DNA from: a bacterium
Lineage (GTDB): Bacteria > Patescibacteriota > Minisyncoccia > Phycocordibacterales > UBA9973
DNA: 64,000 bases
Assembly (NCBI GenBank): GCA_027484965.1
Contig: JAIXRY010000006.1
Span: 1,738 to 65,737 of the forward strand
Direction of reading: 5' to 3'
Part shown: in pieces, positions 1 to 64,000 of the stretch
How positions within the stretch are numbered: position 1 is the stretch's first letter
Layout: each line of letters begins with the position of its first letter
The notes under the pieces: generated by a model
Database searches by the model: none
Seen by the model: the letters and a program-made list of their open reading frames with translations, nothing else
Told to the model about the DNA's origin: nothing
Program-made: the position numbers and the translations under genes

Positions 1-519
1 TTGTGTGTCCCAGCCTTCCATCCATTTCCTGTTTCAGTATCTTCGTTATCAAGTTCTTTGTAAATTTCTTCTGGTGAGAACCATTTTACTTGCTCAATTT
101 CACTTTTTTGTATTTCAAGCTCACTACTGTCACCGTCAAAAATAGTAATGTAGTCACGAACCCAAAGACGAGACTCTTCCTTTTTACTTGTGCGCCAAGG
201 TAGAAGTTCTTCTTTTTCTACATTTATACCAATCTCTTCTGCAACTTCTTTAATTGCATTATCATCGTATGTTTCTTCTCCAGAAACGTGTCCACCAAAG
301 TGTGTCATCCACCATCCTGGGAAGCGTTCTTTGTTCAGAGAACGCTGGTGACAAAGAATTTCACCTTTTGTGTTCATAACGAAGATATTTGTCGTTCTGC
401 ACCAAAGCTTGTCTCCTATAACTTCTTTTCTTGTGAGTTGTTTTCCTACAAGATCTCCTGTGTGTTCATCTACTATTTGAAGTAGTTCTTCACCTAAATT
501 ATTGTGTGGTGTCATATAT
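1..519 (-). CDS. NUDIX hydrolase (partial; start codon at 519, C-terminus runs off the window edge)
   Basis: Reverse-strand translation from ATG at 519 gives MTPHNNLGEELLQIVDEHTGDLVGKQ...FGGHVSGEETYDDNAIKEVAEEIGI, a canonical Nudix box GX5EX7REUXEEXGU. It is absent from the ORF track because it is truncated at the window edge. The plus-strand ORF 288-485 is antisense noise. Confidence 0.7.
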
Positions 520-791
520 TATTTAAAAATTAATAAAAATCAAAAAACGCTCTGACGAGTGTTTTACTTTAGAACTCATTTTTAAATAGACTCTGAATAT
601 GTTTAAAAATTCGGGGTTTATTTAAAAATGGGTTCTGTCGATAATATAACATTTTTATCTTATTTTTCAAAATAACAGTATATTTAAAAACATATATATT
701 TAAAAGTTTTTGGTATTCTTTTCCACAATAAAATATCTTTCGCTAGTTGAAGTTCCTATTCAATCTGAAGACATTGTTGTATAATAAGTAA

Positions 792-1325
792 ATGGAAACA
801 CATACAAAATTTTCAAAATGGGCACTCATTATAGGAATAGTTATAGTTCTTAATTTGTTTTTTAACTACACACTATCTCTAGTATATGGTGAACCAAAAT
901 ATGAAGATTATATAAAACAATCTCAAGTTATAGAGAATATTAAAACAAAAGAAAATTGTCTTAGTCTTGGAGGACAATGGAGTGAAGGTCAAAAGATGGA
1001 ACCTGTAAAAACTGGAGAAGAAGTTGTAGAAGGATGGTGTGATCAAAATTACACAAATCAAAAAAACTACGATAGTGCAAGAAAAATATACGAAAGAAAT
1101 GTATTTATTACACTTGTAATACTAGGTGTAATATCTCTCGCGATTGGAATTTTTGTTTCTAATATTGTCCTTGCTCCAGCTCTCTCATTTGGTGGAGTAC
1201 TATCATTTATAGTTGCTTCGATGCGTTACTGGAGTCTTGCAGAAAAGGGAATTAGAGTATTTATACTTTTTGTCGCTCTTGCTTCACTAATAGGGCTTGC
1301 GATTAAAAAATTTAATCAAAAATAG
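792..1325 (+). CDS. hypothetical membrane protein (N- and C-terminal TM helices)
   Basis: ORF with hydrophobic segments; no recognisable family. Confidence 0.45.
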   Translation: METHTKFSKWALIIGIVIVLNLFFNYTLSLVYGEPKYEDYIKQSQVIENIKTKENCLSLGGQWSEGQKMEPVKTGEEVVEGWCDQNYTNQKNYDSARKIYERNVFITLVILGVISLAIGIFVSNIVLAPALSFGGVLSFIVASMRYWSLAEKGIRVFILFVALASLIGLAIKKFNQK

Positions 1326-1330
1326 ACTGT

Positions 1331-1699
1331 ATGAAAATTAAATTCACTTCAGTTTTGATTGGCGTAAAAGATATCCTCAAATCAAAAATATTTTATGAAA
1401 ATGTTTTTGGTGTCGTTTTTGATGAAGTGAGACCGCCTTTTTCAAGTTTTATTTTGAATGGAATTGAGTTTCAAATTGAAGAAAATTCTGCGGACAGATC
1501 CTCTAATTGGGATAAAAAATACTTAGGAACTCCAAAAGGTCTTTGTTTTGAAACAGATAAGATAGAAGATTTTTTAAAAAATGTTTCATCTAATAGGGGA
1601 AATGTATCTGAGATAAAAACGTATTCTTGGGGCTATAGGGAAGCAGATTTTTCAGATCTAGATGGCAATTCTTTTATTGTTGAACAAAAAATAATTTAA
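1331..1699 (+). CDS. glyoxalase/VOC-family small protein (putative)
   Basis: 122 aa with beta-alpha-beta-beta-beta-like pattern (FYENVFG...GIEF...DLDGNSFIV) typical of the VOC/glyoxalase fold. It is followed by an intrinsic terminator. Confidence 0.45.
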   Translation: MKIKFTSVLIGVKDILKSKIFYENVFGVVFDEVRPPFSSFILNGIEFQIEENSADRSSNWDKKYLGTPKGLCFETDKIEDFLKNVSSNRGNVSEIKTYSWGYREADFSDLDGNSFIVEQKII

Positions 1700-1703
1700 A
1701 TTA

Positions 1704-1732
1704 AAAACCCTCGAAATTTCGGGGGTTTTTTG
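1704..1732 (+). terminator. rho-independent terminator (CCCTCGAAATTTCGGGGG + T-run)
   Basis: GC hairpin followed by TTTTTTGG immediately after the stop of the 1331-1699 ORF. Confidence 0.7.
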
Positions 1733-1737
1733 GTATT

Positions 1738-4700
1738 ATGGAGTATATGAAAAAAGTGGAAACATATAATCATTTAAAGATAGAGAAAAAGTGGCAAAAG
1801 TTTTGGGACGAAAAGAAAACTTATCAAACTCTCTCTGTAGACAAGGCAAAGGTTAAAGGGCTTAAACCTTATTATGTACTTGATATGTTTCCGTACCCAT
1901 CTGGAGCAGGTCTACACGTAGGCCACCCTCGTGGATATATTGGATCTGATGTCTTTGCTCGCTTCAAAAGAATGCAAGGATTCAACGTGCTTCATCCAAT
2001 GGGATTTGACTCATTTGGTCTTCCCGCTGAACAATACGCCATCAAGACAGGGAAGCACCCAGGTCCATTTACTGATTCTCTTGTAAAAAAATATAAAAAG
2101 CAGTTAGAGATAATTGGTTTCTCTTATGACTGGTCACGCGAAGTGGAGACACATTCTCCAGAGTATTACAAATGGACTCAATGGATATTCTTACAACTTT
2201 ATAATAGTTATTATGATACAAAGAAAAACAAAGCAGAGAGTATTGAGACTTTGATAAAATATTTTAATAAAAATGGAAACAAAGATTGTAATGCTTTCAC
2301 AAATGATAGTGCAATTTTCTCAGCGCTTGAGTGGAAGAATTTTACTGAAAAAGAAAAGCAGTATGTGCTCATGAGTTATAGACTTGCGTATGAAGGATAT
2401 GCAGAAGTAAACTGGTGTCCGGAAATGGGAACAGTTCTTGCAAACGATGAAATCATTGAAGACAAAAATGGAAATATGGTTTCTGAGCGCGGAGAATATC
2501 CCGTAGAAAAGAAAATGATGCGTCAATGGTTCATGCGAATTACAGCATATGCAGATAGACTTATCTCAGGTCTTGATGAGATTGATTGGTCTTCTTCTAT
2601 AAAACAAACTCAAAAGAATTGGATAGGGAAATCAGAAGGTTCAGAAATAACTTTCTATATTGAAGATAAAGAATTTGGAAATTTTATTAGTAATGTAGAT
2701 ATATTTACAACACGTGCAGACACCCTCTTTGGTGTTACATATATAGCACTCGCAATTGATCATCCAATTGTTGAAAGACTACTAAAAGAACAAATTACTA
2801 ATTGGGATCAAGTATATACATATATACAAGAAGTAAAAAAACAAGAAAAAAATGATCTAAAAGAAATCACAGGCATAAAACTTGAAGGTATTGTAGCGAA
2901 GCAATCATTTTTAGATATTGAAATTCCTATATATTTAACTAATTATGTTCTTTCAAATTATGGTACAGGTGCAGTTATGGGTGTTCCTGCACACGATGAA
3001 CGTGATTTTAAATTTGCAGAAAAATATGATTTACCTATACAAGAGGTAATCATTCCTTCGGTTATAGACCTCTCAAACCCTCCACAAAAAGGAAAAGAAA
3101 CAAAAACAAGAAATACAGTTCATGTTATTGTTTATAATAAAAAAACAGATTCATTTTTAACTTTACGTTGGAAAAAATTTGATTGGCATACAATTGTACT
3201 TGGAGGTATAGATGATGGAGAGGATGTTATTAATGCTGCTCTTCGAGAAGTCAAAGAAGAAACAGGGTATTCAAATCTTTTATTTAAAAGAATTCTTGGT
3301 GGAAAGATTGAGGCAAAATATTTTGCAGCTCATAAGAATGAGAACAGAACAGCTATAACAACTGGAGTTTATTTTGAGTTGATTGACGAAACAAAAGTTG
3401 ATATTTCTCAAGAAGAGAAAGATAATTTTGATATTGAATGGGTTAAATCTTCAGATTTTTTTACAAAGAAAATGACTAATTCAGAGCTACCTTTCTGGAT
3501 TGAAAGACTACAAAAAGGAAAAAATGAAGCTTTTTGTGATTATGGAACATTAATTAATTCAGGTGACTTTGATGGTATGGATTCAGAATATGCTCGTACA
3601 AAAATTACCGAAAAGGTTAAAGGAAAAATTGTTACCAAGTACAAAATGCGTGATGCAATATTTGCACGCCAAAGGTATTGGGGTGAGCCAATACCGCTTA
3701 TTCACACAAAAGACGGTCTCATTGAAACTGTAAAAGAAAAAGACCTTCCACTTGAACTTCCAAAAGTAAAATCTTATCAACCTAGCGGTAATGGAGAGTC
3801 ACCACTTTCAAGTGTGTCTTCTTGGGTTAAATCTGGTTATGAGACTAATACAATGCCTGGTTGGGCTGGGTCTTCTTGGTACTTCTTGCGCTATATGGAT
3901 CCAAAAAATAAGAAAGAGTTTGCAAGTAAAGAAGCTCTTTCATATTGGAAACAAGTCGATATGTATATAGGTGGAACAGAACATGCAACAGGTCACTTGC
4001 TCTACTCACGTTTTTGGCACAAATTCTTAAAAGATATTGGATATGCAAAAACAGAAGAACCATTCAAAGCTCTTAAAAATCAAGGTCTTATTCTTGCTAC
4101 GGATGGAAGAAAGATGAGTAAGCGCTGGGGTAATGTTATTAATCCAGATGAAATAGTGAAGACTTATGGAGCAGATACTCTTCGTGTGTACGAAATGTTT
4201 ATGGGCCCATTTGAAGCATCTCAACCTTGGAATACAGAAAGTATTATTGGGTCACGTCGCTTTGTTGAGCGTGTATTTAGACTATCGGTTAGTGTGTTAG
4301 AAAATAATATAAAAGTTTCAAATAAAGAAAGTTTGAGAGCTCTCCATTCTATTATTGAAAAAGTTACGAGTGATATACAAAATTTTTCTTTCAATACTTC
4401 TATTTCAGGAATGATGATTGCTCTTAATACTTTTGAAAAAGAAAATCAATTATCAAAAAATGATTTCCTAAAATTCCTCTCACTTCTCGCACCTTTTGCT
4501 CCACATATAGCAGAAGAGTTATGGAATAAATTTGGACAAAAGGGAAGTATTCACACTTCAGTATTTCCAAAAGCTGACAAAAAATATTTAGCACAAGAAG
4601 AAGTTATTATTCCTATCTCAGTAAATGGAAAAGTTCGTGCGGAAATAATAGTTTCTCCAAAAATTTCACAAGAAGATATAGAAAATATTGCAATAAATAA

Positions 4701-4785
4701 CGAAAAAGTGAAGGTGTGGATAGAGGGAAAGGAAATTAAAAAATTTATTTACGTACCTGGCAAGATTGTGAATATAGTCATTTAA
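1738..4785 (+). CDS. leuS: leucyl-tRNA synthetase with an inserted Nudix hydrolase domain inside the CP1 editing domain
   Basis: HIGH motif (PYPSGAGLHVGHPRGY), KMSKS (KMSKRWGN), CP1 landmarks TTRADT and GTGAVMGVPAHDERD, and the anticodon-binding C-terminus. About 145 extra residues (aa ~455-598) contain a perfect Nudix box GGIDDGEDVINAALREVKEETGY. Confidence 0.9.
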   Translation: MEYMKKVETYNHLKIEKKWQKFWDEKKTYQTLSVDKAKVKGLKPYYVLDMFPYPSGAGLHVGHPRGYIGSDVFARFKRMQGFNVLHPMGFDSFGLPAEQYAIKTGKHPGPFTDSLVKKYKKQLEIIGFSYDWSREVETHSPEYYKWTQWIFLQLYNSYYDTKKNKAESIETLIKYFNKNGNKDCNAFTNDSAIFSALEWKNFTEKEKQYVLMSYRLAYEGYAEVNWCPEMGTVLANDEIIEDKNGNMVSERGEYPVEKKMMRQWFMRITAYADRLISGLDEIDWSSSIKQTQKNWIGKSEGSEITFYIEDKEFGNFISNVDIFTTRADTLFGVTYIALAIDHPIVERLLKEQITNWDQVYTYIQEVKKQEKNDLKEITGIKLEGIVAKQSFLDIEIPIYLTNYVLSNYGTGAVMGVPAHDERDFKFAEKYDLPIQEVIIPSVIDLSNPPQKGKETKTRNTVHVIVYNKKTDSFLTLRWKKFDWHTIVLGGIDDGEDVINAALREVKEETGYSNLLFKRILGGKIEAKYFAAHKNENRTAITTGVYFELIDETKVDISQEEKDNFDIEWVKSSDFFTKKMTNSELPFWIERLQKGKNEAFCDYGTLINSGDFDGMDSEYARTKITEKVKGKIVTKYKMRDAIFARQRYWGEPIPLIHTKDGLIETVKEKDLPLELPKVKSYQPSGNGESPLSSVSSWVKSGYETNTMPGWAGSSWYFLRYMDPKNKKEFASKEALSYWKQVDMYIGGTEHATGHLLYSRFWHKFLKDIGYAKTEEPFKALKNQGLILATDGRKMSKRWGNVINPDEIVKTYGADTLRVYEMFMGPFEASQPWNTESIIGSRRFVERVFRLSVSVLENNIKVSNKESLRALHSIIEKVTSDIQNFSFNTSISGMMIALNTFEKENQLSKNDFLKFLSLLAPFAPHIAEELWNKFGQKGSIHTSVFPKADKKYLAQEEVIIPISVNGKVRAEIIVSPKISQEDIENIAINNEKVKVWIEGKEIKKFIYVPGKIVNIVI

Positions 4786-4861
4786 TCCACTCGGAAAATT
4801 GTGCTGATTGAGGTATAATGTCTTAGTTACAAGAAGTTAATTATTATCATTTATACTTTAT

Positions 4862-7234
4862 ATGGATCCAGTACAACAACCCTCTAAAAAGGTAAGTTTG
4901 CTCAATAAACTTTCATTTTTTAGTTTTATATCAACTATTGTTCTTTTGCCTATATTCTTTATTCCAGGAACAACAATCTCTTTGGATATTGCAAAAGGTT
5001 TTATCCTTGTATTAGGAGTATCTCTTTCATTTTTGTTTTGGCTTATTGCAAGACTGGTTGATGGAGTTTTTACTATTCCAAAAACACCACTCATAACATC
5101 ACTCCTTGCTCTTGTTGGTGTGTTCTTTATATCAGGTCTTTTTTCCAAGTCGCCATATAAATCAATATTTGGACAAGGTTTTGAGCTGGGTACAGCTGTA
5201 TCAATGCTTGTAATGTTCCTTATCTTTTTCTTGTCTGCCACTCATTTTCAAATAGAGTCAAGAATCAAGAAGCTTTTTGGTGGATTGTTTGTAACTTTCT
5301 CTCTCGCAATTATTTGTACTGCAATCATGGCTTTCTTCGGTAACAAAGCCATGATTGCAAATTTCTTCGCACCTGTTGCGGGTGGAAGTATGATTGGTGG
5401 TTGGAATGATTTTGCTATTCTTGCAGGACTTGTGGCAATACTTTCTCTACTAGGTCTTCAGTTTATTGAAACAAAGAAAATAGCTAAAATTGGACTATCA
5501 CTTGGGTTGGTGTTGTCTATTTTAGTGTTAGGTATAATTAACTTCACTTCAGTATGGTATGTTCTTGGAACTATAGCTCTTATTGTGTTTGTATACTCTC
5601 TCTCTATTTCAACTCCTTCTGACAATGCTTCAAATCCTAACGAAAAACAACTTCCTCTTGCTCCATTTTTTGTTGTTCTTGCATGTCTATTTTTCCTTCT
5701 AGGAAATAGTTTGGTAAGTGATTTTGTTTCAAATAAATTAGGATTTTCTAATTCAGAAGTTCGCCCATCTCTGTCTACTACATTTACTGTTGGAGGAAAA
5801 TCTCTAATCAAAAATCCTCTAAGGTTTGTTGTTGGTGCTGGACCTAATAGATTTTCACAAATGTGGGCAGAATATCGTCCTGCAGATTTAAATCAAACAA
5901 TGTTCTGGGATACACGTTTTAATTCAGGATTTGGACTAGTTCCATCTCTAATGCTTACTACAGGTTTGATTGGTATTGTTGCATTTATATGGTTCTTGAT
6001 GGTTTTCTTATTTACAGGATTTAGAACGATTATTAGAAGTCTCCGAGATAGAGATGGAGGCTTTATGTTGATTGGTACTTTCTGTAGTGCGCTATATCTA
6101 TGGATATTTGCAATCATTTATGTACCAAGTCTTTCTTTGTTTGGAATGGCTTTCGTAATGACAGGACTTTTTGTTTCAATATTAGTAAAAAGAAAACTTC
6201 TTCCACTCCATGATTTCTCATACCTGAACGATCCAAGAAACAGTTTCTTTGCTATTCTTGCAATTATTGTTTCTGTAATGATTACGGTTTCAGCTGTTTA
6301 TCTGATTATTGGAAGATATGCAAGTATTTCTTCATTTAGTAATACAAACAAATCAAAAGATTTAAACGACGCAGAATACAAAATAATTAGAGCTATTCGT
6401 CTGTCTAATAATAATGATGTTTATTATAGAACTCTTTCTGATTTGTATCTTACAAAATTAAATAATCTTCTCAGTGAAAATAAAGACAATCTTAAGTCTG
6501 TAGAAAGTGATATTCAAAGTACTTATTCAAACTCTGAAGCTGCAGCAAGACAAAGTACTGTTATTGACGCAAGTGATCTTTTAAACTGGCTTCAACTAGG
6601 AAAAGTTTATGAGACAGGCGTTGCTTTGCAAAACAAAGAATCATACGAACTTGCTAAAAGTGCATACGAGCAAGCAAAATTGTTGAGTAAAAACAATCCA
6701 AGTCTTACTCTCTCTCTTGCTCAATTAGAAAAGACAAACAAAAATAATGAAGGAGCAATATCTTTTGCAAAAGAAGCTCTTTCTCTAAAAGGTGACTATG
6801 TAAATGCATATTATTTCTTGGCAGGTATTGCTTTTGAAGCAAATAATAAAGAAGATGGTTTTTATTACTTGAATCAAGCAATAAAAACAAATCCAAACGA
6901 TCCTAATGTTTACTTTACTGTAGGAGCAACAAAGTACAATCAACAAAGTTATGATACTGCTGTGCAAGATTTGGAAAGAGCTGTAAGACTTGCTCCTTCA
7001 TCACTTGATGCACGCTATATATTAGCTCTTGCGTACAACAAAGCAGGCCAAAAGAGTGATGCAATTTCACAATTAGAATTTATTCTAAAAATCGCTCCAG
7101 ATAGTGAGACTGTAAAAAAAGCATTAAATGATATAAAAGGTGGAGTTACTACACCAGCAGAAACAGTAGATACAGCATCTACAGACACTTCAGCAAATTT
7201 GACTGACGATAAAAAGACCACAAAGAAAAAATAA
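4862..7234 (+). CDS. polytopic membrane protein with C-terminal TPR repeats (O-antigen-ligase-like topology; function unknown)
   Basis: About 10 predicted TM helices in the N-terminal 450 aa. The C-terminal 300 aa carry repeated TPR-like 34-aa units (AYYFLAGIAFEANNKEDGFYYLNQAIKTNP...). Confidence 0.5.
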   Translation: MDPVQQPSKKVSLLNKLSFFSFISTIVLLPIFFIPGTTISLDIAKGFILVLGVSLSFLFWLIARLVDGVFTIPKTPLITSLLALVGVFFISGLFSKSPYKSIFGQGFELGTAVSMLVMFLIFFLSATHFQIESRIKKLFGGLFVTFSLAIICTAIMAFFGNKAMIANFFAPVAGGSMIGGWNDFAILAGLVAILSLLGLQFIETKKIAKIGLSLGLVLSILVLGIINFTSVWYVLGTIALIVFVYSLSISTPSDNASNPNEKQLPLAPFFVVLACLFFLLGNSLVSDFVSNKLGFSNSEVRPSLSTTFTVGGKSLIKNPLRFVVGAGPNRFSQMWAEYRPADLNQTMFWDTRFNSGFGLVPSLMLTTGLIGIVAFIWFLMVFLFTGFRTIIRSLRDRDGGFMLIGTFCSALYLWIFAIIYVPSLSLFGMAFVMTGLFVSILVKRKLLPLHDFSYLNDPRNSFFAILAIIVSVMITVSAVYLIIGRYASISSFSNTNKSKDLNDAEYKIIRAIRLSNNNDVYYRTLSDLYLTKLNNLLSENKDNLKSVESDIQSTYSNSEAAARQSTVIDASDLLNWLQLGKVYETGVALQNKESYELAKSAYEQAKLLSKNNPSLTLSLAQLEKTNKNNEGAISFAKEALSLKGDYVNAYYFLAGIAFEANNKEDGFYYLNQAIKTNPNDPNVYFTVGATKYNQQSYDTAVQDLERAVRLAPSSLDARYILALAYNKAGQKSDAISQLEFILKIAPDSETVKKALNDIKGGVTTPAETVDTASTDTSANLTDDKKTTKKK

Positions 7235-7237
7235 TCT

Positions 7238-8935
7238 ATGGTTAAGCGTGTTATCGAGGTTTTAAGTCGCGAATTTTCTAATGTGCATCAAGCGGCGCTC
7301 CTTTTGGGAGTAGCTGCTTTTTTGTCTCAAATGCTGGGACTTGTTCGAGATAGGTTGCTTGCCAACATAATTGGACCTTCTACAAATCTTGATATTTATT
7401 ATAGTGCGTTTCGTATTCCTGATTTTCTTTTTGTTTCTGTTGCTTCATTGGTATCTATCACTGTTCTTATACCTTTTATTGTTGATGCTCTAAATAATGA
7501 TAGTGAATCAAAAGAAAAAGCTAGACTTTTGTTCTCAAATATATTTACAGTTTTTCTTCTTCTCATAACTTTTGTTTCATTTATTGTTTGGATATTTTTA
7601 CCCAAAATAATCCCTTTTGTTACTCCAGGATTTTTTGGAGAAGAGCTCCGTCAAGTCATAATAGTGAGTCGAATAATGTTATTACAGCCAATACTTCTTG
7701 GGCTTTCCAATTTATTTGGTTCTATCACTCAGCTTTATAAAAGATTCTTTGTTTGGGCTATTGCTCCACTCTTTTATAATCTAGGTGTTATATTTGGAAT
7801 TATTTTCTTTTACAAAAGCTTTGGAGTTGTAGGGCTTGCTTTTGGAGTTGTCATTGGAGCATTTATGCACTTACTCATACAGCTCCCAGTCTTATTTAAG
7901 TATAATTTCGTTCCTAAAATATCAAGTCCAAAAGTTTGGAAAGAAACAGGAAAGGTTTTTCTTCTTTCAATCCCAAGAACTATAGGGCTTTCTTGTAATA
8001 GCATCGCAGAGATTGCTATTATTTCTCTCGCTACAACATTTACTGTTGGTTCTGTGTCTGTGTATCAGCTTTCGTTTAATATGGAATCATTTCCAATAAC
8101 CATTATAGGTCTTTCTTATTCTGTTGCTGTGTTTCCACTTCTTGCATCCCTTTGGAAAAAAGGAGACCATCAAAAATATTTAGAGTATGTTTCTAATGTT
8201 GCACGGCAGATTATATTTTGGTCATTGCCAATAATTTCTCTTTTTGTTGTTCTTCGTGCTCATATTGTTCGTGTTGTTCTTGGTTCAGGGAATTTTTCTT
8301 GGACACATACACGACTTGTGGCAGCTTCTCTAGCGCTGTTTACTCTTGCTGTGATTGGACAGGGGATGATACATCTTTTTGTGAGAGCGTATTATGCAAA
8401 AGGTGATACTTACAAACCTTTGTTTGTTAATATTCTTTCAGCTAGTTTTATTATATTATCTGCACACCTCCTTTCTTCTTTATTTGCTAGTAATCATACC
8501 TTTAGATATTTTATAGAATCATTACTTCGTGTTGTAGATGTGCCTGGGACAGAAGTGTTAATGCTTCCACTTGCGTATAGTATAGGTTCACTCATAAATG
8601 CTTTCGTTCTTATAATTCTATTTTCTAGAGATATGAAAATGTATGGTTTTAATATAAAACCAATAGCAAGAACTTTCTTATATAGTTTTGGAGCATCCTG
8701 CTTTATTGGGCTCGGCGCATATATGACGCTTAATATTTTTGTACCTCTTTATGATCAATCAACATTTATTGGAATTCTTCTTCAGGGGATAGTGGCGGGA
8801 CTCGTTGGGACTTCTGTCGGATTAATTATCCTCAAATTATTGAAGTCACAAGAACTCGATAGTGCATATGTATCTATTCGTAAGAAATTCTGGAAGACCG
8901 AGGTCGTCTCAGATGCTCAAAATCCTGGATTATAA
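7238..8935 (+). CDS. murJ: lipid II flippase MurJ/MviN
   Basis: N-terminal signature LLGVAAFLSQMLGLVRDRLLANIIG...YYSAFRIPDFLF and about 14 TM segments, 565 aa. Confidence 0.8.
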   Translation: MVKRVIEVLSREFSNVHQAALLLGVAAFLSQMLGLVRDRLLANIIGPSTNLDIYYSAFRIPDFLFVSVASLVSITVLIPFIVDALNNDSESKEKARLLFSNIFTVFLLLITFVSFIVWIFLPKIIPFVTPGFFGEELRQVIIVSRIMLLQPILLGLSNLFGSITQLYKRFFVWAIAPLFYNLGVIFGIIFFYKSFGVVGLAFGVVIGAFMHLLIQLPVLFKYNFVPKISSPKVWKETGKVFLLSIPRTIGLSCNSIAEIAIISLATTFTVGSVSVYQLSFNMESFPITIIGLSYSVAVFPLLASLWKKGDHQKYLEYVSNVARQIIFWSLPIISLFVVLRAHIVRVVLGSGNFSWTHTRLVAASLALFTLAVIGQGMIHLFVRAYYAKGDTYKPLFVNILSASFIILSAHLLSSLFASNHTFRYFIESLLRVVDVPGTEVLMLPLAYSIGSLINAFVLIILFSRDMKMYGFNIKPIARTFLYSFGASCFIGLGAYMTLNIFVPLYDQSTFIGILLQGIVAGLVGTSVGLIILKLLKSQELDSAYVSIRKKFWKTEVVSDAQNPGL

Positions 8936-8950
8936 TACAAAATCAAACAA

Positions 8951-8983
8951 GAGCGGAACCCTTCGGGTTCCGCTCTTGTATTT
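8951..8983 (+). terminator. intrinsic terminator GAGCGGAACCCTTCGGGTTCCGCTC + T-run
   Basis: Perfect 11-bp stem with a CTTCGG tetraloop-like loop, followed by TTGTATTT. A near-identical hairpin with compensatory changes lies at 27995-28019. Confidence 0.8.
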
Positions 8984-9035
8984 CTCTAACACTTTTCCCC
9001 ACAAAAACCTATAAAATCTATACTATAATAAACAC

Positions 9036-11498
9036 ATGTTACGTACTCTCAAGTACTTCTTGAGCCGAGCCTACACGATAGTATCTATCGTGCTTTTTGT
9101 ACTATCTTACGGAGCTCTCAAAGTATCAGCTATATACTATCCTACAGATAACATTACTAACCCTACCTGTGCACCAGGGGACTCTGGTTGTTATGTATCT
9201 CTTCTACCAGACCAAACATCTAAATCAGGTTCTTTACTCTTCTCTAATGGAAATAATCCTTCTTGGACATCTACTACCGGTTTGACTTGGGACAGCACAA
9301 TTAACAACCTAACACTTAATGGAACTAACGATTTAGCGGTCTTGGGTTCTGAAATGATTGGTGCAACAGCAAACAGAGATTTTTCTTCTGATACAGGGAG
9401 TTGGACAGGCTCAAACTGGACTATTGGTTCTGGTGTAATTACTCATACAGCAGGTGCTCCTGATGTGCTTACTCTATCAAACTTGGCACTAACTAGTAGT
9501 CCTGTTGCTGCTACTGTATATCAAATATCATTCACAACAAACACAACAAGCCCTGGAGTTCTTACTGTTTCTATGGGAGGTGTGAATGGTTCTCCTGTTG
9601 GTCACATTGTAGGTACTGTTACTCAAGGTCAAAACATAGAAGCAACTAATGCAACAGAACTTAAATTTACACCAGATTCTGCTTGGGCTGGTACTATTGA
9701 TAATATATCTGTAAAAGTCTTAACTCCGTCTAGTCCAGAACTGACAATTAAAAATCCAGGCCATGTTTTTGGTCTTCAGATTAGATCTGGAGGTTCTGGA
9801 TTAAGAAATGTACATATTGGATACTTGGCTGGATCGAGAGCGACGGGCGGTCTTAGTCGTGTCCTTGTTGGTCACACAGCAGGTACTAATACTCAAGGTG
9901 GTAATCTTGTTTTTATTGGGACAGGTGCTGGCAGTGGACATGTTTTTGGTTTTTCTAATGTTATGATAGGTACATCTGCTGGCGCTAGTAATGTTACAGG
10001 TAATCATGTTGTATTTCTTGGTACAAATGCTGGGAGGTTAGGCTCAAGCGTTATATACTCTACAATTATTGGTAGTAATGCAGGATACTCAAGTCAAGGA
10101 AATTCAAATGTTTTTATAGGTTCTTCTACTGGATATTCTTCTGGGTTAAGTACTGAAAGTGTCTATGTTGGTAATAATGCGGGGTATTCGGCTACTGGTT
10201 CATATAATACTATTTTAGGAACATTTGCTGGTTATAGCCATACAGGGAATTACAATGTAACTATTGGTCATTCAGCTGCAGCTTCGGGTGTAACATACTC
10301 AGGAGCAAACAATATTTCAATTGGTGCTTATGTTAGGCCAATTTTAGCGACAGGAAGCAGACAGTTGAATATTGGAAATGTATTGTACGGCCAAGGTCTA
10401 TATAATGGGACTTCAGTATCAGCTAGTGCTACAGCTGCAGGATCTATTGGTGTAGGTTCTGGAGATAAACTCTCTCGCTTCACAGTCACAGCTCCAGCAG
10501 ACACCACAAACATCGGTGGTACAACCACAGCGAGTTCTTCAACAACCATCACAGGAGTCGGAACAACTTTCACCACATCTCTCGGTATAGGTGATCGTAT
10601 CTCTCTTTCTTCTGCTTCATCTACTTACGCTACAGTTACAGCTATAGCATCAGACACATCTCTTACTGTAAATACTGCTTTAGGTAATGGGACATCTCAA
10701 ACAATTAATCTAAAGAAAAGTATTTTCCGTCTAGATGACGCTTCTAATGTGACTGACTTTATTGTGAATGATCTTGGTAATGTCGGTATCGCAAACTCAA
10801 CCCCCCTCTACACCCTCCACGTCGGCTCTTCATCAATCACCGGCATCGTCTCCCGTTTCCAAAACAGCACCGGAACATGTGACATCAACCCAACAACAAC
10901 ATCACTCTCATGTAGCTCAGACAGAACACTCAAAACAAACATCACAAACCTAAACAACACAACACTCAACCAAATCACTACACTCCAACCTGTAACATAC
11001 ACATGGATAAACGATAACACTAACCAACAACAAACAGGATTCATCGCACAAGACGTAGAACAAATCTTCCCATCTCTTGTATCTACTGATCCTACAACAA
11101 ACCTCAAGTCTTTAAACTACATAGGACTCATACCTTATGCTATAGAAGGTATCAAAGAACTAGACATCAAACTCAACCAACTCTCATCATTAGATACAAC
11201 ACTTCAAGGATCATTCGCTTTCCTTCTTAAAGAAGTACTAGGAAACGTAAGTAATGGAATCAATGAACTCTATGTTAAGGTTGTTAAGAGTGACAGGGTG
11301 GAGACGAAGGAGTTGTGTACTACTGATGGAATATGTTTGAGTGAGAATGATATTAAGAATCTATACCAAATATCTCAAGAAAGAAATCAATCAAATCCAC
11401 AAGTAGCACCACAAAATCCACCAGCACCAGAGACTCCTCCGGAAGAAGTTATTCCAGAAGAATTGCCTCCTCAAGAAAATGTAGAAGTTGTTCAATAA
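9036..11498 (+). CDS. cell-surface phage-tail-fibre-like protein with Gly-rich beta-helix repeats and a C-terminal intramolecular chaperone (peptidase S74-like) domain
   Basis: N-terminal signal/TM anchor. Repeated N(V/I)xIGxxAG units (NVHIGYLAGS, NLVFIGTGAGS, NVMIGTSAGAS, NVFIGSSTGYS...). C-terminal SDRTLKTNI...VTYTWIND...GFIAQDVEQIFPSLV...IGLIPYAIEGIKEL matches the tail-fibre and endosialidase chaperone motif. Pro-rich C-terminal tail. Confidence 0.7.
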   Translation: MLRTLKYFLSRAYTIVSIVLFVLSYGALKVSAIYYPTDNITNPTCAPGDSGCYVSLLPDQTSKSGSLLFSNGNNPSWTSTTGLTWDSTINNLTLNGTNDLAVLGSEMIGATANRDFSSDTGSWTGSNWTIGSGVITHTAGAPDVLTLSNLALTSSPVAATVYQISFTTNTTSPGVLTVSMGGVNGSPVGHIVGTVTQGQNIEATNATELKFTPDSAWAGTIDNISVKVLTPSSPELTIKNPGHVFGLQIRSGGSGLRNVHIGYLAGSRATGGLSRVLVGHTAGTNTQGGNLVFIGTGAGSGHVFGFSNVMIGTSAGASNVTGNHVVFLGTNAGRLGSSVIYSTIIGSNAGYSSQGNSNVFIGSSTGYSSGLSTESVYVGNNAGYSATGSYNTILGTFAGYSHTGNYNVTIGHSAAASGVTYSGANNISIGAYVRPILATGSRQLNIGNVLYGQGLYNGTSVSASATAAGSIGVGSGDKLSRFTVTAPADTTNIGGTTTASSSTTITGVGTTFTTSLGIGDRISLSSASSTYATVTAIASDTSLTVNTALGNGTSQTINLKKSIFRLDDASNVTDFIVNDLGNVGIANSTPLYTLHVGSSSITGIVSRFQNSTGTCDINPTTTSLSCSSDRTLKTNITNLNNTTLNQITTLQPVTYTWINDNTNQQQTGFIAQDVEQIFPSLVSTDPTTNLKSLNYIGLIPYAIEGIKELDIKLNQLSSLDTTLQGSFAFLLKEVLGNVSNGINELYVKVVKSDRVETKELCTTDGICLSENDIKNLYQISQERNQSNPQVAPQNPPAPETPPEEVIPEELPPQENVEVVQ

Positions 11499-11500
11499 TA

Positions 11501-11530
11501 AAAAGCCCTCAATTGAGGGCTTTTTATTTG
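11501..11530 (+). terminator. intrinsic terminator GCCCTCAATTGAGGGC + T-run
   Basis: Hairpin plus TTTTTATTTGG directly after the stop codon. Confidence 0.75.
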
Positions 11531-11606
11531 GTAATGAAAAAAATAAAAAGATATGTTATAGTAATTTATACCTAAATCATTATTAATGATCGGTTAAATA
11601 TTTTAT

Positions 11607-11678
11607 GGCCCTATCGTCTATCGGTTAGGACACATCCTTCTCAAGGATGGAAGCAGGGTTCGATTCCCTGTAGGGTCA
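11607..11678 (+). tRNA. tRNA-Glu (anticodon CUC)
   Basis: Cloverleaf: acceptor GGCCCTA/TAGGGTC, D-arm GTCT..GGAC, anticodon stem CATCC/GGATG with loop TTCTCAA, T-arm CAGGG-TTCGATT-CCCTG, discriminator A. No encoded CCA. Confidence 0.8.
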
Positions 11679-11747
11679 CAAGTTAAAGCAATAAAAAAAT
11701 CCGCCACCAGAATAACTGAAAGCGGATAGTAGATTGATTTTGTAATT

Positions 11748-12095
11748 CTAAAACTCTTTTTGTAAAACTAAACAAAGGTAATTTGAAACTACTGAGGTAG
11801 CAATCATAATATTTTTAAATTTTTCAATCTGATGAGTTGGTAACTGTGAGCAAATAAGCGCACTCATTTGACCAAGAGCATAAGAATGTTGATTGACTTG
11901 CTCTGACTTCATTAAATAAACCCATTGTCTGGTTATTCCATTAGAACTAATAGAGAGTGTCTGATCAATAGTTTCAAGTTGTGTTATTAATTTCTGTTTA
12001 AGATCAGAAGAAATATCTGGATCTTCTTTTAGAGATCTAAGATATAAAATGCTCTCTTCAGAAGCATTTTTCATTAATTCAAAGACTTTTTTCAT
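11748..12095 (-). CDS. hypothetical protein
   Basis: 115-aa ORF with a minus-strand intrinsic terminator downstream (hairpin ATCCGC...GCGGAT, T-run on the minus strand). Confidence 0.4.
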   Translation of the reverse strand: MKKVFELMKNASEESILYLRSLKEDPDISSDLKQKLITQLETIDQTLSISSNGITRQWVYLMKSEQVNQHSYALGQMSALICSQLPTHQIEKFKNIMIATSVVSNYLCLVLQKEF

Positions 12096-12310
12096 ATGGT
12101 TTCAATTAAAAATGATTTATTATATAATAAAATAATTTTATATATTTGTCAATATTATATATACTGCCAGAAAGATATATTTTAATAAACAGCATATAAT
12201 GTCTTATATGTTTCTAAAAGAAGATTAGGTGAGCCCTAAAATAGAAATAATAAATACTAAAATTATATAACTAGAAAAAATACAAAAAGACCTCATTTGA
12301 GGTCTTTTTA

Positions 12311-13360
12311 TTATTCATCATCACTATCTATTTTATCCAAAAGGATTGTTTCGAGTTCTGGAGACGCGCCTGTTATGCGGGTCACATCCTTGTCTATCTT
12401 CTTGAGTTCTTTTCCTGAACTATTGTAATGATTTATCACTGTACCAAGACTTCCACCTAATTTTTTGTGATATTCTTCATACACTTTTAGATGTTTTCCG
12501 AGTTCTTCGACGCGCTTCACGATATCTTTTGCGCTTTCTTCTATCTGCATCGCTTTCAGACCTTGGAGGACTGTTTGGAGATATGCGAGGAATGAAGTAG
12601 GAGATACGATGATCACTTTGTATTTACCAGCGGCGCGTTGAATCAGATTTTCTGTGTCTTCTGTGACTGCGCCGATTTTGTTTACGAGTAAGTCGTAATA
12701 TATTGCTTCATGAGGAATGAACATAAATGCGAAGTCCATTGTGTTGTCGTTTGGCTTTATATATTTTGAAGTTTCTACAATTCTATTTTTCAAATCGTTT
12801 AAGAATATTTTTTCGAAACGTTCTTTTTCGGCAGGGTCATTTGTCTCTGTAATACGATTATAATTCTCGAGAGAGAATTTTGAATCGATAGGGATAATCT
12901 TGTCTTTGACGAAAACTACAGCATCAACAATGTTTCCATCTGGAAAAGTGTATTGCATTTGATAGCTTCCAGTAGGGAGGACATTTTTTAAAAGAGTTTC
13001 GAGATAATATTCACCCAAGATTCCGCGTTGCTTTGGATTTTTCAAGATGTCTTGGAGGTTTTTGAGTTGGTCTGCGAATGAGACTACTTGTTTGTTGGTC
13101 TCGTCGAGACGGGTGAGCTTCTCTGTAATATCACGAATGAGCTTCTGAGATTCTGTGGCTTGGGTTATATTGCTTTTGTTATTCTCACCAATTTTCTCGT
13201 CTACGACACGAGAGAGTTCTTGCATTTGAGAAAGGAGGAGTTGAAGACCTGTATTGTCCTCCTTAACTTCTGGTTTTTTGGAGATTTTTGAGAGAGTTAT
13301 ACTTACAAAAACTATAAGTATAATAACGAGAATTGAGAGAATTATAAGGATTGTTGTCAT
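12311..13360 (-). CDS. rmuC: DNA recombination protein RmuC
   Basis: N-terminal TM helix, a coiled-coil, then RmuC-domain motifs (QRGILGEYYLETLL, IDSKFS, FMFIPHE, IVSPTSFLAYL). Confidence 0.75.
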   Translation of the reverse strand: MTTILIILSILVIILIVFVSITLSKISKKPEVKEDNTGLQLLLSQMQELSRVVDEKIGENNKSNITQATESQKLIRDITEKLTRLDETNKQVVSFADQLKNLQDILKNPKQRGILGEYYLETLLKNVLPTGSYQMQYTFPDGNIVDAVVFVKDKIIPIDSKFSLENYNRITETNDPAEKERFEKIFLNDLKNRIVETSKYIKPNDNTMDFAFMFIPHEAIYYDLLVNKIGAVTEDTENLIQRAAGKYKVIIVSPTSFLAYLQTVLQGLKAMQIEESAKDIVKRVEELGKHLKVYEEYHKKLGGSLGTVINHYNSSGKELKKIDKDVTRITGASPELETILLDKIDSDDE

Positions 13361-13442
13361 GAGATAATTTTATCATAGTTAGTAAATAAAACGAATGTAT
13401 ATAAGGTTTATTTGGAAAATATGAATACAAGATACAAAATAC

Positions 13443-13471
13443 TTGCTTTTTTGTTTTATATATGCTATAAT
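13443..13471 (+). promoter_or_regulatory. consensus-like sigma70 promoter (TTGCTT - 17 bp - TATAAT)
   Basis: -35 at 13443-13448, exact 17-bp spacer, and -10 TATAAT at 13466-13471. It faces a ~770-bp region with no convincing ORF that ends at the terminator at 14215-14250. Confidence 0.5.
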
Positions 13472-13753
13472 ATTTTTAGTTAAGTTCTTTGAGTATTCAC
13501 CTGAATCGCGAACAGGTGATAGTGAAAGCTCAGTTTTTATTTTATATAGAAATTCTGATTAGTGTTGATACTTTATCAGCGGGGTTGTGAAAAATCAGTT
13601 ATCAGAATAATTTCTTTTGGGGTTTGATATATTTCAAATTTATTCTAAAACTCCAAGTAATAAGTAAAGAGCGGATTTTTTATTTAATGAATATCTGCTG
13701 GTATTTTTACCACTTGTGAAAGCATGCAAAAAACTGTCTTAAAGAATTTACTG

Positions 13754-13773
13754 CCACGAACTTATGTTCGTGG
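13754..13773. promoter_or_regulatory. putative LexA/SOS box: 20-bp palindrome CCACGAAC-TTAT-GTTCGTGG (GAAC-N4-GTTC class)
   Basis: Perfect 8-bp arms around a 4-bp spacer, of the same GAAC-N4-GTTC type as the box in the lexA promoter at 52637-52652. Only these two instances occur in the whole window. The ATG of the 71-aa ORF at 13764 lies inside it. Confidence 0.5.
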
Positions 13774-13994
13774 CTTCTTTGTTTTTATTTGCAAAATTAA
13801 TTTTAAATGGTACTCTTTGGTTAGATTACTACTTACAATCGTCCGAACATAAAGGAAACCAAATTCTCTTGAATTGGTTTCGGAAAAAACATCACGGAAA
13901 AGATATGAGTAATAGATTATGTATACCCATAAAAAATGTTTATCATTTTTTCATAGGGTTGTTCTTAATAAAATTTTAAAATACTTGAATTGCA

Positions 13995-14198
13995 GAACTG
14001 AAACATCTAAGTACGCAAATTAAATTCAAGTAAATTCTATGAGTAGTTGCGAGCGAAAGTAGAATAGCCCAAACCATAAAAAATTTTACGATGCGAAACT
14101 ATTTTATGGGGTTGTAGGACTCCCTTGGGAGTATCCTGAGTAATACGAAGTCGGAGATGCTTTGTGTGAATCTGCCGGCACCATCCGGTAAGGCTAAT
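13995..14198 (+). rRNA. orphan fragment of 23S rRNA domain I (E. coli positions ~190-445), probably a pseudogene or derived ncRNA
   Basis: Contains the universal 23S motifs GAACTGAAACATCTAAGTA, AGTAGTTGCGAGCGAAAGTAG (compare AGTAGCGGCGAGCGAA), AGCCCAAACC, GGGGTTGTAGGAC, ATCCTGAGTA and CACCATCCGGTAAGGCTAA. Homology stops abruptly and is followed by a terminator. A weak, degenerate rRNA-like extension may run upstream to ~13930 (CATAGGGT...). Confidence 0.65.
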
Positions 14199-14214
14199 TT
14201 TGAAATTTTTTAAA

Positions 14215-14250
14215 CCGAGTCCTCTAATATACTGTGAGGCTCGGTTTTTT
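14215..14250 (+). terminator. intrinsic terminator (CCGAGTCCTC...GAGGCTCGG + T6)
   Basis: Long imperfect hairpin followed by TTTTTT, 17 nt after the end of the 23S-like fragment and 48 nt before the uvrB start. Confidence 0.7.
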
Positions 14251-14297
14251 ATTTGGCTTTTTTTATTTCTCAAAATAGCGTATTCTTATATGTATAA

Positions 14298-16388
14298 ATG
14301 GCTAAAGAATCAATATTTAAATTAAAGAGTAATTACAAGCCAGATGGTGACCAGCCGGTCGCTATTTCAGAGCTTGTAAAAGGGATAGAAAAGGGTTTAC
14401 AAAAACAAACACTTCTTGGTGCTACTGGTACAGGTAAGACATTTACTGTGGCGAATGTTATACAAGAAATAAATAAACCTGCACTCATTATTGCTCACAA
14501 CAAAACTCTCGCAGCTCAGCTTGCTCAAGAATTTCGTGAATTTTTCCCTGATGCTGCTGTACACTATTTCGTATCATACTATGACTATTATCAGCCAGAG
14601 GCATATATGCCAGCGTCTGATACATATATTGAAAAAGATGCACAAATCAACAAAGAGATTGACCGTCTTCGTCATGCGACAACTCAAGCACTCCTTACAC
14701 GTAAAGATGTGATTATTGTTGCTTCTGTATCGTGTATATACGGTCTCGGTAGTCCAAAGGAGTACGAAAGTGTAAATCTAAAAATTGAAAAAGGAATGAA
14801 GATAGAGAGAAATGAATTGATGAAAAGATTGATTGAAATTCATTTCACTCGCACACAAGCAGATCTTTCGCCTGCACAATTTCGTGTGATTGGTAATAGA
14901 GTAGAGCTTATGCCTGTGTCTGAGACTATTATGTATCAGATAAATCTAAAAGGTGATAAAGTTGATTCTATTATAGCTATTGATGCTGTATCTTCTACAA
15001 TCATAAAAGATTGCGAACATCTTTTTGTTTTCCCTGCGAAGCACTTCATTACAGCTGATGATAAAAAAGAAAAAGCAATAAAAGATATCAAAAAAGAATT
15101 GGATGCCCAATTGAAATTTTTTGAAAAAGAAGGGAAGCTTCTTGAAGCTGAAAGAATAAAAAGAAGAACAAATTATGATCTCGCCATGATACGTGAAGTC
15201 GGATATTGTAATGGTATCGAGAACTATTCTCGTGTCTTATCTGGCAAAAAAGAAGGTGAACCACCAGAAACTCTTTTGTCATATTTTCCTCACGACAAAA
15301 AAGGTAATCCAGAATTTATAACATTTATAGATGAATCACACGTAACAATTCCACAACTCCAAGGAATGTATGCAGGAGACGCTTCTCGTAAGAAGACTCT
15401 TGTTGATTTTGGATTTCGTCTTCCGTCAGCAAAAGATAACAGACCTCTAAAATATCCAGAATTCGCAGATAGAATAGGGCAGGTAATATATGTGTCAGCA
15501 ACTCCAAGTGCTTATGAAAAAGAAGAGAGTTCTAAAATTGTAGAGCAAATTATTCGTCCGACAGGTCTTATTGATCCAGAAATACTTATTAAGCCAGTTA
15601 CTCCAAGTAGTGAATATATAGGACAAGTGCAAGATTTTATTCTTGAAACAGAGAAGACTATAAAGAAAGGTTTTCGTGTGCTTGCGACTACTCTCACAAA
15701 GAAAATGGCTGAAGACTTGTCTGTATACCTAAAAGACAGAGGAATAAAAGCAGAGTATCTTCATAGTGAAATCAAGACTATTGAACGTATTCAAATTCTT
15801 ACACAATTTCGTAAGGGAGACTTCGATGTGCTTGTAGGTGTGAACCTCCTTCGTGAGGGCTTGGACTTACCAGAGGTTGCTTTGATTGGAATTCTCGATG
15901 CTGACAAAGAAGGCTTCCTTCGTTCTGAAACATCTCTCATTCAGACAATTGGACGTGCTGCTCGTAATTCTGAAGGGCGAGTAATTCTCTATGCAGATAA
16001 GATGACAGGCTCACTTGAACGTGCAATAGGTGAGACAACACGTCGTCGCAATATTCAGCTTGCGTATAATAAAAAGCATGGAATTACACCAAAGACCATT
16101 CTGAAAAAAATTAATGATATTACAGAAGCTTTTGAATCTACTCACGGCAAAGCAGTGAACGCTGAACTTGCTCTTGATATAGAATTATTTAAAAATACTC
16201 TTTCAAAAGAAGGAAAGAAAGGTAATCTTGCAAAACTTTCTGATGAAGAACGTGAAGGTTTAGTATATGACAAGATTATAAAAATAAAGGAGAAGGCTAT
16301 GAAAGACGCGGTGAAAGCTCTAGATTTCGAGACTGCTGCAATATTGCGTGACGAGATAGGAGTACTTCTTGATAGAAAGTCAAAATAA
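14298..16388 (+). CDS. uvrB: excinuclease ABC subunit B
   Basis: Helicase motifs (GATGTGKTFT, DESH), the beta-hairpin region and a C-terminal UvrB/UvrC interaction domain (FETAAILRDEI); 696 aa. Confidence 0.9.
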   Translation: MAKESIFKLKSNYKPDGDQPVAISELVKGIEKGLQKQTLLGATGTGKTFTVANVIQEINKPALIIAHNKTLAAQLAQEFREFFPDAAVHYFVSYYDYYQPEAYMPASDTYIEKDAQINKEIDRLRHATTQALLTRKDVIIVASVSCIYGLGSPKEYESVNLKIEKGMKIERNELMKRLIEIHFTRTQADLSPAQFRVIGNRVELMPVSETIMYQINLKGDKVDSIIAIDAVSSTIIKDCEHLFVFPAKHFITADDKKEKAIKDIKKELDAQLKFFEKEGKLLEAERIKRRTNYDLAMIREVGYCNGIENYSRVLSGKKEGEPPETLLSYFPHDKKGNPEFITFIDESHVTIPQLQGMYAGDASRKKTLVDFGFRLPSAKDNRPLKYPEFADRIGQVIYVSATPSAYEKEESSKIVEQIIRPTGLIDPEILIKPVTPSSEYIGQVQDFILETEKTIKKGFRVLATTLTKKMAEDLSVYLKDRGIKAEYLHSEIKTIERIQILTQFRKGDFDVLVGVNLLREGLDLPEVALIGILDADKEGFLRSETSLIQTIGRAARNSEGRVILYADKMTGSLERAIGETTRRRNIQLAYNKKHGITPKTILKKINDITEAFESTHGKAVNAELALDIELFKNTLSKEGKKGNLAKLSDEEREGLVYDKIIKIKEKAMKDAVKALDFETAAILRDEIGVLLDRKSK

Positions 16389-16390
16389 AA

Positions 16391-16415
16391 AGCAAGAATT
16401 AAATTAATTCTTGCT
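16391..16415. terminator. bidirectional terminator hairpin AGCAAGAATTAAATTAATTCTTGCT
   Basis: Perfect 10-bp stem flanked by an A-run and a T-run. It serves the convergent uvrB (+) and receiver-domain gene (-). A near-copy lies at 16851-16873. Confidence 0.7.
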
Positions 16416-16806
16416 CAAAAATTTTTACTAGTTCATGTGCTAACTTTTCAAGTGCATGCTCTCTTAAATCCTCTCTATCCAAAATACATTTTCTGTTCCA
16501 ATGAAATTTGCAGTAATTTTGATCTTCTACACTAGTACCTAACACTAAAATTTTTTCTTTCTTTTTTAATTCTCTAAAAATATCACTTCCATCAAAATTA
16601 TTTTCTAAGTTATGGTCAAGCAGAACAATATCAGGATTGATTTGCTTTACTTTCTCTAGAATTTCTTCCTGAGTGGTTGATTTAAAAACTGTTATTATTT
16701 CAACTGTATTAAGTCCAACTTCTTCAACTAAGAATTTTTTAATTTCTAAACTCAAGTGCTCTTTGTCATCTATAATGACAAACACTTTTTCTTTTTGTGT
16801 ATTCAT
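16399..16806 (-). CDS. stand-alone response-regulator receiver (CheY-like) domain protein
   Basis: 135 aa with VFVIIDDKEH...DIVLLDHNL...ILVLGTS pattern, matching the acidic pocket and beta-alpha topology of REC domains. No output domain. Confidence 0.55.
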   Translation of the reverse strand: MNTQKEKVFVIIDDKEHLSLEIKKFLVEEVGLNTVEIITVFKSTTQEEILEKVKQINPDIVLLDHNLENNFDGSDIFRELKKKEKILVLGTSVEDQNYCKFHWNRKCILDREDLREHALEKLAHELVKIFEQELI

Positions 16807-16850
16807 TTTGTTATTTTTTTTGATAATATAATAAATAAAATTAAATATGT

Positions 16851-16873
16851 CAAATAAAAAGCAAGAATTATAT
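16851..16873. terminator. terminator hairpin GCAAGAATTATATTAATTCTTGC (paralog of 16391-16415)
   Basis: Same stem as the hairpin 460 bp upstream, with a 1-nt loop difference. It sits just downstream of the minus-strand gene 16885-17361. Confidence 0.65.
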
Positions 16874-16884
16874 TAATTCTTGCT

Positions 16885-17361
16885 TTAAGATTTGGACAAC
16901 TCTTCTTTTTCTATTTTTCTAACTCCTACAACACCTCTATCTTGGGTATGTTTTTTTACGAGATCTCCATCCTTTATGTCTGTAGAAAAACATTGTCCTC
17001 TATAAAGACTTAGCTCATCGTAGTCTATAGGACTTGTATCCTGATCACTGCTAGGATTTGGATTTGTAGTAATATCTGTAGGGATTTCTAAATGTATATG
17101 TTCAGAGAGGAATAAAATGTTATTTTTGTTGTCTTGTCCTCTGTAAACATAAACTCTCCCTTCCTCTAACTGGTCAGGCTTGTAATGTCCAAGTCTGTAC
17201 GAAGAGAATATTCCAGTACAAAATGCAATAAAGATTAAAAATAATAAAATAAAATTTATTTCTAAATTAATATTCTTTACCAATAATATTATTAGAGAGA
17301 TAATAAATAAGCAAATGCTTATAAATAGCAGTACTGCACTGCCTAAAGAATGTGGCTTCAT
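16885..17361 (-). CDS. hypothetical membrane protein
   Basis: Two N-terminal TM helices; no recognisable family. Confidence 0.4.
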   Translation of the reverse strand: MKPHSLGSAVLLFISICLFIISLIILLVKNINLEINFILLFLIFIAFCTGIFSSYRLGHYKPDQLEEGRVYVYRGQDNKNNILFLSEHIHLEIPTDITTNPNPSSDQDTSPIDYDELSLYRGQCFSTDIKDGDLVKKHTQDRGVVGVRKIEKEELSKS

Positions 17362-17448
17362 GATTTTTAGTTTTTTAATTTTCTACACTATAAATCTTTG
17401 AGCTTTGTTTGTCAAATACTATTGATATGGTATTATTGATACATATTT

Positions 17449-20070
17449 ATGCAATCAAAGAAGACAAAAATAGTTCCATCTGACAGTATTATCGTTCATG
17501 GTGCTAGAACTCACAATCTAAAGAATATTTCAGTAGAAATGCCTCGTAATAAGATGGTGGCTATTACTGGTATGTCAGGAAGTGGAAAGTCATCACTTGC
17601 ATTTGATACTATCTTTGCTGAAGGACAGCGTCGCTATGTGGAGTCTCTTTCTGCTTATGCGAGACAATTCTTAAATCAAATGCCAAAGCCAGACGTAGAC
17701 GAAATTACTGGTCTTTCTCCTGCAATCTCTATTGATCAAAAATCTCGTTCAAACAATCCTCGTTCTACAGTGGCGACTATTACAGAAATATACGACTATC
17801 TCCGTGTTCTTTATGCGCGCGTTGGTCATCCTCATTGTCCAGAGTGTGGAGAAGAAATTAAGCGTCTTTCTAATGAAGAAATTGTTTCTTTTGTCTTAGA
17901 AAAAATAAATGAGTTTAAGAAAAATAACAAAAAAGATAAAACAAATTCAAAGGTGAAAACTGTGATGGGTGTAGAATGGAATGAAACAGAACTAGAAATA
18001 TTTGCTCCTATTGTTCGTGGTAGAAAAGGTGAGTATTATCAAATGCTCTATGATCTTCTTGGAAAAGGTTTTCAAGATGTTCGTATTAATGGCGACATGA
18101 AAAAACTTCGCGAAAAGATAGAACTCGCAAAAACAAAGAAACACAATATTGATGTTCTTGTTGATACTCTTATGGTGCACGAGTTTTTTGATAGTATTGA
18201 AGGTGCTCGCATGAGACTCGCAGAGGGTATTGAACGTGCTCTTATTGAGGCTGACGGACTTGTAATAATAAAGATAGGTGATGAAGAATTCCTCATGTCT
18301 TCAAAGTTCTCTTGTCCTAATGATGGATTTTCTTTTCCTGAGGTTGAGCCAAGACTATTTTCATTTAATAGTCCTTATGGTGCATGTCCTACATGTAATG
18401 GGTTAGGTTCAAAATATTTTGGAGGGAGTGAGGTTTGCGATGATTGTAAAGGTGCTCGTCTGCGTACTGAAGCTATGCACGTATTTCTTGGCGGCAAGAA
18501 AACAAACATTGTAGACCTTACAGCACTTTCTATTGAAAATGCGATGAATTTTTTTGGAGATATTAAACTTTCAGAGCAAGAACGTGAAATTGCAAAAGTT
18601 ATAATAAAAGAAATTGAAGCGCGTTTAGCTTTCCTTTTGAATGTTGGACTTGAATATCTATCTCTTAACAGAAAGGCGAGTACTCTCTCAGGTGGTGAAT
18701 CACAACGTATCAGACTTGCTTCACAGCTCGGTTCACGCCTCGTAGGAGCGATGTATGTACTTGATGAGCCGACTATTGGTCTTCATCAAAGAGATAATGA
18801 AAAGCTTATCAAAACACTTGAAGATTTGCGTGATCTTGGAAATACTATTTTGATTGTTGAACACGATGAAGATACTATTTTTGCATCTGATTATATTGTG
18901 GATATTGGTCCAAAAGCTGGTCTTCATGGTGGGCAGGTTGTTGTGGATGGATGGCTTACAGACCTTCTTGATGCGAAGACAAATAAGAGTGGATCACGCA
19001 CTCTCGCGTACCTTCGCGGTGAAGCACGTATAGAAGTCCCAGAAGAAAGACGTACTCGGGATAAGGGCTTTCTCAAAATAACTGGGGGAAATATTTTTAA
19101 TATCAAAAATTTAAATGCCGAGATTCCTCTCGGAAGAATGACAAGTATTACAGGGGTGTCTGGTTCTGGTAAGAGTTCTTTTATGTACGAGATTGTCTAC
19201 AAAAATCTTCAAGCACGTCTTGAGAAAAAATATCGTACAGCTAAAATATTTAATTGTGCAACATTTACAGGTACAGAGTATGTTTCTCGTTCTGTACTGA
19301 TTGATCAATCTCCAATAGGGAGAACTCCGCGTTCTAATATCGCCACATATACCGGAGCATTTACACATATACGTGATCTTTTTGCAGCGAGTGAGGATGC
19401 ACGCTTCCGTGGTTGGAAATCAAACAGATTCTCTTTTAATGTAAAAGGTGGGCGTTGTGAGGCGTGTGAAGGTAATGGACAAATTGCAGTTGAGATGCAC
19501 TTCTTGCCAACGGTGTACGTGACTTGTGATGTATGTAATGGAAAGCGTTTTGATAAAGAAACTCTCACAGTAAAATACAAAAAGAAAAACATTCACGAAA
19601 TATTAAAAATGACTATAGAAGAGGCAAATACTTTCTTTGCTGATATTCCTGCAGTCCATGACCGTGTAAAGACTCTTATAGATGTAGGTCTTGGATATCT
19701 TGAGCTCGGACAATCAGCCACAACACTTTCTGGCGGTGAAGCACAGCGTGTTAAAATCGCTTCAGAGCTCTACCGTCCTCACTTAGAAAAGACTATATAT
19801 CTCTTAGATGAGCCAACGGTAGGTCTTCACTATGATGACGTTGCAAAACTTCTCGAAGTTCTTGAGAAGTTGGTGGTAAAAGGTAATACAGTACTTCTTA
19901 TTGAACATAATATGGATATTATAAAATGTTCAGACTATATTATTGATATTGGCCCAGAAGGTGGAATTGGTGGTGGTCAGATTGTAGCAAGAGGTACACC
20001 TGAAGAAGTTGCAAATAACCCAAAGTCATACACTGGGAAATATTTGAAGAAAATTTTGAAAAATAAGTAG
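17449..20070 (+). CDS. uvrA: excinuclease ABC subunit A
   Basis: Two ABC ATPase modules ([14 protein letters not shown]; [13 protein letters not shown]), signature LSGGE motifs and zinc-finger Cys clusters. 873 aa, somewhat shorter than typical UvrA. Confidence 0.9.
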
Positions 20071-20089
20071 TTAAAATAAAAAGCCGCTT

Positions 20090-20608
20090 TTATAAGCGGC
20101 TGTATTGTAAATCTTTAATAAGATGATTCCTCAAATCTTTTTCAGACCAATAAGAGTGTCTTTTAGACTCTATTGTTTTGATTAATTCACCATCATTTTC
20201 ATATAGACTAACAATTGTTTTTTGTCGTATTTCTAAAATTGCAACGAAGAAATATTTATAAACAAATATTTCTTCGTCAAATTTTTGAAATTTACTTTTT
20301 TTCAAGATAAAATCCAAAAAAGTTTTTTTTGCTTCTTCAAATAAAACAGATTTTTTACCTCGAACTTTTATTTGTTTTATTATGTTCCAAATACGTATCA
20401 ATTTTTTTGTTTTAAATTTTTGATAAGTATTCTTATTAAATAAATCAAATTTAAATTTTTTCTCAACTTGTCTTACAAGATAAGGAGTAGATTTTTTTTC
20501 TTTTTGAGGCTTGTAAAGTTCTACAATTACTGCTTCTGTTTGTCGATTTGTAGGATTGCTAAATCTGAATCCTGAATTTTCGATGACTTTTTCTTGATCC
20601 TCTTGCAT
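20090..20608 (-). CDS. hypothetical Lys-rich protein
   Basis: 172-aa ORF between uvrA and uvrC; no recognisable family. Confidence 0.4.
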   Translation of the reverse strand: MQEDQEKVIENSGFRFSNPTNRQTEAVIVELYKPQKEKKSTPYLVRQVEKKFKFDLFNKNTYQKFKTKKLIRIWNIIKQIKVRGKKSVLFEEAKKTFLDFILKKSKFQKFDEEIFVYKYFFVAILEIRQKTIVSLYENDGELIKTIESKRHSYWSEKDLRNHLIKDLQYSRL

Positions 20609-21022
20609 GAGATAGGCTTTTTAAAAATAAAAAATTATTGAGTTTTAGTGTGCAGTATGCTTTTCCCAGAAAAACATGTGCGGGTGCTTTTTAGAAGTTT
20701 ACTCTTTTTTTGGAAAATATTCAAATAAAAAAAACCCTTACTAGGATGTTGAGACTTTATGAGGTTTTTCGAAGTTTTCAAATAATTCACATTTTTCGAT
20801 ACCTAATTTAAAAAATAATTTTTGGATATCTAATAATATTTCTTTTGTAATACCTCTCTGAGTCTTTAATTCAGCGGGATTGCAATTTGTCAGAAACAAA
20901 ATTTTTATTTCTTTCGGTTTTTTCTTTGTATAAAATAGAAATGAACTCTTCTAAACTCATTTCATGTATTTCTATATGTTGGTTCATTTGGTATTAATTT
21001 TATTATATAGTAATATAATATT

Positions 21023-22249
21023 GTGAAAAGTCAAGAATTTAAAAAACTTAACATACCTAAAAAACCAGGAGTTTATTTCTTTAAAAAAGATGAAGAAATT
21101 ATCTATATAGGAAAAGCTACTTCTCTAAAAGATCGAGTAGGGAGTTATTTTGGTGCAGATCTTATTTCTACTCGAGGTCCAGCGCTTGTTGATATGGTAA
21201 CCCAGTCTATATCTATAGAATGGATTGAGACGGACTCCGTACTCGAAGCTCTTATCCTTGAAGCTGAGCTTATCAAGAAACACCAGCCAAAATACAATAC
21301 AAAAGAGAAAGATAATAAGAGTTTTTATATGGTAGGTATCACAGATGATACTTTGCCAAGGGTTGTTCTTGTGCGTGCTAGGAATATAACTCTAAAAGAA
21401 GAAATAAAAAGACTTAATATAAAATATACTTTCGGTCCTTATCCAAATGGTGGAGCACTCCGTGATGCTATGAGAATTATTAGAAGAATATTCCCGTACA
21501 TAGATGGTGATTCTCTTAAGAAAGACAATCAAGAATTCTATCGTCAACTTGGTCTTACTCCTGACACAAGAGAAAATACAGTGAGTGAAGCCTATCAGGA
21601 AAATATAAAACATATAAGAGATTTTTTTGCTGGAAAGAAAAAGAAAATATTAGTTGAGCTTGAGAAAAAAATGTATAGTCTTGCAAAACAACAAAAATTT
21701 GAACGCGCGTCTCTCGTTAAGAAACAAATTTTTGCTCTCACTCATATCAACGACGTAGCGTTAATGAAGAAAGAATATTTTGATACAAATATTGGAAATA
21801 CTGTTCGTATTGAATCTTATGATATAGCTCATATGTCTGGTAAAAACATGGTTGGAGTCATGACTGTTGTGATAGGGAATCAAAAAGCTCAAAATGAATA
21901 TAAAAAGTTCATTATTCGTGGCAATACTGGCGCAGATGATACGAAAGCTCTAAGAGAGATATTGGAGAGGAGATTTAATCATGAAGAATGGGGAATCCCT
22001 GATGTTGTCGTTATTGATGGAGGACAAGCTCAGATTTCGGTAGGGCAACAAGTTTTGAAAGAATTAGGGAAAAATATTTCCGTGGTATCAGTCTTGAAAG
22101 ATGAAAGACATAAGCCAAAAGATATTTTAGGAGACAAGCAAATAATAGAAAAATACAAAGAACAAATTTTGCTTTCTAATGCTGAAGCTCATAGATTCGC
22201 CATTACTTTCCACAGAGAAAAGAGAGGGAAGAATTTTCTAAATAAATAA
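21023..22249 (+). CDS. uvrC: excinuclease ABC subunit C, short form lacking the C-terminal (HhH)2 domain
   Basis: GTG start. N-terminal GIY-YIG motif (GVYFFKKDEEIIYIGKATSLKDRVGSYF), a UvrB-interaction helix region and an RNase H-like endonuclease region (ESYDIAHMSGKNMVGVM). Only 408 aa. Confidence 0.8.
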   Translation: MKSQEFKKLNIPKKPGVYFFKKDEEIIYIGKATSLKDRVGSYFGADLISTRGPALVDMVTQSISIEWIETDSVLEALILEAELIKKHQPKYNTKEKDNKSFYMVGITDDTLPRVVLVRARNITLKEEIKRLNIKYTFGPYPNGGALRDAMRIIRRIFPYIDGDSLKKDNQEFYRQLGLTPDTRENTVSEAYQENIKHIRDFFAGKKKKILVELEKKMYSLAKQQKFERASLVKKQIFALTHINDVALMKKEYFDTNIGNTVRIESYDIAHMSGKNMVGVMTVVIGNQKAQNEYKKFIIRGNTGADDTKALREILERRFNHEEWGIPDVVVIDGGQAQISVGQQVLKELGKNISVVSVLKDERHKPKDILGDKQIIEKYKEQILLSNAEAHRFAITFHREKRGKNFLNK

Positions 22250-22313
22250 TTGACATATGTATATTTATATAGTAATCTTTTGAAAGATATTTTAAAATAA
22301 AACAAAATAAAAC

Positions 22314-22757
22314 ATGAAAAAAATCATTCTCATGACTGCGGTGTTATTTGTAGGGATTACTAAGAATACCCAAGCTCAAAATGTCATTTCTCCTGAAAAA
22401 GTTAAGACATTATTTACGGCACTCAAAAAAGATCAGGTTTTATCAGAAACTAAAGAGTTGAGTCATTATAAATCAACTATCTTTGGTTGGAGGCCTGTAC
22501 TGGTGCCAACATTTTCAGTTTCAGACTGTCATCGTATAAGCTTGTCTCCTGTTGTTGGGGCAAAAATTACAGATGATAAATCAAAAGAAGCTATCGTCTT
22601 GTTCGAGTACGATAAAAATGGTGAGTTGTTTAAAATATATACCATAAATTGGATGGGCAATATTTGTGCTAGTCTAAATTGTGGAGATCAAAAGCAACAA
22701 AACCAAAATTATCAGCAATTGGTAGCTAGCGTGATTCAGAGAATTCAGATACTTTAA
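22314..22757 (+). CDS. hypothetical secreted protein (signal peptide)
   Basis: N-terminal MKKIILMTAVLFVGITKNTQA signal-like segment, followed by a terminator (CCCATCTCAATGAGATGGGG + T-run). Confidence 0.4.
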   Translation: MKKIILMTAVLFVGITKNTQAQNVISPEKVKTLFTALKKDQVLSETKELSHYKSTIFGWRPVLVPTFSVSDCHRISLSPVVGAKITDDKSKEAIVLFEYDKNGELFKIYTINWMGNICASLNCGDQKQQNQNYQQLVASVIQRIQIL

Positions 22758-22833
22758 AGACTCTGCAAAGCCTTACCCATCTCAATGAGATGGGGTTTTT
22801 ATTTTTTTCTCACACCCTAAAATCCTTTTTTGA

Positions 22834-23826
22834 ATGTATACTATATGTATGAATACTTTATGTGTTGGAGTTCTCCGAGGTGGTGATACATATATAGAAG
22901 AATCTCTTCTATCTGGAAAACATATTTTAAATGTTTTAAAAAAAATGGGACATGAGCCTATTGATATTTTAGTAGATAAAGACGGTATTTTCTATACTGG
23001 AGGACTCCCTATAACTCTACACAAACTTTCTCATAAAGTAGATGTTGTATGGAATGCACTTCATGGCGGCTTTGGAGAAGATGGAACAATTTCAAAAATG
23101 CTCGATGATGCTCATATACCGCACACAGGAAGTACTGTTCTTGGAGGAGCGCTTTCTTTACATAAAGTTCATGCAAAAGAACGTGCAAAATCTCTTGGCT
23201 TCAAAACCGCTCCTCATGTAGTTATTCCTTTTGTGCCTTTTAAGAATATAGATGATTGCCGTAAGAAGGCTCAAGAACTTGCTGTTTCTATTCATGCAAA
23301 ATTTGCTCCACCCTGGGTTGTGAAGCCACTTCGAGGTGTAGGAAGTCATAATCTTGCATATGCAGAAACATTACATAGATTGATTACAATATTAGAAGAT
23401 GCTCTTATTGTAGGAGAAGATTTTCTCGTAGAGAGTTTTATTTCAGGAAGAGAAGTTGTGTTTGGCTTTGTTGAAGGAATGAGAGATGAGTCATGGTATT
23501 CACTTCCAAAACAATCTGTAATGTATCATGACAAGGTTTTCTATAGAGGTCCCAAGAGAGATAGTGCTTATAGACTTGTCCCAGAAAAGACAGATGCTGA
23601 ATTTAATTCTTCACTGAAAGGACTTATAAAAGATTTTGGTATACATTCATATACACTTCTTCAATTTAGAGAAACTCCTAAAGGTTTGTATTTTATGGAA
23701 ATAGATGATTTACCTCAAGTTCACGACGGCTCTATTTTCCATAAATTATTAGAACAGACAGGGGTAAATCAAGAGACTTTTATTACACATATTTTGGCAC
23801 TTGCGAAAGAAAGGAAAAAGAGTTAG
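22834..23826 (+). CDS. ddl: D-alanine--D-alanine ligase (ATP-grasp)
   Basis: VGVLRGGDTYIEESLLSGKHI...VDVVWNALHGGFGEDGTISKMLDDAHIPHTGSTVLGGALSLHKVHAKE matches the Ddl N-terminal and central-domain pattern. True start may be the internal Met at 22849. Confidence 0.7.
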   Translation: MYTICMNTLCVGVLRGGDTYIEESLLSGKHILNVLKKMGHEPIDILVDKDGIFYTGGLPITLHKLSHKVDVVWNALHGGFGEDGTISKMLDDAHIPHTGSTVLGGALSLHKVHAKERAKSLGFKTAPHVVIPFVPFKNIDDCRKKAQELAVSIHAKFAPPWVVKPLRGVGSHNLAYAETLHRLITILEDALIVGEDFLVESFISGREVVFGFVEGMRDESWYSLPKQSVMYHDKVFYRGPKRDSAYRLVPEKTDAEFNSSLKGLIKDFGIHSYTLLQFRETPKGLYFMEIDDLPQVHDGSIFHKLLEQTGVNQETFITHILALAKERKKS

Positions 23827-23911
23827 AATAATCCTCATACGTTCTTTCTTTTTTAAATAGGTTGATGTATATTTATATACATCAGTCGCGTCCAGTGATT
23901 TCACTGGTACT

Positions 23912-23984
23912 GGGCCGTTAGCTCATCTGGTAGAGCACATCATTTGCAATGATGGGGTGGCAGGTTCGAGTCCTGTACGGTCCA
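23912..23984 (+). tRNA. tRNA-Ala (anticodon UGC)
   Basis: Acceptor GGGCCGT/ACGGTCC with the G3:U70 alanine identity pair, anticodon stem CATCA/TGATG with loop TTTGCAA, T-loop TTCGAGT, discriminator A. It is followed by the terminator at 23993-24020. Confidence 0.85.
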
Positions 23985-23992
23985 CAAACAAA

Positions 23993-24020
23993 AAATCCAT
24001 CTCCTGATGGATTTTTTGTT
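23993..24020 (+). terminator. intrinsic terminator ATCCATCTCCTGATGGAT + T6
   Basis: Hairpin plus T-run directly 3' of tRNA-Ala. Confidence 0.7.
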
Positions 24021-24254
24021 TTCTATCGCTTTATTTAAAGCGATAGAAATTTGCTTTAGCAAATGTGGGCCGTAAGAATAGTCTGGGAGACTATTCGTCA
24101 GGACTCGAAGCCTGTTTGAGATATTTTTGGAATATATGAACAAAAATATCCAAACATGGATACTGATCCTGTAAGGATCGAGTCCTACAAAAATCTAAAG
24201 ACTTTTTACTATTTTTTTTGTTTTCTATTTTAAATATTGTTATAATATTAAAAT

Positions 24255-24635
24255 ATGCAAAATAAAAATACTATTATCGTTGGAATCGTTTGTCTCGTTA
24301 TTGGCTCTTTTGTGGGTTCTCAATTTTTTCCAAAAAACATGGAGCATACAATGAATGATGGTTCAAAAATGGCGGGCGATATGCACCATGAAATGTCTAT
24401 GGATACAATGATGCAAGATATGAAAAATTCTTTAAAAGGAAAACAAGGTGAAGAATTTGATAAAGAATTTCTAAAACAAATGATTGTTCATCATGAAGGT
24501 GCTGTGCTGATGGCTGAAGATGTTTTAATAAATTCAAAAAGACCAGAACTTGTTAATCTTGCAAATGATATAATCTCAGCTCAGAAAAAAGAGATAGAAA
24601 TGATGAAAACTTGGCAGAATAGTTGGTTTAAATAA
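24255..24635 (+). CDS. DUF305-family protein (membrane-anchored, His-rich; metal-stress associated family)
   Basis: N-terminal TM helix, then DMHHEMSMDTMMQDM and FLKQMIVHHEGAVLMAE, resembling DUF305 HH.GA..M motifs. Confidence 0.5.
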   Translation: MQNKNTIIVGIVCLVIGSFVGSQFFPKNMEHTMNDGSKMAGDMHHEMSMDTMMQDMKNSLKGKQGEEFDKEFLKQMIVHHEGAVLMAEDVLINSKRPELVNLANDIISAQKKEIEMMKTWQNSWFK

Positions 24636-24641
24636 TTTTTT

Positions 24642-24863
24642 ATGCATCACGACAAAAGAAATCGTTCGATAACAAAGGCTATAACTTACCGTATTATTAG
24701 TATCATGTTTGATAGTACTCTTGCTTTTTTGATTACTCAAAGTGCGGAAAAGACTTTTATTTTAGTTGTTATTTCTAATATTTTTAGTATATTTATGTAT
24801 TTTGCTCATGAAAGAGTATGGAACCGTATACCTTGGGGTAAACATAGTATTGATTGTAAATAG
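24642..24863 (+). CDS. small membrane protein (DUF2061-like)
   Basis: KAITYRIISIMFDSTLAFLI...HERVW pattern. Confidence 0.35.
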   Translation: MHHDKRNRSITKAITYRIISIMFDSTLAFLITQSAEKTFILVVISNIFSIFMYFAHERVWNRIPWGKHSIDCK

Positions 24864-24920
24864 ACTTATATTAAGACTTGTTCAATGCAGGTCTTTTTAA
24901 TTTTTGTTATAATTATTCAT

Positions 24921-25970
24921 ATGAAATTATTTAATTCAAATGATAAAAAAGTTCGTGTTGCTATTAATGGATTTGGAAGAATTGGGAGAGCTTTCTTGAA
25001 GATTGCATGGGAAAGACCAGAAATTGAAATAGTAGCCGTAAACGATCTTGGAAGTATCGAAAGTCTTGCATACCTTTTGAAATATGACACTGTGTATCGC
25101 AATTGGGGACATGATGTAAAAATCGATGGAACAAATCTTGTTATTGATGGAAAAAAAGTAACTTTCGTTTCTGAAAAAGATACAACAAAACTTCCTTGGG
25201 GAGCTCTTGAAGTGGATGTTGTTGTAGAATCAACAGGACTCTTTACAGATTATGCGAAAGCACATTTTCATATTGATTGTGGAGCAAAAAAGGTGGTGAT
25301 TACCGCACCAGCAAAAGGTGAAGGTGAAGGAACTCTCGGACAAACAATTCTTCTTGGTGTAAATGAAGATAAATTCGGAATGTGTCCTATTACTTCAAAT
25401 GCTTCTTGTACTACCAATGCCGCTTCACCACTTATTGGAATTTTGAGTGAAGCTCTCGGAATCGAAAAAGCCATTCTTAATACTGTTCATGGATATACAG
25501 CATCTCAATCTCTTGTGGATGGTCCAAGCAAAAAGGATCTTCGTGAAGGACGTGCTGCTGCCCAAAATATCGTCCCATCTTCAACAGGTGCTGCTATTGC
25601 TGTAACTAAGGCATATCCAGAACTCGAAGGATTATTCGATGGTATATCTATCCGTGTTCCTGTTCCTGCTGGATCTATTGTGGATGTGACATTTATCTCA
25701 AAGCGCGACACAACAGCCGAAGAGGTTAATGAAATCTTGAAAAAAGCTTCAGAAAGTGATCATTGGAAAAACATTTTTTCAGTTACAGAAGAACCTCTCG
25801 TATCTTCTGATATTCTAGGTAATTCTCATGCGTCTATCGCTGACCTCGAGATGACTCGTGTTGTTGGAGGAAACTTGGTAAAGGTGATGGGGTGGTACGA
25901 CAATGAAATGGGGTATACGCATACTTTGGTGGATCATGTGATTAAGACAGGAAAAACAATTAGTCATTAA
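24921..25970 (+). CDS. gap: glyceraldehyde-3-phosphate dehydrogenase
   Basis: VRVAINGFGRIGRAFLKIA Rossmann motif and catalytic SNASCTTNA (Cys). The ORF-track start at 24885 is probably too far upstream; the Met at 24921 (MKLFNSNDKKVRV) is preferred. Confidence 0.9.
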   Translation: MKLFNSNDKKVRVAINGFGRIGRAFLKIAWERPEIEIVAVNDLGSIESLAYLLKYDTVYRNWGHDVKIDGTNLVIDGKKVTFVSEKDTTKLPWGALEVDVVVESTGLFTDYAKAHFHIDCGAKKVVITAPAKGEGEGTLGQTILLGVNEDKFGMCPITSNASCTTNAASPLIGILSEALGIEKAILNTVHGYTASQSLVDGPSKKDLREGRAAAQNIVPSSTGAAIAVTKAYPELEGLFDGISIRVPVPAGSIVDVTFISKRDTTAEEVNEILKKASESDHWKNIFSVTEEPLVSSDILGNSHASIADLEMTRVVGGNLVKVMGWYDNEMGYTHTLVDHVIKTGKTISH

Positions 25971-26230
25971 TCAATCAATAAATATTATTATGAATTTTGT
26001 CATAAAAGTTTTATCTATTATCGGCGCAATGGTGTTTATTGTTGCTGGCATTACTGGAACAATAAAGCCGTTTGGTGATTTCCTAGAACACGGAACAATT
26101 TTAAGAATTTTTGAAGTAATGCTTGGTTTAGTATTACTTTATAATGTTTCCAGGCTAAAATAATTTATATTGCTATATATAGTCCATCTTGCTAGACTTA
26201 GTATAAGTAGATTTTTGGAATCGATACCTA

Positions 26231-26551
26231 GTGCGAATATTAGTTAATTATTTTTATATTATGAATGAAAATGAACTCCCTTATAGTTTTGGTGTAGGAG
26301 AAAGTAAGTTTGCAGAAGAATCTCCAAAAGAAGAGACTTTAACAGAAGCACAATCAAAAGCTGCAGAAATGGAACCTGGAATGTTTGCAATGATGAAGGG
26401 TGAAGATAAATATTATATTGTTAAGAATATAGACAAAGAAAAAGGCGAAGTTACTTTAGAAACAGAATTAGAAGGAAAGAGTGCTTCTTATGGAGTAACA
26501 GTAAGCGCTGATAAGATAATAGACTACTATTTTCCAACAGTAAAAGATTAA
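26231..26551 (+). CDS. hypothetical acidic protein
   Basis: 106-aa ORF followed by a strong terminator (GACGCGCCCATTATGGGCGCGTC + T-run). Confidence 0.4.
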   Translation: MRILVNYFYIMNENELPYSFGVGESKFAEESPKEETLTEAQSKAAEMEPGMFAMMKGEDKYYIVKNIDKEKGEVTLETELEGKSASYGVTVSADKIIDYYFPTVKD

Positions 26552-26702
26552 TTAGAATAAAAACAAAAGACGCGCCCATTATGGGCGCGTCTTTTGTTTG
26601 ACATTAATCTTTAAGTATGCTATTCTTTATAAGTCATTGATTCTCCGTATATCTACTCTAAATGTAGATTTTTATTTCTAAGTGGTGAATTTGTGACCAC
26701 TT

Positions 26703-27983
26703 ATGGAACAAAAAACATATACAAAGGGGTACCAAAATGGTAGCTCTACAAAACCTACTGGTGGCTTTAAAAAGAAATCAGGCTTCGGTTCTATGGGAGG
26801 AAGTAGATCTTTCTCTTCTGGACGAGGAAAATTTAATAATCGTGGAGGTGGCGGTAATAGACGTAAAACTGGGTCTTTTATTGATTTCTCAAAATTTGTA
26901 AACCGCGCTGTAACAACTACTGAAGAAGTATATGTTCCAACACACTCTTTTACAGATTTCGAAATGAATGAAACACTCAAAAAGACTATTCTTGCTCGTG
27001 GATATACAACTCCAAGTCCAATTCAAGACAAGGCAATTCCTGCTGGTCTTGAAGGACGCGATATTGTTGGACTTGCGAATACTGGTACTGGTAAAACAGC
27101 AGCATTTCTTATTCCAATCATTGATCGTATCTCAAAAGGTCTCGCAACAAAAGCTATAATCATGGCACCAACACGCGAACTTGCAATTCAAGTTGAACGT
27201 GAAGCTTATGAATTTATAAAAGGTCAACGTATGTGGACAGTAGTCTGTGTAGGTGGAGCACCTATTTTTAAGCAAATCAACGAGCTTAAAAGAAAGCACC
27301 ATATTGTTATTGGTACACCAGGACGCTTGAAAGATCTTTATGATCGTGGAGCTCTATACTTGGCTGATACTGATATCGTAGTGCTTGATGAAGCCGACCA
27401 AATGCTTGATATGGGATTCATCGACGATATGCGTCTAATTATCCAAAAGACAAAAACAGAAAGACAAACACTTCTTTTTTCAGCTACTCTTCCTCCAGCA
27501 ATTGAAAAATTCATTTATGAATTTACAAAAGAGCCGATTAAGATTTCTGTAAAATCTCGTGATACATCAAAAAATATTGACCAAGATGTTGTGGAATATA
27601 AAGAAAGACATCACAAAATTGAACAACTTCATGACTTGCTCGTCCGCAAAGAATTCGACAAAGTATTAATCTTCGGAGAAACAAAGCATGGCGTTGAAGA
27701 TCTAACAGAAGAACTTCAAAAGAGAGGTTTTGCTGTAGAATCAATTCATGGTGATAAGCGTCATCGCGAACGTCAACGTTCATTGAAGAAATTCAAGGAC
27801 AGTGACGTGCAAGTTCTTATTGCAACAGACGTTGCAGCAAGAGGTCTTGATATCAACGACGTATCTCATGTTATTAACTACGAAATACCTTCTTCATACG
27901 AAACATATATTCACCGTATTGGAAGAACTGGACGTGCAGGTAAGACAGGTAAGGCTCTTACTTTTATTCCTACAAGACGTTAA
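26703..27983 (+). CDS. DEAD-box ATP-dependent RNA helicase with an N-terminal Gly/Arg-rich extension
   Basis: Q-motif region, motif I ANTGTGKTAAF, DEAD (VLDEADQMLD), SAT, and HRIGRTGRAG motif VI. The N-terminal ~70 aa are RGG-like (GGSRSFSSGRGKFNNRGGGGNRR). Confidence 0.85.
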   Translation: MEQKTYTKGYQNGSSTKPTGGFKKKSGFGSMGGSRSFSSGRGKFNNRGGGGNRRKTGSFIDFSKFVNRAVTTTEEVYVPTHSFTDFEMNETLKKTILARGYTTPSPIQDKAIPAGLEGRDIVGLANTGTGKTAAFLIPIIDRISKGLATKAIIMAPTRELAIQVEREAYEFIKGQRMWTVVCVGGAPIFKQINELKRKHHIVIGTPGRLKDLYDRGALYLADTDIVVLDEADQMLDMGFIDDMRLIIQKTKTERQTLLFSATLPPAIEKFIYEFTKEPIKISVKSRDTSKNIDQDVVEYKERHHKIEQLHDLLVRKEFDKVLIFGETKHGVEDLTEELQKRGFAVESIHGDKRHRERQRSLKKFKDSDVQVLIATDVAARGLDINDVSHVINYEIPSSYETYIHRIGRTGRAGKTGKALTFIPTRR

Positions 27984-27994
27984 GTCAAATAAAA

Positions 27995-28026
27995 GAGCGG
28001 GACCCTTCGGGTCCCGCTCTTTTATT
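27995..28026 (+). terminator. intrinsic terminator GAGCGGGACCCTTCGGGTCCCGCTC + T-run (paralog of 8951-8975 with compensatory substitutions)
   Basis: Same hairpin as after murJ, but with A->G and T->C changes on opposite stem sides that preserve pairing. Confidence 0.8.
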
Positions 28027-28079
28027 ATTAACCCTAATAATAATGACTATAAACTGATTTTAGTTTATACTGTATTTAT

Positions 28080-28517
28080 ATGAAGGTATATATCGCTTCA
28101 GACCATGCTGGATTTTCTCTGAAAGAAATACTAGTCCCGTTTATTTCATCTCTTGGATATTTAGTATCTGATCTTGGTCCTACAACATATAATGAAGATG
28201 ATGATTACCCATCTCTTGTGCGCCCTGTTGGGTCGCTTGTTTCTCATGAATCTGACGCTTTTGGTATTATTATTGGCGGATCTGGTGAAGGTGAGGCAAT
28301 GGTGGTAAATCACATGGAAGGTATTAGATGTGCTGAATATTATGGTGGAAGTCTCGATATTCCAAAGCTTGCACGTGAACACAATAATGCAAATATACTA
28401 TCTTTAGGAGCGCGTTTTGTAACAGAACATGAAGCAAAAGATGCTGTACAGATATTTTTGGAAACACCATTTTCTGGAGAAGAAAGACATAAGAGAAGAA
28501 TAGAAGAAATAGAATAA
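28080..28517 (+). CDS. rpiB: ribose-5-phosphate isomerase B
   Basis: MKVYIASDHAGFSLKE...GIIIGGSGEGEAMVVNHMEGIRCAEY is the RpiB/LacAB signature, including the catalytic Cys. Confidence 0.85.
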   Translation: MKVYIASDHAGFSLKEILVPFISSLGYLVSDLGPTTYNEDDDYPSLVRPVGSLVSHESDAFGIIIGGSGEGEAMVVNHMEGIRCAEYYGGSLDIPKLAREHNNANILSLGARFVTEHEAKDAVQIFLETPFSGEERHKRRIEEIE

Positions 28518-28518
28518 T

Positions 28519-28575
28519 ATGAAAGAAATAATTCCCGCAATAATGCCACGTAATTTTTTTTTTTTTTTTTAAAAG
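28519..28575 (+). other. upstream in-frame segment of the rpe-like gene (MKEIIPAIMPRNFFFFF) ending in TAA at the 3' edge of a T17 tract
   Basis: ATG at 28519 is in the same frame as ATG 28576. IIPAIMPRNF aligns with the RPE N-terminal motif IAPSILSADF. A T17 run (28554-28570) encodes FFFFF, and TAA lies at 28570-28572. Confidence 0.5.
28554..28570. repeat. homopolymeric T17 tract inside or adjacent to the rpe-like coding frame
   Basis: 17 consecutive T residues. Confidence 0.9.
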
Positions 28576-29202
28576 ATGTCACTAGTTGATGGCTTTGTTT
28601 CAACTGTGCAGATAGACCTCTGTGATGGTATTTATGTGCACACTAAGACCTGGCCATATCATCCTAAAGATGAAAATTCTTTGGAGATTATTTTTTCTGA
28701 AGAAGAAGGTATGCCTTTCTGGGAAACTCTTGATCTAGAGATTGATTGTATGGTCAAAAACCCTGCAAAAGAACTAGAGACTATTATAAGATTTGGTCCA
28801 AAGAGAATAGTCTTTCATTTAAAAAGTCTGGAAAATCCAAAAGAGTTTTTTGAAACTCTAGATCCATACATAAAAGAACAATGTGAAATTGGTCTTGCTA
28901 TAGTACCTGAAACAAATATTTCTGAAATAGAAAATCTTATTGAAGAAATTGATTTTATTCAATGTATGGGTATTGATGAAATAGGTTTTCAAGGTAATCC
29001 TTTTGATAAAAAAGTTTTAGATCAAGTAAGAGAAATAAAACAAAAATATCCTCACATGATAGTGAGTGTTGACGGCGCTGTTAATGAAAATACTATAGAA
29101 GAATTAAATAATGCCGGGGTAGATAGGTTTGTGATAGGATCTGCCATTTTTAACACAGAAAGCCCAGGATACACAGCTCAAAATTTTATCGACATGATAT
29201 AA
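28576..29202 (+). CDS. ribulose-phosphate 3-epimerase-like protein (divergent; canonical metal-binding His residues replaced)
   Basis: C-terminal SVDGAVN...AGVDRFVIGSAIF matches RPE EVDGGV...AGADMFVAGSAIF. IDLCDG and EIDCMV stand where RPE has H-x-D and H-L-M-V. Confidence 0.6.
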   Translation: MSLVDGFVSTVQIDLCDGIYVHTKTWPYHPKDENSLEIIFSEEEGMPFWETLDLEIDCMVKNPAKELETIIRFGPKRIVFHLKSLENPKEFFETLDPYIKEQCEIGLAIVPETNISEIENLIEEIDFIQCMGIDEIGFQGNPFDKKVLDQVREIKQKYPHMIVSVDGAVNENTIEELNNAGVDRFVIGSAIFNTESPGYTAQNFIDMI

Positions 29203-29209
29203 TTGCATC

Positions 29210-30067
29210 ATGGAACTCAATGATGAAAAAATTCTTGGACTAAGAGAAATCTCAAACAATATTCGTGAATCAATTGTAGAAATGCTTTTGTCTGCAGGAA
29301 GTGGGCACACAGCAGGACCTCTTGGAATGGCGGATGTTTTTACTATTTTATATTTTCATATTTTAAAACACGATCCAAAAAATATAGAATGGGAAGAACG
29401 CGATAGAGTGGTGCTCTCTAATGGTCATATTTGTCCTGTGTTATACGCAACAATGGCTCATGCAGGATATATGCCTGTATCAGAATTAAACACTCTCCGC
29501 AGATTTGGTAGTCGTCTGCAAGGACACCCTCATCGTGAATTCATGCCTTGGCTTGAAACAAGCTCTGGTCCGCTAGGTGAAGGTCTCTCTCAAGCTGTAG
29601 GAATGGCTATTGCTCTTCGTATAGACAATAAGAAGAATTTTACTTACTGTTTCTTGGGTGACGGTGAGCTCAATGAAGGGCAAAACTGGGAAGCGATAAT
29701 GCTTGCAGGAAAAGAAAGACTAGGGAAGCTTATAGTTTTCGTTGATCGTAACAATATTCAGATAGATGGTAATACAGAAGATATAATGCCACTCAATAGT
29801 CTTACTGCAAAATGGACTGCTTTCAACTGGCATGTTCAGGAAGTTGATGGACATAATTTTGAAATGATAAATGACGCTGTAGGTAAGGCTCATACAGTAC
29901 CAGAACAACCTTCTGTAATAATCTGCCGCACCATTCCCGGTAAAGGTGTTTTAGAATTCGAATATGATTATCACTGGCACGGCAAAGCTCCAAATAAAGA
30001 TGAAGCAAAGAAGGCTCTAGAAGAACTTCATACTTTAGGAGGTAAAATTAAAGCAGAACACCACTAG
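29210..30067 (+). CDS. transketolase, N-terminal (TPP-binding) subunit
   Basis: GSGHTAGPLGMADVF...WEERDRVVLSNGH...GDGELNEGQNWEA are transketolase N-domain motifs. 285 aa, so split-subunit architecture. Confidence 0.85.
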   Translation: MELNDEKILGLREISNNIRESIVEMLLSAGSGHTAGPLGMADVFTILYFHILKHDPKNIEWEERDRVVLSNGHICPVLYATMAHAGYMPVSELNTLRRFGSRLQGHPHREFMPWLETSSGPLGEGLSQAVGMAIALRIDNKKNFTYCFLGDGELNEGQNWEAIMLAGKERLGKLIVFVDRNNIQIDGNTEDIMPLNSLTAKWTAFNWHVQEVDGHNFEMINDAVGKAHTVPEQPSVIICRTIPGKGVLEFEYDYHWHGKAPNKDEAKKALEELHTLGGKIKAEHH

Positions 30068-30121
30068 GAGTAAAGTAGTTAGAAAATAGTAATTTAGTAT
30101 ATAGAAAATAAATACAAATGT

Positions 30122-30358
30122 ATGGAACATAATATAAAACCAGGACAACTATACAAACACTACAAAGGTGATACATATAAAATAATTACCCTTGCTAAAC
30201 ATTCAGAAACTGGAGATTGGCTCGTTGTATATGAAAGAATGACAGATTTTGTACATAATGGTGACTGGAAGATAAGAGCAAGACCTCTAGAATTATTTAC
30301 TGGAAAAGTAGAGATTGAAGGAAGAGAAATTCTAAGATTCGAATTTATTAGCGAATAA
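30122..30358 (+). CDS. DUF1653-like small protein (copy 1)
   Basis: MEHNIKPGQLYKHYKGDTYKII.LAKHSETGDWLVVYERM pattern; 78 aa. Confidence 0.5.
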   Translation: MEHNIKPGQLYKHYKGDTYKIITLAKHSETGDWLVVYERMTDFVHNGDWKIRARPLELFTGKVEIEGREILRFEFISE

Positions 30359-30367
30359 TAAATATAT

Positions 30368-30595
30368 ATGGACCATAATATAAAACCAGGACAATTATAC
30401 AAACACTTTAAAGGTGATACTATGAAAATTATTTGTATCGCCAAGGATTCTGAGACGTTAGAAGATATGGTTGTCTACGATCATATGGATACAGATGAGC
30501 GTGCAAATATTTGGGTTCGTAAAGTTTCGATGTTTTTGGAAACTATAGAGCGAGACGGAAAACAAATTAAAAGATTTGAACTTATTGAAGGGTAA
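30368..30595 (+). CDS. DUF1653-like small protein (copy 2, tandem paralog)
   Basis: MDHNIKPGQLYKHFKGDTMKIICIAKDSETLEDMVVYDHM; about 50% identical to copy 1; 75 aa. Confidence 0.5.
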   Translation: MDHNIKPGQLYKHFKGDTMKIICIAKDSETLEDMVVYDHMDTDERANIWVRKVSMFLETIERDGKQIKRFELIEG

Positions 30596-30596
30596 T

Positions 30597-31589
30597 ATGT
30601 TAAACAAAAATTTAAAATTAAATGAAAAAATGTTTGACCAAGATGTCGAGCAAATTCCTATTCGCCAAGGATTTGGGGAAGGTCTTCTAGAAGAGGGAAA
30701 ACACAATAAAGATATTGTTGCTCTTTGTGCTGACCTAACAGAATCTACAAAGATGAATTTGTTCGCTGAAGCCTTCCCAGATAGATTTGTGGAGATTGGA
30801 ATTGCAGAACAAAACCTCGCGTCTGTTGCTTCAGGAATGGCAGCAATAGGGAAGCTCCCTGTTATTTCTTCTTATGCAATGTTTTCTCCTGGACGTAATT
30901 GGGAACAAATTCGCACTACAATCTGCTACAACGATCGCCCTGTAATTATTGCAGGTTCTCATGCGGGGATATCGGTGGGCCCAGACGGAGGTACACATCA
31001 GGCAATAGAAGATATTGCAATTACACGCGTAATACCAAATATGATTGTTGTTTCTCCTTGTGATTCTATTGAAGCAAAGAAAGCTATACAAGCTCTTTTA
31101 AAAATTGGTAAGCCTGCATATATTCGACTTGCTCGTGAGAAGACACCTATTATGACTACACTTGAGACCCCTTTTGAATTAGGACAATCTCAAACTCTTT
31201 GGAAAGGAGAAAATCCAGAAGTCGCGATAATTGCAACAGGAGCTCTGGTCCACAAAGCACTTGTAGCAGCAAAGAAATTAGAAGAAATAGGAATATCTGT
31301 GAGTGTTACAAATCTTGCAACAATCAAGCCACTCGACGAAGAAAGTATCATTACTCTTGCAAAAGAATCTGGAGCGATTGTTACCGTAGAAGAGCATCAG
31401 ATTGCAGGAGGAATGGGGAGTGCTGTGGCAGAATGTCTCGCGCAGTATGCTCCTGTGCCTGTAGAATTTGTAGGAGTACGAGATTTATTTGGACAATCAG
31501 GGACACCCGATGAACTTATAGAATATTATGGAATGGGTATTTCTCATATAATGTCAGCAGTTAAGACTGTAATAGAGAGAAAAAAGTAA
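30597..31589 (+). CDS. transketolase, C-terminal (pyrimidine-binding plus C-terminal domain) subunit
   Basis: FGEGLLEEGKHNKDIVALCADLTESTKM...FVEIGIAEQNLASVASGMA motifs. The ORF-track start at 30576 overlaps the preceding gene; the Met at 30597 is more likely. The alternate-frame ORF 31199-31513 is an artefact. Confidence 0.85.
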   Translation: MLNKNLKLNEKMFDQDVEQIPIRQGFGEGLLEEGKHNKDIVALCADLTESTKMNLFAEAFPDRFVEIGIAEQNLASVASGMAAIGKLPVISSYAMFSPGRNWEQIRTTICYNDRPVIIAGSHAGISVGPDGGTHQAIEDIAITRVIPNMIVVSPCDSIEAKKAIQALLKIGKPAYIRLAREKTPIMTTLETPFELGQSQTLWKGENPEVAIIATGALVHKALVAAKKLEEIGISVSVTNLATIKPLDEESIITLAKESGAIVTVEEHQIAGGMGSAVAECLAQYAPVPVEFVGVRDLFGQSGTPDELIEYYGMGISHIMSAVKTVIERKK

Positions 31590-31594
31590 AATAA

Positions 31595-31620
31595 AAATCC
31601 GCCATTGGCGGATTTTTATT
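31595..31620. terminator. bidirectional terminator ATCCGCCATTGGCGGAT
   Basis: Hairpin flanked by an A-run and a T-run between convergent genes. Confidence 0.75.
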
Positions 31621-31622
31621 TT

Positions 31623-32633
31623 CTATATCTTTGTTAGTTTATATCCTTCAGGGAGATTTTTTAATTCAATTTCCATTTGATCCTTTTTAAGTAATCCTTC
31701 TTGCGCTCCTACATATTGTACAACAGAAGCAGAATTTATAGGTCCCCACATCAGCGCTTCTTCGAGTGTCTTACCTAGAGCAAGTGCGCAAGTTACTGTT
31801 GAAGCAAAAGCATCTCCAGCACCTGTACGTTCTACCGGAGCAGATTTATCTGGGTATATAGGTATTTGCCAGAGTGTATTTTCTTTGTATGCATACGCAC
31901 CATTTGGACCATCACTAATAACAACAATCTTTGGTCCAAGTTTTGAAAGTTCTTGTGAGAGTTTCAATACTTCAGCATCTTGCATGTCTAATATAGCGCG
32001 AGCCTCTTCAACATTACAGAAAAATACTTCAGTACGAGCATATAGTCTTGCAAGTTTTTCTTTACCAAGATTAATTTCATTTTTACCTGGTTGGAAGGCG
32101 AGTTTTATTTCAGGATTATTTTCTAGATATTCGGCAACAACATTATGAAAAGGAAAAGCAGTATTACTTACAGAACTAAAATACACCCACTTTGGTTTTC
32201 CAATACTTGGTAATTCGTAGGGATATTTTTCGTGTTTAATTAATATAGTTCTTTCTGTTTTATACCAGAGTACGTAGTGATAATTTGTTTTTATGCCTTT
32301 ATTGATTTTTACAAATTTTGTAGAAATATTCTCACTTTTTAGGTTATCAAGACAATCTTCTCCATATGTATCATCTCCAAGATTTGTTACTAGAGCTGTT
32401 TTCAATCCTAGACGCGCAGCAGAGACAGCAGCATTTGCAGCATTTCCTACAGCATTTAGTACATGTACTTCTTCATAAGGAATCTTGTCGGCAAAAGGAA
32501 TACAAATTTTGTAGTCTTCATGTCCTGCACTTCCTACTATATCCACACGGTCTTTATCTGTGAGTTTGATAAATGCGTCAATAACAGTATCTCCAATTGC
32601 TAAAAAATCATATTGTTTACTAAATAAATTCAT
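31623..32633 (-). CDS. PfkB-family carbohydrate kinase (ribokinase-like)
   Basis: FLAIGDTVIDAF N-terminal motif and C-terminal TGAGDAFASTV anion-hole motif. Confidence 0.75.
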   Translation of the reverse strand: MNLFSKQYDFLAIGDTVIDAFIKLTDKDRVDIVGSAGHEDYKICIPFADKIPYEEVHVLNAVGNAANAAVSAARLGLKTALVTNLGDDTYGEDCLDNLKSENISTKFVKINKGIKTNYHYVLWYKTERTILIKHEKYPYELPSIGKPKWVYFSSVSNTAFPFHNVVAEYLENNPEIKLAFQPGKNEINLGKEKLARLYARTEVFFCNVEEARAILDMQDAEVLKLSQELSKLGPKIVVISDGPNGAYAYKENTLWQIPIYPDKSAPVERTGAGDAFASTVTCALALGKTLEEALMWGPINSASVVQYVGAQEGLLKKDQMEIELKNLPEGYKLTKI

Positions 32634-32676
32634 AATGTTCTAATTTTATCTTTTATTATACTTACTATTGTAACAC

Positions 32677-33339
32677 ATGATATACTTTACTTATATGAAG
32701 CAATCAAGACTAGATTCACTTTCTGATGGTATTTTTTCTATTGTTATGACTATTTTGGTTTTCGAAATACACGTACCAGATTTTTTTGGTCGTATTTCAA
32801 ATCAAGATTTATTAATGACAATGATATCAATGTACCCATTGTTCTTAAGTTACTTGCTCTCATTTTTACTTTTGTTTACTTATTGGAGGAGTCATCATTA
32901 TATTGCTTCTGTCCTTGCAAAAAATATAGATATTCGTTTTAGTAATTTGAATGCATTATTTTTTATTTTCGTTTGTCTAATACCTTTCTCAGCTGCAACT
33001 CTCGGTAAATTTAGCTACACTCAAACATCCGTTATATTTTTTGCTGTGAATGTTATCTGTATTGGACTCTCATTATTTTGGATGAGAAAATATGTTCTCC
33101 TTTCTAATACTATTGAAAATACTCCTGTAACTGAAGTAGAGAATGAACATGCATATACAAGAATTCTTTTTCCTGTATTTGCGGCAATACTTGCTATCGT
33201 TATTAGTTTTTACAATATACAACTTTCTCTGTCATTATTTACTCTTGCTATATTTTTCAATTTATCTACAAGGAGTACAACATATACTTGGAAAATTTTA
33301 AATATATTTAGAAAAAAACAGAACGCTAATTTATTATAA
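32677..33339 (+). CDS. DUF1211 / TMEM175-like putative K+ channel family membrane protein
   Basis: RLDSLSDGIFSIVMTILVFEI matches the RxxxFSDGxFAIAxTLLVLE signature helix; multiple TM helices. Confidence 0.6.
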   Translation: MIYFTYMKQSRLDSLSDGIFSIVMTILVFEIHVPDFFGRISNQDLLMTMISMYPLFLSYLLSFLLLFTYWRSHHYIASVLAKNIDIRFSNLNALFFIFVCLIPFSAATLGKFSYTQTSVIFFAVNVICIGLSLFWMRKYVLLSNTIENTPVTEVENEHAYTRILFPVFAAILAIVISFYNIQLSLSLFTLAIFFNLSTRSTTYTWKILNIFRKKQNANLL

Positions 33340-33343
33340 TTAT

Positions 33344-34213
33344 ATGGAACAAAAAATAAAAACATTAAGAGAATATATAGAAGAAGCAAAAACACAAGGG
33401 AGAGCTGTGGGACATTTTAATATTTCAAATCTGGAAGCATTTCACGGGATAGTAAACGCAGCGACAAAACTCAATCTCCCTGTAATTATTGGAGTTTCGG
33501 AAGGAGAAGAAGCTTTTGTTGGTAGAGATGAAATTTTTGCTCTTGTAAAAGCAATGAAAGAACAAGGAAAACCCGTATTTCTTAATGCAGATCATCACTA
33601 TACTTTCGATAGTGTAAAAGCTTGTATTGATAGAGGTTTTGATTCTGTAATTGTTGATGGTGCAGCTCTTTCTTTTGAAGAAAACGTTGCTCTTGCTAAG
33701 AAGTGTGTGGAATATGCAAGAAATTGTGGGCGCGATGTTGTTGTAGAAGGTGAGCTTGGATATATTGGTCAATCTTCAAAAATACTAGAAGGTGTTCCAG
33801 AAGGAGTACTTTTAGATAGTCTTACAACAGCAAAAGATGCAAAAAGATTTGTGGAAGAAACAGGTGTAGATATGCTTGCTCCAGCTGTGGGTAATATTCA
33901 TGGAATGTTTAAAGGAGGAGTTGATCCAAGATTAAATATTGAGAGAATTAAAGAGATTAGTGATGCTGTAGGAATACCTCTAGTGCTTCATGGAGGATCA
34001 GGAAATGAAGCTGATTTTGCTGAAGCTATCAAAGCTGGTATGGCAATTGTGCATATCAATACCGAGATTCGTGTTGCATATAAAGAAGCTTTAGAAGAAA
34101 GTCTTGAAGCTCATCCTGAAGAAGTTGCACCTTATAAAATTCTCAAACCAACAGTTGAAGCTGTAGAAGAAAAAGTTATTGAGAAATTAAAATTGTTTAA
34201 TAATATTGATTAG
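33344..34213 (+). CDS. fba: class II fructose-bisphosphate aldolase
   Basis: AVGHFNISNLE...LNADHHYT...VIVDGAALSFEEN...NIHGMFKGG...LVLHGGSG are class II FBA/tagatose-bisphosphate aldolase motifs. Confidence 0.8.
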   Translation: MEQKIKTLREYIEEAKTQGRAVGHFNISNLEAFHGIVNAATKLNLPVIIGVSEGEEAFVGRDEIFALVKAMKEQGKPVFLNADHHYTFDSVKACIDRGFDSVIVDGAALSFEENVALAKKCVEYARNCGRDVVVEGELGYIGQSSKILEGVPEGVLLDSLTTAKDAKRFVEETGVDMLAPAVGNIHGMFKGGVDPRLNIERIKEISDAVGIPLVLHGGSGNEADFAEAIKAGMAIVHINTEIRVAYKEALEESLEAHPEEVAPYKILKPTVEAVEEKVIEKLKLFNNID

Positions 34214-34312
34214 CATAAAAAGCCCTACAAGAGGGTCTTTTTTATTAATCACAATAACAATTCCCACAAAACAAGACTATATTAACAAGCTATAATTTAG
34301 TATGATGTATAT

Positions 34313-35980
34313 ATGGAAATCATTGAACAAATAAAAAATATAATAGAGGGAGATGTAGATATTAGCAATGAGACTTTAACAAAATATTCTCATGATGCGA
34401 GTATCTTTGAAGTTAGACCAGAAATTGTTGTTTATCCAAAACATTCAAAAGATGTTCAAGCTCTAGTAAGATTTGTTCAAGAGCGTAAGCCTGGTATGGC
34501 TAAGCTTTCTATTACAATGCGTGCGGCTGGTACATGTATGTCTGGTGGAGCCATCAATGAATCAATCATTATGGATACTACTCGCTATATGAATAATGTT
34601 GTTTCTATTGAAAACAATGTTGCTATTGTTGAGCCTGGGTGCTTCTACAGAGACTTTGAAAAAGTTGTAGCAGAAAAAGGTCTCTTTATGCCCGCATACA
34701 CTGCTTCAAAAGAATTGTGTGCTGTTGGTGGAATGGTGGGTAATAATGCTGGTGGTGAAAAGTCTATTTCTCACGGAAAAGTTGAAAATTGGATAAAAGA
34801 ATTGAAAGTAGTATTCCGTGATGGATATGAATATACAATAAGACCTATTTCCAAAAAAGAACTATATGCAAAAATTGCTGAACCAGGACTTGAAAGTGAG
34901 TTGTATAGAGAAATGTATAAAATCATTACAGAAAATACTGCCCTCATAAAAGCTGGGAAGCCTCTAGTTTCAAAGAATTCTGCTGGATATTATCTTTGGA
35001 ATATATATGATGAAAATACAGAGATGTTCGACCTTTGTCGTCTCATAGTTGGGTCACAAGGAACACTTGGGGTGGTAACACAAATTAGTTTTAAATTAAT
35101 TCCAATACCAAAACAATCACAACTTCTTGTAATGTTTTTGCCTGACATAAAAAGATTGGGCGAACTTGTAGATATAATACTTCCTTTTGGTCCTGAAAGT
35201 ATTGAGTCTTATGATGACTATAGTTTGAAGCTTGCAATAAAGTTTTTTCCAGATTTTATGCGCACTATGAAGTTTTGGGATTTCATAAAGATGGGAATTT
35301 CTTTTATTCCTGAAGGATTTATGTTGCTTCAAAAAGGACTTCCAAAATTAGTTATGATTGTGGAGTGTGTGGGTGATAATCAAGAAGAACTTGATGAAAA
35401 GATGTCTAAACTCATCCGCGCGGTAGAACCTTTTGGTTATAAAACACGTTTAGCAAAAACAAAAGAACAGAGTGAAAAATATTGGCGTGTCCGTAGAGAG
35501 AGTTTCAATATGCTCCGCAAGCATATAAAAGGTAAGCATACAGCACCATTCATAGATGATATATGTGTTCTTCCAGAATATCTTCCTGAATTTTTGCCAA
35601 AACTTACTAATATCTTAGATGGTTATGGTTTTGTGTATACAATTGCAGGGCATGCAGGAAATGGAAATTTCCATATCATACCTTTGATGGATTTCTCTGA
35701 TCCAAAAACAAAAGATATTATTCTTGAGGTTTCTGATAAAGTGTATGATCTTGTAATTGGGTATCATGGGACGATTACAGCTGAACATAATGATGGTATC
35801 GTAAGAACTCCGTATCTGGAAAAGATGTACGGAAAAGAAATATATAATCTTTTTATTCAAACAAAGAAATTGTTCGACCCTCTCAACATATTCAATCCAG
35901 GTAAGAAAGTGGGGGGCACAAAAGAATATCTTGCAAATCATTTGTTGATAGAAAAACACGATAAAACTCATGTTTCATAA
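34313..35980 (+). CDS. FAD-linked oxidase (PCMH-type FAD-binding domain; GlcD/D-lactate dehydrogenase-like)
   Basis: VVYPKHSKDVQALVRFV...RAAGTCMSGGAI FAD-binding motif plus a C-terminal oxidase domain. Confidence 0.7.
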   Translation: MEIIEQIKNIIEGDVDISNETLTKYSHDASIFEVRPEIVVYPKHSKDVQALVRFVQERKPGMAKLSITMRAAGTCMSGGAINESIIMDTTRYMNNVVSIENNVAIVEPGCFYRDFEKVVAEKGLFMPAYTASKELCAVGGMVGNNAGGEKSISHGKVENWIKELKVVFRDGYEYTIRPISKKELYAKIAEPGLESELYREMYKIITENTALIKAGKPLVSKNSAGYYLWNIYDENTEMFDLCRLIVGSQGTLGVVTQISFKLIPIPKQSQLLVMFLPDIKRLGELVDIILPFGPESIESYDDYSLKLAIKFFPDFMRTMKFWDFIKMGISFIPEGFMLLQKGLPKLVMIVECVGDNQEELDEKMSKLIRAVEPFGYKTRLAKTKEQSEKYWRVRRESFNMLRKHIKGKHTAPFIDDICVLPEYLPEFLPKLTNILDGYGFVYTIAGHAGNGNFHIIPLMDFSDPKTKDIILEVSDKVYDLVIGYHGTITAEHNDGIVRTPYLEKMYGKEIYNLFIQTKKLFDPLNIFNPGKKVGGTKEYLANHLLIEKHDKTHVS

Positions 35981-36023
35981 GGGTTTTGTTGCCTAAAAAA
36001 CTTTTTTGTGTTACTATTCTTGA

Positions 36024-36656
36024 ATGCAAATATTAACCGCAACAAAACGAAGTAAGACAGACAAGATGGGAGATGTTCGTAACCAAGGACTCGTACCAGC
36101 TGTTATCTATGGCGCACGTGTGGAAAACACTCCAATCGCCATAAATAGTCGCGATTTTATAAAATTATTCAAAATAGCAGGTGAATCAAGTGCTATTGTT
36201 ATCGATCTTGAAGGAAAGAAAATTGACGCTCTTGTACAAGAAGTACAATATGAAGCAGTAAAAGGATACCCTTTACACGTAGACTTCCTAGCAATTGATG
36301 CAAGTAAACCTGTAACTGTTTCTGTAGCACTTACATTTGAAGGTGTGTCACCTGCAGTAAAAGGAAATCTTGGGTCACTTGTAAAAGTTATTCACGAAGT
36401 AGAAGTTAGTGCTCTTCCAAAAAATCTTCCTCATGAAATAGTTGTTTCTATCGAAAAACTAGTAACTCTTGAAGATCAAATTCATGTTTCAGATATAATT
36501 CTTCCAAAAGATGTGACAATGGAAACTGATGGAGAAGAAGTTGTAGCTCTCGTGGCTCCACAACAAGAAGAAAAAGAATCAGAACCTCTAGATATCTCTT
36601 CAATTGAAGTTGAAAAGAAAGGTAAAAAAGAGGAAGAAGAAGTTTCAGCGGAATAA
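36024..36656 (+). CDS. rplY: 50S ribosomal protein L25 / general stress protein Ctc
   Basis: RNQGLVPAVIYGARVENTPIAINSRDF signature and an acidic C-terminal tail. Confidence 0.8.
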   Translation: MQILTATKRSKTDKMGDVRNQGLVPAVIYGARVENTPIAINSRDFIKLFKIAGESSAIVIDLEGKKIDALVQEVQYEAVKGYPLHVDFLAIDASKPVTVSVALTFEGVSPAVKGNLGSLVKVIHEVEVSALPKNLPHEIVVSIEKLVTLEDQIHVSDIILPKDVTMETDGEEVVALVAPQQEEKESEPLDISSIEVEKKGKKEEEEVSAE

Positions 36657-36697
36657 TATAATATCTATACATATTCACAAAAAACCACCCCAAGAGG

Positions 36698-38068
36698 GTG
36701 GTTTTTTGTGGTATACTTATAAGACATATGTTTATTAAACGTTTTTTTATTTTTTCACTAATTCTTTCAATGTTCTTAGGAAGTATTGGTGTAATTTATG
36801 CGCAAACATCAGAAGATGAACGTGCCAAGTTGTACGCAGAACTTGATGCTTTACAAAAAGAAATTGTCCAAAAAGAAGCACAATTAAATGAGCAAAGAAA
36901 ACAAACAGGGACTATAAAAAAGGATGTAGATTTGCTTACAAATCAGATTAATTTAGCCAAAACAAAAATTAAATCAAAAAATCTATTAATTAATAAATTA
37001 TCAAAAGATATTAATAGCAGAACAAAAACTATCAATATTCTTGAAGATAAGCTTGATATTTCAAAAGATTCTCTTGCTCAACTTCTTAAAAAAACCAATG
37101 ATTTGAGTCAGGAAAATGTTGTGTATATGCTTCTTTCTAATGACAGTGTTTCTGGGTTTTATCAAGATCTAGATTCCTTTGCTTCATTAAAGAAGTCTGT
37201 TAAATCTAGTGTAGATAATATAAAAATTATTAAATATGACAATGAAGAGCAAAAGAAAAATTTAGAAAAAAATAAAGAAGATGAACTTGACGCTCGTGAT
37301 GTTATAGATAATCAGAAAAAAGTTGTAGAAAAAACAGAAAAAGAGAAAAAAACTTTACTTCAAATTAGTAAAAATAAAGAAGCTGAGTATCAAAAAGTTC
37401 TAGCAGAAAGACAAAAACGTGTTACAGAAATAAAAAACGCACTATTTAGATTTGCTGGTGGAAATACAAAAGCAATACCTTTTGACGAAGCTTTAATGTA
37501 TGCAGAAAAAGCTTCTGAAAAAACTGGTGTTAGGACTGCTTTTATCCTTGCAATTTTAACTCAAGAATCTAATCTTGGTAAAAATGTGGGAACGTGTAAT
37601 AGATCTACAGATCCTGCTTCTAAAAGTTGGAAGGTTGTTATGCATCCAACAAGAGATCAGCCAGCTTTCTTGAGAATTACAGAGAAGTTAGGACTTAATC
37701 CTGAAACTACACCTATCTCTTGTCCTGCTCCTGGTGGTGGTTGGGGTGGAGCTGTTGGGCCGGCGCAGTTCATTCCTTCTACTTGGGAGTCTGTAAGTTC
37801 TGAAGTCTCAAATCTTTTAGGTGTGTCATATGCAAATCCTTGGAGAGCGGAGGATGCTATAATGGCTTCTGCTACTTATCTTAAAAGAAGAGGTGCTGTA
37901 GGTGGTAATACAGCAGAAAGAAATGCTGCTTGTAGATATTATTCAGGTAGGCCTTGTGATAATAAAAGACCAGCAAATACTTTTTATGGTAATTCTGTTA
38001 TTTCTATTTCAAAAAGAATACAAGGGGACATTGACTATCTAAAACAATATGGTGTTTCAAGAAGGTAG
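36698..38068 (+). CDS. secreted coiled-coil protein with a C-terminal lytic-transglycosylase-like domain
   Basis: Signal/TM region, 200 aa of heptad-rich coiled coil, then TQESNLG...GPAQFIPSTW, resembling the SLT catalytic Glu-Ser and GLMQ motifs. Confidence 0.5.
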   Translation: MVFCGILIRHMFIKRFFIFSLILSMFLGSIGVIYAQTSEDERAKLYAELDALQKEIVQKEAQLNEQRKQTGTIKKDVDLLTNQINLAKTKIKSKNLLINKLSKDINSRTKTINILEDKLDISKDSLAQLLKKTNDLSQENVVYMLLSNDSVSGFYQDLDSFASLKKSVKSSVDNIKIIKYDNEEQKKNLEKNKEDELDARDVIDNQKKVVEKTEKEKKTLLQISKNKEAEYQKVLAERQKRVTEIKNALFRFAGGNTKAIPFDEALMYAEKASEKTGVRTAFILAILTQESNLGKNVGTCNRSTDPASKSWKVVMHPTRDQPAFLRITEKLGLNPETTPISCPAPGGGWGGAVGPAQFIPSTWESVSSEVSNLLGVSYANPWRAEDAIMASATYLKRRGAVGGNTAERNAACRYYSGRPCDNKRPANTFYGNSVISISKRIQGDIDYLKQYGVSRR

Positions 38069-38111
38069 TTATATTGATAATTTATATTAAATATGATACA
38101 ATTTTTTAGTT

Positions 38112-38366
38112 ATGAAGAAAGATATACACCCAAAAAACAACCGATACGTTATCTTTGAAGATAATTCAAACGGAGCTCAATTTTTGGTGCTCTCTACGGT
38201 AAATACAAAAGAGACAGCAAAATGGACAGATGGTAAAGAATACCCACTTTTCCGCGTTGAAATTTCAAGTGCCTCACACCCATTCTTTACAGGAACTGAG
38301 AAAGTTCTTGATACTGCTGGACGTGTTGACCGTTTCAAAAAGCGTGCATCACTTGCAGGTAAATAA
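38112..38366 (+). CDS. rpmE: 50S ribosomal protein L31
   Basis: MKKDIHPKN...HPFFTG signature. Confidence 0.85.
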
Positions 38367-38427
38367 ATTAATTTAAAACAAAAGTCGCTTTGTAGAGCGA
38401 TTTTTTGTTTGCTACAATAAATACATT

Positions 38428-39402
38428 ATGGAAATAGATTTTGATTTAGAAGCAGTTAAAAAAGACCATAAGACCTCTTATTTTGGAGGGCTTCTTCAGT
38501 CTGTTTTGTATAAGATTGAAGAAACTAAAATTCTTTCAGAAGATGAATCTTTAAAGGAATTAGCTGAAGAGGATTTAAAAAATCTTGAAATAGAAAAAGA
38601 GGGACTTGTTGCTCAGATTAAAACTATTTTGGAATCAGAAAAAGAAGAAGAAGAATTTCCAAATGAGGTTGTTTTTGAAATCCGCGCTGGAGCAGGAGGA
38701 GACGAAGCTTCACTCTTTGCTGGTGAGCTCGTAGAAATGTATAAAGGCTACGCTGTAACTCGTAAGTGGCAATGGACAACACTTGAGACATCTCTTTCTT
38801 CAGCTGGTGGGTATAAAGAAGCTTCTTTTGAAATTAAAGGTAAAGATGTCTATAAAACTCTCCGCTTCGAGACTGGAGTTCATCGTGTTCAACGTATTCC
38901 TCAGACTGAGAAGAATGGTCGTGTTCACACTTCTACTGTAACAGTTGCTGTGCTTCCTATTCGTACTAAAAGTACTTTTGTTATTAATCCTTCAGATTTA
39001 GAAATTGAATATTCTCGTTCTGGTGGCGCTGGAGGACAAAATGTTAACAAGGTTGAAACAGCCGTACGTCTCATTCACGTTCCTACAGGAATAGATGTGC
39101 GCTGTACATCAGAGAGAAGTCAGTTAAAGAATCGTGAAAGAGCTATGTCTATTTTGCTTTCAAAACTACAACTCAAAAAAGATGAAGAAGAAGCAAAAAA
39201 ATATGAAGGCGAACGTCGTGATCAAATTGGGACAGGGGATAGAAGTGAAAAAATTCGCACATATAACTTTCCTCAAGACAGAATTACTGATCATCGTATT
39301 AAACAATCATGGTCAAATTTGCCAGGTATAATGCTTGGTAATATCCAGAAAATTATTGACGCTCTCCAGTCTGGAACAGTGGGTGACTCAGATGATGAAT
39401 AA
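38428..39402 (+). CDS. prfA: peptide chain release factor 1
   Basis: GGQ motif ([18 protein letters not shown]) and PQT tripeptide in the codon-recognition position (the RF1 PxT type, not SPF). Confidence 0.8.
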
Positions 39403-39507
39403 AAGTTGCTCAAATATTATAATATTTTCGCTTTTATAATTTTATACATGAATTTATAACATAATTTTATTTGCTAAATATAGGTTTTTTTGGTATATTC
39501 TAGAAAC

Positions 39508-39579
39508 GCGTGTATAGTTCAGTGGTAGAACGCTGTCCTGATAAGACAGAGGTCCTTGGTCCGATTCCAAGTACACGCA
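39508..39579 (+). tRNA. tRNA-Ile (anticodon GAU)
   Basis: Acceptor GCGTGTA/TACACGC, D-arm GTTC-AGTGGTA-GAAC, anticodon stem CTGTC/GACAG with loop CTGATAA, T-arm CTTGG-TCCGATT-CCAAG. It is followed by a terminator (AAACCCCAC...GTGAGGTTTTTT). Confidence 0.85.
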
Positions 39580-39646
39580 CAATAAATAAAACCCCACTTA
39601 AATATTGTGAGGTTTTTTATTTAAATTAAGCTATACTAAATAATGT

Positions 39647-40327
39647 ATGAAAGGCACACTCTCTGTAGTATCTACTCCAATAGGCAATCTAGAAGACATT
39701 ACTCTTCGAGCTCTTCGTATTTTAGGTGAATGCGACGCTGTTTTGTGTGAAGATACTAGAGTTACAGGAAAACTACTTTCTCACTACAATATCAAAAAAC
39801 CTCTTTTTAGATACGATGCTCACTCTACAAAAGAAAGAGTTGCTCCTATAATTGCAAAATTAGAAGAAGGTAAACATTTATGTCTTGTCACTGATGCTGG
39901 CACTCCTTGCATATCTGACCCAGGATTTCTTTTAATAAAACAAATAAAGGATGATTTACCTGAAGTTAAAATAGAAAGCATTCCAGGAGCCAGTGCTGTT
40001 ATTTCAGCTTTGTCTATATCAGGCATACCTGTATCTTCTTTTTCTTTTTTAGGATTTTTACCTCAAAAAAATGGTAGAAACACAATTTTTGAAAAAATGA
40101 AAGAAAGTGAGGTTCCTATTGTTTTTTACGAATCAACACATAGAATTAAAAAAACATTACTATCTCTTTCAGATAAATTGCCAGAAAATCAGATTATTAT
40201 TGTTAAAGAATTAACAAAAATTCATGAACAAGTTTTTGCTGGAAAAGCTATTGATATAATTGAGAAATTTGACGAAGACGAGCGTCTTCTGCGTGGTGAG
40301 TTTGTGGTCATTGTCGCACCTCACTAG
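39647..40327 (+). CDS. rsmI: 16S rRNA (cytidine1402-2'-O)-methyltransferase RsmI
   Basis: GTLSVVSTPIGNLEDITLRALRIL...VLCEDTR is the tetrapyrrole-methylase-fold RsmI signature. Confidence 0.8.
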   Translation: MKGTLSVVSTPIGNLEDITLRALRILGECDAVLCEDTRVTGKLLSHYNIKKPLFRYDAHSTKERVAPIIAKLEEGKHLCLVTDAGTPCISDPGFLLIKQIKDDLPEVKIESIPGASAVISALSISGIPVSSFSFLGFLPQKNGRNTIFEKMKESEVPIVFYESTHRIKKTLLSLSDKLPENQIIIVKELTKIHEQVFAGKAIDIIEKFDEDERLLRGEFVVIVAPH

Positions 40328-40347
40328 GTCTTGTATACTATCTAGAT

Positions 40348-40551
40348 ATGAGACGAGACTACACACTACTTTTTATTGGTATCTGGACTATGATAGTTCC
40401 TTTCTTGGGTTTTCCTCCTAGTTGGAAAAAAATTATTTTTATAATCACAGGTCTCGTGGTTGTATCTGTCGGATATTCAATTTGGAGAGAATACAATAAG
40501 AACAAAGAAAAAGAAATATCTCAGACCGTAGATCAGTTTCAAAACTTATAA
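40348..40551 (+). CDS. small membrane protein
   Basis: 67 aa with two TM helices. Confidence 0.35.
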   Translation: MRRDYTLLFIGIWTMIVPFLGFPPSWKKIIFIITGLVVVSVGYSIWREYNKNKEKEISQTVDQFQNL

Positions 40552-40563
40552 AAATAAAATTCT

Positions 40564-41772
40564 ATGGATAAAGATTTTATTACAAAACAAAAAACAAGAA
40601 CATCTTTAATTCTATCTGTTTTTATTACAGGAGTTATAATCTTTGGTGTTGGGTACTACACGGGGAGTAGGGGTTCTATAGTTAACGCTGAAACGCTAGG
40701 ATCTTCAAAAGCTAATGCTGATTTAACTTCATTTTGGCGAGTATGGAGATTGATAGATGAAAAATCTCCCAGCGCTAAAGAAAGTACCACTGAAAAGCGA
40801 TTGTATGGCGCTATACAAGGTCTTGCAAGTTCTTTGGATGATCCATATACAGTATTTTTCCCACCAGAAGAAAATAAGGCTTTTTCTGAGACAATTTCTG
40901 GAGAATTTGGTGGAATCGGTATGGAGGTGGGTATAAAGGATGGGTTACTCACTGTTGTGTCCCCTTTGAAAGATACTCCTGCGTATAAATCAGGAATTAA
41001 ATCCGGAGATATTGTTTTCAAAATAGATGACACATTCACTAAGGATTTATCTGTTGATAATGCTATAAAATTGATCAGAGGTAAAAAGGGTACAGAAGTA
41101 AAACTTACTATAATAAGAAAAGATATTAAAGAGCCAATAGAGTTTAAAGTCGTTCGTGATACTATAATTGTTCCTGTTGTTGAAAGTGAAGATAAGAATG
41201 GTGTTCATATTATTCACGTTTATACATTTTCAGAAAATGTTGAAGCTAAATTTAGAACAGCTTTAAGACAATTTTATGTTTCAGGAAATAAAAAATTAAT
41301 CATTGATCTTAGAGGAAATCCTGGAGGATACTTAGAATCAGCTATTGATATGGTGAGTTGGTTTTTGCCTAGTGGTGAGATTGTTGTAAGAGAAGATTTT
41401 GGAAATAATAAAGAACAAAAAATTCACGCAAGTAAAGGATATAATGTTTTTGGAAATGATTACAAAATAGCAATTCTTATTGATGGAGGCTCTGCTTCTG
41501 CTTCAGAAATATTTGCCGGTGCAATGCAAGATCATAAGAAGGCTGTTCTTGTTGGTAAAAAAACTTTTGGAAAAGGGTCTGTACAAGAAGTTATTCCTAT
41601 TACAAGTGATACATCTTTAAAAATTACTATTGCAAAATGGTTTACGCCAAATGGTTTATCAATCTCTAAAAATGGCCTTAATCCAGATGTTGATGTATCT
41701 GTTACAGAAGAAGATATCTTAGCAGGTAAGGATGTGCAGATGGAGAAAGCAATATCAGTATTAAATAATTAA
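40564..41772 (+). CDS. ctpA: carboxyl-terminal processing protease (peptidase S41) with PDZ domain
   Basis: PDZ (GIKSGDIVFKIDD) and S41 catalytic region (IIDLRGNPGGYLESAI, GSASASEIFAGA, K in the KKAVLVG region). Confidence 0.8.
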   Translation: MDKDFITKQKTRTSLILSVFITGVIIFGVGYYTGSRGSIVNAETLGSSKANADLTSFWRVWRLIDEKSPSAKESTTEKRLYGAIQGLASSLDDPYTVFFPPEENKAFSETISGEFGGIGMEVGIKDGLLTVVSPLKDTPAYKSGIKSGDIVFKIDDTFTKDLSVDNAIKLIRGKKGTEVKLTIIRKDIKEPIEFKVVRDTIIVPVVESEDKNGVHIIHVYTFSENVEAKFRTALRQFYVSGNKKLIIDLRGNPGGYLESAIDMVSWFLPSGEIVVREDFGNNKEQKIHASKGYNVFGNDYKIAILIDGGSASASEIFAGAMQDHKKAVLVGKKTFGKGSVQEVIPITSDTSLKITIAKWFTPNGLSISKNGLNPDVDVSVTEEDILAGKDVQMEKAISVLNN

Positions 41773-41776
41773 TTAT

Positions 41777-42220
41777 ATGAAAGTTATTTTTTTAAAAACA
41801 TTAAAAAACGTTGGTAGGCAAGATGAAATTAAGGATGTTAATGATGGGTATGCACAAAATTTTTTGTTCCCACAAAAAATAGCAATCCCTGCAAATAATG
41901 CATCACTATCTTCTCTTAAAAAGAAATTAGAAATAGTTAAGATAGATAAGGTTGTTCAAGAAAATCTTTTAGAAAAGAATTTAGCTTCAATAAAAGATGT
42001 TGTGGTAGAAGTAGAACTTCCAGCCAATAATGAAGGTCATCTATTCTCAGGAATTCACGCAAAAGACATTGTAGGATTTCTATCTAAAAATCATATAGAA
42101 GTTGATGAAAAATTAATTGATTTAGATAAACCAATCAAATCTACTGGAAAGCATGAAATATTGGTCAAGGCTGGTAACAAGAGTAGTGTATTTACTCTTG
42201 TTATTAATCATTCAAAATAA
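41777..42220 (+). CDS. rplI: 50S ribosomal protein L9
   Basis: MKVIFLKTLKNVGRQDEIKDVNDGYAQNFLFPQKIA signature. Confidence 0.8.
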   Translation: MKVIFLKTLKNVGRQDEIKDVNDGYAQNFLFPQKIAIPANNASLSSLKKKLEIVKIDKVVQENLLEKNLASIKDVVVEVELPANNEGHLFSGIHAKDIVGFLSKNHIEVDEKLIDLDKPIKSTGKHEILVKAGNKSSVFTLVINHSK

Positions 42221-42289
42221 ACTCCATACTAAAATAAATAAAAATAAAACCCGATATTTATCGGGTTTTATTTTTATTTGGTCGAAATC

Positions 42290-42565
42290 TTAAATTTCAA
42301 TGTTCACTACTTTTTTGACAATTGTTTTTCCGTCAAAGTGAGTTTTTCTTTTTGTTCCAAATTTTACTTTTCCTTCTTTCAATGCAAAAAGAGTGTGGTC
42401 TTTTCCAAGTCCAACATTGTTTCCTGGGAGGATTTTTGTCCCTCTTTGGCGAACAATAATACTACCTGCTTGAGCATGTTCTCCAGCGTATAGTTTAGTT
42501 CCTAGATATTGTGGGTTTGAGTCGTTAAGGTTTTTTGCTGAACCTCCAGCTTTTCTATGTGCCAT
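42290..42565 (-). CDS. rpmA: 50S ribosomal protein L27
   Basis: [29 protein letters not shown] signature. Confidence 0.85.
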
Positions 42566-42604
42566 AGTGTTATTATATTTCTAATCTTTGTTATACTAAG
42601 TTAT

Positions 42605-43030
42605 ATGAGTATAACTAATTTTATTCAAAAAATCAAGGGGTTTATGGATAGCGAGGAGGGGAGAATCATAGCCTTTATTTTAATAGTTATTTTAACAGGA
42701 ACAAGTTCGTTTTTACTGGGTAGAATGTCGAATTCATTGAAAAATAAGGATAATACATGTGTTAATATTGAAAATTCAAATAATAATATAACCACACAAT
42801 CAAATAATATTAAGTCAATATATGATAAGTCGTTAGGGAAGGCTAATGCTCTAGATAGTATTTCAGTCTCAAATCAATCTGGATCATATGTTGCTTCTAA
42901 GAGAGGTAAGAGATTTTATCCTGTTGATTGCAGTGCTGCATCGAGTATAGTTTTGAAAAATAGGGTATACTTTAGTACAAGCGAAGAAGCAATACAAAAA
43001 GGTTATAGTGCTTCACCAAGCTGTGAGTAA
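42605..43030 (+). CDS. hypothetical membrane-anchored protein
   Basis: The ORF track starts at 42557, overlapping the rpmA start. An internal Met at 42605 or 42644 is more plausible. One TM helix and a Ser/Asn-rich ectodomain. Confidence 0.35.
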   Translation: MSITNFIQKIKGFMDSEEGRIIAFILIVILTGTSSFLLGRMSNSLKNKDNTCVNIENSNNNITTQSNNIKSIYDKSLGKANALDSISVSNQSGSYVASKRGKRFYPVDCSAASSIVLKNRVYFSTSEEAIQKGYSASPSCE

Positions 43031-43052
43031 TTATCATTAAACTTGTCTTTAC

Positions 43053-43976
43053 ATGCGCATTATTAAACTCGTTTTTACACTTTTGGTACTATATGGGATA
43101 TATATTTATAGTGATCAAATTTTGAATTTTATTAAAAAGTACAGTCCAACAGCATTAAATAATGGAATTTCTTATGTAAAAGATTCTATTACAAAAGCAC
43201 AAATTGGCCTTGAGGATTCTATTGGTAAAAATGTTTCTCAAATGGATTTTTTATCAAACCCAGGAGCTCTTGTTGTTGATTCTGGTTCAATTAAAAATAA
43301 TACAAAAGGAGAGCTTACATCTTTTTCTATTATAGAGTCTACCAACAATGCTCGTATAGAAAATGGACTTGAACCACTTACAGAAAATACATTATTAAAT
43401 AGTTCAGCTCTTATAAAAACAAATGACATGCTCGCTAAACAATATTTTGAACATGAATCACCTGAAGGGCGTGGAGTTTCTGATCTTGCTTCAGATGTTA
43501 ATTATGAGTATATACTTGTTGGCGAAAATCTTGCAATGGGACCCTTTACTACAGGACAAGATATTGTAGATGCTTGGATGAAAAGTCCTGGACACAGGGC
43601 AAATATTTTACAAAATAATTACAAAGAAATCGGAATCGGATTGGTTAAAGGAAAATATGAAGGTAAAGATGTTTGGATGTCTGTACAACACTTTGGTAAT
43701 CCACGATCATCTTGTCCTCCTATTGATGAAAAATTAAAAACTCAGATAGATTCATTCAAAAAAGATATTAGTGATTTAGATTCTAATCTAAAATTATTAC
43801 AATCAACAATAAGTAATGCATCTACAAATTCTTCAGGTCCATCTATTGCGGGTCTTATTACAACTTACAATCAAAAAGCCGCTGAGTATAATGCACTATC
43901 TAAAACTATTAAGCAAGCTGTAGACACATATAACAATCAAATAAGACTGTTTAATAATTGTGCTGGAGTTAAATAA
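43053..43976 (+). CDS. CAP (SCP/PR-1-like) domain secreted protein
   Basis: GENLAMGPFTTGQDIVDAWMKSPGHRANIL...KEIGIGLV CAP motifs, with an N-terminal signal/TM. Followed by a terminator (AAACCCTAAACTTGTTTAGGGTTTT). Confidence 0.7.
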   Translation: MRIIKLVFTLLVLYGIYIYSDQILNFIKKYSPTALNNGISYVKDSITKAQIGLEDSIGKNVSQMDFLSNPGALVVDSGSIKNNTKGELTSFSIIESTNNARIENGLEPLTENTLLNSSALIKTNDMLAKQYFEHESPEGRGVSDLASDVNYEYILVGENLAMGPFTTGQDIVDAWMKSPGHRANILQNNYKEIGIGLVKGKYEGKDVWMSVQHFGNPRSSCPPIDEKLKTQIDSFKKDISDLDSNLKLLQSTISNASTNSSGPSIAGLITTYNQKAAEYNALSKTIKQAVDTYNNQIRLFNNCAGVK

Positions 43977-44461
43977 ATATAAAACCCTAAACTTGTTTAG
44001 GGTTTTATATTACAACAATAATTAATACATGTGTCAAATAATATTTTGAATATACCTTACTCAAGGGGAGAGCGTATTGGTTGTATATGTTTTAATTATT
44101 GGCAACAAAAGATACTAAGAAATATTTAAGAGGATATTTGTGAGAATATAATATCAAAATATTTTCGTCAAATGTGCAAGTTTCACGATCTAAGGGTATA
44201 GGTGTGGAAAACTATTATAGTGTCGCACAATATATCTTTTGCGACATACAATAAAAAATAAAGCTTTAAATATATACATATTATAAAAACTATATTTTTC
44301 TATTAAATTCAACACTTGGTATTATTGTCACGCACATTCATTATTCACAAATAAGGTCTTCGCTCGGTAACCACTTCTCTTAAGGTTTTTGTCTCTTTTT
44401 TAAAATTTTTCTAAAAAATATTTTTCCTAAAAAAATATCAAAAAATTATTTCCCTGTCAAA

Positions 44462-44490
44462 AAATAAAAAAATTCCTCGGAAGGAATAAT
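44462..44490 (-). terminator. minus-strand terminator (ATTCCTTCCGAGGAAT + T-run on the minus strand)
   Basis: Hairpin ATTCCT-CGGA-AGGAAT preceded on the plus strand by an A-run; lies 65 nt downstream of the EVE gene stop. Confidence 0.6.
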
Positions 44491-44554
44491 TTATACATCT
44501 CTTTAAATGAGTACTTATATGACTTTACCTATTACACATGGCTTATAGGTCATT

Positions 44555-45013
44555 TTAAGGCTTCATTCTTTCTACAACATACTTAAAATGTTTTTCCTCT
44601 ACAGGCTGTATAGAAAGTCTAGATCCTTGAGCTCGGACCATCATTCCATCTAGGTTTGTATTAAATTTAATTTGATCTAAGCTCACAGGTGATTTAAAGG
44701 CCTCTAAAAATGAAATGTCGACACAATACCAGATAGGTTTTTCTTTTGTTGCTTTTGGATCGTAGTGATCATCTTTTTTGTTGAATTGAGTTTCGTCTGT
44801 ATGAGGCTTACTAGATACCTTTGCAAGACCATATACACCATTTGGTTTTGAGTTTGAATGATAGAAGAGACAAAGGTCTCCAATAGACATGTCTTTCATC
44901 ATGAAATTTCTTGCCTGATAATTACGAATACCAGTCCAAGAAGTTCGCTTGTCTTTTTTGAGTTCTGATATAGGGTAGCAAGAGCCTTCTGATTTTAGTA
45001 GCCAGTATTTCAT
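44555..45013 (-). CDS. EVE (PUA-like) domain protein
   Basis: MKYWLLKSEGSCYPISELKKDKRTSWTGIRNYQARNFMMKDMSIGDLCLFYHS is the EVE/DUF55 signature. Confidence 0.7.
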   Translation of the reverse strand: MKYWLLKSEGSCYPISELKKDKRTSWTGIRNYQARNFMMKDMSIGDLCLFYHSNSKPNGVYGLAKVSSKPHTDETQFNKKDDHYDPKATKEKPIWYCVDISFLEAFKSPVSLDQIKFNTNLDGMMVRAQGSRLSIQPVEEKHFKYVVERMKP

Positions 45014-45152
45014 AAAATTTATTTAAAAGTAGGAGAGTGACTTCCCTTCTAATTTTTTAATTTTACCATATAAAAACTGACCAAGAAAATTGATCAGTTT
45101 TTAATTTAGTATATTTATTGTTTTAGTTTCTCTTTACTTGAAGTTTGTGTAT

Positions 45153-45530
45153 TTAATTTAAATTTTCGAATCTCCATTTTTTGACACCTAATTTCTTACC
45201 ATTATCCATTCCTTTTTTAAATCCTTTTTCTGGAAGACCTGCGGCTATGAGTGTTGCCTTTGCTTTTTCTATATCTCCTGCTTTTGCTTGAGATTTTGCG
45301 TCTTTGATCGCTTTTCTTTGAGCGTCAGTAAGAATTGCTTTTTTATGAGTCTTTCTTGTAGAGTTTCTTTCAGGAGTTATAGAAGTTGTTATTGTCTGAT
45401 TTGTAGTAGAGGTGTCACTTGTTTGAGCATTAGTCATATTTGCTACTCCAGCAAAAGCTAGAACACCCATAGTTCCACCAATAATGAAGTTTTTACCTGT
45501 ACGGCGCATTCCTTTTGTGTATTTATCCAT
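45153..45530 (-). CDS. hypothetical secreted protein
   Basis: Signal-peptide-like N-terminus and a Lys/Ala-rich C-terminus. Confidence 0.4.
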   Translation of the reverse strand: MDKYTKGMRRTGKNFIIGGTMGVLAFAGVANMTNAQTSDTSTTNQTITTSITPERNSTRKTHKKAILTDAQRKAIKDAKSQAKAGDIEKAKATLIAAGLPEKGFKKGMDNGKKLGVKKWRFENLN

Positions 45531-45620
45531 ATATGTATTTTTAGATTAGTTCTAATAAATTAGTGCCTATCTTTATGTGCACCTACATATATATACGATG
45601 ATCTATTATCTTTTATTTCA

Positions 45621-46421
45621 TCAATTATTGAATAGATCAAATTTTTTACATTGGTCAAGAATAGCGCTCATATTTTGCTTGCGAGGTATACGTTTTTTAA
45701 TCTCTTTTTTTCTATTATTTCTATCTTCTAATGATTTTTGATCAAAATCCCAAGGAAACAATGCACAAGCAATAAAATTATCAGGACCACTAATATCTCC
45801 AAGAACTCTTATGTTTCTACCTAATTGAGCAGATTCCCTTATTTCTTTTGGAATTTTAGTTGTATTTACAACCCAAGTTTTACCTTTTTTGTCAGTAATT
45901 ACTATTGATTCTTCATTATTAATATCTGTAATAACACCTAAAACCCGACCTTTTTCTGGGGAGGACCATTTATTCATTTCTGTTTGTTTTGTGTATTTTT
46001 CAAACCCAAAGGAATAAGAAACAACTTTTTTATTGATTAAAATAAAGACTAATTCCCCTAAAATAATACTAATCAAAAGACTTGATAAAAGTATTGTAGC
46101 TCTCTTGTATTTATATCCATCATTAGTCCTCCTTATAAAATTAAATGTAAAAAAATAAAACAACACAAAAGACAGTATCCAAATATACGGTATATTTTCT
46201 AGTATAAATTCTTGAGTTGAAGGATGTGTAAAGCGTCTAAATTCCCAACCGCTATTTGTCGCTCCATACATCATTCCATAAATAGCAATACTTCCAATCA
46301 GTGTGCATAAAATCCCAGGCAGCCACAAAGCAAGTCTTTTAATAATAAAAACCCATCGAGGTACAGGTCTCAGTGATTTTCTTTGTATTTCATTTATTAT
46401 TTTTTCTGATAAGTTTTCCAT
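45621..46421 (-). CDS. putative anti-sigma factor (membrane protein translationally coupled to the ECF sigma gene)
   Basis: Starts 2 nt after the ECF sigma stop. Cytoplasmic N-terminus, about 4 TM helices, then an extracytoplasmic domain. The assignment is positional. Confidence 0.4.
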   Translation of the reverse strand: MENLSEKIINEIQRKSLRPVPRWVFIIKRLALWLPGILCTLIGSIAIYGMMYGATNSGWEFRRFTHPSTQEFILENIPYIWILSFVLFYFFTFNFIRRTNDGYKYKRATILLSSLLISIILGELVFILINKKVVSYSFGFEKYTKQTEMNKWSSPEKGRVLGVITDINNEESIVITDKKGKTWVVNTTKIPKEIRESAQLGRNIRVLGDISGPDNFIACALFPWDFDQKSLEDRNNRKKEIKKRIPRKQNMSAILDQCKKFDLFNN

Positions 46422-46422
46422 A

Positions 46423-46989
46423 TTATTTTTTTAGTATTTTTTTTAAATCATTTTTTGCTCTGTTTAGCCATGTAGCGACTGTCCCTATAGGTATTTTGAG
46501 AATATCACTGATTTCTTCATATGACTTATCTTCAAAGTATTTCTGTATAAGTATTTCTCTATATTCGGGTTTTAATTTTTCTAATGCTTGGATAATATAT
46601 TCTTTTTCTTTTAATTTATCGAATCTTTTGAAATCATCTTCTTTTGTGTCATCTGATATTTTTTCTAGTATACCTATATCTGTATCATCAAGTGATAACG
46701 AAGCTCTTGTTTTATCTTTTCTGTACCAGTCTATAAGTTCATTGTATGTTATGCGATATATCCACGAAGAAAAATTTAGATTTTGATCATAATCATTTAT
46801 ATTTTTATAAACTTTAATAAAAACATTTTGTAAAATATCTTCGACATCTTGCTTTGTAGCATGAGATCTTCTTTTTATGTATTTTGATAGTTTTTCATTG
46901 TATCTATCCACAATAACACCAAAAACCTCTGAATTTTTTAAAATCAGTTTAATAAGCTCACTATCTGTAAGTGTCTTGTATGTATCCAT
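46423..46989 (-). CDS. ECF-type RNA polymerase sigma-70 family factor
   Basis: Region 2 (DVEDILQNVFIKVYKNINDY...FSSWIYRITYNELIDWYRK) and region 4 HTH (KSYEEISDILKIPIGTVATWLNRAKNDL). Confidence 0.8.
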   Translation of the reverse strand: MDTYKTLTDSELIKLILKNSEVFGVIVDRYNEKLSKYIKRRSHATKQDVEDILQNVFIKVYKNINDYDQNLNFSSWIYRITYNELIDWYRKDKTRASLSLDDTDIGILEKISDDTKEDDFKRFDKLKEKEYIIQALEKLKPEYREILIQKYFEDKSYEEISDILKIPIGTVATWLNRAKNDLKKILKK

Positions 46990-47090
46990 ATAATGACTCT
47001 ACTTTATATTATACGTTTATTTGAGATATTTTCTTTCTATTGACAATTCTGTAATGTATATTAAAAATAAAAAAGCCTTAAAAAGGCTTT

Positions 47091-47522
47091 TTAAACATGA
47101 GGAACAATACCTCTTACTGAATCAGTGATGAGGCATGGGGTTTTGCAAATTTCAATTGAATTTGTTTTCCCCTTGAGCTTTTTTGGATCAACAAAATAAA
47201 TTCTCGGTCCGTCCACACGGGTTTGTTTTGTTAAAAACGTTTTGTAAAAATGAAACACAATATTCTCTATTGATAAAGTATTTATTTTCTCAAAAGAATC
47301 TGGTTTAAGTTGACTTTTAAAGTATAATGCAATCGTTTCTTTTAAAAGATCTTTCTCATCTTCTGGGGTAAAAGTTTTATGAGACTCTTTTTTGTGTGAT
47401 AAAAATTTAACAACTTCGCTTTCGTATTGTTCTGATCTTTCAATTTTCATGAGAAATTTTCCCGTATTGTTTAAAGCAATTAAAACAATACAATTTTTTA
47501 CCGTTTGTGCTTGTGCTCCCAT
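47091..47522 (-). CDS. hypothetical protein
   Basis: 143-aa ORF; no recognisable family. Confidence 0.35.
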   Translation of the reverse strand: MGAQAQTVKNCIVLIALNNTGKFLMKIERSEQYESEVVKFLSHKKESHKTFTPEDEKDLLKETIALYFKSQLKPDSFEKINTLSIENIVFHFYKTFLTKQTRVDGPRIYFVDPKKLKGKTNSIEICKTPCLITDSVRGIVPHV

Positions 47523-47635
47523 AATATTATTTTGTTTTTGGTTTCATGCTATTCTACTCCTTTTTATAATAGAGTCAATATATATTATTTAATTAAAAAA
47601 CCTCTCACTTGTTGAGAGGTTTTTTAATGTAAGAC

Positions 47636-47881
47636 TTATAGTTTGTTTATTTCAGCATCTATAGAATCAAATTCTGAATCTGAATTCTCTAGATTGATAT
47701 CTTGAATATTTTCTTCTATGGCTGTTGTTGTGTCTTGTTTTGTTGCATTATCTATAGATTGTACAGAGTTTACATCTTCTATAGGTTGTAACTTCTCTTT
47801 ATTGTTTTTTGTAAACATATAGAATCCTAACCCTAGTACAATAATGACAACGAGAATTATAATTATATTTCTGGTATTCAT
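47636..47881 (-). CDS. small membrane-anchored acidic protein
   Basis: N-terminal TM helix; 81 aa. Confidence 0.35.
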   Translation of the reverse strand: MNTRNIIIILVVIIVLGLGFYMFTKNNKEKLQPIEDVNSVQSIDNATKQDTTTAIEENIQDINLENSDSEFDSIDAEINKL

Positions 47882-47887
47882 ATATTT

Positions 47888-48946
47888 CTATTGTTGAGTT
47901 GCTTGTGTTTGTTGGTCGACCGGCTGAGTAGCTGTTTGTGTCCCTGCTTCATTTATTTTTTGGATTTTTTTGAGAGCATTTATTATATTTTTAAGCGAAT
48001 CATAAGATTTTTTTATAGATTCATTTGTTGTTTTTATATCATTTTTCATCTGATCTCTTGTAGCACCTAGGGTTGTTTTCAAATTTGTTTGATCTGTCAC
48101 TTGTATTGTGTAAACTTTTCCAGCTTGCACTGCTATTGCTGCTCTCGCTGCGCTTATTGAAGTTTCTGCTTGTGTTATAAGTGGTCTGATTGTTGAAACA
48201 TTTATATTTTCTGCAGCTGCCTTGTCTGTTCTAGACTCAATAGAAATAAGAGTATTTTCCATTTTTGTTATTGTTTCTGTAAATCTATTTACAGCATTTT
48301 CATTTACCTTTTGAATTGATGTTGTAATGTTTTCTACAGCTACTTTTTTATTTTCATCTTTTATTTTGGCAATCTCTATTTTTAGATCTGCCTTTTTTTG
48401 TTCTATACTATCTTTTTTTCCTTCTATTTCTTGTTTGAATGAATCTCTCTTTTCTTTAATTGTCTGTAAGATTTGAACTCTTTTTTCTTGTACTAATTCT
48501 TGCTTATTCTCTTTTGTATCTTTTAGTTGTTTTTGAAATTCAGTACGGATATCTTTTATTTCTGCTTCTGCTTTTTGACGATTTTCTTTTGAAGTATCAA
48601 TAATCATTTTGTAAGCGTCTTCTTTTTTTATTTCACCACTTTCTACTTTTGCTTTAAGTTCGTCTCTAAGATTTTTTACAGATTCTTGTCCGTTCTTTCT
48701 TACTTCACCAACTTTCATTTTTCTATCTTCTATCTCCTGCCCTCTCTTTTGTTTATATTCAGATCTAATATCTTTTATATCTTTTCTTAATTCTGGAGGT
48801 CTTGGACCTTCTAGCTTTTTAACTTCTTCACTGGTTGTCATTATAGGTTCTGTATTTATAGGTTCTTGCGCATTAGCAATACCAATATTCATACAAAAAA
48901 CACATAACACTCCCGCTATGATAATTTCTTTATTGTTTTTATTCAT
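47888..48946 (-). CDS. secreted Lys/Glu-rich coiled-coil protein
   Basis: Probable start at the Met of MNKNNKEIIIAGVLCVFCMNIGIANA (signal peptide); the remainder is highly charged coiled coil. Confidence 0.4.
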   Translation of the reverse strand: MNKNNKEIIIAGVLCVFCMNIGIANAQEPINTEPIMTTSEEVKKLEGPRPPELRKDIKDIRSEYKQKRGQEIEDRKMKVGEVRKNGQESVKNLRDELKAKVESGEIKKEDAYKMIIDTSKENRQKAEAEIKDIRTEFQKQLKDTKENKQELVQEKRVQILQTIKEKRDSFKQEIEGKKDSIEQKKADLKIEIAKIKDENKKVAVENITTSIQKVNENAVNRFTETITKMENTLISIESRTDKAAAENINVSTIRPLITQAETSISAARAAIAVQAGKVYTIQVTDQTNLKTTLGATRDQMKNDIKTTNESIKKSYDSLKNIINALKKIQKINEAGTQTATQPVDQQTQATQQ

Positions 48947-49075
48947 AATGTATATATTGTACCTAATAAAAAATAATAAAAACAATAAGTTTTCCACAAT
49001 ATTCTTTTGTTTACAATATATTCAAATTATTTACCCCTCCGCTTTTTTAATAAATGGTATTTTCTTACTTAATAT

Positions 49076-50041
49076 TTAAAACCTTACAGGTATATATTTT
49101 ATTTTTTTAGAGAAAGTATCTCTAATTATATCTTTGATTTTGCACCAAATACCACAATAAGAAAGTATTACTCCATTTTTACCCATCTTGTCACTGTCTA
49201 TACATTCGTCACAACATAGAAAATGTTTGTGACACATAAGATTTGCACAGTTTACGTACTGCTCTGTTTTCTGGTGACATTTTTTACAGATACCTATTGT
49301 TTGGTGAGATTTTTCATTATTAAAATGGACTGTTTTTCTTTTATCAAAAACATAAAGTGATCCAAGGAAGTTTTTTCCTGGATATTTGTTCATGTAGCTT
49401 ACTATCCCTCCGTCCAATTGATACACTTCTTTGAAACCTTCTTTTAGTAAAAAACCTGAAGCTTTCTCACATCGTACTCCTCCTGTACATACTGTAAGTA
49501 CGGGCTTATCTTTCAATTCTTTTATCTTTTTCAAGTCCTTCCTCAGGTCGCGAAAATTTTTCATTCCTGGGAAGATTGTATTTTCAAATTTACCCACTAG
49601 AAGTTCATAGTCATTTCTCATATCAACAATATGAAATTCTTTACCTTCTTCATACCATTTATTAAGTTCTTCTGGCTTTAAATGCGTCCCTGTTGTTTCG
49701 TTGGGATCAAAATCATTCTCCCCCAAATGAAGTGATACTATTTCTTTTCTTGCTTTAACAGAAAGTCTCGGGAAAGCCGTCATGTCTTCTGTACCTTCAC
49801 TTATCTTCCAGTGAATATCACTAAATCTAGGGTCAGCTTTCATGTGATTCATATATGCATTACAAAAGGCCTCTGTGCCCTCTAGGGTGCCATTTATACC
49901 CTCTTCTGCCACTATGACGCGCCCCTTCATTTCGAGGGTCTTACATAGGTCATATTGCTCTTTTCGAAGAAGTTCAGGATCTTCTATTTTTACATATTTG
50001 TAATATAAGAGTATTTTGTTTTTATTTGAGTTGTTTTCCAT
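49076..50041 (-). CDS. trhO: rhodanese-domain tRNA uridine(34) hydroxylase TrhO (UPF0176/YceA family)
   Basis: Rhodanese active-site loop TVCTGGVRCEKASGFL and the N-terminal YKY.KIEDP pattern, plus C-terminal Cys clusters. The preferred start is the Met at MENNSNK. Confidence 0.7.
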   Translation of the reverse strand: MENNSNKNKILLYYKYVKIEDPELLRKEQYDLCKTLEMKGRVIVAEEGINGTLEGTEAFCNAYMNHMKADPRFSDIHWKISEGTEDMTAFPRLSVKARKEIVSLHLGENDFDPNETTGTHLKPEELNKWYEEGKEFHIVDMRNDYELLVGKFENTIFPGMKNFRDLRKDLKKIKELKDKPVLTVCTGGVRCEKASGFLLKEGFKEVYQLDGGIVSYMNKYPGKNFLGSLYVFDKRKTVHFNNEKSHQTIGICKKCHQKTEQYVNCANLMCHKHFLCCDECIDSDKMGKNGVILSYCGIWCKIKDIIRDTFSKKIKYIPVRF

Positions 50042-50076
50042 ATTTTTAAAAAGTATGGAGTATTGTATCATTTTTT

Positions 50077-50367
50077 TTATATAATTTCTACTCTAACTTT
50101 GACAACCTCTCCTTCAAAAAGGTTTTCTTGTCCCCTTATTTTTTTCTTTATAGAAATTAAATAAGTCTTTTCTTTTTTGTTTGGAAATAGAGCTGTTTCC
50201 CAAACAGATTTTCCTATTGATACTTTTGTTTTTATAAAACCCGCACCGTAAGGATTCCCAATAATTCTTATTTTTTCTGAATTTTTTTTATCTACAGTCA
50301 AAAAGTGCCATCCACCATCACCAGGCCAGCGCCAAATTTCTCCTTTTATTAAAAAAACCTTAGACAT
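50077..50367 (-). CDS. DUF1905-like small protein
   Basis: GDGGWHFLTVDKKNSEKI pattern. Confidence 0.45.
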   Translation of the reverse strand: MSKVFLIKGEIWRWPGDGGWHFLTVDKKNSEKIRIIGNPYGAGFIKTKVSIGKSVWETALFPNKKEKTYLISIKKKIRGQENLFEGEVVKVRVEII

Positions 50368-50369
50368 AG

Positions 50370-50783
50370 CTACTTACTATTTAATACTGTAATTGTTATT
50401 TGTAGTACTGTTGCAAAAGAAACCCAAAGAAGATATGGAATATTTACAAGACTAATCCATTTAGCGTATGGATATATGGCCACCAGAGCCCATATGAGGG
50501 TTGATAATATTAATAATATATCAATTGATGCGAGTAAGTTATTTTGTAATTGAAATTGTATTGGTGAGAATAAAAAGTTAAATATCAAATTCAATATAAA
50601 AGGAAGTGCTATTATGAATGGGATTTGTTTGTTATAAGCCATCAATAATACCTTTCCAAAACTAACAAAAATAATCAAGTACAAAAAGCTCCATACAGGA
50701 CCAAAAATCCATGGCGGTGGCGCCCATGTTGGTTTGATTAAGTTTTGATACCAAGAGTATGTTTGCATGAGTAAAGTATACAC
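50370..50783 (-). CDS. TspO/MBR (tryptophan-rich sensory protein) family membrane protein
   Basis: WYQNLIKPTWAPPPWIFGPVWSFLY signature; 5 TM helices. Confidence 0.7.
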   Translation of the reverse strand: MYTLLMQTYSWYQNLIKPTWAPPPWIFGPVWSFLYLIIFVSFGKVLLMAYNKQIPFIIALPFILNLIFNFLFSPIQFQLQNNLLASIDILLILSTLIWALVAIYPYAKWISLVNIPYLLWVSFATVLQITITVLNSK

Positions 50784-50873
50784 TAATTAGTAAAAACATA
50801 ATTTATGAATATAATTAAACTAATATTGACTTTTAACTAAAATAGTTTTATTATTTTTACAAATAAAGTACAT

Positions 50874-51452
50874 ATGGAACTAGATTTAGAAAAAAGAAAA
50901 AGATTGGCAGAAGAGTTAAAAAATTTAAAATTTAACAAAATTTCAGAAATAATTTGGTTTGATCAGTATTACGATGAGATTATTAATACTTTGAACAATA
51001 TTTTGTTTAATGAAAAAATTGAACAAGAAATAAAGGAAATTTTTGAAAAAATATCAGACATGCTTTTAGCCCCGATTATAATAGACGAGTTTGAAGAAAA
51101 AGAGAGGGATTTGTTGAAAAAAGAAATGAGGGAAAAAATTAGATCAATAAATCCAGAACTTTTAAAAATTCACGAACTTAATCTTCTTATGGCTTCTAAC
51201 TTGAGTAATGTGCTTTCACAGGCTGAAGTATTCGAAGTTTATTTTGATTTTGAAATGCCAAACGAATTAGAAAATCAGTACAAAAAAGCAACTCTTATTT
51301 TTTCTGGCGAAGTTGGAAATGCGCAAGCAAGAAATTATGTCGATAATAAAAAAGATATCGAAAGGATCGAAATTGCCAAAGAAGTATTTGTTTTTGGAAA
51401 AAATTATTTTTTTTATCTAGCTAATCATCTAAACAAAGAAACCACCTCCTAA
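50874..51452 (+). CDS. hypothetical protein
   Basis: 192 aa, Glu/Lys-rich. A terminator hairpin (AACCAC...GTGGTT + T-run) overlaps the stop. Confidence 0.4.
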   Translation: MELDLEKRKRLAEELKNLKFNKISEIIWFDQYYDEIINTLNNILFNEKIEQEIKEIFEKISDMLLAPIIIDEFEEKERDLLKKEMREKIRSINPELLKIHELNLLMASNLSNVLSQAEVFEVYFDFEMPNELENQYKKATLIFSGEVGNAQARNYVDNKKDIERIEIAKEVFVFGKNYFFYLANHLNKETTS

Positions 51453-51512
51453 ATTAAGGATAGTGGTTTTTATTTTTTTGTAGTCTTATTCTTTTATCTA
51501 TACTTATTAAGT

Positions 51513-51818
51513 TTATCTACCGTCATCTCCTTTTGCAATAATTTTTTTATCAAAACCTCCTCTTTTCTCTTTCTTCTCTAGTCTGATTTCTTCAACATTA
51601 GAAAATTCCGGTAGTGTTTTTATTGCTTCTATGACTTCCATTATATCTGCCAATTCTTCATTACTCTGATCACTTATAAATTCATTTACTTCTTCTTCAA
51701 GTTTGATAATGAGTTCATTTCTAAATTCAGTTTCGTCGGCAGTATAAATTTCATAGGCTATACCTTTTTCATCTAATATTTCTGGGATTTTATCTCTAAC
51801 CAATTTTTTGTAGTGCAT
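51513..51818 (-). CDS. MazG/HisE-like all-alpha NTP pyrophosphohydrolase (putative house-cleaning enzyme), last gene of the lexA operon
   Basis: N-terminal KLVRDKIPEI plus acidic EExxE/EELADIMEVIEAI clusters typical of the MazG-like fold. Starts 10 nt after the lexA stop. Confidence 0.5.
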   Translation of the reverse strand: MHYKKLVRDKIPEILDEKGIAYEIYTADETEFRNELIIKLEEEVNEFISDQSNEELADIMEVIEAIKTLPEFSNVEEIRLEKKEKRGGFDKKIIAKGDDGR

Positions 51819-51828
51819 ATGATTAAAT

Positions 51829-52398
51829 TTAGTATTTTCGAATAACAGCTTTTACTATTGCTGTAATGCGAAGATATTGTTCTGGATAAATATTTTTGAA
51901 GTTTTTGTTTGCTGGTTCAAGCCATACCTTACCACCTTCTTTTCGGAAATATTTCATTGTAGATTCTCCGTCTATATCTGCAATAACAATATCTCCATCT
52001 TTTGCGACTTCTGTTTTCTCGACTAGGACCATGTCCCCGTCAGCAATATGAGCGTCTATCATAGACTCCCCATCCACTTTCAATAGGAATGAATTAGCCT
52101 TCTTTGATGTCGTTAGATATGAGTCTATATTAATAGTGTTCAATTCCACTTCCTCTGCATTACTTGGAAATCCTGCTTTGATTGATCCTAAAAGTGGAAT
52201 TTCATTAAAAGATTTTTCTGCTATTAATCTTCCTAAATGATCTTTTGAAACAAAACCTGCATCAATAAACTTTTCCACAAGACGAGCAACTGCATTCTTT
52301 GATTTAAAACCAAACAGAGCCATCATCTCTGTGTATGTGGGCATTCTGTTTTCTTTTTCGTGAAAGTATATTAATTTTTGTTTGTAGTTTTGTTCCAT
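51829..52398 (-). CDS. lexA: LexA repressor (wHTH plus S24 peptidase)
   Basis: N-terminal wHTH (MPTYTEMMALFGFKSKNAVARLVEKFIDAGFV), an Ala-Gly cleavage site (SIKAGFP), catalytic Ser (VDGESM) and Lys (AIVKAVIRK). Confidence 0.85.
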   Translation of the reverse strand: MEQNYKQKLIYFHEKENRMPTYTEMMALFGFKSKNAVARLVEKFIDAGFVSKDHLGRLIAEKSFNEIPLLGSIKAGFPSNAEEVELNTINIDSYLTTSKKANSFLLKVDGESMIDAHIADGDMVLVEKTEVAKDGDIVIADIDGESTMKYFRKEGGKVWLEPANKNFKNIYPEQYLRITAIVKAVIRKY

Positions 52399-52401
52399 GA
52401 A

Positions 52402-52596
52402 TTAAAAAAGTGGAAGCATGTGAAAGAATTTAGTAAATATATTTCCACTTGAGTGTTGGATTAATTTTTTGCGAAGTAGTTTGTGATCACGTGCTTCTTT
52501 TGCATATTCTTCACCTGAGAGAATCTTCATATCAATTTTTTTGTTTATGTTGTGAATTTCTCTTTCTATGATTTTTAGATATTGTTCTTTACTCAT
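52402..52596 (-). CDS. small hypothetical protein, first gene of the lexA operon
   Basis: 64 aa; stop is 3 nt before the lexA start; sits directly downstream of the SOS-box promoter. Confidence 0.45.
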   Translation of the reverse strand: MSKEQYLKIIEREIHNINKKIDMKILSGEEYAKEARDHKLLRKKLIQHSSGNIFTKFFHMLPLF

Positions 52597-52629
52597 AATG
52601 CTTAAATATTATTATCCTGCTATGTATTT

Positions 52630-52658
52630 ATTATAAGTGAACGCTCGTTCACACGCAA
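52630..52658 (-). promoter_or_regulatory. SOS-regulated promoter: -35 TTGCGT (52653-52658), -10 TATAAT (52630-52635), with LexA box GTGAACGAGCGTTCAC (52637-52652) filling the 17-bp spacer
   Basis: Reading the minus strand: TTGCGT-GTGAACGAGCGTTCACT-TATAAT, 34 nt upstream of the small-ORF ATG. The box is a GAAC-N4-GTTC palindrome (Cheo-box class). Confidence 0.7.
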
Positions 52659-52756
52659 ATAAATTCCTGTGGATAAGTTATAAAAATAATCATTAAGTAA
52701 ATATAAATTGACAAAATATATTAAATATTTATAATGTATTTAAATTTAATAATATT

Positions 52757-53008
52757 ATGTCACAAATAGAAACGACTCCAAACGAAAAATTCTCTCTACT
52801 TAAAGAAATTGTTTCTAGAGTAAAAGATGAAAATTCTTTGATTAAAGACCCTGATATTATAAAAAAAAGTATTGAAGAGCTTAGGGTTGTTAAGCTTGGA
52901 TTAAAAAATAAAAGCGCTTCAGCTTTCTATTCTGATATGAAGAAGATAATAGCTGAAAAGAAAAAAGATGGAGAAATACTTTTTCCATCAAAAAAGCCCT
53001 CAAATTGA
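52757..53008 (+). CDS. hypothetical protein (divergent from the lexA operon)
   Basis: 83-aa ORF, about 105 nt from the LexA box on the other side. Confidence 0.4.
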   Translation: MSQIETTPNEKFSLLKEIVSRVKDENSLIKDPDIIKKSIEELRVVKLGLKNKSASAFYSDMKKIIAEKKKDGEILFPSKKPSN

Positions 53009-53021
53009 GAGCTTTTTATTT

Positions 53022-53192
53022 TTATATAAAGCGTGCAAGATATGCGACAAATAATACAGCAGCTACAAATCCAAGAACTTTTTGATAGTTTGTAAGAATT
53101 GCGATTGCTACTACAATAACAGCAGTTTTTACTATACCAAGCGTTAATACCGAATTCCAGATAGTTGGAAGAATATTTAAAAAAGTGTTCAT
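53022..53192 (-). CDS. small membrane protein (56 aa; below the ORF-track cutoff)
   Basis: Reverse translation MNTFLNILPTIWNSVLTLGIVKTAVIVVAIAILTNYQKVLGFVAAVLFVAYLARFI; two TM helices; immediately upstream of the rhodanese gene. Confidence 0.3.
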   Translation of the reverse strand: MNTFLNILPTIWNSVLTLGIVKTAVIVVAIAILTNYQKVLGFVAAVLFVAYLARFI

Positions 53193-53201
53193 ATTGTAAT
53201 T

Positions 53202-53450
53202 TTATAGAATACTATCAATTCCTCCAAGATTTGTAATATGTGTAAAACCTTCTTTTTCTAGTATTTCTTTTGCAATACTGGCGCGAGCTCCAGATCTACA
53301 ATATACAGATATGTCAGTGTCTTTTGGAGCGTCTTTTAATAAACCTAAGTTTCCTTCACTTATATCTATAAGAGAAATATTTAGTGCGTCTTTTGCGTGC
53401 TTCTCGTCAAACTCTTCTTTTGTTCTTACGTCGATAATAATCTTGTTCAT
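53202..53450 (-). CDS. single-domain rhodanese (sulfurtransferase)
   Basis: Active-site loop VYCRSGARAS and an N-terminal IIDVRTKEEFDEKH. Confidence 0.7.
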   Translation of the reverse strand: MNKIIIDVRTKEEFDEKHAKDALNISLIDISEGNLGLLKDAPKDTDISVYCRSGARASIAKEILEKEGFTHITNLGGIDSIL

Positions 53451-53548
53451 ATAAACATTCTACTATAAATATTAATTATTATTAATATGATATTTACATT
53501 TTATTTAAAATGTGTTATTGTTTTAATTAATAAATTGTACATTAAATT

Positions 53549-53878
53549 ATGAAAGTCAAAGAAGAAAGATTGTGGTCGTTTTTTGTTATAGTCTTAGGAC
53601 TTGTTTTTTTCAATCTAGTATCTCTATTTAATAAGATATATATTATTAAAGAGATAATAACCTTAAGAGAGCTTATATTCTATCAATTAGTATCTGTTGT
53701 GCTGATTTGTTTAGATTTCTTTCTTTATGTAAGACATTTTGAACAAAAATATGAATTTAGAAAATCACTACTAAATTACAAAACATTGGTGTTGGCTATT
53801 TTGTATGTGATCTTACAATTAACCGTTGATTGTATTACGATAATATCGTTAATCGGATCTAATACCCCTATTAAATAG
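53549..53878 (+). CDS. hypothetical membrane protein
   Basis: 3 TM helices; no recognisable family. Confidence 0.35.
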   Translation: MKVKEERLWSFFVIVLGLVFFNLVSLFNKIYIIKEIITLRELIFYQLVSVVLICLDFFLYVRHFEQKYEFRKSLLNYKTLVLAILYVILQLTVDCITIISLIGSNTPIK

Positions 53879-54139
53879 GGGTATTTTTTTATATCCTTCC
53901 TCTGTTAATTTTCTAATTTTTTCTTCCTGACCTCCTCTATTGTAGTTACCTATCTTCCCGTCTGATCGTATCACTCTGTGACATGGGATAGATTCGTCGT
54001 AGTTGTTTTTCATAAAAGTACCTACAGCGCGGGAAGCTCCAGGGCTTCCCGCAAGCTTTGCAACTTCCATATAAGTCATAACATTCCCTTTTGGAATATT
54101 TTTTACAACTTCTAAAACTTTTTCCTTAAAAGATTTCAT
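53849..54139 (-). CDS. methylated-DNA--protein-cysteine methyltransferase family protein (MGMT DNA-binding and active-site domain only)
   Basis: Active-site IPCHRVIRSDGKIGNY (PCHR motif) and HTH VMTYMEVAKLAGSPGASRAVG. Preferred start is Met MKSFKEK. Confidence 0.75.
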   Translation of the reverse strand: MKSFKEKVLEVVKNIPKGNVMTYMEVAKLAGSPGASRAVGTFMKNNYDESIPCHRVIRSDGKIGNYNRGGQEEKIRKLTEEGYKKIPLFNRGIRSD

Positions 54140-54202
54140 ATGCCTATAGTATATCAAAAATATAAAAACCCTCATTTTTGAGGGTTTTTATATTGAGAAA
54201 GA

Positions 54203-54793
54203 TTATTTCTTTTTCTTTGCTACAACTTTTTTAACAGCTGGAGCTTTTTTTGCTACTACTTTTTTTACAGCTTTAACTTCAACTTTCTTAACTACTGCTT
54301 TCGTAACTTCTTTTTTAACTTCAGCTTTTGGAGCTACTGCTTTTACAACAACAGCTTCAACTTTTGGCTGATTCATTTTTTCAATTGCACTTACGAGACG
54401 ATCGATTTTCATACTGATTTCTCCTAATTGCTTCTTCATTTCATCGTTTCCTCCACTTTGTTGTGGACGAGCGAATTCTTGACGTGGAGCTCTATCATTA
54501 TTAAATTCTCTTCTTGGTGAGCGTTCTGTAAAATCATTTCTTGGGCGACGTTCTTCACGATCTCCACCTTCTCTTTTACTACTGAAACAATCGTTACAGT
54601 ATACTGGCTTTTCGCCTGTTGGACGGAAAGGGACTTCACAACTTTTACCACATTCACTACAAGTAGTTTTATGCATTGTTACTTCTCCACGATCACGATC
54701 TCCACCAAAACTTCTTTTAAAATCTGGACGACCACCGCGGTCTCCTCCTCTAAATCCTCCACCTCTATTTCCTCCTCTTTCAAAATTTCCCAT
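54203..54793 (-). CDS. RGG-box / CxxC zinc-ribbon protein with a histone-H1-like Lys/Ala-rich tail (putative nucleic-acid-binding)
   Basis: N-terminal GNRGGGFRGGDRGGR, Zn-ribbon CSECGKSCEVPFRPTGEKPVYCNDC, and C-terminal AVKKVVAKKAPAVKKVVAKKKK repeats. Confidence 0.5.
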   Translation of the reverse strand: MGNFERGGNRGGGFRGGDRGGRPDFKRSFGGDRDRGEVTMHKTTCSECGKSCEVPFRPTGEKPVYCNDCFSSKREGGDREERRPRNDFTERSPRREFNNDRAPRQEFARPQQSGGNDEMKKQLGEISMKIDRLVSAIEKMNQPKVEAVVVKAVAPKAEVKKEVTKAVVKKVEVKAVKKVVAKKAPAVKKVVAKKKK

Positions 54794-54884
54794 ATATTTT
54801 TTCTATGTTGATTGTCTATACCTTATAGACAAATTACTATTATGGAAATATTATACAATTTTTAAAAGAAAAAAGCAAGTATTT

Positions 54885-55397
54885 TTAAATTTTCCTTGAA
54901 TCATAAGCCCAATGGAGTAATGCTTGTCTTTGTTTTGGTCTACAATTTGTATCTTCTGGACGGCAATTATGTACTATTTGTCCCACATGTCTTCGTATTG
55001 CTTTCCATCTTTTTATTTGTTTTTTATCTTCTTGTGGTAATCTTCGGCCCATATAATATCTACAGTACCACTCAAACCAACCTCTAGGATCGTGATCTTG
55101 ATTTATCCAACCCTTTTTAATCCATACAGATAGAGGTTGACTTGCATCTATTTTGAAAAAGTTTAACGAAATATCTTTTTTGTCACCTTTTGCAAATTTG
55201 GAACGTTTGAACCAATCTTCTGGATATTCTTTTGTACAATCACGCATATATTTACCTCCGAAGACTCCCAGTGAAAGCATTTGTTTCGGAGTTAGGTCTG
55301 GTTTGAATTCTGGATCAAAATCTTTACCTATTGGAGCTGTGAGTTCATACACATACCCTTTCTGCATTTTGTTATTTACTCGAACTTTTTTATTCAT
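54885..55397 (-). CDS. hypothetical basic protein with a conserved DPRGWFEWYCRYY motif
   Basis: 170 aa; no recognisable family. Terminator AAACCGC...GCGGTTTTT downstream on the minus strand. Confidence 0.4.
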   Translation of the reverse strand: MNKKVRVNNKMQKGYVYELTAPIGKDFDPEFKPDLTPKQMLSLGVFGGKYMRDCTKEYPEDWFKRSKFAKGDKKDISLNFFKIDASQPLSVWIKKGWINQDHDPRGWFEWYCRYYMGRRLPQEDKKQIKRWKAIRRHVGQIVHNCRPEDTNCRPKQRQALLHWAYDSRKI

Positions 55398-55602
55398 AAA
55401 TACATAATAACAAAAAACCGCCCATTTTATAAAATATCGAGCGGTTTTTGTTGTTTTATTTTGCTACAACTTTCTTTGGTTTCTTTTTTTCTTTGCGAGC
55501 ACCTATTCCTTTTGCCATAATATTTTTTTAAATATGTTTTTAATAAATCTCTAACTCATATAAGTGTACCAAATTTTAAAAAAATATGTATACTGTTTGT
55601 GT

Positions 55603-55833
55603 ATGGAAGAAGATGAAAAAATTATAGTAAAAGATGCTCATGGAAATGTTTTAGAAAACGGTGATAGTGTTGTTATTATAAAAGATCTCAAAGTGAAAGG
55701 AAGTTCTATTGTTTTGAAACAAGGTACAAAGATAAAGAATATTAGACTTACAGATGATGATGACCTTATAGAATGTAATGCTGACGGAATAAAAGGCTTG
55801 GTGTTGCGAGTTGAGTTTTTAAAAAAGGGGTAA
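55603..55833 (+). CDS. PhnA-like C-terminal domain protein
   Basis: VKDAHGNVLENGDSVVIIKDLKVKGSSIVLKQGTKIKNIRLTDDDDLIE matches the PhnA/YjdC C-terminal domain. Preferred start is Met MEEDEK (the ORF track starts at 55564). Confidence 0.55.
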   Translation: MEEDEKIIVKDAHGNVLENGDSVVIIKDLKVKGSSIVLKQGTKIKNIRLTDDDDLIECNADGIKGLVLRVEFLKKG

Positions 55834-55852
55834 TAATCCCCCTTTTTTTAAT

Positions 55853-56419
55853 TTATCCAAATATTGTATCAATAAGCTTTTCCAAGCCCGCCCTCTTTTT
55901 TGAAGAAAAAGGAATGACTGTATGATCTTTTGTAATAGCTTTAATCTCGAGCATTTGTTTATGAGATTCTGATTGATTCATCTTATCTATTTTGTTTGCA
56001 ATAACAATGAAATTTTTGCCGTATTCTTTTAAGTCTTCGAACATGCTTATGTCTTTGTCTGTCATTCCTACGTTTGCATCAATAATCATCACAATTAATT
56101 TTTGTTCGAATGGATTATTAAAAAGATAATTATCTATAAGGTCGCCAATCTTCTCTCTGCCGAGTCCACCCATACGAGCAAATCCGTACCCAGGAAGATC
56201 TACTAGGTAAAAGCTGTCATTTACAAGAAACACATTTATTTCTTGTGTTCTACCAGGAAAAGAACTCGTACGAGAAACACTACTACCTGTCAGAGTGTTG
56301 ATTAATGTCGATTTACCAACGTTTGAGCGCCCAATAAAAGCAACCTGAGGAATTCCATCACGAAGTACCTCGTCTTCTCCTACAACCCCTTTTATGAATT
56401 TTGTACTAGTAATTTTCAT
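55853..56419 (-). CDS. engB: ribosome biogenesis GTP-binding protein EngB/YsxC
   Basis: G1 FIGRSNVGKSTLIN, G3 DLPGYG, G4 NKID. Confidence 0.85.
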   Translation of the reverse strand: MKITSTKFIKGVVGEDEVLRDGIPQVAFIGRSNVGKSTLINTLTGSSVSRTSSFPGRTQEINVFLVNDSFYLVDLPGYGFARMGGLGREKIGDLIDNYLFNNPFEQKLIVMIIDANVGMTDKDISMFEDLKEYGKNFIVIANKIDKMNQSESHKQMLEIKAITKDHTVIPFSSKKRAGLEKLIDTIFG

Positions 56420-56460
56420 TTGTGTCTACATACTAACAGATATTCGACTTTTCTGCGATA

Positions 56461-57594
56461 TTACTTATTAATTGTTTTGTTAATGAGATTTTCTGCAAGT
56501 GTGTCAGGATTGAAAGACTCTCTTTCTTTTAGACACTCTGTTTGTTTTGGATCGTCATAATTCATACACTCTGTAGCTCTAAGTATAAAAGATACTTTTG
56601 CGAGTTTCTGTTCTATTTTTGCAATATAAGAATATGTTGTAAATGTACTTCCGGCTGCACCTTCGCTCGTTGTTGTTATACAGTATTCTCTTTCAGAAAT
56701 AATTTTCTTCACCGTTGTTCCTTTTAGATTTATTTTGTTTGGTTCTGTTACTGGAGTTTCTTTACAAACAAAAGAGCCTTTAGTGGTAGTTACTTTTGGC
56801 GGCCAAGGATTTTGACTACTTATATACTTAGTGGTTAGTGATGTTTCATCTCCTTTAACAATATCTGTAATGACTACTTTTTCATCTTTTACAATATAAG
56901 AAAATAGTGCACCTCCTTGTACATGCCCATCTTCGTACTTCATTATCCCCGTCTTTTTATCTGTATCTAGATGAATACTTGTTATATACCAAGATCCACC
57001 AAGTGTTGGTTTTTCTGGTGAAAGTGTTTGTATATTTTCTTTAATATATTTTTCTACAAGAATTCTGTTATTAAGATCTTCGCAAGAAACGTCAGTCATA
57101 TTTTGACTATAAGTTAGAGTATTTATATCTTTGTATATGTATACACCTTCACTTTGTTGTACCATCTCTCCGAATCCTGCTACAGCAGTACCTTCGCCAA
57201 ACTTTATTTGTAATTGTTCTCTATTCTTAATACCTTCAGCAAAAGTGTTCCACCATACAAGAGCGGTACGAGACATACTTTGTTTGTCGACTTCACCAAC
57301 AGTTCCTTCGAATGTTCCAATCTTACTATCTTTCTCGGCTGGTAAATAACGAAATTCTCCAGAAACACTATTGTCTAAGATGCTCATTTTTACCCAAGAA
57401 ACATCATACAATCCACGAGATGTTTTTGTTTCTTGATAGAAACACATTTGTATTGGTGTTTTGTTTGCCGGATTTTCTATGGGCGTCACCACTTCTTTTT
57501 TTGTATTTGTTTTATTAAAATATACTATTCCCAAAGCCGCAATAATACACACTACTCCAAGAACGATGCTCATTGTGATTAAAACTTTTTTCAT
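56461..57594 (-). CDS. hypothetical membrane-anchored extracytoplasmic protein
   Basis: Preferred start is Met MKKVLITMSIVLGVV (TM anchor). The ORF track extends to 57738, overlapping the next gene. Confidence 0.4.
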   Translation of the reverse strand: MKKVLITMSIVLGVVCIIAALGIVYFNKTNTKKEVVTPIENPANKTPIQMCFYQETKTSRGLYDVSWVKMSILDNSVSGEFRYLPAEKDSKIGTFEGTVGEVDKQSMSRTALVWWNTFAEGIKNREQLQIKFGEGTAVAGFGEMVQQSEGVYIYKDINTLTYSQNMTDVSCEDLNNRILVEKYIKENIQTLSPEKPTLGGSWYITSIHLDTDKKTGIMKYEDGHVQGGALFSYIVKDEKVVITDIVKGDETSLTTKYISSQNPWPPKVTTTKGSFVCKETPVTEPNKINLKGTTVKKIISEREYCITTTSEGAAGSTFTTYSYIAKIEQKLAKVSFILRATECMNYDDPKQTECLKERESFNPDTLAENLINKTINK

Positions 57595-57682
57595 ATCTTT
57601 ATTATACGCTATATCAAGTTTATATGTGTGTAAAAAAGTCCCGCCAAACAAATGTTTGGCGGGACTTTTTAATAAGAAGTTA

Positions 57683-57889
57683 TTATTTAGCCACTTCTTC
57701 TGATTCTGTAGATTCACTTTCTTCTGTAACGATTTCAACTTTTGTATCTTCGCCTTCTACGTGTGCACCTGTAACTACTACTTTTTCAACATGAGCTTCT
57801 GCACCTTCTGTTGTTTCTGTAATTTCTGTTTCTGAAACTTCTACTGTCATAGGAGTTGTTTCATCTTTTTTGATTTCTTCGTCTTGCAT
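57683..57889 (-). CDS. small highly acidic protein
   Basis: 68 aa, Glu/Thr/Val-rich with an internal AHVE repeat. Confidence 0.35.
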   Translation of the reverse strand: MQDEEIKKDETTPMTVEVSETEITETTEGAEAHVEKVVVTGAHVEGEDTKVEIVTEESESTESEEVAK

Positions 57890-57900
57890 ATTGTTTTTTG

Positions 57901-57938
57901 TCTGGCTAGATTTATTTTTTAAAATAAATCTAGCCAGA
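57901..57938. promoter_or_regulatory. perfect 18-bp-arm inverted repeat TCTGGCTAGATTTATTTT|AAAATAAATCTAGCCAGA, 12 nt upstream of the acidic ORF start
   Basis: Exact palindrome with a 2-nt centre, separate from the 58052 gene's own terminator at 58021-58045. Confidence 0.5.
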
Positions 57939-58051
57939 CTTTGATTATTTGTTTCTAACCGACTCGTGCGAGTATACGCTAATAGTTGGATATATCCTAA
58001 TTTTTATTTTGTAAATAAAAAAGCCGCACACTAGTGTGCGCGGCAGGGAAA

Positions 58052-59836
58052 TTACTTCCCTTTTAAATTCAAAATTTTCTGTTTCTCTTCGGGTGAAAGT
58101 TTTGACCATTCGTCATCACTTACTCCTTCTGACTTGTTGATAATCTTTTCTGTTCTTATGGAATCAGTATAAAATTCAACTTTTTCAATGATAGAATCTT
58201 TTTTAAATCCAAAAGATAGGTTATCAAAATTAATCAAAGAAAATTCGTTACTGTTTTGATTCTTTATGTATATAATCTTAACAATATCATCTTCTTTTGT
58301 TAAAGGAATTTCATTTGAAATGTTGCTGGATGTGCTAAATAAAATATTTGGCTCTTTTTCAAAAATAAAGTGATAGAAAGTATTACCTTTTACAACTTCT
58401 GAATTGAACCTTTTTATTTTTGATATAAGTACATTTTTTTGCATTTCACTTGTTGTGGCGGTGGGACTATTTCCTCTATTGTTTAGTTGTGAAGTGTAGT
58501 CACGAATCGCTTCATGTCTGTTTTCTCCAATACCAACAATTGTGTGATCATGTACATTTACCAATGCAATCAATTTCATTAATCCTCCTTTATCTTTAAG
58601 TAAAAATTCATATGTTGGGTAACCTCCAATGTTGTATGTAATACCATCAGAGCCAACATATCCTTTTTCTTGAACTTTTCCTTCAGCAGATTTTTTTGCA
58701 GCATCTTCTGTTGCTCCTGCTTGTCTAAACCAATGAACCTTTTTTGTTCTTGTGTCCACCATCATAAATCCTACAGTTGAATTCTCATTCCCTTTAGATG
58801 TAAGTCCAAAATAAAAGTAGGATCTCTGGTCATTACCTAGAACAATAGAATTTCCTTGAGATGTCGTTATTTTATCTGACCCTGACCAATTCCAGTATCC
58901 ATTTACCAATTCTCCCCAATCATCAATTTGATCAGAAACAAAACTTTCTGGTTGGATTCTGTCTATCCATTCAGGAGCTTTTTCTACTGGGTATTCTTCA
59001 ATTTTTCCAGTCTCTGGATCTACTGTTAATACTCCAATAGCATCATCTCCTTCAAATCCAATTTTTGAATCATAAATAGTGACTGTCCAATATGGATTCC
59101 AGTTATCATCTACTTCAAAAGTTTTTTCTGTAAACATTGTCGAGCCATATCCATTACTATAAATATGTCTCGTTAAATCAGTAGAAAAGTAGGCTCTAGT
59201 TTGATATTTTATATGTAATTTTTTGCCGTTAATCTCAGTAACCATTTTGTAGTCTTCTTGATTTGTGGCTGATACATATACATACCCAGGAGTTCCTTCG
59301 TTTTTGAATGTGTTCCACTTCCAGTAACCACTATGTTCTATTGGTGCTATCCAATAAAGCTGTTTGTTTACGGATTGAAGTGTAAATTCTCCAAGTTCTG
59401 CGCGACTTCCAAGTCCAGGATCTGATCCTAACTCTTTTTCACCAATACGCCTAGCTATCTCTTTGTCTACAATGATCATTTGATTTGGAGCGATGGGTTG
59501 AATATTAGATGTAAAAGTCGTTTCTTTTACTTCGCCTATTAAGGCTCTATATTCACTACTTCTCCCAAATAATCCGCCCCATGTCCCAAATAATCCTATA
59601 GATAACATTAGAATGAAACTTATTGCACATATTGCACAAAATAGTTTAGAAATAGGTGTAATTTCTTGATTTTCAAAGTCTACACTTATTAAAGCTAATA
59701 TTAAGAAATATGAAAAAAGATTCCAGTAAATACCAGTTGAAGCTGTAAAGCTTAAAGTTGGCATGAATAGATAGATTGACAGTAATAACCATACCACTGT
59801 CCAAATTGCTGATAAGATAATTTTTGTTCTGCTCAT
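58052..59836 (-). CDS. hypothetical large membrane-anchored protein
   Basis: 594 aa with N-terminal TM helices and a large extracytoplasmic domain. Terminator GCCGCACACTAGTGTGCGCGGC downstream. Confidence 0.45.
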   Translation of the reverse strand: MSRTKIILSAIWTVVWLLLSIYLFMPTLSFTASTGIYWNLFSYFLILALISVDFENQEITPISKLFCAICAISFILMLSIGLFGTWGGLFGRSSEYRALIGEVKETTFTSNIQPIAPNQMIIVDKEIARRIGEKELGSDPGLGSRAELGEFTLQSVNKQLYWIAPIEHSGYWKWNTFKNEGTPGYVYVSATNQEDYKMVTEINGKKLHIKYQTRAYFSTDLTRHIYSNGYGSTMFTEKTFEVDDNWNPYWTVTIYDSKIGFEGDDAIGVLTVDPETGKIEEYPVEKAPEWIDRIQPESFVSDQIDDWGELVNGYWNWSGSDKITTSQGNSIVLGNDQRSYFYFGLTSKGNENSTVGFMMVDTRTKKVHWFRQAGATEDAAKKSAEGKVQEKGYVGSDGITYNIGGYPTYEFLLKDKGGLMKLIALVNVHDHTIVGIGENRHEAIRDYTSQLNNRGNSPTATTSEMQKNVLISKIKRFNSEVVKGNTFYHFIFEKEPNILFSTSSNISNEIPLTKEDDIVKIIYIKNQNSNEFSLINFDNLSFGFKKDSIIEKVEFYTDSIRTEKIINKSEGVSDDEWSKLSPEEKQKILNLKGK

Positions 59837-59928
59837 TTTTTATTTTATTTTTAAGGGTTCAAAATTGTTTTTTGTTTGTATTTATTATAATTCACTTAGT
59901 GATATTTGTCAAATATAAATTACATCTA

Positions 59929-59957
59929 TTGACCTTTATTATGATATAATATATAAT
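59929..59957 (+). promoter_or_regulatory. consensus sigma70 promoter TTGACC - 17 bp - TATAAT (copy 1)
   Basis: It drives a ~120-nt non-coding interval that ends at the terminator at 60057-60086. Confidence 0.5.
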
Positions 59958-60056
59958 ATAAAAAGATAGGTTAAGGTTTTTGTTTCCTAGCTGTTCATTT
60001 TTAATTGTTTATCGCTTAAGTTTATTGATTTGATTACACATTTTTTAAACAAGCGG

Positions 60057-60086
60057 CCCACGTCTCACGACGTGGGATTTTTTTTT
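60057..60086 (+). terminator. intrinsic terminator CCCACGTCTCACGACGTGGG + T9
   Basis: Perfect 7-bp GC-rich stem and a 9-T run; the stem is paralogous to 60561-60579. Confidence 0.75.
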
Positions 60087-60112
60087 GCGACAATTTAAAA
60101 ACAGTATATCTA

Positions 60113-60141
60113 TTGACATTTATATAAATATAGTATATAAT
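60113..60141 (+). promoter_or_regulatory. consensus sigma70 promoter TTGACA - 17 bp - TATAAT (copy 2; shares the ATCTATTGAC context with copy 1)
   Basis: About 19 nt upstream of ATG 60160. Confidence 0.55.
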
Positions 60142-60159
60142 ATATACAAATACATTAAC

Positions 60160-60525
60160 ATGAAAAACAACAACGCAATTTTCGATTTTGAGCGCTATAG
60201 CGCCACAGGAATTTATTTATTCTTAGCATTTATTTTAGTTGGTACATTTTTTGCTGTACTTCTTATTGAAGCTAAAAAGCAGAATTCCAGCTGGTCCGCA
60301 CCTGTTTGGTTTGTAAATATTACTATTGCAGTATTGTCTTTACTTGTCGGTTCTCTTCTTTTTAGGATCATTCAAGTATTGACTGGACTGACTATTTTTT
60401 CTGAATCTTGGAATTTGATTCCAATTTCAATTCTTGGCTGGATGAGTACATTCTTTATTCATGCTATTGTGAAAAAAATCGCACCAGTAAAATTAAAGGT
60501 TGTTGCCCTAAAAATGTTTTCCTAA
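60160..60525 (+). CDS. hypothetical membrane protein
   Basis: The ORF track starts at a TTG (60085) inside the upstream terminator; ATG 60160 downstream of the promoter is preferred. 4 TM helices. Confidence 0.4.
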   Translation: MKNNNAIFDFERYSATGIYLFLAFILVGTFFAVLLIEAKKQNSSWSAPVWFVNITIAVLSLLVGSLLFRIIQVLTGLTIFSESWNLIPISILGWMSTFFIHAIVKKIAPVKLKVVALKMFS

Positions 60526-60560
60526 CTGTTCTTTCTTTGTTCATTTATTTGAACCAAAAC

Positions 60561-60586
60561 CCCACGTCTAAAGCGTGGGTTTTTTA
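60561..60586 (+). terminator. intrinsic terminator CCCACGTCTAAAGCGTGGG + T-run
   Basis: Same stem as 60057-60076 with a different loop. Confidence 0.75.
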
Positions 60587-60656
60587 TTTATAATATTATA
60601 AAACTTCTAAATTTACTTAAATAATTTATGTTATACTATCGTCAAATACTTGTTTC

Positions 60657-60881
60657 ATGAAAAATACAAAATACTCAAAATTTTTAACTAGAGCTAACTT
60701 TTTAATTACGGTTAACCTTCTAGCTGTAATTGGTTCAATTACCCTTTTATTACTACCTTTATTTTCTTCGTTTGACATCACAAATCTCTATGGAGGTGTA
60801 TGGTTTCGAGACGTGAGTCCTTATGTAATAATACTTTATGTATGTATAAACAGTTTTCGTTTTTTTGTAAATAGAGCATAA
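60657..60881 (+). CDS. small membrane protein
   Basis: 74 aa with two TM helices; terminator AACCGCATTGAGCGGTT downstream. Confidence 0.3.
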   Translation: MKNTKYSKFLTRANFLITVNLLAVIGSITLLLLPLFSSFDITNLYGGVWFRDVSPYVIILYVCINSFRFFVNRA

Positions 60882-60915
60882 GGTTAGTATTAAAAAAACC
60901 GCATTGAGCGGTTTT

Positions 60916-61422
60916 TTATTTAAAAAATTCCAAAGACAACTCTTGTCCTCTTTTTATTATAGCGTCTCCTATTTCTCCCCAATCAAAATAATTTTTATAT
61001 TCTTTTATATCTATAATTTTTATTTCTGTAATTCCACCCGCTGGATCTTCTATGAATTCTCCAAATGGTTCTACTTTTGCAGATACCCTGAGTTGGTATA
61101 TAGGTTCTTTTCCTTCTGTTGTTACTTTTTGATATCCAATAGGTATGAAGTCCAACACCTTCATATTGGATTCTTCTTTTATTTCACGAAGAAATGTTTC
61201 TTCAATAGTCTCTCCCTTCTCTATAGATCCACCGATAAGACCCCATGATTTTTCATGTCCACCAAACCAACCAAAACCAAAAACTATTTTGTCTGGTTCT
61301 GTAAAACAAACTCCATAGACTTGCTTCACTCTTTCTTGTGGAAGATCGTTTAAATCATCACATTCGTGATATTCAAAAGTATATTCTATTCCTTTTTTGT
61401 CTATAAATTTTGATGTGATCAT
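60916..61422 (-). CDS. NUDIX hydrolase
   Basis: Nudix box GGSIEKGETIEETFLREIKEESNM (GX5EX7REUXEEXGU). Confidence 0.7.
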   Translation of the reverse strand: MITSKFIDKKGIEYTFEYHECDDLNDLPQERVKQVYGVCFTEPDKIVFGFGWFGGHEKSWGLIGGSIEKGETIEETFLREIKEESNMKVLDFIPIGYQKVTTEGKEPIYQLRVSAKVEPFGEFIEDPAGGITEIKIIDIKEYKNYFDWGEIGDAIIKRGQELSLEFFK

Positions 61423-61576
61423 ATTATTGATTATAAATTATTTTCTATGGTTTATATAGACAATAAGAATAATATTGCAAACAGTGGGATTTTTAGTTTT
61501 TGGATCATGAATTTTATTTTAAAATAAATATTGACATATTTTATATATTTTATATAATCTAAAAAATATTAAAGCA

Positions 61577-62149
61577 ATGAATATAAACAAAAGAATTATC
61601 GATACCATGACTGGTACTCGATATGGAGAGATCTTATCTGTAACAGATGAACAAATTAATGAGTTTCTTAAATCACTGGATAATAATCCTGTAAAAGAAA
61701 ATGAGCTTGTGTTGGGCACCATAACCCCTCTTGAAGCTGCAGTATTTTTTCTTCATGAAAAATATTGTCCAAAAAATGAAGAGTTGTTGGAGGTTTACAT
61801 GAAAAAACAAAAAGAAGTGCTAAATTTACATAATTCTTTCTTTTTTATCCAAGAAATTCTTTCCGGTGAGATCTTTGAAACTGATGATGAAAAAATGAAA
61901 GAATTAAATGGTTTACTTGAAAAACTTAATTCAATCATGCCTCTCCATAATTTTTATAGTGATGAGATGTGGAAACTTATCAGGGAAAGATTCCCTGAAT
62001 CTAAAAACAAAACTATTGAATTACGGGCAGGTGGACAAATTGTCGTATCAGAAGACATTAATATTTTTGATGAAATACATAATGAAAATGATGATTTTGC
62101 TCATGAACCTTTTTTCAACTTTAGAAGAGGTCCTGTAGGTGAGGCGTGA
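61577..62149 (+). CDS. hypothetical protein
   Basis: 190-aa ORF; terminator AGCAACTTCGGTTGCT + T-run downstream. Confidence 0.4.
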   Translation: MNINKRIIDTMTGTRYGEILSVTDEQINEFLKSLDNNPVKENELVLGTITPLEAAVFFLHEKYCPKNEELLEVYMKKQKEVLNLHNSFFFIQEILSGEIFETDDEKMKELNGLLEKLNSIMPLHNFYSDEMWKLIRERFPESKNKTIELRAGGQIVVSEDINIFDEIHNENDDFAHEPFFNFRRGPVGEA

Positions 62150-62178
62150 CAACAAAATAGCAACTTCGGTTGCTTTTT

Positions 62179-62442
62179 TTATTTCTTCCAACGTGGGGCG
62201 AAGCGAATCATGAATGTGTATAGTTTTGCGAGTATGTATGGAGTACCATTTTTGCGCATTGATTCATAACACACCCTTTGGAATTCTTTCAAATCTGTGC
62301 CTTCATAACACAATTTTCCATCTTTGAAGCAGTAGCTGCAGTATCTAGGATTCTCTCTTTTGTCTCCCATTGAGTCCTTATCAAAAGGCATCAGACAACT
62401 CTCACAAGCTTTACATTTATTTTTTGTATTTGTATTTTCCAT
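62179..62442 (-). CDS. zinc-ribbon domain small protein
   Basis: CKACESC...CSYCF Cys pairs. Confidence 0.4.
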   Translation of the reverse strand: MENTNTKNKCKACESCLMPFDKDSMGDKRENPRYCSYCFKDGKLCYEGTDLKEFQRVCYESMRKNGTPYILAKLYTFMIRFAPRWKK

Positions 62443-62445
62443 ATT

Positions 62446-63942
62446 TTAAATTCTTCTCAAAACTTCTTCTTTACCTAAAATAAAACAAAGTTCGAATGGG
62501 TCGGGAGATTTTTCACGACCTGAGAGTGAAACGCGGAGTGGCCAGAGTACTTCTCCACGGCCATATTTGTCTGTGAGAGGCCATACTACATCCTTTATCG
62601 CCTCTTTGTCGCTCCACTTGTCATCTTCAAGATTTGAGAGAATTTCGCGAACCTCTGCAATGTATGATTTTGATTTTGGAAGTCCATCTGCATCGTCTTT
62701 TAGAGACTTCCAAACTAGTGTGTTTTCATCTTGTATGTTTGGCTTTGTGAAGAAGTATGAAATATTCTCTTCATACGTATCTGTGATATCTGTTCCCTTT
62801 TCTATGCGTTCGATAAGTGTACCGAGAAGTCTTGGGAGGACTTCTTTGTAATTGTCACTCTCCTTTGCTATAGCTGGCATGAAGTTGTCGACATAGCTTT
62901 CAAATTCTTCTTTGCTTAGCTTCTTCAAGTATTCGTGATTGTACCAATCAAGCTTTTCTAGATTGAACACTGCACCTGATTTGTTTACTTTCTCTAGGGA
63001 GAACTCTTCCACTAATTCTTTTAGAGTGAAAAGTTCTCGTTCGTCGCCTGGATTCCAGCCCAAGAAGGCCACGAAGTTCAAAAGCGCTTCTGGAAGATAT
63101 CCTTTATCTTTATAATCCATCACAGCGACGTCACCTTGGCGTTTTGAGAGCTTTGAGCGGTCAGAATTGAGAAGAAGTGGAAGGTGTGCGAATAGTGGCT
63201 TCTCCCAGCCAAAACATTCGTAAAGGTACAAGTGCTTTGGAGTACTAGAAATCCATTCTTCACCACGTATCACATGAGTGACTTCCATATGATGATCATC
63301 CACTACTACAGCGAGGTGATATGTTGGGAATCCATCAGACTTCAAAAGTACTTGGTCATCCACATCAGAATATTGAAAGCTTACACTTCCACGAATTTGA
63401 TCTTCGAATACACTTGCGCCAACTTCTGGTATAGAGAGACGTATCACGTGCTTTTCACTTGCTTGCAATTTTACATCTACCTCTTCCTTTGATAGTGTCT
63501 TACAGAGTCCGTCGTATCCTGGTGGGAGCTTGTCGGCTTGTCTTTGTGTCTTCACTTCCTCGAGTCTCTCTGGTGTACAGAAACAATAATACGCGTGACC
63601 TTTTTCTATTAATTCTTCTGCATACTTTTTGTATAGATTGAGACGCTCAGACTGGATATATGGACCATTGTGTCCTGTCTCCATTATTGCGCCATTTTCA
63701 TCGAGCTTGATACCTTCATCAGGTATTATTCCTGCCCAAGCAAGAGAGTGAGTAATATTCTCAATACCACCTTCTACGGTGCGCGCTTGATCGGTATCTT
63801 CGATACGAAGAAGAAATCTACCTCCAGACTTTTTGGCCATGAGATACGCATACAGAGCCGTACGGAGGCCTCCTACATGGAGATATCCAGTAGGACTTGG
63901 AGCAAAACGTGTGACGATTTGGGTGTTTGTATTCTCTGACAT
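62446..63942 (-). CDS. gltX: glutamyl-tRNA synthetase
   Basis: HIGH-type PSPTGYLHVGGLRTALYAYL and KMSKS-type KLSKRQG; 498 aa. Confidence 0.9.
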   Translation of the reverse strand: MSENTNTQIVTRFAPSPTGYLHVGGLRTALYAYLMAKKSGGRFLLRIEDTDQARTVEGGIENITHSLAWAGIIPDEGIKLDENGAIMETGHNGPYIQSERLNLYKKYAEELIEKGHAYYCFCTPERLEEVKTQRQADKLPPGYDGLCKTLSKEEVDVKLQASEKHVIRLSIPEVGASVFEDQIRGSVSFQYSDVDDQVLLKSDGFPTYHLAVVVDDHHMEVTHVIRGEEWISSTPKHLYLYECFGWEKPLFAHLPLLLNSDRSKLSKRQGDVAVMDYKDKGYLPEALLNFVAFLGWNPGDERELFTLKELVEEFSLEKVNKSGAVFNLEKLDWYNHEYLKKLSKEEFESYVDNFMPAIAKESDNYKEVLPRLLGTLIERIEKGTDITDTYEENISYFFTKPNIQDENTLVWKSLKDDADGLPKSKSYIAEVREILSNLEDDKWSDKEAIKDVVWPLTDKYGRGEVLWPLRVSLSGREKSPDPFELCFILGKEEVLRRI

Positions 63943-64000
63943 ATAAGATTAATAGTAACACAAGTATATAGTAATTAGAATATAGATTATAGATATTTGA

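Follow-up and report, generated by a model that had tools for sequence, protein, structure and literature searches.

The lexA gene of this Paceibacteria locus lies between a small gene and a gene for a MazG-like enzyme on the same strand, which raises the question of which neighbour belongs with LexA and which signals their common promoter is able to read. We examined the locus within a 64-kb stretch of DNA (the window) and compared it with 80 related Paceibacteria/Nomurabacteria loci that carry the small protein; promoter tallies refer to the window plus 79 loci.

The lexA operon and its promoter

Three open reading frames follow one another on the minus strand, encoding a 64-aa protein (52402..52596), the 189-aa LexA (51829..52398) and a 101-aa protein (51513..51818). 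lexA starts 3 nt after the stop codon of the small ORF and in the same frame, and a gap of 10 nt separates the lexA stop from the 101-aa gene, so that our re-reading of the frames and of the 10-nt gap agrees with the initial annotation. The third gene is followed by a hairpin with a T-rich tail (51439..51469, minus strand; folding energy -15.6 kcal/mol, z = -2.83 relative to shuffled sequences), likely an intrinsic terminator, which overlaps the end of a convergent 192-aa ORF. As judged from these features, one transcript appears to carry the 64-aa gene, lexA and the 101-aa gene and to end at the hairpin; weak internal promoter-like matches are present in the operon region. The same arrangement recurs in independent assemblies (L171-L173), and the locus is therefore not an assembly artefact.

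The second gene encodes a LexA with a probable wHTH and an S24 autoprotease. It scored 127.5 bits against NCBIfam TIGR00498 (cut-off 110.95) and matched Pfam Peptidase_S24 (PF00717) at 5.4e-27, and its best PDB match was the LexA chain 3K2Z (3.8e-23). The N-terminus matched Pfam LexA_DNA_bind only at E=0.27, while TIGR00498 covers residues 14-188 and the 3K2Z alignment begins at residue 12. An intact cleavage site and Ser/Lys dyad had been noted before, and alignment to PDB LexA chains agrees: Ala75-Gly76, Ser112 and Lys149 align with the segments VAAGEP, SGMSM and TVKRL of 202-residue chains, and the alignment extends to 3K2Z. We take the 202-residue chains to be E. coli LexA, in which these segments would correspond to A84-G85, S119 and K156.

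Upstream of the small ORF, the minus strand reads as a promoter with the -35 hexamer TTGCGT (52653..52658), a 17-nt spacer (52652-52636) and the -10 hexamer TATAAT (52630..52635), the same hexamers that had been recognised initially. The spacer is filled by the palindrome GTGAACGAGCGTTCAC (52637..52652, not assigned to a strand), the predicted LexA operator, which has a 7+2+7 architecture (GTGAACG-NN-CGTTCAC) and contains the GAAC-N4-GTTC palindrome previously placed there. The -10 hexamer is separated from the ATG at 52596 by 33 nt (52597..52629, minus strand) that hold the transcription start and the 5' leader; an earlier count of 34 nt was off by one.

The 14 specified bases of GTGAACG-NN-CGTTCAC occur once in the window and in none of 100 shuffles, and the operator is also the sole site in the window with up to two mismatches to GTGAAC-N4-GTTCAC. 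Operator searches covered the window and, for each genome, about 4 kb of flanking sequence on either side of the operon (550 kb of related DNA). They returned no further LexA operator in the window, including upstream of uvrB, and no additional one in the 550 kb of related flanks. A second GAAC-N4-GTTC core at 13758, with uvrB downstream of it, was rejected as an operator, as it forms a hairpin stem followed by a T-run and is terminator-like. A scan of viral contigs for a -35 hexamer with the operator gave one match, which lies inside a phage structural gene and was dismissed as a chance match.

The geometry that the initial annotation had interpreted as LexA autorepression is widely retained. 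The operator is exact and occupies the same promoter position in 79 of the 80 related loci, the exception having just 48 nt of sequence upstream; each related locus carries a single copy, and the operator-in-promoter geometry is seen in more distant relatives too. In the window and 79 loci the spacer measures 17 nt in 62 cases and 18 nt in 18, the -35 hexamer is TTGACA (54), TTGACT (17), TTGACG (4) or TTGCGT (2), and the -10 hexamer is TATACT (69) or TATAAT (9). The distance from operator to ATG ranges from 15 to 153 nt in the relatives, so that conservation resides in the promoter-operator module, not in the leader. Given the presence of the operator in 79 of 80 loci, the prediction that LexA represses its own gene through a site of the Gram-positive GAAC-N4-GTTC type at the window promoter is well supported.

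The Cheo-type box GAAC-N4-GTTC serves LexA autoregulation in Firmicutes, Actinobacteria and Thermotogae. The window shares with these systems the GAAC-N4-GTTC core on the lexA promoter and, as predicted, a repressor acting on its own gene, together with a LexA in which a putative wHTH precedes an S24 autoprotease with the Ala-Gly site and Ser/Lys dyad. It differs in that the arms are extended to GTGAACG/CGTTCAC and that a single operator exactly fills the -35/-10 spacer, in about 80 species; moreover, lexA is here the second cistron after a conserved small gene, and a DnaA-type box is fixed upstream. A LexA dimer bound to the spacer would block RNA polymerase. Upon DNA damage, RecA would stimulate the self-cleavage of LexA at Ala75-Gly76 by means of Ser112 and Lys149, which would relieve repression, and newly made LexA would close the loop. 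We think it probable that the locus is an autoregulated lexA (SOS) operon of the Paceibacteria (Patescibacteria/CPR), with the small protein and the DnaA-type box as its core and the MazG-like gene as a lineage-specific component. Self-repression of LexA through GAAC-N4-GTTC is in itself textbook knowledge. In the literature searched, no paper connected LexA and the SOS response to CPR bacteria; the SOS network of the Patescibacteria was analysed earlier by Sanchez-Osuna, Barbe and Erill in 2017 (pmid 28618189, as cited in PMC8565304), and this part of the locus is ordinary.

A DnaA-box-like 9-mer upstream of the -35 hexamer

A DnaA-box-like 9-mer, TTATCCACA, lies 9 nt upstream of the -35 hexamer (52668..52676, minus strand), where the initial annotation made no mention of it. 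No other exact copy occurs in the window. Of 79 related loci, 72 have the 9-mer unchanged and the other seven have it with one mismatch. It has a G on either flank in most species, and the operator follows 14-16 nt later in 70 of the 72 unchanged cases; it was also found in the distant loci L167, L169 and L170. Taken as a whole, the unit that is conserved class-wide at the sequence level is TTATCCACA, about 9 nt, the -35 hexamer, the operator, the -10 hexamer, the small protein and lexA, in this order.

The relaxed form of the DnaA box is TTWTNCACA, and the variants tolerated at this position, TTTTCCACA, TTATGCACA and TTATACACA, are presumably known relaxed forms of the box. TTATCCACA is itself the published, near-universal DnaA-box consensus (PMC8203912), with which the window 9-mer agrees at all nine positions. 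We regard the 9-mer as a putative high-affinity DnaA box and consider this identity likely. The promoter would then combine DnaA, which reports on replication-initiator status, with LexA, which reports on DNA damage.

It is unlikely, in our estimate, that TTATCCACA instead serves a regulator other than DnaA, which might even be the small protein, or that it is an upstream element particular to this promoter class. Such a reading draws on the distribution of the 9-mer: 72 of the 76 exact copies in the 550 kb of related loci are at the lexA-operon promoter, the picture expected of autoregulation by an operon-encoded factor, and because other exact copies lie upstream of other transcription units, adjoining clpP (twice) and a comM-like gene of related genomes in the form AGTTATCCACA, the 9-mer could belong to another regulator's regulon. 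However, the 550-kb sample surrounds lexA, and other DnaA targets would therefore fall mostly outside it. In L054, which belongs to the same lineage, the only other boxes with at most one mismatch are two one-mismatch boxes in the dnaA-dnaN spacer. The agreement with the DnaA-box consensus and its relaxed forms likewise speaks against another regulator, and so does the single, asymmetric nature of the 9-mer, which fits the monomeric DnaA domain IV, whereas the small protein is a helical hairpin without a known DNA-reading motif.

If the 9-mer is a DnaA box, its fixed position beside the LexA operator would imply that the promoter of lexA itself integrates replication status with DNA damage. 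To our knowledge, such a convergence of DnaA and LexA has been described for no more than a few E. coli SOS genes. Of these, uvrB and recN are co-regulated by DnaA and LexA, and the window promoter, with its LexA site, shares a nearby consensus TTATCCACA with uvrB/recN, with nrdAB and with B. subtilis sda (PMC8203912). As in sda, a small helical protein is encoded downstream of the DnaA box (PMC8203912); the 64-aa protein gave no Pfam match to the Sda family. In contrast to the DnaA-regulated genes of E. coli and B. subtilis, the box is here at the promoter of lexA itself and is conserved across a CPR class, with DnaA binding as a prediction. We found no paper in the literature searched that joins a DnaA box to a lexA promoter.

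The small protein encoded beside lexA

The first gene of the operon encodes a conserved protein with a predicted helical hairpin and a basic, Phe-rich C-terminal tail. Its 39 close homologs are 64-102 aa long, almost all of them 64-70 aa, and the wider family comprises 333 cluster-50 representatives at E<=1e-3, all of which are small stand-alone proteins. Seventeen residues within the first 41 positions are invariant, and the conserved polar surface is formed by Q5, K8, E13, N18, D22, K24, E34, H38 and K39. AlphaFold2 modelled helices at 3-27 and 32-49 (pLDDT 85.7), followed by the tail of 18 residues, which is too short for a membrane span and whose amphipathicity is modestly above that of shuffled controls. 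No match was found in Pfam, NCBIfam, PHROGs, PADLOC or a PDB sequence profile, and Foldseek against PDB and viral models yielded nothing beyond generic helical hairpins of the kind seen in the arms of seryl-tRNA synthetase. The homology and structure prediction that had been proposed for this protein thus yielded a family of 333 representatives, no named homolog and a confident hairpin model.

Each of the 85 loci tested has the small ORF adjoining lexA. For 80 of them, without exception, lexA is directly downstream on the same strand; the gap is at most 27 nt in 67 of 78 pairs, and an overlap of 8 nt is seen in 13 pairs. The other five, which are distant family members, lie beside a Peptidase_S24 gene, one of them in reversed order with the small gene downstream of lexA, and in one distant lineage a further ORF stands between the two genes. 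The suggestion that the 64-aa protein is a candidate SOS component has gained from this comparison, in so far as genomic context can tell, since it belongs to a real conserved family found beside lexA at every locus tested. By the same measure, the 64-aa protein, and not the MazG-like enzyme, is the conserved partner of lexA; the initial annotation had not recognised the small ORF in this role.

As the first cistron, closely joined to the start codon of lexA, the small ORF could be taken for a mere leader or translational-coupling device for lexA whose product has no function. This is, however, highly improbable. Entropies of 0.60, 0.38 and 1.27 at the first, second and third codon positions, and above all the difference between 1.27 at third and 0.38 at second positions, show that the ORF encodes a protein under strong purifying selection, and the 17 invariant residues and the confidently predicted fold point in the same direction. 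A leader is also hard to reconcile with the lineage in which the small gene is downstream of lexA and with the one in which another ORF separates the two.

We tentatively favour, with a little less than even confidence, the view that a small SOS circuit has the 64-aa protein as its chief conserved output and that this protein is a checkpoint-type effector. Through its invariant polar surface, the hairpin would contact some conserved protein of the cell cycle or of DNA metabolism, and the basic aromatic tail would act as a membrane tether or degradation tag. As a checkpoint factor, the protein may have division, the initiation of replication or the LexA-RecA switch as its target.

SulA, YneA, SosA, ChiZ, DivS and SidA are small LexA-repressed division inhibitors, several of them unstable, and in Gram-positives they are typically encoded beside lexA. 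The 64-aa protein is likewise small, lexA-adjacent and, by prediction, LexA-repressed. It differs from these inhibitors in being far more conserved as a family, in its predicted co-transcription with lexA and, by eye, in having no membrane-spanning hydrophobic stretch. A SulA/YneA/SosA-type inhibitor was rejected as an identity for the protein, with no SulA or LysM domain among Pfam matches and a tail too short for the membrane. Co-transcription with lexA would also imply basal expression, which is better suited to a LexA partner than to a toxic division inhibitor.

It is possible, though somewhat unlikely, that the protein is such a partner, acting stoichiometrically on LexA or RecA-LexA as a co-repressor, DNA stabiliser or self-cleavage modulator. 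Analogues of this kind are phage GIL01 gp7, Acinetobacter DdrR and E. coli DinI. Strict adjacency to lexA in 85 of 85 loci despite an otherwise variable gene order would fit a partner, as would the highly conserved polar surface, suited to the binding of a conserved protein, and the fact that basal co-expression at the level of LexA would be harmless for it; furthermore, the two frames frequently abut or overlap, an indication that their translation is coupled and that small protein and LexA are made in a constant ratio. On the other hand, there are no small protein-LexA fusions among the 333 representatives, and if LexA controls little beyond its own operon, a circuit in which the sole conserved output modulates LexA would have no evident purpose. 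The adjacency itself cannot separate a partner from an effector, because the SOS effectors of Gram-positives also sit beside lexA, as in yneA-yneB-ynzC (PMC3896406).

The B. subtilis yneA-yneB-ynzC operon is divergent from lexA, whereas the gene studied here is upstream of lexA and predicted to be co-transcribed with it. YnzC (DUF896/UPF0291; PDB 2HEP, 3BHP, 2JVD) has no detectable homology to the 64-aa protein: homology to YnzC/DUF896 (PF05979) was rejected with no Pfam match, an hhalign probability of 1.1% and no YnzC chain among the Foldseek matches.

Returning to the effector reading, we propose, as a possibility held more loosely than the effector role itself, a reduced SOS module, shared by an entire class of CPR/Patescibacteria, in which DnaA and LexA would be read by one promoter, and in which the sole universal output besides LexA would be a previously undescribed SOS/checkpoint factor of 64-70 aa. 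What goes beyond the textbook here is a family of 333 representatives with no Pfam model or structural relative that is found beside lexA in every tested locus. Such a linkage in ultra-small bacteria of one class makes the 64-aa protein a candidate, open to experimental test, for an SOS/cell-cycle component that has been missing; if the checkpoint-factor reading is true, it would be a new component of this kind in organisms whose cell-cycle control is barely known. The CPR/Patescibacteria are mostly uncultured, and heterologous use of the 64-aa protein and the 60-bp promoter offers a rare practical route into their cell-cycle control.

The MazG-like gene and the divergent gene

The third gene of the operon encodes a 101-aa all-alpha protein that we tentatively assign, from homolog names, motifs and model, to the MazG/HisE superfamily (COG4997-type). 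Among its 504 homologs, source names include 'nucleoside triphosphate pyrophosphohydrolase' and 'house-cleaning noncanonical NTP pyrophosphatase (MazG superfamily)', and the family has invariant residues at E42, E43 and E46 and at E55, D58 and E61, which make up EExxE and ExxD motifs. AlphaFold2 predicted four helices (pLDDT 95.2). Pfam PRA-PH (PF01503) matched 12 of 40 family members weakly (best 7.5e-4), while the window protein itself gave no direct match in Pfam (E<=1), NCBIfam or PDB sequences and profiles, and hhalign against three near-identical PF03819 proteins was uninformative (Template_Neff 1.0). The top Foldseek matches were DR2231 MazG-like chains with E of 1.3 or more, and DR2231, YpjD and 1VMG all remained at E>1 and TM ~0.3. 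The protein is probably an NTP pyrophosphohydrolase of the MazG/HisE superfamily, with its activity predicted from sequence and model. It shares the small, here predicted, all-helical build and the EExxE and ExxD motifs with MazG (PF03819), HisE/PRA-PH (PF01503), DR2231 and B. subtilis YpjD. Only 8 residues separate its two acidic motifs, in contrast to the canonical spacing of 12-28 residues in the superfamily.

In the initial annotation this gene belonged to the lexA operon and coupled the SOS response to dNTP sanitation. Its place in the operon, 10 nt after lexA, is borne out, and the coupling as an integral feature is limited to the immediate lineage. Among the loci compared, the 101-aa gene is 3' of lexA only in the window, L161-L166 and L171-L173. 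MazG-type genes follow lexA in this genome and three close relatives, of which two have a PF03819 MazG in tandem and one has PF03819 alone: L161-L166 carry both the 101-aa gene and a PF03819 MazG, and L001 carries only the latter. In the sister species, a genuine PF03819 MazG gene occupies the position equivalent to that of the 101-aa gene. The remaining 79 loci have a PIF1-like helicase, methylases, other genes or a convergent gene downstream of lexA.

These distributions bear on whether the operon is purpose-built for SOS and dNTP-pool sanitation, with the pyrophosphatase as a core SOS function, which we find doubtful. The 10-nt gap between lexA and the 101-aa gene leaves no room for a promoter, the operon terminates after this gene, and its two acidic motifs are invariant. 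In the closest relatives, one or two genes for all-alpha NTP pyrophosphohydrolases, drawn from two families, come after lexA, and because L161-L166 and L001 differ in which of these genes they carry, the link to MazG-type genes appears to be upheld within a small lineage despite gene turnover. Against a core function, none of the 80 loci found via the small protein has the 101-aa gene after lexA, and a MazG-type gene of any kind (PF03819) is present only in L001. Conversely, the surroundings of 80 other 101-aa family genes contained neither lexA nor the small ORF nor the operator, which suggests that genes of this family are usually expressed independently of LexA; the link between SOS and MazG is therefore not conserved. 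The superfamily membership and function of the protein are themselves predictions. No paper in the literature searched linked MazG with the SOS regulon. We infer that the MazG-like enzyme is a lineage-specific passenger, by which one or two nucleotide-cleaning pyrophosphatases would come under SOS control in this genome and its closest relatives. The link is local and variable, and SOS control of dNTP sanitation should not be generalised from it.

A divergent 83-aa gene had been suggested to share the operator. It has its own perfect promoter (TTGACA-16-TATAAT) 56 bp away and is confined to close relatives, both of which argue against such sharing; in two of these relatives, an extra gene lies between the 83-aa gene and the box.

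Organization of the lexA operon and its operator

Three minus-strand genes make up the operon, in the order given by the initial annotation: a 64-aa ORF (52596-52402), lexA (189 aa, 52398-51829), which follows after 3 nt in the same frame, and a 101-aa ORF (51818-51513), which begins 10 nt after lexA. The middle gene encodes LexA, as it matched TIGR00498 at 127.5 bits (cut-off 110.95) and Peptidase_S24 at 5e-27. In an alignment to solved LexA structures Ala75-Gly76 coincided with the cleavage site and the catalytic dyad fell on Ser112 and Lys149, so the site and dyad previously read as intact were borne out. Downstream of the 101-aa ORF is a hairpin (-15.6 kcal/mol, z = -2.8) that runs into a T-rich tail. 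The 3' end of a convergent 192-aa ORF (50874-51452, plus strand) overlaps this terminator hairpin; the ORF is conserved among close relatives, measuring 191-211 aa in L001, L161 and L164, and had no Pfam or NCBIfam match.

The promoter, on the same strand, consists of a -35 element TTGCGT (52658-52653) and a -10 element TATAAT (52635-52630), the latter 33 nt before the ATG and not 34 nt as first annotated. The operator, GTGAACGAGCGTTCAC (52652-52637), occupies the first 16 nt of the 17-nt spacer, and its symmetry is 7+2+7, GTGAACG-NN-CGTTCAC. This palindrome was present once in the window and in 0/100 shuffles, and no second site within two mismatches of GTGAAC-N4-GTTCAC was found in the 64 kb. 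The layout, the unique palindrome and the LexA identity of the middle gene thus confirm the original observation. The window has just one further GAAC-N4-GTTC core, at 13758, which was rejected as an operator because it forms a GC hairpin stem followed by a T-run (13751-13790, GCCACGAAC-ttat-GTTCGTGGC, then TTCTTTGTTTTT), which looks like a terminator rather than a LexA box. uvrB, 500 nt downstream of this hairpin, has no GTGAACG-NN-CGTTCAC-type operator.

The window belongs to an AT-rich Patescibacteria (CPR) genome, and homologs of its flanking proteins came from MAGs labelled Candidatus Paceibacterota, Nomurabacteria, Minisyncoccia or Parcubacteria. A search with the 64-aa family against one-genome-per-species contigs turned up 138 relatives, and 80 loci were retrieved from these. 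Independent assemblies (L171-L173) showed the identical operon arrangement. Exact GTGAAC-N4-GTTCAC was found between a TTGAC(A/T) -35 and a TATACT or TATAAT -10 in 79/80 loci, the sole exception having only 48 nt of upstream sequence. Of the window plus 79 loci, 62 had a 17-nt and 18 an 18-nt spacer, and the distance from box to ATG ranged from 15 to 153 nt among relatives; the conserved unit appears to be the promoter-operator module and not the leader. Each related locus carried exactly one operator, with no extra copies in 550 kb of related flanking DNA, and the same design was kept in distant members of the family (L167-L170). About as strongly as sequence comparison can, this argues that LexA represses its own operon through a site of the GAAC-N4-GTTC class, as initially proposed.

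The anatomy of the operon and its conservation are observed directly; its operation would follow what is established for LexA. Bound to the spacer, a LexA dimer would exclude RNA polymerase, RecA on single-stranded DNA would trigger LexA self-cleavage, and the operon would then be transcribed until new LexA represses it again.

The small protein encoded beside lexA

At all 80 loci the small ORF is followed by lexA in the same orientation. The gap was at most 27 nt in 67/78 complete pairs, with an 8-nt overlap in 13 pairs and 0-3 nt in many. The small ORF is protein-coding and under purifying selection, with codon-position entropies of 0.60, 0.38 and 1.27. An exhaustive profile search collected 333 cluster-50 representatives, nearly all of them stand-alone proteins of ~60-95 aa (an N-terminal extension brings two to 133-136 aa), and none was fused to another domain. 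All five distant members looked up adjoin a Peptidase_S24 gene, the order being reversed in one and an extra small ORF lying between in one. In L170 a 60-aa ORF (3203-3385; MTTITPFQTLLQQELYRLHTLQ...SYLSLVRHMLSL) separates the small-protein gene from lexA in one distant lineage and may have arisen from that gene by duplication and divergence. The earlier proposal of the 64-aa protein as a candidate SOS component was supported by its conservation, its coding character and its constant place beside lexA, and homology searches and structure prediction were run on it. At the loci covered it is this protein, rather than the third gene product, that is the invariant partner of lexA.

Seventeen invariant residues, many of them polar, fall within the first 41 positions. 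The AlphaFold2 model, at an overall pLDDT of 85.7 and a core value of ~98, is a helical hairpin (helices 3-27 and 32-49, turn at Gly28) followed by a low-confidence tail. This tail is basic (median net charge +3.5) and Phe-rich, and its amphipathicity exceeds that of shuffled controls only by a modest margin. Pfam, NCBIfam, PHROGs, PADLOC, PDB profile and Foldseek searches returned no name. We take Bacillus subtilis YnzC (DUF896) to be its closest functional analogue. YnzC is encoded in the SOS-induced yneA-yneB-ynzC operon adjoining lexA (PMC3896406, PMC4143570). Both proteins are small and encoded beside lexA; membership in DUF896 was rejected at a profile comparison probability of 1%, which makes the small protein an analogue of YnzC outside its family.

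Since no second operator was found in the window, uvrB included, or in the 550 kb of flanks, the small protein would be the one universal output besides LexA. Our tentative suggestion, which falls somewhat short of an even chance, is a checkpoint-type effector whose polar face binds a conserved cell-cycle protein and whose tail serves as membrane tether or degradation tag. The main rival, a stoichiometric modulator of LexA or RecA, is favoured by the translational coupling of the small ORF with lexA and by the basal expression that lexA promoters permit; we regard it as less likely than the effector.

A DnaA-type box upstream of the promoter

The initial promoter reading holds for its elements and overlooked a DnaA-type box, TTATCCACA (52676-52668, minus strand, read from the sequence), 9 nt upstream of the -35 and the sole exact copy in the window. 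Among relatives the box was exact at 72/79 loci and had one mismatch in 7 more (TTTTCCACA, TTATGCACA or TTATCCACC). For 70 of the 72 exact matches it ends 14-16 nt before the operator. The 550 kb of related DNA contain 76 exact copies, 72 of them at the lexA-operon promoter. The box is also kept in the distant loci, at variable spacing.

TTATCCACA corresponds to the published DnaA-box consensus; DnaA and LexA co-regulate uvrB and recN in E. coli, and nrdAB and sda, a small checkpoint gene, are under DnaA control (PMC8203912). Furthermore, in L054, the 184-nt dnaA-dnaN spacer (1166-1349) contains tandem one-mismatch boxes, GTTATCCACTTATCAACAG, the only others with at most one mismatch in this 8-kb locus, and the canonical box type is therefore in use in the lineage. 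We thus consider it probable, judging from sequence, that the conserved 9-mer is a DnaA box; DnaA at about -53 to -45 would then tune the lexA-operon promoter by replication-initiation status. A regulator different from DnaA could conceivably bind the 9-mer, a reading with which the few further exact copies upstream of other transcription units (clpP, a comM-like gene) agree. A LexA box with autoregulation is an already known kind of system, and a comparative analysis of the Patescibacteria SOS network is cited in PMC8565304 (Sanchez-Osuna et al. 2017). What is added here is a family of small proteins linked to lexA and a DnaA-type box fixed at the promoter, together a readily testable variant of the known system.

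In L054, a Nomurabacteria MAG, the dnaA-dnaN pair lies just 2.8 kb upstream of the small-ORF/lexA operon. Further exact AGTTATCCACA copies occur in related genomes (L013:7714, L016:4365, L056:142). Two lie between clpP and a ~150-nt ORF-free unit that ends in a terminator hairpin and is possibly a small RNA gene; by eye, from its translation, the next gene resembles asnA or a tRNA-synthetase gene. One copy is 76 nt upstream of a comM/yifB-like gene. The same DNA-binding factor may also act at these clpP- and comM-adjacent copies.

Genes following lexA and flanking the operon

The initial annotation coupled the SOS response to nucleotide cleaning by the MazG-like third gene. This stood for the window's own lineage, where the 101-aa gene follows lexA; its protein had no tblastn match in any of L001-L080, and a MazG-type gene directly follows lexA in the closest relatives only. 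In close relatives L161-L166 the series of small ORF, lexA and 101-aa gene continues with a PF03819 MazG gene, L001 (proteins 92-95% identical) has only the PF03819 gene after lexA, and the window only the 101-aa gene. The tandem all-alpha NTP pyrophosphohydrolases of the sister species (L161:4001-4689, L164:4001-4695) are a 101-aa COG4997-type protein followed by a 111-113-aa PF03819 MazG; the single gene of L001 is at 4826-5158. The window appears to have kept the first and L001 the second, indicating differential loss within one small lineage. In the reverse test, none of 80 metagenome loci with 101-aa family genes had lexA, the small ORF or the box nearby. One or two all-alpha pyrophosphatases thus seem to ride the lexA transcript within this small lineage, turning over between species, and the coupling is apparently real only locally and not general to the lexA system.

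Assignment of the 101-aa protein as a putative NTP pyrophosphohydrolase of the MazG superfamily is reasonable but indirect. Source annotations of its homologs favour it, EExxE and ExxD motifs are invariant in the family, the predicted model is a confident four-helix fold, and 12/40 members weakly matched PRA-PH. The top Foldseek matches, DR2231 MazG-like chains though at E>1, point the same way. Against it, the window protein had no direct sequence match in Pfam, NCBIfam or PDB.

A PIF1-like helicase gene (PF05970) follows lexA on the same strand in 17/74 related species, starting 14-130 nt downstream (≤32 nt in 14/17). It is probably co-transcribed with lexA, which would give the SOS operon a second cargo that is specific to a clade. 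These proteins are ~555-586 aa long, with PF05970 and a C-terminal HTH_40 domain (L002, 4788-6458; L007-L009, L019, L036, L039, L042-L044, L047, L048, L052, L057, L063, L065, L072). Convergent genes for HU (~10 loci) or an RNase-Y-like protein (9 loci) follow lexA elsewhere, and DNA methylases and other genes at the remaining loci.

The divergent 83-aa gene (52757-53008), initially suggested as possibly sharing the operator, lies outside the lexA system: its own perfect TTGACA-16-TATAAT promoter (52708-52735) is 56 bp from the operator, and the gene was found in the closest relatives only, L161 and L164 having an extra 84-aa gene between it and the box.

Elsewhere in the window, an isolated ~240-nt piece (13971-14208, plus strand) scored 106.6 bits (E 1.6e-32) against positions 37-482 of the bacterial 23S rRNA model Rfam RF02541, in its 5' region; no other rRNA in the window reached the gathering threshold. 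The piece is followed by a hairpin and T-run, sits in a 940-nt ORF-free gap between a minus-strand gene (12311-13360) and uvrB (14298-16388), and could be part of a fragmented 23S rRNA or a relic.
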